A stretch of DNA of 36,271 nt from a virus, in the UHGV virus genome UHGV-0245185; one strand, given 5' to 3'. Positions within the stretch are counted from its first letter, which is position 1, and every line of letters begins with the position of its first letter. Of this stretch, positions 1 to 36,271 are shown in pieces. A program made the translations under genes and the position numbers. The notes below the pieces were generated by a model, which saw nothing but the letters and a program-made list of their open reading frames with translations, searched no databases and was not told the origin of the DNA.

Positions 1-1385
1 CGACCGCGGGATTTAATTGTCTCATTAAATTCTTCATCTAATGTAAACACATAATCCGCTTCCATTATTTTAAGATAATGGTTAATCTGCTTATTAAATA
101 ATGGAATGTACTTTTTAATAATAGCACCTTTAATACCAGAATCTTTGAGCATATCAGTCAAAATTCCTCTGTGGTATTTTTCCATTACTAAATTAGTTTT
201 TGTCTTAACAATTTTATCAAGTTCTTCTTGAAGCAGTGCTATTTCATCAGCATGGTCAATAAACTCAGATGATGCTTTTTCTATAGCTGCTTTAACTTTT
301 TTAGCTTTATCTACCGTCGTGATTAGAGATTGCTTTTTATTGCGAATATCATTCGCCAACGTCTGCTGGGTTTTAATATTATCTCGGTATTCATCAACAA
401 GAACTTTTAAATTATCACGATGTGTTGAAAGCTGTTCAAACGAATGTGTGCATTCAGAAACTTTATCTTTAATTTTAGAAACAACTTTATCACCGGAACT
501 TAATTGTGACAAACAGGTTGGACACAATCCACCTTCGTGATACATATTAATGACTTTATTATACGAGTCAATTTTTGATTTAATTAAAAATGCTTCTTGA
601 CCGATTTTATTAAATGCATCAGTCGGGTCTTCATCCAAAACAATATTAACTAATCTTTCATTAGCTTCTTCTATTTCCGATTTTAACGTTCTAGCTTCTT
701 TTGCCAAATCATCATACATATTCTGTAGACGAGTAAGGTTATCACCAGTTAATTTTTTCTGGCGTTCAACGTTATCATTATATATTTTAATTTGCTGGAT
801 AATACTATCTTTTTTAACATCAAGCACTTGGTTTTGTGAATTTAATTCACGTATTAGTGCTTTATTAAGCTTATCCATTTCAGCTAATGTTCCTACCTCG
901 AGCAGGTCTTCGACGAGTTTTCTTCTTGCAGGAGTGGATAGGCCCATAAAAGGGGTATATCCAGCCGTGCCGAGTACGACGATCTGTTTGAAACTGGCAT
1001 ATGACATTCCGATAAGCTGTTCAAATTCTGCTTGGAAATCTTTACTGCTGGCAGATTCATTAAGACGTGTACCGTTAACGGTGATTTCGAAAACATTCGG
1101 TTTTTGTCCTCTTTTGATATAGTACTTTTTCTCATCATATTCCATCCACAGTTCAACTAAAAGTTCTTTCTTATTTGTGCTGTTTATTAATTGACCTTTC
1201 TTTACATCACGAAATGGCTTGCCAAAAAGCCCAAATGTGATGGCTTCTAACATAGTAGACTTACCACCGCCATTTCGTCCAGTAATAAGAGTTTTTTGAA
1301 CCTTATCTAGTTGAATGTCAATAGGATTTCCACCTACTGACATTATATTTTGATACCTAACTCGGTTTAGTTTAAAATTCTTCAC
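1..1385 (-). CDS. 46: Recombination endonuclease subunit gp46 (Rad50/SbcC-like ATPase), N-terminal ~460 aa; 3' end lies beyond the window start
   Basis: Minus-strand frame open from 1385 to position 1. GTG start at 1385..1383 with AAGGAA SD 6 nt upstream, overlapping the upstream stop (GTGA). Translation VKNFKLNRVRYQNIMSVGGNPIDIQLDKVQKTLITGRNGGGKST has a Walker A motif and matches T4 gp46 as I recall it. Absent from the ORF track because it is partial. Confidence 0.9.
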   Translation of the reverse strand, partial: MKNFKLNRVRYQNIMSVGGNPIDIQLDKVQKTLITGRNGGGKSTMLEAITFGLFGKPFRDVKKGQLINSTNKKELLVELWMEYDEKKYYIKRGQKPNVFEITVNGTRLNESASSKDFQAEFEQLIGMSYASFKQIVVLGTAGYTPFMGLSTPARRKLVEDLLEVGTLAEMDKLNKALIRELNSQNQVLDVKKDSIIQQIKIYNDNVERQKKLTGDNLTRLQNMYDDLAKEARTLKSEIEEANERLVNIVLDEDPTDAFNKIGQEAFLIKSKIDSYNKVINMYHEGGLCPTCLSQLSSGDKVVSKIKDKVSECTHSFEQLSTHRDNLKVLVDEYRDNIKTQQTLANDIRNKKQSLITTVDKAKKVKAAIEKASSEFIDHADEIALLQEELDKIVKTKTNLVMEKYHRGILTDMLKDSGIKGAIIKKYIPLFNKQINHYLKIMEADYVFTLDEEFNETIKSRG

Positions 1386-1645
1386 AAAAGATTCCTTTTA
1401 ATGTATCTTTTAGACCATTCTATCATATCATCATAATCTAAAAAGTATTCATCAAATTCAGCCATGCAAACAACACCTTGTGCTGCTTTTGATGTGATAT
1501 AAATTATTCCAACATATCTAGAATCTTCTTCGGTGTAATCAATATTTGCTATAAATTCATCGTTAATGTCAAATGTCGAAAACTTCACAGTATGCATCCT
1601 TAATACAAGATACAGCCATATCTTGTAATGATTTAGGTGTGTCAT
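1382..1645 (-). CDS. Hypothetical small protein between 47 and 46 (T4 46.1 position)
   Basis: ORF track, 87 aa. Alternative internal ATG at 1597; neither start has a clear SD. Overlaps the next ORF. Confidence 0.45.
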   Translation of the reverse strand: MTHLNHYKIWLYLVLRMHTVKFSTFDINDEFIANIDYTEEDSRYVGIIYITSKAAQGVVCMAEFDEYFLDYDDMIEWSKRYIKRNLL

Positions 1646-1832
1646 TATCTAAAATGTTGAAGTTAAAAGATACAGCCCAGTCAGTGCAGACCGTAACCTT
1701 TTTAATACAATTATCTTCAACCTCTAGCGGTTCAAACCAATATTCAATAATTTCTTTATGCCCAATATCATCTTTTACTTCGCATTCAAAATGCTGACTC
1801 ATCATAACATTTTTAAATTCATCAAAAGTCAT
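1569..1832 (-). CDS. Hypothetical small protein (T4 46.2 position)
   Basis: ORF track, 87 aa. ATG overlaps the gp47 stop (ATGA), suggesting translational coupling. Confidence 0.5.
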   Translation of the reverse strand: MTFDEFKNVMMSQHFECEVKDDIGHKEIIEYWFEPLEVEDNCIKKVTVCTDWAVSFNFNILDNDTPKSLQDMAVSCIKDAYCEVFDI

Positions 1833-2848
1833 TGTGTTGCCTCTACATATAACTGATTTGCATATTGAATAAGTGCTTCGCGATCAGAATCAGTGATGTC
1901 TGGAATTGCATTAATGTATTCTTCCATCAACGTCTGAAGAGATTGAACTTCAACTTCTTCACTATCATCTGACTCGACTGAGTTATCAATCTTTGACACA
2001 ACTCGTAATGAATGCACAACTTTTTCTAGTTCAGATTCGAACTTCGTTAGATTTTTGTCTACTTCAGTTACTATAACACGCACTGATAGATTTGTAAAAT
2101 CTTTATAGTCAATTTTTCCCTCAAATGGATATTGAATTCGACGATGCCAGGTGGTGTTGTTTGGAATAAATTCCATTCGTTCTGTTTCTGTATCAAACAT
2201 CCAGAACCCGCGAGGGTCATTCTCGTCACCTGCAGTTAGTGTCCATGGTGTCCCAATATATCTGACGTTAGCAGCCTCAGAGATAGTATGGAAGTGACCA
2301 GACCACACCTCTTTATAAGTCTTAAGGAAATCAGGTTCAAGACCGTGAGATTTCATTCCTTTATAAAAATAAAATCCATTCAGTTCCCAGTGACCAACAC
2401 AAAAAGAAGCAGATGAAGTTTTGATGTGTTCAAGAATTTCACCAGTATTTTCTTCGCACATCCAAGGAATTAAATCAATCAAACATCCGTCAAAATCTAC
2501 TGTAGTAGGCTTATCATATACTTTAACATTAGGATATTTAGCCAAAAGCTCAGTAGAAGCATTTGGATGCATTACATTTTTGTAGTGGAGATCGTGATTT
2601 CCTACAATAGTATGTAATGTGATTCCAGCACCATCAAGCATTTGAACTATTTCACGAGCGAACTCCATAGTTTTATGCGTGATTGCTTTTCGCACATCAA
2701 AAATATCGCCGTATTGAATCCATGTAGTAATTCCATTTTTCTTAGAATATTCTATCGCTTGCTTAATTCCATCAATTTGAATACCGCGAATCCACTCATC
2801 ATCAGCTTTAACGCCTAAATGCCAATCACCCAAGTTTAGTATTTTCAT
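1829..2848 (-). CDS. 47: Recombination endonuclease subunit gp47 (Mre11/SbcD-like phosphoesterase)
   Basis: 339 aa with phosphoesterase motifs (GDWHLG, GNHD). Near-identical to T4 gp47 as recalled. Confidence 0.95.
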   Translation of the reverse strand: MKILNLGDWHLGVKADDEWIRGIQIDGIKQAIEYSKKNGITTWIQYGDIFDVRKAITHKTMEFAREIVQMLDGAGITLHTIVGNHDLHYKNVMHPNASTELLAKYPNVKVYDKPTTVDFDGCLIDLIPWMCEENTGEILEHIKTSSASFCVGHWELNGFYFYKGMKSHGLEPDFLKTYKEVWSGHFHTISEAANVRYIGTPWTLTAGDENDPRGFWMFDTETERMEFIPNNTTWHRRIQYPFEGKIDYKDFTNLSVRVIVTEVDKNLTKFESELEKVVHSLRVVSKIDNSVESDDSEEVEVQSLQTLMEEYINAIPDITDSDREALIQYANQLYVEATQ

Positions 2849-3449
2849 GGTGTCTTTTCCATCCTAATTTAGCTGCTTTTGAAACCAGTTCTTTAATTTT
2901 TCCTTTTGTCCATTCAGGACCAGGAGGTTCATGACATAACATTTGCTTAACTCCGTTATTATACCATTTTTTACCTTTATTATGTGATGAAGCTTTAAAT
3001 TTATTTGACCTTCCTTTTACATAACCTTCTGGAATATAAGGCAAAAAGGCAGATTTTCCTGTTAATGGATCATGTGAATGTATATTTCCTTTACAATTAT
3101 GAGAACCATATAATGGATGATTTTGTCCTTTATTATCTCTTCCAAATGAACCTTTTGGAGCAGCATATGACATATTAAAGAATAATGGATTTTTAACTGC
3201 ATCATGCAATCGTTGATAATATAACTCGCATTTAATAGCTTCTTCACGCGTATCAAATTCAGCTAAAATGCATGAATCAAATAAGTGAGGATTATCTGAA
3301 AGCTCTTTATTATAAATTTTCTTATACTTTTTAGATAAAACTGAACCATGATATCCAGCTAAATGCCTATCTAAAGACGTAGATCCAATATAAAAAGGAG
3401 GAAGCTTATCTCCACTATATATTGTTAAATAAGTTATATATTTTTTCAT
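2826..3449 (-). CDS. GIY-YIG family endonuclease-like protein (putative free-standing homing endonuclease, Seg-like)
   Basis: 207 aa. N-terminus TIY-x9-YIGST, then DRH, FDSCILAEF and EEAIKCE, paralleling I-TevI GIY / YVGS / FECSILEE / ERENF. Basic G/K/H-rich C-terminal half. Its 3' end overlaps the gene 47 start by 23 nt. Confidence 0.65.
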   Translation of the reverse strand: MKKYITYLTIYSGDKLPPFYIGSTSLDRHLAGYHGSVLSKKYKKIYNKELSDNPHLFDSCILAEFDTREEAIKCELYYQRLHDAVKNPLFFNMSYAAPKGSFGRDNKGQNHPLYGSHNCKGNIHSHDPLTGKSAFLPYIPEGYVKGRSNKFKASSHNKGKKWYNNGVKQMLCHEPPGPEWTKGKIKELVSKAAKLGWKRHHENTKLG

Positions 3450-3608
3450 ATATCAAGAACCGTCATTGAAATGCAAAATAAAATTATTGAAATAAATCCA
3501 TCTGGAGTGCTAAAGAACCCAATCCAACACGCTCTAGTGAATAGATAAAATGCGAGAAAAAGTATCACATATCCAAGAAATATCATTATATCAAACTCCG
3601 TATAAAGC

Positions 3609-3628
3609 TAAAGGGCCGAAGCCCTTTA
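3609..3628 (-). terminator. GC hairpin with UUCG tetraloop directly after the a-gt stop (weak terminator or RNA-stability element)
   Basis: Plus taaagggccgaagcccttta: 8-bp stem, loop CGAA (UUCG in the minus-sense RNA). The downstream U-tract is weak. Confidence 0.4.
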
Positions 3629-4828
3629 TTTTGTAATAATGTCAAACTGTTCTTTAAAGCAGAAGCTTGAATCTTGATGCTGATACAAAAATTCATAAGC
3701 TTTTTCGCGTTCACGGTCATAAAGAGCTCGGTCAGATGACAGTTCTTTAATACGTTCAAATGTTGATTCCATGTCATTTTCATCAAACCAAACGATACCG
3801 CTATCATGAGAAATTAACGGAGTATTATCAACACGGAATTTTAAATTTTCGCCAGTAGATTTCCAAAATACTGGAATTGTTCCACATGCACCAAGCTCGA
3901 GATGAGTATATTCTAAAGAACGTTGTAGATATTTTTTGTCCAACTTACTCAACTGATAACCAAATCCGGATTTACTCATGCGTTCAAGCATTTCGCTATT
4001 TACATAACGGTCGAGAATTTGCGTCGGCAAATTAGGAGCAATTTTAATTTGGTCTACTTGATGAAGACGATAATACTCATATGGAATTCCTTTTTCTTTA
4101 ATAGGAATGAACGCTGGAGAACGTTCCAGACCTTCCATAATAGTACTTAGCCCAGCAGGTTTAAGATGTTTTTCGTGAAAATCAAACATCTGATAAAAAC
4201 CTTTCCATGTAGTCGTACGACCAATCCAACGGTTGACATTCATGTTAATTTCAGAAACATCTTTCCAGTAGGTTGATCGAACCTTCGCAATATCCATAGG
4301 AGGCTGAAAGTTGTATACAGTCGGTGCTTCTTCAATATCATCAAACAGAGAAACCGTTTCTGGATACCATTCTTTCATCAAAACTTTATTAAAGTCACCA
4401 TTATCAGAATGGCTAAAAATAACATCAGCTCGACGAACAGTTTCTTCTAATCCCAAATTTCGGCGCAAAGAAAGAGAAGAATGGTCATGTTGATAAACTA
4501 CAACACGAACCGAAGGTTTAATGTTATCAATAATTTTTTTATAGTTATTAATAGTGTCTTCTTCGACTGAAGTAGCAGGAACTGAATTGATAATTAGAAT
4601 ATCACAATCATTTACCAGCTTAAGTGTTTTATCGTATTCTTTTGCCAATAAAACCGGAATTGAAAATGATTTATAATCGTGCGCGCAATTACGGGTAAAT
4701 GATTTATCTTTAGCATAAACCAAAGTTACTTCATGACCATTTTTAATAAACCAATCACGTTGCTCAAGAGAAAATTTAGTTACGCCACAACCTTCAAGAC
4801 CTCGAGCCATAAAAATGCATACTTTCAT
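3626..4828 (-). CDS. a-gt: DNA alpha-glucosyltransferase
   Basis: 400 aa, near-identical to T4 alpha-gt as recalled (MxxCIFMARGLEGCGVTKFSLEQRDWF...). Confidence 0.9.
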   Translation of the reverse strand: MKVCIFMARGLEGCGVTKFSLEQRDWFIKNGHEVTLVYAKDKSFTRNCAHDYKSFSIPVLLAKEYDKTLKLVNDCDILIINSVPATSVEEDTINNYKKIIDNIKPSVRVVVYQHDHSSLSLRRNLGLEETVRRADVIFSHSDNGDFNKVLMKEWYPETVSLFDDIEEAPTVYNFQPPMDIAKVRSTYWKDVSEINMNVNRWIGRTTTWKGFYQMFDFHEKHLKPAGLSTIMEGLERSPAFIPIKEKGIPYEYYRLHQVDQIKIAPNLPTQILDRYVNSEMLERMSKSGFGYQLSKLDKKYLQRSLEYTHLELGACGTIPVFWKSTGENLKFRVDNTPLISHDSGIVWFDENDMESTFERIKELSSDRALYDREREKAYEFLYQHQDSSFCFKEQFDIITK

Positions 4829-4878
4829 TTAATATCCTCATTGTTTTGGTTTATTTTACCAAAAATTTATAAAGCAAT

Positions 4879-4898
4879 ATAGGAGCCGAAGCTCCTAT
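4879..4898 (-). terminator. GC hairpin with UUCG tetraloop followed by a T-rich tract
   Basis: Plus ataggagccgaagctcctat: 8-bp stem, loop CGAA. Minus strand continues ATTGCTTTATAAATTTTTGG. The stop of the small ORF 4895..5068 lies in the stem. Confidence 0.45.
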
Positions 4899-5068
4899 CC
4901 GCATAATACACCATACAGAGGCTCATTAGAGCTTCTAAATTTTATACGCTTATATGTTATAGTTCCTTCTGCTTTAGCTTTATCATGAGACTCTTTAAAG
5001 CGTCTCATCATTTCTGCTTTAGAGGAACGAATTTTATTATAATCTATTTCAGAAGTCTGGGTGTTCAT
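4895..5068 (-). CDS. Hypothetical small protein (57 aa), not in the ORF track
   Basis: ATG at 5068, 3 nt after the upstream ORF stop; TAG stop at 4895-4897. Translation MNTQTSEIDYNKIRSSKAEMMRRFKESHDKAKAEGTITYKRIKFRSSNEPLYGVLCG. Weak SD. Confidence 0.3.
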   Translation of the reverse strand: MNTQTSEIDYNKIRSSKAEMMRRFKESHDKAKAEGTITYKRIKFRSSNEPLYGVLCG

Positions 5069-5071
5069 CTT

Positions 5072-5275
5072 TCACAGTTGCCACCATTTTTTGACTTGAT
5101 AGGAATCAACCCACACTTTCATATTAGGGTCTGCTCTTACAATAGGAGGATTAACTTCTTTAATTGAACTATCATGGTATTCTTTTTCAGAAATTTTCAC
5201 ACAAAGATGACCGTTCAAAGATTCAGTAAATCCTGCATTAATTTTAAGACGCTTGAATTTTACGTTTGTAAGCAT
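5072..5275 (-). CDS. Hypothetical small protein
   Basis: ORF track 5072..5278 starts at TTG; the adjacent ATG at 5275 is preferred. Confidence 0.4.
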   Translation of the reverse strand: MLTNVKFKRLKINAGFTESLNGHLCVKISEKEYHDSSIKEVNPPIVRADPNMKVWVDSYQVKKWWQL

Positions 5276-5561
5276 CAATCATATCCTCAATCTGCGATCT
5301 AGTAGTCTTCCAAAGAATACTAATGAGTTCATCGTTATATGGCTGTTTTAGAATATCCCGACTTTTCTTGATAGCATATTCGTATTGAGCAAAATTATTG
5401 TTTTCAGCTGCAATCTGAGCGTGCTTATAAAGACGGTTCAGTTCGCGTTTGTTTTTAGACAATAACTTATTTGCTTTTCTTTCTGCTTCAAGACGGTTCT
5501 TTTCTTCAATAGAAGAAATAAGCTTTTCCACTTCATCATTAATTTCGGGTTTATCAGTCAT
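5244..5561 (-). CDS. Hypothetical protein (105 aa, charged, likely helical)
   Basis: ORF track; ATG 2 nt after the upstream stop, SD-like AGAGAAA. Confidence 0.5.
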   Translation of the reverse strand: MTDKPEINDEVEKLISSIEEKNRLEAERKANKLLSKNKRELNRLYKHAQIAAENNNFAQYEYAIKKSRDILKQPYNDELISILWKTTRSQIEDMIDAYKRKIQAS

Positions 5562-5562
5562 A

Positions 5563-5781
5563 TTATTTCTCTAATATAAAATAAAAATCATCATCTGTTA
5601 AATGATACCGATAGTTTAATTCTACACCATTAGATTTAAAAGCGGTATCATACGGATTTTCTGGATCAATATCAATGTCAAGAGCTAAAACTTCCCTGAG
5701 ATACATTTTAAGTAAATAGGGAATAGCTTCAACTTCAGGTATTTCTTCCAAGAATCCGGAGAGGTTAATCGTTAGCCTCAT
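5563..5781 (-). CDS. Hypothetical small acidic protein (72 aa)
   Basis: ORF track; start overlaps the gene 55 3' end by 17 nt. Confidence 0.45.
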
Positions 5782-6322
5782 ATAAAAAATCCAAACTAGG
5801 AGAATCGTCTACAACACTTTTCTTTTCAGCCCCCGGTGTTCTATAGGTTGATTCTTCGTAATGCGTCATTTTATCGTAGATGTCTTGAATAAAAGTTTCA
5901 TCTACTAACGCAACCATATCGTCGTCACGACTGTCATAGACATTGTGAACGAAGTAACTATATTTCTTTGCAACTTCCTTACGTTCTTTTTTAATACGTT
6001 GGACGAATGCATTAAAACAAGCTTGAGTTATATATGCATGTGGGTTTTTATATTTCGTTTCATCAAAATTATGAAGCCCCTTAATAGAAGCTTCTATACC
6101 ATCTGCAATCATTTCTTGTTTCCAAGATTGGGTGTATCCTGAAAAGTTGAAACGTTTAGATAAGCCTTCTGCAATAAGCATAATGGCTAATCCGATAGTA
6201 TCATTCTGACGAACTACTTTATTTGGGTCTTTATTATTTGCTAATTCTGTTTTCCAATCAATAATAGCTTGTAAAAGCTCTTTATTGTTTACGTAATTAT
6301 ATTTAGGCTTAGTTTCTGACAT
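5765..6322 (-). CDS. 55: Late-transcription sigma factor gp55
   Basis: 185 aa from the ATG at 6322 ([18 protein letters not shown]...) with SD AAGAGGTGAAA; the track start at 6328 is a GTG two codons upstream. Matches T4 gp55 as recalled. Confidence 0.9.
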
Positions 6323-6359
6323 TTTCACCTCTTAGCTCAATTCATAGATCTATTATATC

Positions 6360-6387
6360 ATAATATTTGAAGATCTATCTTAAAGCA
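6360..6387 (-). promoter_or_regulatory. Putative MotA-dependent middle promoter upstream of gene 55
   Basis: Minus strand TGCTTTA (MotA-box-like), 15 nt, TATTAT. The -10 lies in the loop of an 8-bp inverted repeat ATAGATCT...AGATCTAT (6344-6351 / 6371-6378). Confidence 0.4.
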
Positions 6388-6400
6388 TAGAGGATATCAG

Positions 6401-6670
6401 TTATCTAAGTAAGCAGTATGCTTGGAACACTTTTTCCATCATCTTTTTAAATTCATGAATATCTATGTAATGACTAGTTAAATCAGCATGATATAAAAAG
6501 TCTAAAAACTTTTCATGCGTGCTAACATATTCGCTTTCATTTAATTCAGAAACATGGCTTTCCCAATATCCAACACCAGTCTTATTTGGGAAAAATGAAA
6601 TTTTCATGTATTGATCAACATAGAAAATGCCATAATTTTCAATAGTAATAGAAATATTAATAAATTTCAT
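6401..6670 (-). CDS. Hypothetical protein (89 aa)
   Basis: ORF track; ATG start; its start overlaps the stop of the upstream ORF (ATGA). Confidence 0.5.
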   Translation of the reverse strand: MKFINISITIENYGIFYVDQYMKISFFPNKTGVGYWESHVSELNESEYVSTHEKFLDFLYHADLTSHYIDIHEFKKMMEKVFQAYCLLR

Positions 6671-6888
6671 ACATTCATCAACTTAGCCGCTTCAAGAGCT
6701 GCATCTAGTGAATCAAACTGGTCAACGTATTCAATCAATTCGCCATAATTAGCATATAACCACCATTGGCTAAATTCATACTCAAGGATGAATCCATTTC
6801 CTTCAATTTGAGTTAAACCAATGCCATTTGTATTTACTTCATATCCGGCAAGACGCAAATCGTTAATAAGAGCTTCGTTCATATTCAT
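6667..6888 (-). CDS. Hypothetical protein (73 aa)
   Basis: ORF track; ATG start; coupled to the neighbouring ORF. Confidence 0.5.
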   Translation of the reverse strand: MNMNEALINDLRLAGYEVNTNGIGLTQIEGNGFILEYEFSQWWLYANYGELIEYVDQFDSLDAALEAAKLMNV

Positions 6889-7211
6889 ACCTTAGCAATT
6901 TTCAGGTCAGCAAATTTTTTCTTGCGTTGATTTTTCATACGACGAATAGTTTTATCGGAAATTTCATGCTTTTGATAAGCTTTAGATTCTACACCAAAAG
7001 CTTTAACATCAAATTCTGACAAGATATATTGAACCAACAATTCACGGACAGTATTGCGCCCAATCTTCTGATCATTCTGTTTCATCGTCTGATGAAGCTC
7101 TTTTTCCCATTTATCCAAAATTTGAGGAGTTACAATATCGCCTTTTTCTAGCAAAGAAACTACTTTATCATATGCGTAAGAATTGATGGCGTTTTTAATT
7201 TGAATAGTCAT
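6885..7211 (-). CDS. Hypothetical basic protein (108 aa)
   Basis: ORF track; ATG start preceded by GAGGATAATGT. Confidence 0.55.
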   Translation of the reverse strand: MTIQIKNAINSYAYDKVVSLLEKGDIVTPQILDKWEKELHQTMKQNDQKIGRNTVRELLVQYILSEFDVKAFGVESKAYQKHEISDKTIRRMKNQRKKKFADLKIAKV

Positions 7212-7246
7212 ACATTATCCTCAATTGCATTAAAATTTTATTATCC

Positions 7247-7266
7247 AAAAAAGGGCCGAAGCCCTT
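7247..7266 (-). terminator. Intrinsic terminator (UUCG-tetraloop hairpin plus U-tract)
   Basis: Plus aaaa-aagggccgaagccctt; minus reads AAGGGC-TTCG-GCCCTT-TTTT. Sits immediately after the stop of ORF 7265..7465. Confidence 0.6.
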
Positions 7267-7465
7267 AGCTAAACCGTTTGGCACCCTTCCAGCCTTCGTA
7301 CATCATTGCAACTGACAATGACAAAGCTCCTTCGCATGCTGCATACTTATTATTCCAGAACCAATTTAGAAAAACTTCATCCTCAATACCATTATGTTTC
7401 ATGTTCTGGAAAAATTTGGCACGTTCTTCAGCAATTCGTTGTGATAATTTAGATTCAGGATTCAT
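7265..7465 (-). CDS. Hypothetical protein (66 aa)
   Basis: ORF track; ATG start. Confidence 0.5.
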   Translation of the reverse strand: MNPESKLSQRIAEERAKFFQNMKHNGIEDEVFLNWFWNNKYAACEGALSLSVAMMYEGWKGAKRFS

Positions 7466-7597
7466 TTAAATTTTCCAGTTACCATTTTCATCAATAAATT
7501 TAATCCAGTCATTTACTGACCACTTGGTCGTATCGCCCTTTGGAGCAACATTTAAAGTGTATAATCCTTGTTTAAAAAGCATACGTTTGATATTCAT
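7466..7597 (-). CDS. Hypothetical small protein (43 aa from the internal ATG)
   Basis: The track ORF 7466..7681 overlaps its neighbour by 77 nt. The ATG at 7597 has a strong SD (GAGGAAAAT) and follows the upstream stop at 7605. Confidence 0.4.
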   Translation of the reverse strand: MNIKRMLFKQGLYTLNVAPKGDTTKWSVNDWIKFIDENGNWKI

Positions 7598-7604
7598 ATT
7601 TTCC

Positions 7605-7898
7605 TCAGCTGTAACGATAGCACTCGTTTGATTTACGCTTAGCAACTCGTTGAGAAGTATTGTAATCAAAATCATCGTCAATGTAAACTGATTTTTTCAA
7701 CTTTCTTACTTCACCACGTAATTGGCGATTTAACTCATCTTTAACTTCTGAATCAATGCCTTTCATTCTACGCCATTTATCTGAGCGAAAAATGTTTTCA
7801 ACCATATCTTTATGACTTACACCATCAGGAGCTTTACGCTTTCCGAAATAGTCATAATCACGAACTTTCAAGTCTTTACGACGATACGTTTTACCCAT
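7605..7898 (-). CDS. Hypothetical basic protein (97 aa)
   Basis: Track ORF 7605..7943; the ATG at 7898 (MGKTYRRKD...) has SD AAGGAAAT 8 nt upstream and overlaps the stop of the upstream small ORF. Confidence 0.5.
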   Translation of the reverse strand: MGKTYRRKDLKVRDYDYFGKRKAPDGVSHKDMVENIFRSDKWRRMKGIDSEVKDELNRQLRGEVRKLKKSVYIDDDFDYNTSQRVAKRKSNECYRYS

Positions 7899-8067
7899 GG
7901 AGTTTAATTTCCTTAGCAACTGAACTAAATACAGCACGGTCACAAATCAAGCGTTTATTCCATTTAAGTAAAGTATAGTGAACCTCAAAATCATCTACTG
8001 CTGTAACAATAACGATATGTCCATTAACACGATAATACTGATCTCTTTTAATCTCTTTATCAACCAT
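7891..8067 (-). CDS. Hypothetical small protein (58 aa), not in the ORF track
   Basis: ATG at 8067 with SD GAGGAT; translation MVDKEIKRDQYYRVNGHIVIVTAVDDFEVHYTLLKWNKRLICDRAVFSSVAKEIKLHG. Stop overlaps the next start (ATGGGTAA). An early promoter lies upstream. Confidence 0.35.
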   Translation of the reverse strand: MVDKEIKRDQYYRVNGHIVIVTAVDDFEVHYTLLKWNKRLICDRAVFSSVAKEIKLHG

Positions 8068-8097
8068 ATCAAATCCTCAAAGGCAATTCATATGTTA

Positions 8098-8127
8098 ATA
8101 ATACCACAGTTTGAACTTGTTGTAAAC
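8098..8127 (-). promoter_or_regulatory. T4-type early promoter (GTTTAC, 18 nt, TATTAT)
   Basis: Minus strand GTTTAC-AACAAGTTCAAACTGTGG-TATTAT; lies between the nrdH-side terminator and the ORF starting at 8067. Confidence 0.5.
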
Positions 8128-8198
8128 AACTTTGTGAAAATTATTTTAGGGAATGATAAGAAGGGAACGATAGCTTAGAATGGTAATATACAGAATGT

Positions 8199-8222
8199 GA
8201 GAAAGAAAGGCCCAGAGGGCCC
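8199..8222 (-). terminator. Intrinsic terminator after nrdH
   Basis: Minus strand GGGCC(C)-TCT-GGGCC followed by TTTCTTTCTC, immediately after the nrdH stop. Confidence 0.55.
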
Positions 8223-8225
8223 GTC

Positions 8226-8549
8226 TTAGTCTTCTATGATATCTCTATCATATCCAAGTGAAATGAGAGTTTCTTTAAAGTGTTTAATGTTCTTTTGTCT
8301 AGAATCATTAATGAAAATGACTGGATAACGAATGTTAAGAGATGTGAATCCAGCACGTTTAGCAAGAGATACAATCAGTGGACGATCATACTCAATCTTA
8401 CCATTATTTGTAAGAACTTTATAGAAAGTAAAAGGAGCATTGAGCTCCTTTAAAAGTTTTGTAACTGATTGACATCCAGGACAACGACCAACTTCATCTG
8501 GAATTCCATAGACTTCAATCTTATTCTTTAAGTTCGAGTTTTGTTCCAC
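8226..8549 (-). CDS. nrdH: Glutaredoxin/thioredoxin-fold protein (NrdH-like, CPGC motif)
   Basis: KIEVYGIPDEVGRCPGCQ... redoxin fold. No in-frame ATG near the domain start; the GTG at 8549 has AAGGAA SD 9 nt upstream. The track start at 8678 is also GTG and overlaps the upstream ORF. Confidence 0.65.
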   Translation of the reverse strand: MEQNSNLKNKIEVYGIPDEVGRCPGCQSVTKLLKELNAPFTFYKVLTNNGKIEYDRPLIVSLAKRAGFTSLNIRYPVIFINDSRQKNIKHFKETLISLGYDRDIIED

Positions 8550-8832
8550 GAGAAATAATTCCTTGATAAGCCCAATATGGCGGGTTGACAGAATCATCAC
8601 CAGAATTTTCTTCAGGAAAATAAACCTGGATAACAAATCCAGATGCATCAAAGGTAAAATAAACCGTAGGTAATTCACCTAACAATTCAGCACGATTATT
8701 AATTTCTTCGAGTTCTCGTTCACGTCCGGCCCAAAAACTAGGATTTAGACTACATTCATAGAAATAATAGTCATTACCGAACATATCAAAACCCTTCCAA
8801 CTCTCTACCACATACCGCTCAAAACTAATCAT
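8521..8832 (-). CDS. Hypothetical protein (103 aa)
   Basis: ORF track; ATG start. Confidence 0.5.
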   Translation of the reverse strand: MISFERYVVESWKGFDMFGNDYYFYECSLNPSFWAGRERELEEINNRAELLGELPTVYFTFDASGFVIQVYFPEENSGDDSVNPPYWAYQGIISRGTKLELKE

Positions 8833-8834
8833 AA

Positions 8835-9050
8835 TTAAGCCTTTTTATCAAGAACAGCATTCAGTTTGTTAGTAATTTTATCCAGACGCTCATTGAACTC
8901 GCTAGAAGATAGTCCTTTTTCTGGAGAAATTAAGCTAATCACGAAAAATATAGCAATAAAAGGAATAAGAAAAATAGCACCAACTGCCATAAACAAAAAG
9001 AACGTTACAGTTGTAAGAAAATCAGCTAAACCTTTACGAAATTTATACAT
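8835..9050 (-). CDS. Small membrane protein (71 aa)
   Basis: ORF track; hydrophobic stretch FLTTVTFFLFMAVGAIFLIPFIAIFFVISLI. Confidence 0.5.
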   Translation of the reverse strand: MYKFRKGLADFLTTVTFFLFMAVGAIFLIPFIAIFFVISLISPEKGLSSSEFNERLDKITNKLNAVLDKKA

Positions 9051-9059
9051 ATTTTACCC

Positions 9060-9173
9060 TTAATTGATTAACCAAGCATTGATAAGCACTAAACTATATT
9101 GTGAATAAAACTCTGGACCAAAATGAAAAATCATATCATTTATAGTGTCCATGATATAATTCAATTTAATCAT
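9060..9173 (-). CDS. Possible small ORF (37 aa) coupled to the nrdG stop
   Basis: ATG at 9173 overlaps the nrdG stop region, with SD-like GGTGTGGA; it is the C-terminal in-frame part of track ORF 9060..9284. Confidence 0.25.
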   Translation of the reverse strand: MIKLNYIMDTINDMIFHFGPEFYSQYSLVLINAWLIN

Positions 9174-9636
9174 GTTTCCACACCCCATCGGTATTTGACC
9201 AAAGTCGCTGATTATCTGATCCTCGCCATAGCTTTTTGGTCGGAAGATTTTTCTCATACTTCCCATCAATAATAACATCAACATATTTAAGCATTTCTAG
9301 TTGTTTAATATCTTCAAACTTATATCCTGTCCACAACCAAATGCTTTTATTGGGATAAAGATTTTTTACTGTTTGAACAATGCAATGAACAACATCTCGG
9401 TTATCAGGATAGAGAGGGTCTCCTCCAGTTATAGTTAATCCTTCTATATAATCATTATTCAAACATTCAATTAATTGTTCTAGTGTTTCACCGGTGAATG
9501 GAACACCATTTCTAGCATTCCATGTTGATTTATTATAACACCCTTCACATTTATGCAAACAACCTGTAACGAAAAGAACGACCCTGCATCCAGGGCCATT
9601 CACAAAATCGCAGGGATAAAATCTATCATAATTCAT
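9166..9636 (-). CDS. nrdG: Anaerobic ribonucleotide reductase activating protein NrdG (radical SAM)
   Basis: 156 aa with CLHKCEGC radical-SAM cysteine motif; ATG overlaps the nrdD stop (ATGA). Confidence 0.9.
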   Translation of the reverse strand: MNYDRFYPCDFVNGPGCRVVLFVTGCLHKCEGCYNKSTWNARNGVPFTGETLEQLIECLNNDYIEGLTITGGDPLYPDNRDVVHCIVQTVKNLYPNKSIWLWTGYKFEDIKQLEMLKYVDVIIDGKYEKNLPTKKLWRGSDNQRLWSNTDGVWKHD

Positions 9637-11450
9637 TGGTGTTTAACCCTATGCATGATTTCTTTATTTTTTCCAAGATTAAATCCGCGTTCATTCGGAT
9701 TTCCCAAATAACCGCAAGTTCTTCTTATTGTGTTCATCTTTTTAGGATCAGTTTCTCCACAAATAGAACAAACAAATCCGTTTTCAGTAGGAGTCATTTC
9801 ATGTGTACTTCCACACGTAAAACATTTATCTACTGGCATATTAACACCAAAATAATCTAAATGTTGTGCAGCATAATCCCATACAGTCTCAAGACCTTTT
9901 AAGTTATTTTTCATATCAGGAAGTTCAACATAAGAAATGTGACCACCTGTCGCAATGAAATGATATGGGGCTTCGCGAGAAATCTTTTCAAACGGAGTGA
10001 TATTTTCTTCTACTGAAACATGGAAACTGTTAGTGTACCAGCCTTTATCAGTAACATCCTTTACACTTCCATATTTCTCAGTATCAAGTTTACAGAAGCG
10101 ATAGCACAGGTTTTCAGCAGGAGTAGAATACAAGCTAAAAGCAAAACCGGTTCTTTCAGTCCACTGCTTAAGACGAGCATTCATTTTAGTTAAAATTTCC
10201 TGTCCAATATCACGACCGGCAAGAATATTCAATTCGTGAATACCAATGTATCCTAGGGACACTGAACTTCTACCGTTTTTAAATAACTCAATTATGTCGT
10301 CATCAGGTTTAAGACGAACCCCGAATGCACCTTCTTGGTAAAGAATAGGAGCAACAGTCGCTTTAACTCCTTTTAAGGAACTAATTCTACACATTAAAGC
10401 TTCAAAACACAAATCCATTCGTTCATTGAACAATTCGGCAAATTTCTGTTCATTGAACTGTGTTCCAATATAAGAATCTAACGCAATGCGAGGAAGATTC
10501 AGTGTTACAACGCCAAGATTATTACGTCCATCAAGAATTTCATTACCAGTCGAATCTTTCCATACGCTCAAGAAACTACGGCAACCCATTGGAGAAACAG
10601 GAATAGATGAACCGGTGATAGCTTTATTGTTCTTAGCTGAAATAATATCAGGATACATTCTTTTGCTTGCACACTCTAGAGCAAGCTGCTTAATATCATA
10701 GTTTGGATCGTCTTTATAAAGATTAACACCTTCTTCAACGAACATAACAAGCTTAGGGAAAATAGGAGTTATCCCATCACGACCAAGACCTTTAATACGA
10801 TTTTTCAGAATTGCTTTCTGAATCATTCGTTCAGTCCAGTCAGTTCCCGTACCAAATGTAATTGTTACAAAAGGCGTTTGTCCGTTTGAACTAAAGAGAG
10901 TATTTACTTCATATTCATAAGCTTGGAATGCATCGTATACGTCTTTTTCTGTTTTAGATTGGGCGTAATTCAACGCGTCAGCGATTTGCCATTTTTCTGC
11001 ATCCTCAATATGTTTTGCATAGGTGCGTTTAACATATGGAGAAAGTACTTTATCTACATTCGCAAAAGTCGTTCCGCCATATTGATGAGAAGCAACCTGT
11101 GCAGTAATTTGTGCCATAATTGCAGTAGCAACGCCGATTGATTTAGGAGTTTCAATCTGCGCATTACCGAGCTTAAATCCGTTTTCAAGCATTCCTTTTA
11201 AATCTACTAAACAGCAATTAGTAAATGGAAGAGCAGGGGAATAATCAATATCGTGGAAATGGATAATTCCGCTTTCATGCGCTTTCATAATAAAAGACGG
11301 GACCATATTTTTGGCAATGTGTTTAGACACAATACCAGCCATAAGGTCCCGTTGAGTTGGAAAAACACGAGAATCTTTATTAGCATTCTCGTTCAAAAGG
11401 TCTTTATTAGTTTTATGAATCAATCCTTCAATTTCTTTTTCAATCGTCAT
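9633..11450 (-). CDS. nrdD: Anaerobic ribonucleoside-triphosphate reductase NrdD (class III), uninterrupted
   Basis: 605 aa with C-terminal glycyl-radical motif RTCGYLG and a Cys cluster; the ORF is continuous with no intron. Confidence 0.95.
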   Translation of the reverse strand: MTIEKEIEGLIHKTNKDLLNENANKDSRVFPTQRDLMAGIVSKHIAKNMVPSFIMKAHESGIIHFHDIDYSPALPFTNCCLVDLKGMLENGFKLGNAQIETPKSIGVATAIMAQITAQVASHQYGGTTFANVDKVLSPYVKRTYAKHIEDAEKWQIADALNYAQSKTEKDVYDAFQAYEYEVNTLFSSNGQTPFVTITFGTGTDWTERMIQKAILKNRIKGLGRDGITPIFPKLVMFVEEGVNLYKDDPNYDIKQLALECASKRMYPDIISAKNNKAITGSSIPVSPMGCRSFLSVWKDSTGNEILDGRNNLGVVTLNLPRIALDSYIGTQFNEQKFAELFNERMDLCFEALMCRISSLKGVKATVAPILYQEGAFGVRLKPDDDIIELFKNGRSSVSLGYIGIHELNILAGRDIGQEILTKMNARLKQWTERTGFAFSLYSTPAENLCYRFCKLDTEKYGSVKDVTDKGWYTNSFHVSVEENITPFEKISREAPYHFIATGGHISYVELPDMKNNLKGLETVWDYAAQHLDYFGVNMPVDKCFTCGSTHEMTPTENGFVCSICGETDPKKMNTIRRTCGYLGNPNERGFNLGKNKEIMHRVKHQ

Positions 11451-11920
11451 TTTAAACTCTTTCTAAGCTGCTTCTTAAATGAAGCTATTAATTGTGTTTT
11501 AGTGTCAGATTCATTATATTCAAATCCTCTTTGAAGCATCTCAGCCATCATTTCCTCTTTTCCTAAACGAGAAAATTCCTTTGATTTATCTCCAACGAAG
11601 TTAGGGTGAATATTATTTTGGGTGTAATCGGATTTTAAATAAGTAAGTAAATTTTCTAACCATTCAAGATAATCAACGCCTTGTCCCTTTAAGCCAGAAC
11701 GATTAAATTTGTGTTTCATTTGACCTTCCGCTGCATTGCAAAGATTACAGAGCAATCCACGTACCTTTCCTGCTTTTGGTCCATTTAATTCATGGTCATG
11801 GTCGAGGTGATTAGCTTGAACATCAGGATTTAGTTCTCGTTGGCAAATTAAGCATTTACCGTTTTGTGCATTATAAAATTTTTGTTTTTCTTCTTTGTAT
11901 AATTTGCCAGTCAATAACAT
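11447..11920 (-). CDS. 49: Endonuclease VII (Holliday junction resolvase) gp49
   Basis: 157 aa with HLDHDHE and CNLCN motifs; matches T4 gp49 as recalled. Confidence 0.9.
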   Translation of the reverse strand: MLLTGKLYKEEKQKFYNAQNGKCLICQRELNPDVQANHLDHDHELNGPKAGKVRGLLCNLCNAAEGQMKHKFNRSGLKGQGVDYLEWLENLLTYLKSDYTQNNIHPNFVGDKSKEFSRLGKEEMMAEMLQRGFEYNESDTKTQLIASFKKQLRKSLK

Positions 11921-11926
11921 AATTAA

Positions 11927-11951
11927 ACCCTTACCTTAAATAGATAAGGGT
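11927..11951 (-). promoter_or_regulatory. Hairpin sequestering the gene 49 ribosome-binding site
   Basis: 7-bp stem (plus 11927-11933 acccTta with 11945-11951 taagggt); the 3' arm in the RNA (UAAGGGU) sits 7-13 nt upstream of the gene 49 ATG. Confidence 0.4.
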
Positions 11952-11962
11952 ATTTATTATTT

Positions 11963-12139
11963 TCAAGTATTGTAAAACATTCGATGCAATCGTTTATATT
12001 GCCGAATCATCTTTTTAGTAGGACGAGAATAAGTTCCTACACAAGTGGTCATATTAGGGTCTGTAGAATTTCCTTTAATAAAAAGTTTCCAAACCTTACC
12101 GCCATTTAACTTTTCAGTATAAATCAATTCAGTTTTCAT
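11963..12139 (-). CDS. Possible small ORF (58 aa) between pin and 49, not in the ORF track
   Basis: ATG at 12139 overlaps the pin stop; translation MKTELIYTEKLNGGKVWKLFIKGNSTDPNMTTCVGTYSRPTKKMIRQYKRLHRMFYNT; TGA at 11963. Confidence 0.3.
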   Translation of the reverse strand: MKTELIYTEKLNGGKVWKLFIKGNSTDPNMTTCVGTYSRPTKKMIRQYKRLHRMFYNT

Positions 12140-12585
12140 TAAAACGCTCGGTCAGAAAAAGAAATTTGAGTTTCAAGCCATTCAATATATTCTGCTGCAG
12201 CTTGCATCAAATTTCCTTCATAACCATCATTATTTTCTTGTGCAGCTAATTTAGCTAATGCATATGAAATACGTTCACCTTGAAAAGCGGCTTCAGGCTT
12301 CTGAATAACTTGATCAATTCGTTCTACAACTTCTTCAATTTCGCCATTTTCCGCTGATTCAGTATTCCACAAGCACCAATACGTAATTGGCTTATCATAG
12401 ATGTTAATAATCTTTCCATCAGAAAGTTCAATTTCAATAATTCCAGTATCAGGTTCTATATCATCTTCGCATTCTTTTACAAGTTCACGAACTTTAAAGA
12501 CAGTACCTGCACTAAGTTCCGGCCAGTAATTACACAGCCCTTTATCAGCACGATTAATTCTAAACCATTTATCTACTGCAATCAT
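12139..12585 (-). CDS. pin: Hypothetical protein in the T4 pin position (putative Lon protease inhibitor, synteny only)
   Basis: The track ORF starts at TTG 12603; the ATG at 12585 (MIAVDKWF...) is preferred. Assigned from gene order 49 > pin > 49.1. Confidence 0.45.
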   Translation of the reverse strand: MIAVDKWFRINRADKGLCNYWPELSAGTVFKVRELVKECEDDIEPDTGIIEIELSDGKIINIYDKPITYWCLWNTESAENGEIEEVVERIDQVIQKPEAAFQGERISYALAKLAAQENNDGYEGNLMQAAAEYIEWLETQISFSDRAF

Positions 12586-12625
12586 GTCCCATCTCCATAT
12601 CAATTAAGTCGTTTATCGTCGGTTC

Positions 12626-12655
12626 ATTATATACTGTTTCTTCATCAGTGTAAAC
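12626..12655 (-). promoter_or_regulatory. T4-type early promoter upstream of the pin-position gene
   Basis: Minus strand GTTTAC-ACTGATGAAGAAACAGTA-TATAAT (18-nt spacer). Confidence 0.5.
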
Positions 12656-12708
12656 CGGTTCTTCCGGCTCTGGCTCTACAGTTTCCCATCTAGCCGCCCA
12701 CCAAGGTT

Positions 12709-13029
12709 TTATAGCGTAATCCATTCTCGTACTGTTTGAGTTACTACACGTTCACGGGGCTCGACTAGTTCAACAGTCGGAACTGCATAATACCAGTCAG
12801 AATGATAAGAACCTGAGCGAGATTCATTTACGGAAACATGTACATTGTGTTTTGGACTAAAATAAACACACTGACGATATTGGCATTTACCATCTTGCAC
12901 CCAGTCTTCTATTTCGATAGGTTTAAGATAATCCGAAAAATCGAAATCATAATTTTCTGAAAATGCATCATGGTCTTCGATGATTTCACTCAGAACTGCA
13001 TCAACATCTAATTTATTTTCAATATTCAT
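12709..13029 (-). CDS. Hypothetical protein (106 aa; 49.1 position)
   Basis: ORF track; ATG start. Confidence 0.5.
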   Translation of the reverse strand: MNIENKLDVDAVLSEIIEDHDAFSENYDFDFSDYLKPIEIEDWVQDGKCQYRQCVYFSPKHNVHVSVNESRSGSYHSDWYYAVPTVELVEPRERVVTQTVREWITL

Positions 13030-13039
13030 TTTTCACCAA

Positions 13040-13249
13040 TTAATTTCGCAATTTATTAAGTTCTTCATAATCAATCCAGGATTCTAGTCCTGATGGCAAA
13101 TCAGATTCAATTTCCCAAAGAAGTTCTTCAATTTTCTGAAGACGATCTAATTCTTCAGCAGGAATAGTAACCATTGACGGAGTTCTTGATACGCTAATAT
13201 CGTAAATCATATTTACCCCAGTTTGACCATACAATCGCCATATTTCCAT
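13040..13249 (-). CDS. Hypothetical protein (69 aa)
   Basis: ORF track; ATG start. Confidence 0.45.
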   Translation of the reverse strand: MEIWRLYGQTGVNMIYDISVSRTPSMVTIPAEELDRLQKIEELLWEIESDLPSGLESWIDYEELNKLRN

Positions 13250-13428
13250 TTAGAAATAGACTTTTCACCATTAGAATAATAAACTTCAAGTTTAGCACGA
13301 TTATTTTTAATTTGAATAACCTTGGCTGTCATCAAAGTTCCATACCCATAGTAAACTGCGACTTCATCACCTACATATACCGCGCTTCCGCGGTAATCAT
13401 GGATATAATCAGTTCCTTCGAGCATCAT
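13213..13428 (-). CDS. Hypothetical protein (71 aa)
   Basis: ORF track; ATG start. Confidence 0.5.
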   Translation of the reverse strand: MMLEGTDYIHDYRGSAVYVGDEVAVYYGYGTLMTAKVIQIKNNRAKLEVYYSNGEKSISKWKYGDCMVKLG

Positions 13429-13688
13429 TTAAAGTATTCCCGCAATTGGTCAAATCCACCAATATGACTTCCATCAGGAGCAAATACTTGCGGCATTGTC
13501 AAACCAATTTGAGTATCACGACCTAGTTTCGTCAGAAGCTCAGCGATTTTCTCATCATCAAAAACACCTTTTTCCGGCATAATATTGATAAATTCAAACG
13601 GTTGTTTCTTAACAGTCAAAAGACGTTTTGCATTATCACAATACACGCATTTATGGATACTGCTATCATAACCATATACTTTAAACAT
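13425..13688 (-). CDS. nrdC: Thioredoxin/glutaredoxin NrdC
   Basis: 87 aa with CVYC redox motif; start overlaps the stop of the upstream ORF. Confidence 0.85.
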   Translation of the reverse strand: MFKVYGYDSSIHKCVYCDNAKRLLTVKKQPFEFINIMPEKGVFDDEKIAELLTKLGRDTQIGLTMPQVFAPDGSHIGGFDQLREYFK

Positions 13689-13689
13689 A

Positions 13690-13932
13690 TTATTCCTTAA
13701 TTCCTAGTACTTGTTTAAAAGTCTCGTCGTAATCAAGACTTTGGCCAGTTTGTTCTTTATGTTTGTATATAATATCACTTACTTCTGATAGCATATTTTT
13801 ATATGAACGGGTTAAAGCAGATTTAAGCACGCTGTATCTATCAGGAAATTTACCGTGTTCATTATAATACGCTATTGCTAATTCACGGACTGCCTTTTCA
13901 GCAGTCTCCATATATTCTTTACGCTTTGTCAT
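13690..13932 (-). CDS. Hypothetical protein (nrdC.1 position)
   Basis: The track start at 13947 is TTG; the ATG at 13932 has an SD-like GAGAAGAAA. Confidence 0.5.
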
Positions 13933-14023
13933 TTTCTTCTCGGTCAAATCGGTGTTTACAATGACGACATTTATAACGAAGATTACTAGTCTGCCAATGA
14001 ACTAATTGTACCTGTTCAGTACC

Positions 14024-14236
14024 TCATTCAGGACAATTAGGAACGTTTTTAGAAGCCCTTTCGCGGCGTTCAACCATAGCCATAATGGCATCCCAAGCTG
14101 GAGGTTTAAAATCTAAATCGTCACAACCATGAATCTTTCCACGCATTTCCAGATCGTCTTCTTCACCAGCCATAATAATTTTAATTAGACTGGAATTACT
14201 TGAAGCTGCAATATCTTCTAATAGACGCTTTTTCAT
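14024..14236 (-). CDS. Hypothetical protein (70 aa)
   Basis: ORF track; ATG overlaps the stop of the next gene (ATGA). Confidence 0.45.
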   Translation of the reverse strand: MKKRLLEDIAASSNSSLIKIIMAGEEDDLEMRGKIHGCDDLDFKPPAWDAIMAMVERRERASKNVPNCPE

Positions 14237-15159
14237 TTCAGCACCTCAATAGCATCACGTAAACCATCTGCTTTGGCGGTTAAAGCCTTAAGAACTTTAG
14301 TATGCTCTTCAATCTGTTTTTCAACTTCAATCAAACGAGCACTGAGATATTCACGTTCTTCTTTCATAGTATCATTCCCATGATTGTGCTTTGGTGTAGG
14401 TTTAAATTCGCTGGGGTCCTTTAACTTAATAACAAATTTAGTTTCAAACAGTGAAAGACCATAATTCGTATTATCATCAAAGGATTTAACTACATCCATA
14501 TTAGATAATAACTCACGCAAATTATAAGCCAAAGAACTAATAGTTTCATTGTGTTTATTAGCTTCGTGCGGTTTCATATACGGAAGATTTTTATATATCT
14601 CGTGCGGAGCACAAATGATAATTGATAATTCAAATTGTCCATTCTGGGATGATGGAGTGAATTTAGCAGTAACCCAGTCTTTTACATTCACATTAATAGT
14701 ACGATTATCACCATGACAAAACAGTCTACGAGAATGCTTAAAAAGCATATTAACGTTCTCATTAAATTCACCTGAAAACTCACTAGCGAATTTTTCTTTA
14801 CTATTTTTAGAAAACCATTCTTCTAAATAAGTTCTTTTCACGTCATTAATAATATTAAATGTAACAACATTAGCATTTGATACATTAGTCTCAATGTAGC
14901 TTGGATACATAAATTTTTTAACATTATTAACAGCTATTACAGAAGATAGTAATCGGGAACGTTTGAACCACTCTAGCAAAGAACCAAGAGAATGTGAATA
15001 TGCATTTTGTGTATCTTTACAAATATGGTTTTCCCATCCAATATAGTCTAAAAAATCACGAAGAATATTATTGATTACTGCTCTGTGTCCGATCTGATAA
15101 TTACGGTGTTTAGTAATAAGGCTGTCAAAATAATCAATATAATGTTTACGAGTTTTCAT
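14233..15159 (-). CDS. Paralog family member 1 of 4 (308 aa) with C-terminal coiled coil
   Basis: ORF track. Shares motifs with the next three ORFs (HSRRLFCHGD, LAYNLRELLSNMDVV) and ends in a heptad-like tail. Confidence 0.6.
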   Translation of the reverse strand: MKTRKHYIDYFDSLITKHRNYQIGHRAVINNILRDFLDYIGWENHICKDTQNAYSHSLGSLLEWFKRSRLLSSVIAVNNVKKFMYPSYIETNVSNANVVTFNIINDVKRTYLEEWFSKNSKEKFASEFSGEFNENVNMLFKHSRRLFCHGDNRTINVNVKDWVTAKFTPSSQNGQFELSIIICAPHEIYKNLPYMKPHEANKHNETISSLAYNLRELLSNMDVVKSFDDNTNYGLSLFETKFVIKLKDPSEFKPTPKHNHGNDTMKEEREYLSARLIEVEKQIEEHTKVLKALTAKADGLRDAIEVLK

Positions 15160-15211
15160 GTTCTTCTCACTTGGTTAATGATTTATACTCCGAGCCATCC
15201 TTGGCTTTAAA

Positions 15212-16213
15212 TTACTTAATTAACTGTAAAGCTTGTTCAAGACGATCCAGGCGATTAACAGATTCTTCCCAAATCCTTTTAGCCTGCTCATAATCTTTCT
15301 GCGCTTTATTAGAAATTTCTAGAACTTCTTTATAAGCTTTTTCTAGTGCAATAACTTCTGGACGAATTTCTACCGGTTCAGGTGAATCGTCAAGACATTC
15401 CATTAGTTCCTCAAGGGTAGTTTCTTCTTTAGGAGTATTCACAATTTCATCACATTTTTGTTGGTAAATTTCTTTATCAGTCGGTGAGTACGCACACTTT
15501 ACTTCACGGAGACTAACTACAATTTTATATCCTTCCCAACCGCATATATTCTTAAAAGGATAAGTATGAATATTTTCTACTGTTTCCATACAAAGTAATG
15601 CGGTCTCTAACTGACGAGTTATATCGCTAGCAATTGAGAAAAATTTATTAATGTTCTTTTGATTAGCTTCTGGTGTAAAAAATTCATAATTCACAAAAAT
15701 AGCTGCTTTATTTTTATCAAGCTCATATTCTTTTATGATAATCATATCAGAAGCCCAAGGATGGATTTGACGATAATCACCATAGCATAATTTAGAAGCT
15801 GATTTTAGAAGTTGCTTCTTGAAAAGTCTGAAATTACTAATCCAACGACGAGTAAAAATATTCTCAGGGTCTTCTTTATTATTAAGATGATAAGAATTAA
15901 CATCACCGAACCAATTATATCCTACTACATCTTTAGTTCGTTTAATTTCTTTCCCAAATTTACTAAGAATATCTCTGTTGACTAAGTATGAAAGAAGACG
16001 AGAACCTTTAAAGGTTTCCTTAATATCATCTTTATATTCGCAACTAGAAATTTTATGAACTTCATGAATAAATTTGTCGGAAGAAACAATACTTGCATCA
16101 GTATTGTTGAGCCACTGATTGATAATAGAAAGAACACTATTCTGACTAGACATAGATTTAACTTTATCATCAATAACGCTATTGAATGATTTGATATATT
16201 CGTTACGAGTCAT
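15212..16213 (-). CDS. Paralog family member 2 of 4 (333 aa) with C-terminal coiled coil
   Basis: Track 15212..16243; the ATG at 16213 (MTRNEYIKSF) has a strong SD (GAGGAG) and aligns with the member-1 N-terminus (MKTRKHYIDYF). The track start would sit inside the promoter -10. Confidence 0.6.
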   Translation of the reverse strand: MTRNEYIKSFNSVIDDKVKSMSSQNSVLSIINQWLNNTDASIVSSDKFIHEVHKISSCEYKDDIKETFKGSRLLSYLVNRDILSKFGKEIKRTKDVVGYNWFGDVNSYHLNNKEDPENIFTRRWISNFRLFKKQLLKSASKLCYGDYRQIHPWASDMIIIKEYELDKNKAAIFVNYEFFTPEANQKNINKFFSIASDITRQLETALLCMETVENIHTYPFKNICGWEGYKIVVSLREVKCAYSPTDKEIYQQKCDEIVNTPKEETTLEELMECLDDSPEPVEIRPEVIALEKAYKEVLEISNKAQKDYEQAKRIWEESVNRLDRLEQALQLIK

Positions 16214-16241
16214 ATTAATCTCCTCAGTAGAAAGTAAGAAC

Positions 16242-16271
16242 ATTATACCACATCCTTGTGGCGAAGTAAAC
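16242..16271 (-). promoter_or_regulatory. T4-type early promoter upstream of paralog 2
   Basis: Minus strand GTTTAC-TTCGCCACAAGGATGTGG-TATAAT; the spacer holds a small palindrome CCACA-AGGA-TGTGG. Confidence 0.5.
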
Positions 16272-17299
16272 TAGTTTAGTGCATTTAGTGCATTGTTCAG
16301 TTTAGAACGTTGCTTCGTGAGATTTTTGACTTTTTCTTGAGCTTTTTCTAGCATCTTTTCAGCTTCTAACACTTCATTAGTTGCTTTAACGAGTTCATCA
16401 TCTACTGCCTTGATAGACTTTTCAATCGCATTCGCGTGCCATTTTTCAACAGGTTTAAGACTCGGATTTTCAATAGGAAGAAAATTCACTTTATTGAATT
16501 TCCATGCATCTTTATTACCTGAACTATACATCCAAAATTTAGGATCGTTTGATGAGTAATTAGATAAATTTAAGTTATAGTTATCTTGCACTTCTTGCTT
16601 TTTCTCTTGCGTAACTTCGTCCTTTCTCAAAAAATCATATTTAAATGAAACGATCATATCAAGTTCATACGTTGTTGTATGTTCCCAATTTCGTTCAAAA
16701 CGAGGTAAAATCTTAGACTGAACGGCGGCAACAACATCCATATACTTAAATGCTTCTGTCAACTGCGATTTAAGGCATTCGCAAATTGAAAGAGAATTTT
16801 TTGTATTAGGTTTAAAGCTAATTCGCGCAGTTCTGTTATTTTCTTTTAATGGTCTTACTTCCATCTGAAGAGTATAACCATCAAATTTCAGATTCTTTAA
16901 GTTAATATCAGAACCTTTTAATCGACTCGCAATTGATAAAATTTGTTTTAATTGTTTACGGAATAGAGCAATAAATCTCCATTCAATACGATAATGATTT
17001 GGATTGAAAAATCCAGATGATAAATCGACCTTACTTTGACCAACGCCTTGAACAAATAGAGGATTTTTATAATCAATAGTTTTACAGAAATCGGTGAGCT
17101 GCTCACGAGCAGTCATTTGTGTAATATATCCTGCTTGGTTAAAATTGCGCACCCATTCACTGCTGTTCAGATGTTTAAAGGCATGAATGGAACAATTAAC
17201 TTTACCAAGGTCTAAATTATTTTCACACAAAAACGTCATAGCATCACGAGTATAGCTGGCATTACGAACCATATCTTCAATTTGAGAACGAGTTTTCAT
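16271..17299 (-). CDS. Paralog family member 3 of 4 (342 aa) with C-terminal coiled coil
   Basis: ORF track; shared motifs ASRLKGSD and CLKSQLTEAFKYMDVV; ATG start. Confidence 0.6.
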   Translation of the reverse strand: MKTRSQIEDMVRNASYTRDAMTFLCENNLDLGKVNCSIHAFKHLNSSEWVRNFNQAGYITQMTAREQLTDFCKTIDYKNPLFVQGVGQSKVDLSSGFFNPNHYRIEWRFIALFRKQLKQILSIASRLKGSDINLKNLKFDGYTLQMEVRPLKENNRTARISFKPNTKNSLSICECLKSQLTEAFKYMDVVAAVQSKILPRFERNWEHTTTYELDMIVSFKYDFLRKDEVTQEKKQEVQDNYNLNLSNYSSNDPKFWMYSSGNKDAWKFNKVNFLPIENPSLKPVEKWHANAIEKSIKAVDDELVKATNEVLEAEKMLEKAQEKVKNLTKQRSKLNNALNALN

Positions 17300-17307
17300 G
17301 GTGTTCC

Positions 17308-18198
17308 TTAAGATTTAAGTAAATCGACAATTTTAATTAACTTTTCACGCTCAGATTTAGCTTTACTACTCAGTCCAGATAGTCTGAAAATTTCATCATC
17401 ATATTGTTGAATAGAAATATTCAGCTCTTCAATTTGCTTATTAAAATAATCAATTTGTTCAGAATGTTTTTCGTTACTACGAACTGGTACAGGTTTCGTA
17501 GGCAATGTAGTTGAACTGGATTCATCCGGGCGGTAAATTAAAATACAACTTGAACCAATAGGGCATTTTGCACCAGATGAATATTCTAATGTTCCAGATT
17601 CTTTTAAAACTTCAAAAGCTAAACAGAGATGATGCCCCATATTAATATAATCTGTAGAGCGAGCTCTGATGTAATAATCATCGCCACGAATACTAAATTT
17701 AAAGCATTTAAGGTCTTCTGTATTATTGGTCTTAAAAATCATTTGTTTATCTAGACCTTTAGCTAATCGAGCGCCCAATGCTAATAATCGTCGTTGATTT
17801 TCCCACAAATCCGCAATCATTTGATCGAATGATAATTTCGGCATTAGTCGACCGTAAAGGTCATATCCTTTATTATAATTACGAAGGATTTCATTCGCGT
17901 TAATACGAGACAATGCTCCAATTTTATTAAGAGCTTTCATAATGCGATTAGATAAACTCATTCCAGATCCGTTTGTTCGCTGCAAATGTTTTTCTAATCC
18001 AAATCCAATATCAACTTTAAACTTATCTAAAATTTCTGCATGAACATCTCTGTCAATAACATTCAAATCCAAAGTTGAGTTAAATCTATGAAAAAATTTA
18101 TCTGGCTCTGCACTGCGAAATACAGTCCATTCATTCATCATTTTTTTATTAACTAAAGATTTAATTACTGCATTGACATTATTAATTACTACTGACAT
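17308..18198 (-). CDS. Paralog family member 4 of 4 (296 aa) with C-terminal coiled coil
   Basis: The track start at 18219 is TTG; the ATG at 18198 has SD GAGGAAA. Shared motif GARLAKGLD. Confidence 0.55.
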   Translation of the reverse strand: MSVVINNVNAVIKSLVNKKMMNEWTVFRSAEPDKFFHRFNSTLDLNVIDRDVHAEILDKFKVDIGFGLEKHLQRTNGSGMSLSNRIMKALNKIGALSRINANEILRNYNKGYDLYGRLMPKLSFDQMIADLWENQRRLLALGARLAKGLDKQMIFKTNNTEDLKCFKFSIRGDDYYIRARSTDYINMGHHLCLAFEVLKESGTLEYSSGAKCPIGSSCILIYRPDESSSTTLPTKPVPVRSNEKHSEQIDYFNKQIEELNISIQQYDDEIFRLSGLSSKAKSEREKLIKIVDLLKS

Positions 18199-18205
18199 AT
18201 TTTCC

Positions 18206-18613
18206 TCACTCAATTTCAATTTTACTAAATATACAGAATAAGATGGAACAGACTATATAAGCACCACACACAGATTGAACTAATACCATTCCAAAGAACC
18301 AAACAATATTATCAAACAATGTCTGTTTTACGTCGAAAGGACGTAAACTTACAGTAATATTATCACCTTTTTCTATTGAAGAATACATCTCTGGGGAAAT
18401 ATATTCACTAAATCTATAACCGTCTTTTAGTTCATATACGGCAATAAACGATAAACTAGACCCTTTTCCTTGTGTTCCTGTAATGGTATTAACTACAGTA
18501 ACATCATAATCTTTATAATGCATATAATCATTAATTGCGTAATAACCATATGCAATTACTACACATAAACAACATATCAATAAATTCAATCTTTTAATTA
18601 TCAACTGTTTCAT
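18206..18613 (-). CDS. Membrane protein (135 aa; N-terminal and C-terminal hydrophobic segments)
   Basis: ORF track; ATG start; hydrophobic termini. Confidence 0.55.
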   Translation of the reverse strand: MKQLIIKRLNLLICCLCVVIAYGYYAINDYMHYKDYDVTVVNTITGTQGKGSSLSFIAVYELKDGYRFSEYISPEMYSSIEKGDNITVSLRPFDVKQTLFDNIVWFFGMVLVQSVCGAYIVCSILFCIFSKIEIE

Positions 18614-18668
18614 AATAATCTCAATTAAAAGGGCTTAGAACCATTATACCATCCTTGGTATAAAGCGG

Positions 18669-19196
18669 TTATGCGAGTACCGTCTTTAACCGTTCTTCAA
18701 ACTTCCGAAGAGTATTTTGGCGTTCAGCTCTTTGCTTTTTGTAAGTTTCAATACGCTCTGAAATGAGAGTGTATCGTTCATTTACTGATTCTTTCATAAA
18801 ATCAGGAATTTCACGAGAAGCTTTAATCTCGTCAAATTTATCAATAACAGCTTGCTCTTCAGCAATTAAGTTATCATACATTAAAATATCTTTCTTGATG
18901 AACTCAATATCTTCTTGAGTTACACGAGATAATTTAGATGCTTTATCCTTTTTGTACTGTTTGTTAGTATCACGAGACCAGTGTAATGTACGATTTTTAT
19001 TCGTATTTTTGTAAATTTCTACAATACCGATCTCATCAATAATAACAATCCAATTCCAACGTGATTTGTAAATTTGTCCTCCATCAACAGTGATTTCACC
19101 TCCGATTGAGATGTCATTAAAGAACTTGCTTTGTGCTTCAGATTTAAATTTACCATCGTTATAATTTACTAAGTTGAAAATATCTTTAGCGTTCAT
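18669..19196 (-). CDS. Hypothetical protein (175 aa)
   Basis: ORF track; ATG at 19196 preceded by GGAGGAACAG, which forms the 3' arm of the promoter hairpin. Confidence 0.55.
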   Translation of the reverse strand: MNAKDIFNLVNYNDGKFKSEAQSKFFNDISIGGEITVDGGQIYKSRWNWIVIIDEIGIVEIYKNTNKNRTLHWSRDTNKQYKKDKASKLSRVTQEDIEFIKKDILMYDNLIAEEQAVIDKFDEIKASREIPDFMKESVNERYTLISERIETYKKQRAERQNTLRKFEERLKTVLA

Positions 19197-19200
19197 TTTC

Positions 19201-19255
19201 TGTTCCTCCGTAGTTGATAGGGTAATAATACCACAGAGGAACAGTCTTGTAAACC
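19201..19255 (-). promoter_or_regulatory. Early promoter with SD-sequestering stem-loop
   Basis: Minus strand GTTTAC-AAGA-CTGTTCCTC-TGTGG-TATTAT-...-GAGGAACAG-GAAA-ATG. Perfect 9-bp inverted repeat (plus 19201-19209 / 19237-19245) flanks the -10; the 3' arm is the SD. Confidence 0.55.
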
Positions 19256-19256
19256 A

Positions 19257-19571
19257 CTAAAAGAAACTTCTTTCACAATTTTTTCCACTGAACCATGCAC
19301 TTACCGCTTTCTTGGTCTCAGGAGCAGTGTTATCCATAAACCATTCAAAGGCAGCCTTTTTATGATTCTGAAGGGCTTCTCGGGCTTTAATCTGCTCACG
19401 GTCTATTAACACTAACATATGAGCCTTTCTTGTCACCATGGGCTTCTTATGATTTTTTGAATACTCCCAGTCATTTGTCCATCGCATTGTCGTTGCGAAC
19501 TGAAATACTGCTTCTTTAATTTTAGTTTCGTAAATTTCACGAGCCTTTGAGTATAACATCATTACCTCCAT
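19257..19571 (-). CDS. Hypothetical protein (104 aa)
   Basis: ORF track; ATG start. Confidence 0.5.
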   Translation of the reverse strand: MEVMMLYSKAREIYETKIKEAVFQFATTMRWTNDWEYSKNHKKPMVTRKAHMLVLIDREQIKAREALQNHKKAAFEWFMDNTAPETKKAVSAWFSGKNCERSFF

Positions 19572-19660
19572 TCACCAGTTTAATTCTAGTCATCTTTTTA
19601 ATGGCAGTCCATATAATCTATTTCTGAACTGCCTTTTTGTCATAGAAGTCCTCTTATGAA

Positions 19661-20629
19661 TTATTTCAGAAGAGTAACCTCAGCAATTTCTTCCCAACCG
19701 TTTTTGTCGGTCATAATAAAGTCAGCAAGATAAAGAGCAGTACGCAGTGAAACATTGCGTAAACGATTAACATTAACTTTCATCCATGATAATGCTTTAT
19801 AAGTTTCTTCATCAGAAAGACCGCGCTTTTGCATCATGTCAGTTGAAAGAATAACATCTTCAACTCTGACCATAATTTCTTCATTAGTGTGAACACCTAA
19901 ATCCAAATAAACCGAGCGGGACACTAATGCTTGTAAATGTGGAGCAAGTTTAGTACCACGGTCTAATTCGCGGTCAATGTCAACGTTTGTGATAAAAACA
20001 ATCGTTCCTTTAAATTCAAACTCACGCTCAATGCCTTTTTCTTCTAAGTAAGAAGACGCAGTGCTCCAGCAGACTTTACGGGTCTCTCCAGTGTCCAGAG
20101 CGGCTTTTAGAAGATTAAGAATATCCATATCAGAGAAAACATCCACATCATCAATCAAAAGGACAGAATTCTCTTCACGATTATTCCAAAGCTGCTCATA
20201 AAGACCAATACCAGAGATTTTACCATTAATGCTTTTATATTCAATGTATCCAATATCATTTGCTTTATTCAAAGCTTTATCTAAAGAATACGTTTTACCA
20301 ATACCTGCTGCGCCAGAGATAATCAATGAACGAATATTTCCATTAATAATACCATTCGTCATCATTCCCATAACATTAAATCTTTTATTAATGCGGGTTT
20401 TCATATCTTCATACGATTCTTTAACTTCTTCAACTTTTACACCGTCATATGAAATATCTGATTTGTAAACCCAAACACCGCGACGTTTACCGTCAATTTC
20501 AACAAAAACTTTACCATCTCCTTGTGCATCTACCGGAGCATTATCTGGGAACCATTCGCCTAAAAGCTCAAAAGTTCCAGAGATTTCTTTACCGAAGTAG
20601 ATACCCTTATTGATAGTTACAGTTTTCAT
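19661..20629 (-). CDS. P-loop ATPase (AAA-like; Walker A GAAGIGKT, Walker B LLIDDVD)
   Basis: The track start at 20647 is GTG; the ATG at 20629 has SD GGAGAA. Occupies the T4 nrdC.10 position. Confidence 0.65.
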   Translation of the reverse strand: MKTVTINKGIYFGKEISGTFELLGEWFPDNAPVDAQGDGKVFVEIDGKRRGVWVYKSDISYDGVKVEEVKESYEDMKTRINKRFNVMGMMTNGIINGNIRSLIISGAAGIGKTYSLDKALNKANDIGYIEYKSINGKISGIGLYEQLWNNREENSVLLIDDVDVFSDMDILNLLKAALDTGETRKVCWSTASSYLEEKGIEREFEFKGTIVFITNVDIDRELDRGTKLAPHLQALVSRSVYLDLGVHTNEEIMVRVEDVILSTDMMQKRGLSDEETYKALSWMKVNVNRLRNVSLRTALYLADFIMTDKNGWEEIAEVTLLK

Positions 20630-20698
20630 TTTATTCTCCAATTTCACATTTGTTTTAATAGTGTAATAGTATCACACTACTACCCTACTGTAAACAAT

Positions 20699-20962
20699 TT
20701 ATTTTAATGTTTGCCAAATTTTTACTGCTTCGCGACGAGATACTTCTACAGCTCCAAGTTCTACGGCTTTTTGGCGTCGGCGAGCATGTAAGTCATAATG
20801 TTTAATGCGTTTATCTTGAAACCAAGAACGTTTCATTCCTATTGCTTCTGCCATTTTATGAAGCTCTTCAATATCTCCATCAGTGAACATATGACAATTT
20901 TTAGTTGGATGACCGCGAAGTTTCCATCCATGATTCATTAAAACATCTACGTAAACTGTCAT
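20699..20962 (-). CDS. Small conserved protein, DUF4031-like (HMFTD...ELH...IG...W...HYD pattern)
   Basis: ORF track, 87 aa; ATG overlaps the upstream stop (ATGA); motif pattern recognised from memory. Confidence 0.5.
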   Translation of the reverse strand: MTVYVDVLMNHGWKLRGHPTKNCHMFTDGDIEELHKMAEAIGMKRSWFQDKRIKHYDLHARRRQKAVELGAVEVSRREAVKIWQTLK

Positions 20963-21108
20963 TGATTCTGCTCCAAATATGTTTCTATAATTTTCTGAGC
21001 GAGATAAACTGCGTTATCTTCAGTTGCATCTTCTAAGAAATTTTCAAAATAAGCTGAAATTTCTTCTGTGTCAATCAACTTTTTTACTTCAATTAACGTA
21101 GTTTTCAT
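20959..21108 (-). CDS. Hypothetical small acidic protein (49 aa)
   Basis: Internal ATG at 21108 of track ORF 20959..21228; the longer track N-terminus runs across the promoter and terminator, so it is not coding. RBS GGGGAATAAA. Confidence 0.45.
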   Translation of the reverse strand: MKTTLIEVKKLIDTEEISAYFENFLEDATEDNAVYLAQKIIETYLEQNQ

Positions 21109-21142
21109 TTTATTCCCCAAATCCGTATCAGTTGATAGTTGT

Positions 21143-21172
21143 ATAGTACCATAAAGCTTTATGCTTGTAAAC
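21143..21172 (-). promoter_or_regulatory. T4-type early promoter (GTTTAC, 18 nt, TACTAT)
   Basis: Minus strand AAAAATTTTTTCACAAAACGGTTTAC-AAGCATAAAGCTTTATGG-TACTAT-ACAACTATCAACT; the same flanking consensus recurs near 35760-35810. Confidence 0.55.
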
Positions 21173-21196
21173 CGTTTTGTGAAAAAATTTTTGAAA

Positions 21197-21222
21197 TAAA
21201 AAAAGGGAGCCCGAAGGCTCCC
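21197..21222 (-). terminator. Intrinsic terminator closing the nucleotidyltransferase operon
   Basis: Minus strand GGGAGCC-TTCG-GGCTCCC followed by TTTTTTT, 3 nt after the 337-aa ORF stop. Confidence 0.75.
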
Positions 21223-21224
21223 TA

Positions 21225-22238
21225 TCATTTATAATAACTTCGGTGGTTTTCAAGATAAACTCTCTCAAGGAAGTCATCCCAGAAACCCATGTCTACTTTT
21301 TGCTGCATACCGTTCTTAGAAGCTTCAATGGATGCTGCTTCTACCTGATCGACAACATCTTCCAAAAACTCTTGAACCGTTTTAAATGGATGTTTACCCA
21401 GCTTCACGTCGAGAATAAATGGAGCGTCTTGAAGTGGATAGACTAAGTCACCAGTTTTGTAAATTTCCAATAGTTGGAGTCCACCGCGACAAGCATGACT
21501 CAGAGCTTTCCAGTCAATACCTTCATTGGCTTCGGCCTTACGAGCACGCTCGCCATATTCGGAATCAAGTTTATTCAAAGATTGCTTAAGTTCAATAAGA
21601 GAAAGTGTTGTCTGATATTTACGACCCAGCACAGTGTAGAACGTTTGTGGGCCTGTTTTCTCATGATTATGGAATACCCATTCACAGAACTCGTTTTCAG
21701 GGAGTCTGTGTTTGATATCTTCTACCTTAGTACGACGAAGTCTATCAGGGATTCCTTCTTGGTAATCAACCCATTGCTCAGGGATTTGATTAACTACTTT
21801 CAATACATCACGTAATGCGGCCAAACGAGAACCCTTAACACCATATTTAGAAGCTTGCTTGCGAACATATCCTAAATAGGATTTCATGTTAGTCGTATAA
21901 AAACGAGAACGGTTGTCTTGAATAAACTTCCATACATCAGGCAAATCAGATTTAACTACTAGTTCCGGTGGAGTGTGGAGCATATCCAATGCTACAGTTT
22001 CACCATCTGCTGCTAATTTAAAGAAATACTTAAGACTGTATAGTTCATGGTCAATATCATCTTTAGTGTTTTTAGATGATGTGTTGTTAGTGTTTTTACT
22101 CATATGCTCTTTAACATTTCCGATAAGAATATCACGAGCAGGAGGAACAAAGATTTCTTTAAAATCTACATCAGATTCTGGAGTAGAAGTTCCATAAAGA
22201 TGACTACCAAAATAGCTTTTCATTACTGTTTTCATCAT
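21225..22238 (-). CDS. Nucleotidyltransferase-fold protein (Pol-beta superfamily GS...D.D motif), 337 aa
   Basis: N-terminus YFGSHLYGTSTPESDVDFKEIFV fits the hG[GS]-x9-13-[DE]h[DE]h nucleotidyltransferase signature, followed by a ~250-aa helical domain. ATG overlaps the upstream stop. Confidence 0.6.
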   Translation of the reverse strand: MMKTVMKSYFGSHLYGTSTPESDVDFKEIFVPPARDILIGNVKEHMSKNTNNTSSKNTKDDIDHELYSLKYFFKLAADGETVALDMLHTPPELVVKSDLPDVWKFIQDNRSRFYTTNMKSYLGYVRKQASKYGVKGSRLAALRDVLKVVNQIPEQWVDYQEGIPDRLRRTKVEDIKHRLPENEFCEWVFHNHEKTGPQTFYTVLGRKYQTTLSLIELKQSLNKLDSEYGERARKAEANEGIDWKALSHACRGGLQLLEIYKTGDLVYPLQDAPFILDVKLGKHPFKTVQEFLEDVVDQVEAASIEASKNGMQQKVDMGFWDDFLERVYLENHRSYYK

Positions 22239-22696
22239 TCAGCCTTATATTCAATAACAGGACACACTTTAGCTTTACGGGCTTTTAAAAATTCGACGAT
22301 AATAGATTTCTTGGGTTGAATATGAGGTAAACCTTTATACGCCCTATCAATATTTTCTACATGTAAAGCATAATCCTTTTTCCATTTATAATCTTTATAT
22401 TTTTCATGCAGTTGTGCAGGAATAACAAATGAACCAATAATAAGTAAAACAAGCAAAATGGCAAGTATAAATGCTGATGGAATAAGAGTCCATAAACTAC
22501 CAAAAATAAGCCATTTCTGTATGATTTCTGCACAGGTAATAGTTAGACCTGCGAGTATAGTACATCCGAAAAAAGAAACGAAAAATGTAGGGATAACAAT
22601 AGACCAAAAATATGCACAAAGTGTCTTAGGTCGTTTCCATTCGTCGTTAAACATTTTGAATAATTTATAATGCCAAGAGTTTTCATTAATAATCAT
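22235..22696 (-). CDS. Membrane protein (153 aa, about three transmembrane helices)
   Basis: ORF track; hydrophobic segments LCAYFWSIVIPTFFVSFFGCTILAGLTI and IPSAFILAILLVLLIIGSFVI. Confidence 0.55.
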   Translation of the reverse strand: MIINENSWHYKLFKMFNDEWKRPKTLCAYFWSIVIPTFFVSFFGCTILAGLTITCAEIIQKWLIFGSLWTLIPSAFILAILLVLLIIGSFVIPAQLHEKYKDYKWKKDYALHVENIDRAYKGLPHIQPKKSIIVEFLKARKAKVCPVIEYKAE

Positions 22697-22698
22697 AA

Positions 22699-23220
22699 TT
22701 ATCCTTTCATTGAAGGTGTAACAGTTGTTAAATACTTAATCATAGCTTCAGCTTCTGATTTTGATAATGAAATTTCTCCATTGTTTTGACGAATAGAAAT
22801 AAAATCCGGATGACGGTCACCACCAGCTTTTAAAACACACATATAAGTATCAGTTTCATCTTCAATATTTGAAATGATTGAAGCAGTTCCACATGAATGT
22901 GGTTTTTGATAAACTAATACAGCTTTTCTTCCACCGTTTGACTGTTCATAAACTTTTAATACACCAAACAAATCACTTCTTTTATCAATAGCTAAGATGT
23001 TGTTTTCATCTTCAATGTTAAATCCTTCGGATACTTCATAAAGTGTCACCCATAAATCACCAATATCAATAACAGCGTTCACTTTTCCATGACTTTCAAG
23101 AGCATTACAAATTTTCTTGATTTCATCATAACTCATTTTAATAATATCATCTCCTTGAATAAAGAAGATGTCATTTTTAAATTCAACGCGAATTAAACCA
23201 CTTTCACTTGAAATAAACAT
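22699..23220 (-). CDS. Hypothetical protein (173 aa), paralog of the 185-aa neighbour
   Basis: ORF track. Shares N-terminal SES and C-terminal ...SEAEAMIKYLTTVTPSM with ...DEAIALKTYLDSVIPTM of the neighbour. Confidence 0.55.
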   Translation of the reverse strand: MFISSESGLIRVEFKNDIFFIQGDDIIKMSYDEIKKICNALESHGKVNAVIDIGDLWVTLYEVSEGFNIEDENNILAIDKRSDLFGVLKVYEQSNGGRKAVLVYQKPHSCGTASIISNIEDETDTYMCVLKAGGDRHPDFISIRQNNGEISLSKSEAEAMIKYLTTVTPSMKG

Positions 23221-23226
23221 ATTTCC

Positions 23227-23784
23227 TCACTTTGAAATCATAGTTGGAATGACAGAATCAAGATAAGTCTTTAGCGCAATAGCTTCGTCTTTGGTAAATG
23301 TGACAATATGTGATCGAAAATCATCAATTTGACGAATAGTTAAGACATCTCCATCTTCATAACATTTTGATACATTTAAAACAGTTTCATCATTTTGATT
23401 GCAAGCGTTAGTAATAATAGCATTGCAATTTTTGAGCCATTTTAAACTATGTTTTCTTTCATTAGAATAATAAAAATATTTAATCTTATCTATAAAACTA
23501 TCCCAATGGATAACTGATAAACACATTGACTCACTTTTAATATTAAATCCTGGGCATGAAGAATAAAAATGAATTTTGTGCTCATCATTGATGCTTACTA
23601 TTTTATCAGTATAAGGATATTCAATTTGGGTTAAATGAATGATTTCACTAGGCGTAAAATATAGCATATCGTCTTCTTGTGTCAAACGATACATATTATT
23701 TACTTTTTCTATAGCTAATTCACCAAAAAGCAGACTAACTTCTAATACTAATCGTTTCATATTGATTCTCTTCGACTCACTCAC
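23227..23784 (-). CDS. Hypothetical protein (185 aa), paralog of the 173-aa neighbour
   Basis: ORF track; GTG start at 23784 supported by paralog alignment (MSES...), with an alternative ATG at 23760. Confidence 0.5.
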   Translation of the reverse strand: MSESKRINMKRLVLEVSLLFGELAIEKVNNMYRLTQEDDMLYFTPSEIIHLTQIEYPYTDKIVSINDEHKIHFYSSCPGFNIKSESMCLSVIHWDSFIDKIKYFYYSNERKHSLKWLKNCNAIITNACNQNDETVLNVSKCYEDGDVLTIRQIDDFRSHIVTFTKDEAIALKTYLDSVIPTMISK

Positions 23785-23919
23785 AATTACATACTCCTTT
23801 GAATAATATCAATAATGTTGTTCACCAGATTATAAGTAAACATTGGATAATTATATTGAATCATCACATACACAACAAACAAAACTTTCATTCTCTTCTC
23901 CTTGGCAGTTGACAAGATT

Positions 23920-23949
23920 ATTATATCATAACCTTGCCAACTTGTAAAC
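23920..23949 (-). promoter_or_regulatory. T4-type early promoter at the head of the nucleotidyltransferase operon
   Basis: Minus strand GGTTTAC-AAGTTGGCAAGGTTATGA-TATAAT, then AAGGAG and a 34-aa leader ORF (23787..23891). Confidence 0.6.
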
Positions 23950-24114
23950 CATTAAATGACGTTTTCAATAAAATTCTGAAGCTTTGTGTGAGCATCAACC
24001 ATGATTTTCATTTCTTCCTTTGCGAAAGCTGTACCTCTTTCCCTAGCAGAATACTCATAGTCAGAAACTGCATTAGCATATTCTTCAATTAGCTTCATTA
24101 AAAACATCTGCTTT

Positions 24115-24309
24115 TCAGTTTTCATTATTCCACCTAATCATTTCAAGATATTGAACTAACTTAGCTTTGGATTTATCCAAATCCTTTTTAGCTGCTTCTA
24201 TACCATCGTATGAGTATCCTTCACAATGCTCAACTGCTAATTGGTATGAATCTATTTCAATATCACGTGCTAATTTAATGATTTTTTCAAACTGTTCACT
24301 TGTCAGCAT
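24115..24309 (-). CDS. Hypothetical protein (64 aa)
   Basis: ORF track; ATG start. Confidence 0.45.
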   Translation of the reverse strand: MLTSEQFEKIIKLARDIEIDSYQLAVEHCEGYSYDGIEAAKKDLDKSKAKLVQYLEMIRWNNEN

Positions 24310-24311
24310 AC

Positions 24312-24515
24312 TTAAACTCTCGTATTATGATCGATAATTTCATCAAGAAACATATCTAAAGCTTCTACAGCATTATCAACTTTAGCTTCAAATTTTTCAA
24401 TACCTTTATTTGCAATGCCTGCCGAAAACCAAGCAAAGTCACTAAGTTCCTCATCTGCTTTGCGAATTAAAGCTACCAATTCTTTAATTTTATCTGCTTG
24501 TTCAATTCTAGTCAT
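24312..24515 (-). CDS. Hypothetical protein (67 aa from the internal ATG)
   Basis: Track 24312..24551; the ATG at 24515 overlaps the upstream stop by 1 nt (TAATG). Confidence 0.45.
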   Translation of the reverse strand: MTRIEQADKIKELVALIRKADEELSDFAWFSAGIANKGIEKFEAKVDNAVEALDMFLDEIIDHNTRV

Positions 24516-24703
24516 TATTCCACCACATATGAAAGAGAGAATATTGCACACGCCATATGAGTCGCAGCTTCATCACACATATCATAACGTTTCTTAAGAA
24601 GTTCTACAAGTTCTTCACTAGTAACTTCATCCATGTCGACGAAAAAATCACCATTAATGATGACGTAGATATTTCCTTCTTGATTGAGTGCTTCAATTTT
24701 CAT
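24515..24703 (-). CDS. Hypothetical acidic protein (62 aa)
   Basis: Track 24515..24748; the promoter -10 lies downstream of the track start, so the ATG at 24703 with SD AAGAGGAG is preferred. Confidence 0.5.
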
Positions 24704-24731
24704 GATGTTCTCCTCTTTATCCGATGGTTGT

Positions 24732-24761
24732 ATAGTATCACAGCTCAAATGGAAAGTAAAC
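24732..24761 (-). promoter_or_regulatory. T4-type early promoter (GTTTAC, 18 nt, TACTAT)
   Basis: Minus strand GTTTAC-TTTCCATTTGAGCTGTGA-TACTAT, directly downstream of the terminator. Confidence 0.55.
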
Positions 24762-24769
24762 CGGTAAAA

Positions 24770-24794
24770 TGAAAAAAGTCTCCCGAAGGAGACT
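24770..24794 (-). terminator. Intrinsic terminator after the rI.-1-position gene
   Basis: Minus strand AGTCTCC-TTCG-GGAGACT followed by TTTTTT. Confidence 0.75.
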
Positions 24795-24798
24795 AATG

Positions 24799-25185
24799 TT
24801 ATTCGAGGGAAAGAAGATATTTGCTCTGGTAAAACATCCCAGTAATATCATCTATCGTGCTTTGAATGGCTGGAGGCATTTCTTTATAAATGCTGTTAGA
24901 TTGGTCTAGTATGCGATCAATCATTTTAATTGTGTCGGTAGGAAGTTTACTGGCATCTGGAATAGAAGGCGTGTATTTTCTACCAGAATACCCCAAATAT
25001 TGCTCACCAAATTTATCAATCAAATCTGGCAACTCAGAGAAAATAAAATCGTATGCTTTGTGTCTAGCATAACTTTTAGTTTCAAAATGTGCAGAATGAA
25101 AATAAGCTTGTGCAGCCATTAATAAACCTAAGTATTCATCTGCCTTTGAAGGTTTTCCACTTTGTGAAAAGTCGCTGAATTTCAT
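24799..25185 (-). CDS. Hypothetical protein (128 aa; T4 rI.-1 position)
   Basis: ORF track; ATG overlaps the rI stop (ATGA). Confidence 0.55.
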
Positions 25186-25475
25186 TCAGTCTCCAATTTA
25201 ATGTTCATAATTCTAGCGTATGATTGTGCCATCTCCGCGCCTCGCTCTATACATTCAAAATCGGAAGAGCACGGGTCATTTTTATAAGTCGTTCGCATAA
25301 AACTATAGAACTGTTCAGATGATTCTACGCTTTTATTTTCAAAAAGCATATAAACGTGTCTAATACCAGATTCCATAAATTTATCAAAATGAGGATCGAC
25401 ATTCGCTTCAATTGGTGGAGATAAAGCAAATGCTAATCCTAGCATGGCAAATAGTGCCGTTGCTTTTAAGGCCAT
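25182..25475 (-). CDS. rI: Lysis-inhibition regulator rI (periplasmic, signal-anchored)
   Basis: 97 aa MALKATALFAMLGLAFALSPPIEANVDPHFDKFMESGIRHVYMLFENK...; matches T4 rI as recalled. Confidence 0.9.
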   Translation of the reverse strand: MALKATALFAMLGLAFALSPPIEANVDPHFDKFMESGIRHVYMLFENKSVESSEQFYSFMRTTYKNDPCSSDFECIERGAEMAQSYARIMNIKLETE

Positions 25476-25487
25476 AAAGGCCTCCTA

Positions 25488-25700
25488 TCATTTTTGTCCT
25501 GTATTTACTTTATGCCGATGCACGGCCTTAACTTTATCAAGGTATTTTTCAAAATTTCGCAATCTAGTATAGTCTGCCGGAGATTGGTTGAGTGATACTT
25601 CTCGACGCAAAGCTGAAATGATATTTCCAACTTCCCTACGAATTTCATCTAATTGAAGAACAGTAAGATTGCGAAGTTGCTTTTCAGTTAATTGTAGCAT
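25488..25700 (-). CDS. Hypothetical protein (70 aa; rI.1 position)
   Basis: ORF track; ATG start 26 nt downstream of a late-promoter motif. Confidence 0.5.
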
Positions 25701-25725
25701 ATATACCCCTTTAGTTAGATAAACC

Positions 25726-25733
25726 TATTTATA
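25726..25733 (-). promoter_or_regulatory. Late promoter motif TATAAATA upstream of rI.1/rI
   Basis: Exact TATAAATA on the minus strand (plus tatttata), between the tk stop and the rI.1 start. Confidence 0.5.
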
Positions 25734-25742
25734 ACTTTTGCA

Positions 25743-26324
25743 CTAACCGAGCTTTTTAGTTAATTCATTCCAATGTTTTCTACACAAAGAAACATAAATT
25801 TCATCACCAATACAGATTTGATTACCTTCTTTAACTGGTGTTCCATCTTCCATTAATCGAGCTGTCATAATCGCTTTTTTACCACAATGACAAACTGCTT
25901 TTAGTTCAATAAGTTTATCTGCAATCGCCAAAAGTTCTTTAGAACCTTCAAATAATTTTCCAGCGAAATCAGTCCTTAGTCCATAAGCCATAACAGGAAC
26001 ATTATATGTATCAACAATTCGGCTTAATTGATGCACCTGTTCAGTTTTTAAAAACTGAGCTTCATCTACAAATACACAATGAATATCTTTTTGTGCTTCA
26101 GCCCATTTATAGAACTCAAAAATATCCATATCATCCGTAATAATATTCGCTTCCTGTTTAATTCCAATGCGAGAAACGACTTCACAAACAGAATCACGAG
26201 TATCAATAGCAGGCTTAAGAACTAATACACCCATTCCGCGTTCTTTATAATTATGCGCGGCAGTCAAAAGAGAAGCAGATTTTCCAGCATTCATTGCTGC
26301 ATAAGTAAAAATTAAACTCGCCAT
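25743..26324 (-). CDS. tk: Thymidine kinase
   Basis: 193 aa with P-loop AMNAGKS and C-terminal zinc-ribbon cysteines; matches T4 Tk as recalled. Confidence 0.92.
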   Translation of the reverse strand: MASLIFTYAAMNAGKSASLLTAAHNYKERGMGVLVLKPAIDTRDSVCEVVSRIGIKQEANIITDDMDIFEFYKWAEAQKDIHCVFVDEAQFLKTEQVHQLSRIVDTYNVPVMAYGLRTDFAGKLFEGSKELLAIADKLIELKAVCHCGKKAIMTARLMEDGTPVKEGNQICIGDEIYVSLCRKHWNELTKKLG

Positions 26325-26333
26325 ATCACCTTC

Positions 26334-26519
26334 TTAAAGCGTATTCACATAAGCTATTAATTCGTTTTCTTTCTTATCAAACCGATCAGCAAATTCTTCT
26401 TGCTGTTCAGGAGATAGAGGGCCATATTCATCATAAAAGGTGTTTGCTTCTGTATGCTCATCTAGAAGTTCATGGATAAGCTCAAACAATCTGTCTTTTT
26501 GTTCTTTGCTTAGGCTCAT
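26334..26519 (-). CDS. Hypothetical acidic protein (61 aa; tk.1 position)
   Basis: ORF track; ATG start. Confidence 0.5.
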   Translation of the reverse strand: MSLSKEQKDRLFELIHELLDEHTEANTFYDEYGPLSPEQQEEFADRFDKKENELIAYVNTL

Positions 26520-26574
26520 ATATTAATTTCCAGAAGTTTTAAAATAATTCGCTTTTGCTTAAATATTTCCATAG

Positions 26575-26688
26575 TTAAATGATCAGTATCTTTTTACCAA
26601 TTCCAATGGCAAAACCTTTATTAACAGCGAGTTCAATTAAATTATCAAGTTCACGTAACACTTCATATTGTAACTCAAAACTATTCAT
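26575..26688 (-). CDS. Possible small ORF (37 aa), not in the ORF track
   Basis: ATG at 26688 overlaps the upstream stop (ATGA), SD-like GGTGA; translation MNSFELQYEVLRELDNLIELAVNKGFAIGIGKKILII. Confidence 0.3.
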   Translation of the reverse strand: MNSFELQYEVLRELDNLIELAVNKGFAIGIGKKILII

Positions 26689-26897
26689 TTCGGTTCACCT
26701 TCTTTAACGAAATCAGGATAAGGATAAAATCCTGAATAAAATCCTTCACCTTTATGATTGATGCATCCTTTATTAGAACAATAGCACCAATAATCGAAAT
26801 CACAAGTCATTTCATCATTACATAAAGCAAAAACAACTGGCCATTCACACTTTTCGCAGTGGGCATTTTTAAGAATACTTGTTTGGCTCATAACCAT
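26685..26897 (-). CDS. Small cysteine-rich protein (7 Cys; possible zinc-binding)
   Basis: The track start at 26912 is TTG; the ATG at 26897 has SD AAAGGT. Cysteines arranged CEKCEW...C...C..C.C...C. Confidence 0.45.
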   Translation of the reverse strand: MVMSQTSILKNAHCEKCEWPVVFALCNDEMTCDFDYWCYCSNKGCINHKGEGFYSGFYPYPDFVKEGEPK

Positions 26898-27100
26898 GTA
26901 ACCTTTAAACAATATTCTTCTACATGTTGTTTACGACCTTTCTTATCAATAAAGGTATATTCAACGAATGTTCCAATATAGTCTTTATCTACATCATGTG
27001 GACTATTAATTGGGCATTTAGTACGGCAAATGCGTTCCCATTGACGAATAATTTCCACTTTGTTTTTAGGATCAAACGGATGCGGGTAATGTACTTTCAT
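26888..27100 (-). CDS. Hypothetical protein (70 aa)
   Basis: ORF track; ATG start. Confidence 0.45.
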   Translation of the reverse strand: MKVHYPHPFDPKNKVEIIRQWERICRTKCPINSPHDVDKDYIGTFVEYTFIDKKGRKQHVEEYCLKVTWL

Positions 27101-27551
27101 AATCCACCACTATTAAATCAATATCAGGAGTAAACATGTCGATTAATTTAGAAACCTTATCCCAATCGCCGCCAGCAATACCGCAACCTATACGTGGAAT
27201 GTAAATTACTGGTTTAAACAAAAGGGTTTCTGCCTGTAGATTTAATTCTATCATGCAGTTTACTAAAGCACCATAATCAAGATTAGGACCCGGTTCGTAT
27301 TGCGTATACAAATTATAGCACATACTAAATCCTGTAGGATTATGTTTAAAAACAATAGACATATCACCTAATTTATCACGAGAACCGTACTCGGTAGTGG
27401 TTTTATCTATTTCTAAAATTTTGGGATAGGCTCTTGCTAATTGACCTGCTACGCCAGAGCCCATTGTGTGAAAGCAATTGCACCCGTGCGCAATAATATT
27501 ACCTTGAAGAAATAGGGCGACAATATCGCCCTTGATATATTTTACAATCAT
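27072..27551 (-). CDS. Macro-domain protein, TARG1/DarG-like (putative ADP-ribose hydrolase)
   Basis: 159 aa. GDIVALFLQGNIIAHGCNCFHTMGSGVAGQL and IYIPRIGCGIAGGDWDKV parallel TARG1 CISEDCRMGAGIA and PRIGCGLDRL as recalled. Confidence 0.55.
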   Translation of the reverse strand: MIVKYIKGDIVALFLQGNIIAHGCNCFHTMGSGVAGQLARAYPKILEIDKTTTEYGSRDKLGDMSIVFKHNPTGFSMCYNLYTQYEPGPNLDYGALVNCMIELNLQAETLLFKPVIYIPRIGCGIAGGDWDKVSKLIDMFTPDIDLIVVDYESTLPASV

Positions 27552-27889
27552 CTAGTACTCAATCCTCGATTATAAGAATCTACTAAACGGTCAACCATTG
27601 AATGACAAGCGGCTTTATCTTTCTCCTCCGCAACTGAACATTCTAAGGTATTCCACTTTTTAGCATATCGTTTTAACAATGTATCATTTTTATATCTGCT
27701 TGATTTATCTCTTTCTCCGTCTTTATATGCATATATTAATTTCTGCGCAAATTCAGCTTGGCATGCTTTATTTTTCCCACAATAATCCGCGGCAGTACGG
27801 TTTACATACTCTCTAATTTCAGTATATGATGTATCTGCTAACACAGAAAATGAAATTAATCCTATACATAAAACCAAAATTTTAGTCAT
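27548..27889 (-). CDS. Small secreted protein in the T4 vs position (signal peptide, 4 Cys)
   Basis: 113 aa; N-terminal MTKILVLCIGLISFSVLADT. Assigned by gene order only (tk.4 > vs > vs.1 > regB). Confidence 0.45.
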   Translation of the reverse strand: MTKILVLCIGLISFSVLADTSYTEIREYVNRTAADYCGKNKACQAEFAQKLIYAYKDGERDKSSRYKNDTLLKRYAKKWNTLECSVAEEKDKAACHSMVDRLVDSYNRGLSTR

Positions 27890-28427
27890 TTACTATTTCC
27901 AAAAGTTTATTATTTTTAAGGTAATTAGCCTTTTCTAGGACTTCAGAAGCATATTTAGAACCTGCTTTAACATTCCATCCCGAATTATAAGAGGATATCG
28001 CCTTTCTTATATCGCCCTTATGTATATTTAACCAATAAGAAAGTTCAATGTACGCCCAGGAAGCTGAATTGGACCGTTTATTCAACATTCTTTTTATTTC
28101 AGCATCGGTCATATTATAACCAAGTTCCTTAACTCTTGCTCGCATAGTAGGCAAATAATTTTGGAACATTCCATAGGCATGATGCTTTGGTTTAGATTTT
28201 AAATTAACTCCGGCAGAGCTTTCTTGCCATAAAATAGCAGCCATTATATGACCTAATCCGCTCTTGTGGATATTTTTGTGTGTTTTATATTTTCCATCCT
28301 TAGAAAATTGTTCCCCGAATTGATACGCGTAACGCATGTTATCGAGTTGGACATTACTGAAAGTATGCTCGGAGCTATGCGCCATCATTGAAATGGCCAA
28401 TAGACCAGCGAGTAGTGCTTTTCTCAT
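27882..28427 (-). CDS. Lytic transglycosylase-like protein with signal peptide (SLT motifs ILWQESS, YGMFQ)
   Basis: 181 aa; occupies the T4 vs.1 position. Confidence 0.6.
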   Translation of the reverse strand: MRKALLAGLLAISMMAHSSEHTFSNVQLDNMRYAYQFGEQFSKDGKYKTHKNIHKSGLGHIMAAILWQESSAGVNLKSKPKHHAYGMFQNYLPTMRARVKELGYNMTDAEIKRMLNKRSNSASWAYIELSYWLNIHKGDIRKAISSYNSGWNVKAGSKYASEVLEKANYLKNNKLLEIVND

Positions 28428-28434
28428 GCTTACC

Positions 28435-28896
28435 TCATTGAGTTTTAATTACTGCTTTAGAAGCCTTTCCTGGTAAACGACGACTGTTGATAATTGCCAT
28501 CCTGCATTGAAGCGACGGGTCTTTGAACTTCGCATTAGGTTTACAAACTGTAAATCCAAGCCAAAGATTTCCATCTGTGATTTCTAAACGTCCAGGACGG
28601 TATTCAACCCCATCAATAAAATCCTCGTCAATGTCAGGACGCGGAGGCATACTCAGGAATTCATTAACTTCTAAAACATGGTCTTTTATTTTGTGGAATA
28701 ATTCAAAAACATATGTCTCATCAATCTCCCGTTGAATTGCACGATCAAGAAGATGCTGAGAATATTTTAGATGAAACGATGAGACCCCTGCTGCTTTTGA
28801 TGCCTCACGAATCTCATTGTTAATTTGACGAAACTCCGACTCAAAGTGACGACGAAGCTTATTTCGACGGATAAAAACTTCTGTGTTGATAGTCAT
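28435..28896 (-). CDS. regB: Endoribonuclease RegB
   Basis: 153 aa MTINTEVFIRRNKLRRHFESEFRQINNEIREASKAAG...; matches T4 RegB as recalled. Confidence 0.88.
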   Translation of the reverse strand: MTINTEVFIRRNKLRRHFESEFRQINNEIREASKAAGVSSFHLKYSQHLLDRAIQREIDETYVFELFHKIKDHVLEVNEFLSMPPRPDIDEDFIDGVEYRPGRLEITDGNLWLGFTVCKPNAKFKDPSLQCRMAIINSRRLPGKASKAVIKTQ

Positions 28897-28903
28897 GTTA
28901 TTC

Positions 28904-28953
28904 TCCTCTTAACTGATAGAAAAATTATACCACAGTCAAGAGGAAAAGTAAAC
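28904..28953 (-). promoter_or_regulatory. Early promoter for regB with SD-sequestering stem
   Basis: Minus strand GTTTAC-TTTTCCTCTTGACTGTGG-TATAAT-TTTTCTATCAGTT-AAGAGGAG-AATAAC-ATG. TCCTCTT in the spacer pairs with the SD AAGAGGA. Confidence 0.55.
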
Positions 28954-28955
28954 AG

Positions 28956-29234
28956 TTATTCTTTAAATCTAATCAATTTATTCATAGACTTTGAAACTTC
29001 TGCACGGACCTCATGTAGGTTTTTAAGCTGCTCAAGACGCTGCTCATAGTAAGCAATTTCATCTTCTTCGAGACAGTCCTGTGAATCTTCTTTAAGATAA
29101 CGTGCATAGTCCTGGAAAGCTTTACGGACTACTTCTTGGAAGTCATCAAGACTTTGAATTTTCTTAGGAGCAACAGATACACGACGAGGGGCAGTATAAT
29201 ACTCATAACCAAACCCTGCGCTTAATTGAGCCAT
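28956..29234 (-). CDS. Hypothetical protein (92 aa; vs.3 position)
   Basis: Track 28956..29276; the ATG at 29234 overlaps the upstream stop by 1 nt (TAATG). Confidence 0.5.
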
Positions 29235-29500
29235 TAATATTTTTCCTCTGGTTGGAACACAGCACGACAAGCCCACATACTGGCTTCTTTGAGTTTCGTT
29301 TTAGCAATAGTTAACTGATCGAGGCTTTCAGCATAATTCTTCGCGAATTCACAGTCTTCACAATTATCTAGTGCTTCCCAGAATTCATCATATAAAGCGT
29401 CAAAGATAAGTCCTAAACGAACTTCAGCATCTTTGATTGCATTCACTTTACCGATTTTCTCTTCAGTATGTGGCTTATAACCCTTAATGTCTTCAATCAT
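29234..29500 (-). CDS. Vs.4 / Acb2-like protein (putative cyclic-oligonucleotide sponge, anti-CBASS), assigned by position
   Basis: The track start at 29536 is TTG; the ATG at 29500 has SD GAGGAAG. Fourth ORF after regB, as for T4 vs.4, which I recall being reported as an Acb2 homolog. Confidence 0.45.
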
Positions 29501-29714
29501 ATTTGACTTCCTCGCCAGTACATAAATCATATTCAACTAAACGAATAGGTTCATGAATGCCATATCCTTGAACAGAAATTTCTGTCGTAGGATAAATTCC
29601 ACTAATATCACCCATATTCCACGCTTCATTAAATTGCTGTTCGCCTGAATTACTAAACCACTCGGCGAAAGCATTTAACACATCTTTAGAACCTTCAATA
29701 ATTATCTTTGCCAT
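29493..29714 (-). CDS. Hypothetical acidic protein (73 aa; vs.5 position)
   Basis: ORF track; ATG overlaps the upstream stop. Confidence 0.5.
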   Translation of the reverse strand: MAKIIIEGSKDVLNAFAEWFSNSGEQQFNEAWNMGDISGIYPTTEISVQGYGIHEPIRLVEYDLCTGEEVKYD

Positions 29715-30076
29715 TACAAGCTCTCAGTAAAGGTACGAGCGATAACGTCGCGCTGCTGTTCCGGAGTCAGAGAGTTAAAGCGAACTGCATAACCGGATAC
29801 GCGGATGGTCAGCTGCGGATATTTTTCCGGATGCTTAACTGCATCTTCCAGCGTTTCACGACGCAGAACGTTAACGTTCAGGTGTTGACCACCTTCAATT
29901 TTAACTGTAGGTTGTGTTTCAATTTCAATTTCACGGGCATGCAAACCGTAGAAAATTTCTGGGTCTACAAAAGAGTCCTCTTTAAAGGTTTTAGAGACAA
30001 TAATTCGTGCTTGAATACCATCTTCAAAATAAATAGTACCTTTATGTGTGCCTTCAAGAATTTGATATGCTTTCAT
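29714..30076 (-). CDS. Autonomous glycyl-radical cofactor protein (GrcA/YfiD-like)
   Basis: C-terminal [57 protein letters not shown] is the glycyl-radical domain. The track start at 30088 is TTG; the ATG at 30076 has SD GAGAGGG. Confidence 0.8.
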
Positions 30077-30084
30077 ATACCCTC

Positions 30085-30414
30085 TCAATTAGAAAATAAA
30101 TTTATCCAAGATTGCTCTTTAATTAAAAATGGCTCAGAATCATATGCCATCAAACTTTGGGTGATTAGTCCTTTAAAAGGTCCATCAATAAATTCCATGG
30201 TAAAATATGGAATTTTATTCATTAATCTTGCATTAGGAGCAGTGCACAAAACTCTGCATCCTTTGAATACGCCTTTTTGTAATTTGTATTGCTTAGGATA
30301 AAATTCGCTCAAGACGTTGTTATTTGCCAAAATTTCAAAATGATTCACCAATTTATTTTTAATAGTTTTTGGCGAAAAATAAAGATATTCGAAAAGTTGC
30401 GTGTCTGTCATCAT
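30085..30414 (-). CDS. Hypothetical protein (109 aa; vs.7 position)
   Basis: Track 30085..30465; the ATG at 30414 overlaps the upstream stop (ATGA). Confidence 0.45.
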
Positions 30415-31001
30415 TGCATCCCAATTACGAAAAACTGCGGACGAGTAATACCACCGATGCAGCATTTACTATTGCAACAGTATTGTACAGTTTCAATATG
30501 AATATCGTAAATTTTATCCATATCAGGAGATTTAACAGGCTCATCGATTATATACAGAATTCGAGAAAGCGTTAAACCTCTGAACTTGCTACCTCTATTA
30601 CCAACAAAACTACGGACAGAATCAGTAAATAAACGGAATCGAATATCATCGCTAGAATAACGAGAAAATTCTTTTTTAATGTGGTCCGCAGAAATTTTAG
30701 CGTAAGATGAAGTATTAGAAAGAACAATAACTGTTCCACCGTCATACAACCAATTAGCAGCAAAGTTAGTCACAGCAATTGATTTACCGGATTGACGTCC
30801 ACCATCTAGTCGAAGTGTGCAGTATTCTTTAAATAAATGTGGCGAATCAGGTACATAAAATCCACTATTACAAATTTCTTCTACTCTAGCATCAGAATGG
30901 TGTGTAAAAGCATTCATCAGGGATAGATAAGGACCAGTTAAAAATGTTCTCATTTTGTTATCTCTAAATTTGGGCCATTCCATGGCGCATGAATTTTCCA
31001 T
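30411..31001 (-). CDS. Small P-loop NTPase-like protein (Walker A GGRQSGKS, Walker B ILYIIDEP)
   Basis: ORF track, 196 aa; start uncertain (ATGs at residues 1, 7 and 17, none with a clear SD). Confidence 0.5.
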   Translation of the reverse strand: MENSCAMEWPKFRDNKMRTFLTGPYLSLMNAFTHHSDARVEEICNSGFYVPDSPHLFKEYCTLRLDGGRQSGKSIAVTNFAANWLYDGGTVIVLSNTSSYAKISADHIKKEFSRYSSDDIRFRLFTDSVRSFVGNRGSKFRGLTLSRILYIIDEPVKSPDMDKIYDIHIETVQYCCNSKCCIGGITRPQFFVIGMQ

Positions 31002-31145
31002 TTCTGTATTTACCCATTACCGCACTTGGGCTCGACCTTATTACAGGTTGGCGGGAATCCCTCATAGAATCATGAGGTCCAGCTTGTTCCCATGTTATTT
31101 AAATGTAAATATTTTTGCCGTAATACTTATACCAGTGTGGCTTCA

Positions 31146-31514
31146 TTAAAATTTTTCATTGAGTCGTTGTTGACTCAATTTAATAGCTGATTTGCATGGA
31201 TTATAATCATTTTTCCATTCTGCTGGAATATCGCTGATGTCAGGAACTTCAGTATCTTTTATACTAAACCCACGTTTTAAGCATTCCATTATAATGTCTG
31301 ATTGACGTTTTCGCAAAAATTCTAACTTATCGTAAAAGAACGTGACATGACCAGAACCTAAAATAAACTCGGAAGATATTTTAAAATCTTTAACCCGTTT
31401 ACCATTTGCCACGTGTTTACGAACTATACCAAAAACACGTGGCAATTCACGGTATTCCGCAATTAAATGTTGGTCAGCAAGTTCAGATACTAAAGTCAAA
31501 TTAATACGAGTCAT
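31146..31514 (-). CDS. denV: Endonuclease V (pyrimidine-dimer DNA glycosylase) DenV, truncated at 122 aa by a frameshift
   Basis: [29 protein letters not shown]... matches T4 DenV as recalled. The missing tail [18 protein letters not shown] is encoded in the adjacent frame at 31099-31160. Confidence 0.85.
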
Positions 31515-31520
31515 TTTATC

Positions 31521-31569
31521 TCTCCAAGTAACTGTGAATATACTATCACAATTCTAGGAGAAAATAAAC
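31521..31569 (-). promoter_or_regulatory. Early promoter upstream of denV
   Basis: Minus strand GTTTAT-TTTCTCCTAGAATTGTGA-TAGTAT-ATTCACAGTTACTTGGAGAGATAAA-ATG. About 85% identical over 40 nt to the module upstream of ipII. Confidence 0.55.
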
Positions 31570-31571
31570 TG

Positions 31572-31874
31572 TTATTTACCTTTAATTACTTTAGCTGCTT
31601 CGATAGCCGCTTGCTGAAGGTCATCCATAGACATACCGAATTTAGAAGCAAAGTTATCAATTTTCTTTTCGACAGCATTCAAAGGCTTGGCCTGTTTACC
31701 TTCATTAGCGCCAGGAAGAGCGAGAATACGCTCTTTGTCAATATAAAGGCTTACAAGTTTCTTACGGTCTTTATCGGACAAATCGTGAAATGAATGGGCC
31801 TTTTTATTTATAGCGGCTTCTAATTTACCTGCACTCACTCGCGCTTCAGTAATAAATTCTTGATATGTTTTCAT
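31572..31874 (-). CDS. ipII: Internal protein II (IPII)
   Basis: 100 aa with the conserved internal-protein N-terminal capsid-targeting sequence MKTYQEFITEA; position between denV and e. Confidence 0.8.
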   Translation of the reverse strand: MKTYQEFITEARVSAGKLEAAINKKAHSFHDLSDKDRKKLVSLYIDKERILALPGANEGKQAKPLNAVEKKIDNFASKFGMSMDDLQQAAIEAAKVIKGK

Positions 31875-31911
31875 ATGTTTCCTTTAAATATTTTAATTAG
31901 TAATTGTGAAT

Positions 31912-31941
31912 ATACTATCGCAGTTTTAGGAGAAAATAAAC
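31912..31941 (-). promoter_or_regulatory. Early promoter upstream of ipII (near-duplicate of the denV promoter)
   Basis: Minus strand GTTTAT-TTTCTCCTAAAACTGCGA-TAGTAT-ATTCACAATTAC...; abuts the lysozyme stop. Confidence 0.55.
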
Positions 31942-31945
31942 AACT

Positions 31946-32476
<531 letters not shown>

Positions 32477-32932
32477 TTAAAAGAGGTTGTTCATTATTCT
32501 GTAAAGTGAAGGACCCATCACATATTGCCACTGAGTACGAGGAATAAGAGCAAAAGCATCCATCTCTGGAATCATAACGCCATCTTTATTTTCAAAATAA
32601 GACTCGCAATGGCAATTTCTAAACATCTCATGCTCTACTGGAATCGTATAATAAAATAACTGTAAGTCTTTATTACTAGAATATTTAAATACACCTAAGT
32701 CTTCTAGAAGGTCTGGATTATAATTGCTAAAGCCAGTCTCTTCTAAGCATTCTCTTCGTGCTGCATCTAGTGCGCTTAAATCAGAACTTTCTACACGCCC
32801 CTTTGGAATATCCCAGCGATGTGCCATCATTCCATGTTTACGAGAACCAGTAACTCGTCCCATAAATAAATCTTTATCTTCTGTCATAAAGATAATACCA
32901 GCTGATAGTGTTTTCATTTTAATTTCCTGCAT
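32477..32932 (-). CDS. nudE: Nudix hydrolase NudE (e.1)
   Basis: 151 aa with Nudix box GRVESSDLSALDAARRECLEETG. The second in-frame ATG at 32917 overlaps the e.2 stop (ATGA). Confidence 0.85.
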   Translation of the reverse strand: MQEIKMKTLSAGIIFMTEDKDLFMGRVTGSRKHGMMAHRWDIPKGRVESSDLSALDAARRECLEETGFSNYNPDLLEDLGVFKYSSNKDLQLFYYTIPVEHEMFRNCHCESYFENKDGVMIPEMDAFALIPRTQWQYVMGPSLYRIMNNLF

Positions 32933-33402
32933 TCAGTGATAAAATTATTTAAATTTTGAGCATATTTCTTTTCATCAAAAATCTTTTGTTGTCTGCGCAT
33001 CCGCCATGGCATTTCAATGAACATGTACCATATTCCTGATAATATTGATGCTGTAAAAATATTAACAAGTATGGTTAAAAGAATCCAATCTCCTATTCTG
33101 TCCATTGGATTTTTTATAAAAAAGTAAAATACGAATGATGACACAGGAAGACTAATGATATACCACAGAATCATAATCTTATCTGTGAACCATTCAGCAT
33201 TCGTTAACTTAGCACGACCATTATGAATACACACGAATTTATCATCTGTTACAGTAGATGGCTTAACTGCTTGATATCCCATTCTAAACTCCCTAATTAA
33301 TCGTTTCTTTGTATCTTCAGAACAGCCGCTCCAGTCAACTCTATCAACTGAAATGCCATCGTCCCCATCATCTAAATCATACCAGCGAGTTTTTAAAATC
33401 AT
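32914..33402 (-). CDS. Membrane protein (162 aa; e.2 position)
   Basis: ORF track; transmembrane segments; C-terminal ...FITECRKLK. Confidence 0.55.
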   Translation of the reverse strand: MILKTRWYDLDDGDDGISVDRVDWSGCSEDTKKRLIREFRMGYQAVKPSTVTDDKFVCIHNGRAKLTNAEWFTDKIMILWYIISLPVSSFVFYFFIKNPMDRIGDWILLTILVNIFTASILSGIWYMFIEMPWRMRRQQKIFDEKKYAQNLNNFITECRKLK

Positions 33403-33761
33403 TTAATTTTCCTACAATCACTCACAAACTCTTCCATTGATTCTTTTTCAATATAAGACATATAGCTATTATATTCCTTTAATTGTATTTTGTAATCCTT
33501 TTTTCTTTGCCAATTTATTTTAAAATTATCATAATGAAAATATAACATGGTACCAAAGAATGAAAATAATGAAATCGCTATAGTATAATGAAGTTCACTC
33601 CAAACCTCTGTTATAATTGCTGAACCATCGACGTTTAAAATAAAACAGTCAATCATTAATCCAATAAAACTACCCGCAAGAGCTGCAAATACTGATACAG
33701 CAAGAATTAACATTGCCTCGAGAAACGAATATTTGACTTTATTTAGTTTTGGCTTTTGCAT
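33399..33761 (-). CDS. Membrane protein (120 aa; e.3 position)
   Basis: ORF track; transmembrane segments; C-terminal ...FVSDCRKIK. Confidence 0.55.
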   Translation of the reverse strand: MQKPKLNKVKYSFLEAMLILAVSVFAALAGSFIGLMIDCFILNVDGSAIITEVWSELHYTIAISLFSFFGTMLYFHYDNFKINWQRKKDYKIQLKEYNSYMSYIEKESMEEFVSDCRKIK

Positions 33762-34135
33762 CGTGATTCCTTAACAAATTTCATAATTTCATCAAATTCA
33801 TACATATCTAGCTTAAGCTGGTGTTCCTTTTTGATCTTTTTACACTGAGCTTTCCATTCACGTACACGTTTACGATAATGTCTTCCTTGATACCAATATC
33901 CTACCCAATTTACAGGTACTAATAAAAATGGAACTACTAATGGAAGAATTAATACTAACAGAAATATTATGCCAGATTCAATATCAGTCATAACGTCTAT
34001 AACCATTCCAGCAATCAGCAGAATCACAAATGATACAGCTGTCACAGGACCTATTAATACATCAGTAGAAATTAGCTGACGCTTTGGTTCATACTTCACA
34101 GGTTTACTTGGAAGGTATAGTGATGGCTTTGACAT
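33743..34135 (-). CDS. Membrane protein (130 aa; e.4 position)
   Basis: The track start at 34156 is TTG; the ATG at 34135 has SD AAGGAA. C-terminal ...FVKESRCKSQN. Confidence 0.5.
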   Translation of the reverse strand: MSKPSLYLPSKPVKYEPKRQLISTDVLIGPVTAVSFVILLIAGMVIDVMTDIESGIIFLLVLILPLVVPFLLVPVNWVGYWYQGRHYRKRVREWKAQCKKIKKEHQLKLDMYEFDEIMKFVKESRCKSQN

Positions 34136-34712
34136 ATTCTCTACATTCCTTAACAAATTTTTCTAATAATAAATCGCTTTCAAAATTGGGATTTTCTACG
34201 AATTTATCAAAAAGATCATCAACAATAGTTAAGATATTCTTTTTACTAAGAATACGCTTATTTTCATATTTTGTTTCAGAGTCAACTATAAGAGTAAAGA
34301 AATATTTCTTTCCCTGAAATTTTACCGTAGTATCAATATAAAATAAATTTGATTTTTGTAAATTACGTTTAAACCATGCATCACTTAAACTATAAACGCC
34401 AAGATAATCATAATCGTCGTTTAAATAACAAACCGTCCATTCAGGGGAAATGAAATCAGTAAATTCAACATCAAAATCACACGTCAATGAATGAATTGAT
34501 TCAATACTGTTAATGAGTATTCCAGGACGTATTAAAGACTTTTTACCTCTAGAAAATCTTCCGGAAAGGCTTTCATCGGTTTCATATGAAGACCCCCAAT
34601 AATAATTACGTCCTTCTGCCATACGTTTAAGAGCATTTAGTAATTGGTCTGGAACATCAACCTGTCTTTGAAACTCTTCAAACATTGAATTGAAATCACT
34701 TTGCATTTTCAT
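34104..34712 (-). CDS. Hypothetical protein (202 aa; e.5 position)
   Basis: ORF track; ATG start; C-terminal ...FVKECREYVKAITIPSK. Confidence 0.55.
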   Translation of the reverse strand: MKMQSDFNSMFEEFQRQVDVPDQLLNALKRMAEGRNYYWGSSYETDESLSGRFSRGKKSLIRPGILINSIESIHSLTCDFDVEFTDFISPEWTVCYLNDDYDYLGVYSLSDAWFKRNLQKSNLFYIDTTVKFQGKKYFFTLIVDSETKYENKRILSKKNILTIVDDLFDKFVENPNFESDLLLEKFVKECREYVKAITIPSK

Positions 34713-34730
34713 TCCTATTTACTCCAAGTA

Positions 34731-34750
34731 TAAGGGGCCGAAGCCCCTTA
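34731..34750 (-). promoter_or_regulatory. UUCG-tetraloop GC hairpin after the e.6-position gene (no U-tract)
   Basis: Plus taaggggccgaagcccctta: 8-bp stem, loop CGAA; the minus strand continues ATACTTGGAG, so this is an RNA-stability or processing element rather than a classic terminator. Confidence 0.35.
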
Positions 34751-34753
34751 TCA

Positions 34754-35347
34754 TTATTTCAGAGAATTAATGTATTCCTGAACATCGGCAGAGGTAGTTT
34801 CAACACCAGAAATATTACCGTTAAAGGTTTCAACTCGAGCAAGGGTATCTTCAATATCAACCTTAGTCAGTGCTGCAATTTCAACTACATCATCGGCAGT
34901 ACTAATTCCAAGGGCATTTGCTGCACGAGTTTCACGGATATATTCCAATTTAACCGCAAGTTCTTGACAAGCATCATCTAACTCAACTACTTTCTTGGCG
35001 ATTTCAATTCGCATTTCAGCATAACCGTCAGCCTTAGTAGTCAACTGCTCAGCTGTTCGACGATATAGTAAACCGAGTTTAGCATGCATTGTTACATCTT
35101 GGCCTTCGGAAAGAAGTTTACGAATTTCACGCTCTTTTGATTCGGCCTGTCGATTCTTTTCGATAACAAGTTCACGAATACGTTTTTCTTCGTTAATAGA
35201 TTTAACAGAAGCAGTTTTTAGATCTTTAATTTTATCAAGTAGTTTTGCTGCTGCAGCAGTATACTGTTCTTCGACAGATAGATTTTTAGCCATAGCAGAA
35301 CCAAGTTTAGTGCGAATAAACTCAACAATTTTCTTCAGTGTGTTCAT
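34754..35347 (-). CDS. Coiled-coil protein (197 aa; e.6 position), possibly PspA/IM30-like
   Basis: ORF track; ATG start; long charged helical repeats. The PspA likeness is a weak by-eye impression. Confidence 0.5.
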
Positions 35348-35451
35348 AGTATTTCCTTAGGTTGATTAAGATTTAAAATCCGTAAAAGTAGTATTATACT
35401 CTATCATCAAGTTACAGGCTCATAATATCTCAATCATGAGCCTATGTAAAC

Positions 35452-35715
35452 TTATTTCATATTATTGAAATATTCTTCTGCGATTTCGTCGTTATCGTGG
35501 TAAACTTTAGAAGACAGTTTAACATAACCTTCTGCTGTGAACATGTTAATCACAACCTTTACAGTATACCACTGTCCGTCTTCATTACCCATTACTGCGT
35601 AAGTTTCAAACATCGGATGGTCAGGACCGATAACTTTAATATCATTCACTGTACGACCAAAATCTTCTGAAACGCATTTCATAAAGAAGTTGAACAGTTC
35701 GCCGTAATTATCCAT
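35452..35715 (-). CDS. Hypothetical acidic protein (87 aa; e.7 position)
   Basis: The track start at 35769 lies upstream of the promoter -10; the ATG at 35715 with SD GGAGAA is preferred. Confidence 0.5.
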   Translation of the reverse strand: MDNYGELFNFFMKCVSEDFGRTVNDIKVIGPDHPMFETYAVMGNEDGQWYTVKVVINMFTAEGYVKLSSKVYHDNDEIAEEYFNNMK

Positions 35716-35759
35716 TTCATTCTCCAAGTTGTTTTTCTGTATCAGTAGTTGATAGTTGT

Positions 35760-35789
35760 ATAGTACCATGGAAGAACAGGGATGTAAAT
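35760..35789 (-). promoter_or_regulatory. T4-type early promoter (ATTTAC, 18 nt, TACTAT)
   Basis: Minus strand AAAAATTTTTTCACAAAACTATTTAC-ATCCCTGTTCTTCCATGG-TACTAT-ACAACTATCAACT, with duplicated AAAAATTTTT A/T tracts upstream. Confidence 0.5.
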
Positions 35790-35921
35790 AGTTTTGTGAA
35801 AAAATTTTTAAAAATTTTTAGGGAATTCTAGGGCAGGGAGGGGCAATTAAAAGATAGGATAATATATTATAAAGGGTATAAACTAAATGATGCCTAGAGA
35901 GGTCCAGAAAGGCCTAGATAC

Positions 35922-35947
35922 CAAAAAGCCCTATCATTTAGATAGGG
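35922..35947 (-). terminator. Intrinsic terminator after the last ORF
   Basis: Minus strand CCCTATC-TAAAT-GATAGGG followed by CTTTTTGG. Confidence 0.7.
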
Positions 35948-35955
35948 ATTTAAAA

Positions 35956-36231
35956 TTATTTACCTAGTTTAGTTATTATAGCTTCTGCAGCAGCTTTTAG
36001 CTTAGATGCAGTGTTAATACGATTTTTAATTTCAGTATACGCATCGCCAAGAACATCAAGGCTATCAGAATAAACACTTACACTATTGCGTTCGCTATTT
36101 GAAATAGAACCTTTAGTTTTACGATCAAAATCGGTGTACACGTCTTGAAGATCGCGGGCTGCCTTCTTTGCATCATCCAATGCATCAAGAGCTTTATTCA
36201 AAGCATTAACGTATTTTTTAGTGTCGAACAT
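35956..36231 (-). CDS. Hypothetical protein (e.8 position); may extend upstream past the window end
   Basis: ORF track, 91 aa from the ATG at 36231, but the frame stays open to position 36271 with no stop, so the true start may lie outside the window. Confidence 0.5.
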   Translation of the reverse strand: MFDTKKYVNALNKALDALDDAKKAARDLQDVYTDFDRKTKGSISNSERNSVSVYSDSLDVLGDAYTEIKNRINTASKLKAAAEAIITKLGK

Positions 36232-36271
36232 ATTCTTAGAAATTTTAACAGGTGCACGTTCAGGAGTAGCT

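What the first reader, a model, noticed from the sequence alone, without database searches (positions are those of the whole stretch)
32914..34165. Four consecutive gene junctions (e.5/e.4/e.3/e.2/e.1) reuse a coupling cassette that also imposes a shared C-terminal motif
The ORFs at e.2-e.5 end in ...F[VI]x[ED][CS]R[CK]... (FITECRKLK, FVSDCRKIK, FVKESRCKSQN, FVKECREYVK). At DNA level the ends are near-identical: AAATTTGTTAAGGAAT occurs as an exact 16-mer at both the e.5/e.4 and e.4/e.3 junctions, and TG(C/T)AGGAAA(A)TTAAA(A)TGA at both e.3/e.2 and e.2/e.1. Each cassette supplies the SD (AAGGAA or AGGAAA) and the overlapping ATG of the next gene. The protein motif is therefore at least partly a by-product of translational coupling, and the repeats are potential recombination points for cassette shuffling.
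Basis: seen in the sequence. Interest (0 to 1): 0.5.

Follow-up and report, generated by a model that had tools for sequence, protein, structure and literature searches.

The report
Shared protein tail at phage gene junctions
Four neighbouring T4-type phage genes end in the same short, genuinely conserved protein tail that also carries the next gene's ribosome-binding site, and the resulting DNA repeats are where whole genes (e.2, e.4) are present or absent in related phages.

Summary
In this Tequatrovirus window, e.5, e.4, e.3 and e.2 (minus strand) each carry F-[VI]-x-[ED]-[CS]-R near the C-terminus. Four of the five matches in the six-frame translation are these tails (0.25 expected). At DNA level there are two repeat pairs, not one cassette used four times.

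The "by-product of translational coupling" reading is mostly wrong:
- About 35 coupled-like junctions in the window lack the motif.
- The Shine-Dalgarno (SD) sequence lies on motif positions 3-4 (K-E) in one pair and on 6-7 (R-K) in the other.
- In Dhakavirus and Gaprivervirus the e.5 tail is FIAECREYAK (GCT for x, CGT/CGC for Arg). It contains no SD and is nearly free of overlap, yet it is the best-conserved part of e.5.

e.4 and e.3 are full-length paralogues. e.2 resembles e.3 only over its last 39 residues.

The recombination idea is supported:
- At least 42 Tequatrovirus records (T2, PP01 and others) lack exactly e.2, with a hybrid junction.
- Dhakavirus lacks exactly e.4 between the equivalent junctions.

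Coupling itself, the tail's function and the direction of these gene gains or losses remain untested. Moderately interesting; a coding-junction analogue of the known promoter-terminator shuffling cassettes (PeSL).

The parts
34104..34712 (-). e.5 CDS (202 aa, soluble, function unknown). The tail motif FVKECR occupies residues 186-191.
   Evidence: PHROG 2607. Homologues occur only in Tequatrovirus and Mosigvirus, with very divergent versions in Gaprivervirus and Dhakavirus.
34145..34160 (-). Type-1 junction repeat, copy 1: AAATTTGTTAAGGAAT (K-F-V-K-E codons of the e.5 tail).
   Evidence: (D7)
34140..34157 (-). e.5 tail motif codons TTT GTT AAG GAA TGT AGA (F V K E C R).
33743..34135 (-). e.4 CDS (130 aa). 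Predicted to have two transmembrane helices followed by a long C-terminal helix. Its start overlaps the e.5 tail by 32 nt.
   Evidence: Pfam PF26873 Phage_T4_Y06O from precomputed hits. AlphaFold2 predicts helices 24-49 and 54-128, mean pLDDT 72.6.
33766..33781 (-). Type-1 junction repeat, copy 2: AAATTTGTTAAGGAAT in the e.4 tail. Its AAGGAA lies 5 nt upstream of the e.3 ATG.
33761..33778 (-). e.4 tail motif codons TTT GTT AAG GAA TCA CGA (F V K E S R). The invariant Cys follows two residues later (TGC), and its TG forms part of the e.3 ATG.
33399..33761 (-). e.3 CDS (120 aa, two transmembrane helices). Full-length paralogue of e.4.
   Evidence: BLASTP E = 4e-4. hhalign probability 89%, E = 2e-6, residues 1-125 against 1-117. 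Alignment A5. A Gaprivervirus-type e.4 also matches the e.3 PHROG.
33399..33416 (-). Type-2 junction cassette, copy 1: TGTAGGAAAATTAAATGA. It encodes C-R-K-I-K-stop, contains the SD AGGAA, and has an ATGA overlap with e.2.
33368..33428 (-). Extended type-2 repeat, copy 1. It runs from the Phe codon of the e.3 tail to about 35 nt into e.2.
   Evidence: p about 0.002; D5; in-register p about 0.003
32914..33402 (-). e.2 CDS (162 aa: N-terminal domain, two transmembrane helices, tail). Found only in Tequatrovirus and absent from T2-type phages.
   Evidence: absence shown
32914..32931 (-). Type-2 junction cassette, copy 2: TGCAGGAAATTAAAATGA. It encodes C-R-K-L-K-stop, contains the SD, and has an ATGA overlap with nudE. 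The core TGCAGGAAA (32923-32931) is where the crossover lies in e.2-less genomes.
32884..32943 (-). Extended type-2 repeat, copy 2. It runs from the Phe codon of the e.2 tail to about 35 nt into nudE.
   Evidence: (D5)
32477..32917 (-). nudE (e.1), a Nudix hydrolase. It is the last cistron of the overlapping block and is followed by a 36-nt spacer containing TATAAATA and a strong SD before gene e.
   Evidence: Pfam NUDIX E = 1e-13
34025..34048 (-). Microhomology in e.4 transmembrane helix 1 (CCTGTGACAGCTGTATCATTTGTG). This is the left breakpoint of the natural e.4::e.2 hybrid gene in the UFV05/06/11 phages.
   Evidence: P0098
33130..33147 (-). Microhomology in e.2 transmembrane helix 1 (CCTGTGTCATCATTCGTA). 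This is the right breakpoint of the same hybrid.

Best explanation
e.5, e.4, e.3, e.2 and nudE form a block of overlapping, probably translationally coupled cistrons.

The shared tail (F-[VI]-x-[ED], then C/S/I/V, then R/K) is an old C-terminal element conserved at the peptide level. In e.4 it is predicted to sit at the end of a long helix that follows the second transmembrane segment. The same tail is found on e.3 and e.2, and also on the soluble protein e.5. The ribosome-binding site of the next cistron has been written into this tail or next to it. It lies on the K-E codons in e.4 in all genera and in e.3 outside Tequatrovirus. It lies on the R-K codons in Tequatrovirus e.3 and e.2.

The DNA repeats are two pairs of duplicated junctions left by duplication or insertion of a cistron:
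- e.4 and e.3 are tandem paralogues.
- e.2 is flanked by a diverged repeat of about 60 nt, made of the tail, the SD, the ATG and the first ~35 nt of the next gene.

The repeats stay similar because three constraints act on the same bases: the peptide, the ribosome-binding site and the overlapping reading frames.

The two copies of a pair are in the same frame, and each carries an RBS and a start codon. Ectopic recombination or replication slippage between them therefore removes or adds exactly one cistron and leaves a functional hybrid junction. This accounts for e.2 in T2-like phages and e.4 in Dhakavirus.

Shown here: the anatomy, the conservation pattern, the e.4/e.3 paralogy and the indel boundaries.
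Inferred: coupling, the duplicative origin of the repeats, the recombination mechanism and its direction.
For: Motif specificity:
- Four of the five six-frame matches are these tails, against 0.25 expected.
- None of about 31 other coupled-like junctions carries the motif.

The SD does not sit at a fixed place in the motif, and is sometimes absent:
- Searches give the positions in this window.
- Mosigvirus e.5 is FIMECR; Mosigvirus e.3 is FIKECRK* and is followed by an unrelated gene.
- SP18 and WG01 e.5 are FIAECREYAK, encoded TTT ATT GCT GAA TGT CGT/CGC. Their SD (AAAGGGG or AAAGAGG) lies downstream of the motif, and in WG01 the overlap is only 8 nt.
- BLASTP between T4-type e.5 and SP18-type e.5 detects only the tail. 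A weak colinear similarity in the protein body is seen only with profiles.

Conservation across four genera.

Paralogy:
- e.4 versus e.3.
- The Gaprivervirus-type e.3 matches the e.3 profile at 96.9% probability, and the alignment ends at ...ETFIK, the same motif position.
- e.2 versus e.3: only the last 39 residues, probability 38%.

The repeats extend into the downstream genes in register. Between e.2 and nudE the shared bases are read in different frames, so this is DNA-level ancestry rather than convergence on a peptide.

The junctions are diversity minima. Nucleotide diversity (pi) is 0.005-0.016 in the 30-nt bins at the e.4/e.3, e.3/e.2 and e.2/e.1 junctions, against about 0.2 in the hypervariable transmembrane-coding regions. 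The e.5/e.4 junction shows no such dip (14 genomes).

e.2 indel:
- The BLAST pieces overlap by 22 nt, and the junction reads ...GAGTGATTGCAGGAAATTAAAATGAAAACA.
- At least 42 records show a single-piece junction match; 448 of 514 records have e.2.
- The L009 junction equals the T4 flanks joined inside TGCAGGAAA. T2 carries the same junction on another haplotype.

e.4 indel:
- Dhakavirus WG01 has e.5-like followed directly by e.3-like.
- Its junction matches the SP18 e5/e4 junction on the left and the SP18 e4/e3 junction on the right.
- The two SP18 junctions are themselves in-register repeats.

The junction SDs are moderate to weak (-4.2 to -6.1 kcal/mol, against -11.5 for gene e), which fits reinitiation-type starts.
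Against: - Translational coupling is not demonstrated.
- There is no significant RNA structure at the junctions (z-scores -1.15 to +1.19), so an unfolding-type coupling mechanism has no support.
- Reference T4 carries a frameshifted e.2 of 102 aa. Its tail is untranslated, and 161 nt separate the stop from nudE.
- Some phages have e.3 truncated to 97 aa. Tail and coupling are therefore not essential for viability.
- The function of the tail is unknown.
- The e.4 model has only moderate confidence (pLDDT 61 over the last ten residues). The e.5 model failed (pLDDT 39).
- How a soluble protein (e.5) came to carry the same tail is unexplained.
- e.2 versus e.4 gives no profile similarity.
- The direction of each event (gain or loss) is unresolved.
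- No e.4-less Tequatrovirus was found among the best hits to a synthetic junction.
- Allelic recombination is pervasive but not visibly concentrated at the junctions.
- The exact identity of the 16-mer could equally reflect gene conversion.
- In SP18 an in-frame upstream ATG exists, so freedom from overlap is certain only for Dhakavirus.
Confidence: 0.7

Rival explanations
1. The peptide motif is mainly a side effect of writing an SD and a start codon for the next gene into the last codons of each gene. On this view the junctions converged on one 'coupling cassette'.
For: - The K-E codons (AAGGAA or AAGGAG) do serve as the SD at good spacing in e.4 tails of three genera and in e.3 tails of Mosigvirus, Gaprivervirus and Dhakavirus.
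- The R-K codons (AGGAAA) are the SD in Tequatrovirus e.3 and e.2.
- AGGAAATTAAA-ATG is a generic T4-type ribosome-binding site that also occurs at an unrelated junction in the window, near 7898.
- The junctions are nucleotide-diversity minima.
Against: - F, V/I, the acidic residue and C/R are never part of the SD.
- The SD occupies different motif positions in the two cassette types.
- About 31 other coupled-like junctions lack the motif.
- The e.5 motif persists without any SD in it in Mosigvirus, Gaprivervirus and Dhakavirus. In the latter two Arg is encoded by CGT/CGC rather than AGA.
- The AAGGAA in the Tequatrovirus e.5 tail lies 10 nt from the e.4 ATG.
Confidence: 0.08
2. Concerted evolution of a cis-acting nucleic-acid element. 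The junctions are homogenised by gene conversion because the RNA or DNA sequence itself is functional beyond the SD. Possible roles are a reinitiation enhancer, an RNase or regulator site, or a recombination signal. On this view the peptide simply follows from that sequence.
For: - Within each lineage the two junctions flanking e.4 resemble each other, but through different sequences. Tequatrovirus has the exact 16-mer. SP18 has GAAT-T--TAA-G-GGTTC--AATG-GAACG.
- In Mosigvirus the e.5 tail DNA is closest to the e.3 tail DNA.
- Diversity minima occur at the e.4/e.3, e.3/e.2 and e.2/e.1 junctions.
Against: - No Rfam match.
- No significant RNA structure.
- No promoter-like site at the junctions beyond chance.
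- Cross-pair DNA similarity is not significant, although the peptide motif is shared.
- Conserved residues are encoded by different codons.
Confidence: 0.12
3. Pure shared ancestry without present function. The tails are simply the slowest-decaying remnant of tandem duplications, frozen by the overlapping reading frames. The peptide itself is not under selection.
For: - e.4 and e.3 are paralogues.
- In Tequatrovirus and Mosigvirus 19-32 nt of the tails are read in two frames.
- T4 tolerates loss of the e.2 tail.
Against: - The motif itself lies mostly upstream of the overlaps.
- In Dhakavirus the e.5 motif is outside any overlap and outside the SD, yet it is the most conserved part of a protein whose remainder has diverged beyond BLASTP detection.
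- e.5 is not a paralogue of the membrane proteins.
Confidence: 0.1

Closest known systems
PeSL (promoter-early stem-loop) mobile regulatory cassettes of T4-type phages (Arbiol et al. 2010, PMC2839356; Comeau et al. 2014, PMC4122927)
   Same: - Repeated expression signals flank small genes of unknown function in T4-type phages.
- Recombination between two flanking copies deletes the gene and leaves one chimeric copy. The reverse event would insert the gene.
- Some crossovers map next to the SD or the ATG.
   Different: - PeSLs are intergenic elements of about 100 bp with a sigma-70 promoter and a terminator hairpin, so each gene is isolated transcriptionally.
- The repeats here lie inside coding sequence. 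They have no promoter-like site and no significant hairpin. Only 9-16 nt are identical.
- They carry a peptide tail plus an RBS, and they keep the gene inside a translational chain.
Translational coupling of overlapping cistrons (ATGA / TGATG, termination-reinitiation; Huber et al. 2019, PMC6728339; review PMC12548453)
   Same: - The genes are co-directional, with overlaps of -4 nt at two junctions and 19 and 32 nt at the other two.
- A moderate SD lies inside the upstream gene.
   Different: - Coupling is not known to impose a shared multi-residue peptide on successive genes.
- Here the peptide is conserved independently of the SD.
- Coupling is untested for these genes.
Deletions between short direct repeats in T4 (classical rII deletion end-points; cited from my own knowledge of work by Pribnow et al. 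1981 and Singer & Westlye 1988, not checked here)
   Same: The e.2-less junction retains one hybrid copy of a short direct repeat. Identity at the crossover is about 9-11 nt (TGCAGGAAA).
   Different: - Here the repeats are functional gene junctions.
- The product is a precise, in-frame removal of one cistron that keeps the RBS and start intact.
- It is established in nature in roughly 8-13% of Tequatrovirus records.
Pfam PF26873 (Phage_T4_Y06O, the e.4 family) and PF26896 (the e.2 family); PHROGs 2604, 2330, 2203, 2607 and 8788
   Same: The window proteins belong to these families.
   Different: The databases treat e.4, e.3, e.2 and e.5 as four unrelated families of unknown function. Neither the e.4/e.3 paralogy nor the shared tail is recorded in the family names or descriptions seen here.

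Membership tests
Translationally coupled overlapping cistrons (termination-reinitiation) | Co-directional genes with a short overlap or gap between the stop and the next start | tested here: met
   The overlaps are 32, 19, 4 and 4 nt. Two of them are ATGA.
Translationally coupled overlapping cistrons (termination-reinitiation) | An SD-like element at workable spacing upstream of the downstream start, inside the upstream gene | tested here: met
   - UAAGGAA at 5 nt before the e.3 start.
- AGGAA at 6 nt before the e.2 and nudE starts.
- For e.4 the spacing is 10 nt, which is poor.
- Hybridisation energies are -4.2 to -6.1 kcal/mol.
Translationally coupled overlapping cistrons (termination-reinitiation) | Downstream translation depends on translation of the upstream gene | not testable with these tools
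   - This needs reporter fusions or ribosome profiling.
- Natural premature stops in e.2 (reference T4) and in e.3 exist, but the expression of the downstream genes in those phages is unknown.
PeSL mobile regulatory cassette | Sigma-70-type early promoter within the repeat | tested here: not met
   Sixteen promoter-like sites were found in 3.2 kb, against 15.2 expected. None lies at the four junctions.
PeSL mobile regulatory cassette | Stable stem-loop (terminator or attenuator) within the repeat | tested here: not met
   - Folding z-scores are -1.15 to +1.19 for 90-nt junction windows.
- The only terminator-like hairpin lies between e.6 and e.5.
PeSL mobile regulatory cassette | Two copies flank a variable gene, and related genomes carry a single chimeric copy instead | tested here: met
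   - e.2.
- e.4 in Dhakavirus compared with Gaprivervirus.
Tandem paralogous gene family (e.4 / e.3 / e.2) | Colinear full-length sequence similarity between the members | tested here: met
   e.4 versus e.3:
- BLASTP E = 4e-4.
- hhalign probability 89%, E = 2e-6, end to end.
- A PHROG cross-hit.
Tandem paralogous gene family (e.4 / e.3 / e.2) | e.2 and e.5 belong to the same family | tested here: inconclusive
   - e.2 versus e.3: only the last 39 residues, probability 38%.
- e.2 versus e.4: nothing.
- e.2 has the same two-transmembrane-helix plus tail layout, and a natural e.4::e.2 hybrid is joined in the first transmembrane helix.
- e.5 shares only the tail.
Known structured RNA families (Rfam 15) | Match to any covariance model | tested here: not met
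   No match with E up to 1 in window 32300-34900, both strands.

The most novel reading that the evidence does not exclude
The tail F-[VI]-x-E-C-R is an autonomous functional module that travels together with the next gene's ribosome-binding site as a 'junction cassette'. Any cistron recombined in between two cassettes would then be translated by coupling and also tagged with the same C-terminal peptide. The peptide could serve as a common docking helix that assembles e.5, e.4, e.3 and e.2 into one membrane complex. Alternatively it could act as a nascent peptide on the terminating ribosome to favour reinitiation.
Probability: 0.12. Interest if true: 0.75.

Novelty: new variant of a known kind. 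Interest (0 to 1): 0.4.

Why it matters
- It gives the first shared feature for four adjacent T4 genes of unknown function (e.2 to e.5). The feature is a tail conserved across four Tevenvirinae genera, and in e.5 it is better conserved than the rest of the protein. This suggests a common partner or a common fate and gives a specific target for mutagenesis.
- It shows that e.4 and e.3 are paralogues, although the databases seen here keep them as separate families.
- Whole-cistron gain or loss in T4-type phages can use very short in-frame repeats at coding junctions. This extends the promoter-terminator (PeSL) model of modular shuffling to genes inside translationally linked blocks.
- It is also a caution. 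A C-terminal motif that overlaps an SD is not necessarily caused by the SD.

Tried and rejected
- RNA structure at the junctions: not different from shuffled sequences.
- Rfam: no match.
- Sigma-70 promoter scan: chance level, with nothing at the junctions. The 'promoter' features annotated at two junctions in phage Lutter look like automated calls.
- Pfam and NCBIfam: the local Pfam copy and NCBIfam gave no family for e.2 to e.5. The 'sulfurtransferase' labels in GenBank are unsupported.
- An e.4-less Tequatrovirus: a synthetic e.5::e.3 junction query gave only two-piece hits among the 12 best. The check was not exhaustive.
- Excess allelic recombination at the junctions: 43 of 267 adjacent informative site pairs are incompatible across the region. 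Distance-matrix correlations across junctions (0.07-0.62) are no lower than within genes (0.09-0.41). There is therefore no hotspot signal with 14 genomes.
- IMG/VR: only 6 loci.
- AlphaFold2 of e.5 without an alignment: pLDDT 39, unusable, so no fold search was run.
- A 12-nt match between e.5 (DKFV) and e.2 (DKFV) (D12): judged to be chance.
- Literature: two text searches for the e.x gene names failed or returned noise. The Miller 2003 T4 genome review is not held.
- T4_ev151 and T4_ev240 as possible de novo laboratory deletions: rejected. T4_ev151 was compared with both parents and is only about 95% identical to either T4 or T2 in this region, so it is not T4-derived here. T4_ev240 was seen only as an e.2-less junction hit.
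Full report
**What is there**

The window comes from a Tequatrovirus (T4-like phage). 514 phage records match the region; 507 of them at 90% identity or more, the best at 97.4%. On the minus strand lie, in order: e.6, a hairpin terminator, e.5 (34104-34712), e.4 (33743-34135), e.3 (33399-33761), e.2 (32914-33402), nudE/e.1 (32477-32917), and then gene e behind a late-promoter-like TATAAATA and a strong SD. The five genes from e.5 to nudE overlap by 32, 19, 4 and 4 nt.

**Checking the observation**

- All four tails contain F-[VI]-x-[ED]-[CS]-R. In the six-frame translation of the 36-kb window this pattern occurs five times, against 0.25 expected. Four matches are these tails and one lies inside nrdH.
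- In T4 bases 1-72,000 the variant F[VI].[ED](xx)?C[RK] matches only these four tails.
- The 16-mer AAATTTGTTAAGGAAT is exact at both the e.5/e.4 and e.4/e.3 junctions. None of 100 shuffles gave two copies.
- The 18-mers TGYAGGAAA(A)TTAAA(A)TGA are present at e.3/e.2 and e.2/e.1.

- e.5 continues for 11 residues past the motif.
- At DNA level there are two pairs of repeats. Cross-pair alignments are not significant.
- Within each pair the similarity continues, in register, into the 5' end of the downstream gene. For e.2 versus nudE p is about 0.003, for e.4 versus e.3 about 0.007, and control pairs are not significant.
- Between e.2 and nudE the shared bases (GCTGGTAT...ATGA) are read in different frames. 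This is DNA-level ancestry, not convergence on a peptide.

**Is the motif a by-product of the SD and coupling?**

Five observations argue against it.

1. A rough gene call finds about 35 coupled-like junctions in the window. Only these four carry the motif.
2. The SD lies on motif positions 3-4 (AAG GAA, K-E) in the first pair and on positions 6-7 (AGG AAA, R-K) in the second. F, V/I, the acidic residue and Cys are never part of the SD.
3. The AAGGAA in the e.5 tail lies 10 nt from the e.4 ATG. In the other three junctions the spacing is 5-6 nt.
4. Related genera keep the peptide while the nucleotides change.
   - Mosigvirus has e.5 FIMECREYVK (ATGGAA in place of AAGGAA), e.4 FVKEIRCKSLNS, and e.3 FIKECRK* followed by an unrelated gene.
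   - An exhaustive profile search of 1.84 billion representative proteins found only nine relatives. One of them led to Gaprivervirus and Dhakavirus.
   - There e.5 ends in ...RFIAECREYAK..., encoded TTT ATT GCT GAA TGT CGT/CGC. The motif contains no SD, and the SD (AAAGGGG or AAAGAGG) lies 9 nt further downstream. In Dhakavirus WG01 the overlap with the next gene is only 8 nt.
   - This tail is nevertheless the only part that BLASTP can align between T4-type and SP18-type e.5. Homology of the protein bodies is visible only weakly, with profiles.
5. Conserved residues use several codons: TTT/TTC, GTT/GTG, ATT/ATC, TGT/TGC, and AGA/AGG/CGT/CGC.

The peptide is therefore under its own selection, and the SD has been written into it or next to it. 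The K-E codons do double as the SD for e.3 in all three genera that have e.4.

**What the genes are**

- None has a known function.
- e.4 and e.3 are full-length paralogues. BLASTP gives E = 4e-4 over 111 residues, including the N-terminal M-x-K-P-x-L. hhalign gives 89% probability, E = 2e-6, end to end. The joint alignment is colinear. A Gaprivervirus-type e.4 also hits the e.3 PHROG. The Gaprivervirus-type e.3 matches the e.3 profile at 96.9%, and the alignment ends exactly at ...ETFIK.
- AlphaFold2 on the joint alignment predicts, for e.4, two transmembrane helices with the second continuing as one long helix to residue 128. This places the motif at the end of that helix. Mean pLDDT is 72.6, and 61 over the last ten residues.
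- e.2 has the same layout behind an extra N-terminal domain. Its sequence resembles e.3 only over the last 39 residues (probability 38%) and does not resemble e.4.
- e.5 is soluble and shares only the tail. How it acquired the tail is unexplained. A plausible but untested route is a past deletion that fused the e.5 body to the tail of a lost paralogue, in the way e.3 acquires the end of the e.2 tail in T2.

**Recombination at the junctions**

- T2, SV76, PP01 and others lack exactly e.2. e.3 runs ...GAG TGA TTG CAG GAA ATT AAA ATG AAA ACA... straight into nudE, and its tail becomes ...CRKLK, which is the e.2-type ending. The two BLAST pieces overlap by 22 nt.
- At least 42 records give a single-piece match to this junction. 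448 of 514 records contain e.2.
- One e.2-less junction (L009) equals the T4 flanks joined inside TGCAGGAAA. T2 carries the same junction on a different haplotype. This means either recurrent events or later recombination around a single event.
- Across genera, Dhakavirus WG01 has e.5-like followed directly by e.3-like, with no e.4. Its junction matches the SP18 e.5/e.4 junction on the left (49 nt) and the SP18 e.4/e.3 junction on the right (p about 0.004). The two SP18 junctions are in-register repeats of each other, with a sequence different from the Tequatrovirus 16-mer.
- Both variable cistrons are therefore bounded by the junction repeats. The direction of each event (gain or loss) is not resolved.
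- e.2 and its derived R-K-type cassette occur only in Tequatrovirus. Its junction duplication therefore post-dates the split from Mosigvirus.
- Not every rearrangement uses the cassettes. UFV05/06/11 carry an e.4::e.2 hybrid gene joined at a microhomology in the first transmembrane helix.
- Ordinary allelic recombination is frequent everywhere and is not visibly concentrated at the junctions.
- The e.4/e.3, e.3/e.2 and e.2/e.1 junctions are diversity minima (pi 0.005-0.016 in 30-nt bins) set between hypervariable transmembrane-coding segments (pi about 0.2). The e.5/e.4 junction is not.

**How it most likely works**

- The block is read as a chain. A ribosome finishing one cistron meets a moderate SD (-4 to -6 kcal/mol) and a start codon within or a few nucleotides from its stop. 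This matches the termination-reinitiation type of coupling described for ATGA pairs (PMC6728339; PMC12548453).
- This step is inferred, not shown. There is no sequestering RNA structure.
- Natural frameshifts that stop e.2 (reference T4) or e.3 early show that coupling and the tail are dispensable for viability.
- The junction repeats are in the same frame, and each carries an RBS and a start. Recombination or slippage between them therefore excises or adds one cistron cleanly.

**Comparison with what is known**

- The nearest concept is PeSL-mediated modular shuffling in T4-type phages (PMC2839356).
- The flanking-repeat logic and the chimeric product are the same. The defining promoter and stem-loop are absent, the repeats are coding, and identity at the crossover is only about 9-16 nt.
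- That makes it closer to the classical short-direct-repeat deletions of T4 (cited from my own knowledge, not checked here).
- I file it as a new variant of a known kind, of moderate interest.

Noticed in passing
L003 (Shigella phage vB_SsoM_113) 940-965; corresponds to window about 34160-34166: An A-run one base shorter (GAAAATTTG instead of GAAAAATTTG) just before the 16-mer puts the e.5 body into the e.4 frame. The record annotates a 324-aa e.5-e.4 fusion. This may be a homopolymer sequencing error or a real fusion.
   Followed up: partly
L022 (T4 NC_000866.4) 7035-7960; L004 (T4T) 1960-2447: In reference T4 and in T4T, e.2 is frameshifted in an A-run (FFIK|NPMD) and is annotated as 102 aa (e.2a, with a separate e.2b). 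The e.2 tail is therefore not translated, and 161 nt separate the stop from nudE. This is a natural 'premature stop' upstream of nudE.
   Followed up: partly
P0186-P0189 (e.3 clusters); e.g. Escherichia phage LH2: Several e.3 variants of 97 aa end in ...INWQRKKGLQNTIKRI. They arise from a frameshift in the A6 run of the basic stretch after the second transmembrane helix, and they lose the C-terminal tail.
   Followed up: no
L012 (IMG/VR Mosigvirus-like contig) 2875-2995: e.3 has an internal deletion of about 240 nt and reads out of frame. Both of its junctions are kept, namely the overlap with the e.4 tail and the tail plus SD for the next gene.
   Followed up: partly
L002 (UFV06) 963-1283; window 34025-34048 and 33130-33147: A natural hybrid gene joins e.4 residues 1-32 to e.2 residues 88-162. 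The join is at the microhomology CCTGTG(A/T)CA...TCATT in the first transmembrane helix, and about 900 bp including e.3 is deleted. It is seen in UFV05, UFV06 and UFV11.
   Followed up: partly
L005 (JK42) 2857-3651; L027 (SP18) 3526-4107; L028 (WG01) 3180-3761: Downstream of e.3 in Mosigvirus, Gaprivervirus and Dhakavirus lie two or three tandem small ORFs (65-101 aa). All end in G-x-W-[VI]-[SA]-S-S-x-x-C*. This is a second tandem family with a conserved C-terminus.
   Followed up: no
window 33940-34060 (e.4) and 33560-33730 (e.3): The segments encoding transmembrane helix 1, the loop and transmembrane helix 2 of e.4 and e.3 are hypervariable among 14 Tequatroviruses (pi about 0.1-0.2, with indels of 4-5 codons). 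The N-termini and cytoplasmic C-terminal halves are nearly invariant.
   Followed up: partly
window 34730-34751 and 32441-32476: A GC-rich hairpin terminator (GGGGCTTCGGCCCC) separates e.6 from e.5. A T4 late-promoter-like TATAAATA and a strong SD (UAGGAGGU, -11.5 kcal/mol) precede gene e. The overlapping block e.5 to nudE is thus delimited on both sides.
   Followed up: partly
GenBank annotations of e.3 and e.4 homologues: Many records label e.3 or e.4 'sulfurtransferase', and some 'DNA primase' or 'host specificity protein'. Pfam and NCBIfam give no support for any of these names.
   Followed up: yes
window 8298-8315 (minus strand); T4 41894: The only other match to the motif regex in the window is FINDSR inside nrdH, 23 residues from its stop. 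It is treated as chance.
   Followed up: yes
L014 (phage Lutter) 1510-1537 and 1970-1997: The depositor annotated 'promoter' features exactly at the e.3/e.2 and e.2/nudE junctions. My sigma-70 scan of the window finds no promoter-like site at the corresponding junctions. MotA-type middle promoters were not tested properly.
   Followed up: partly
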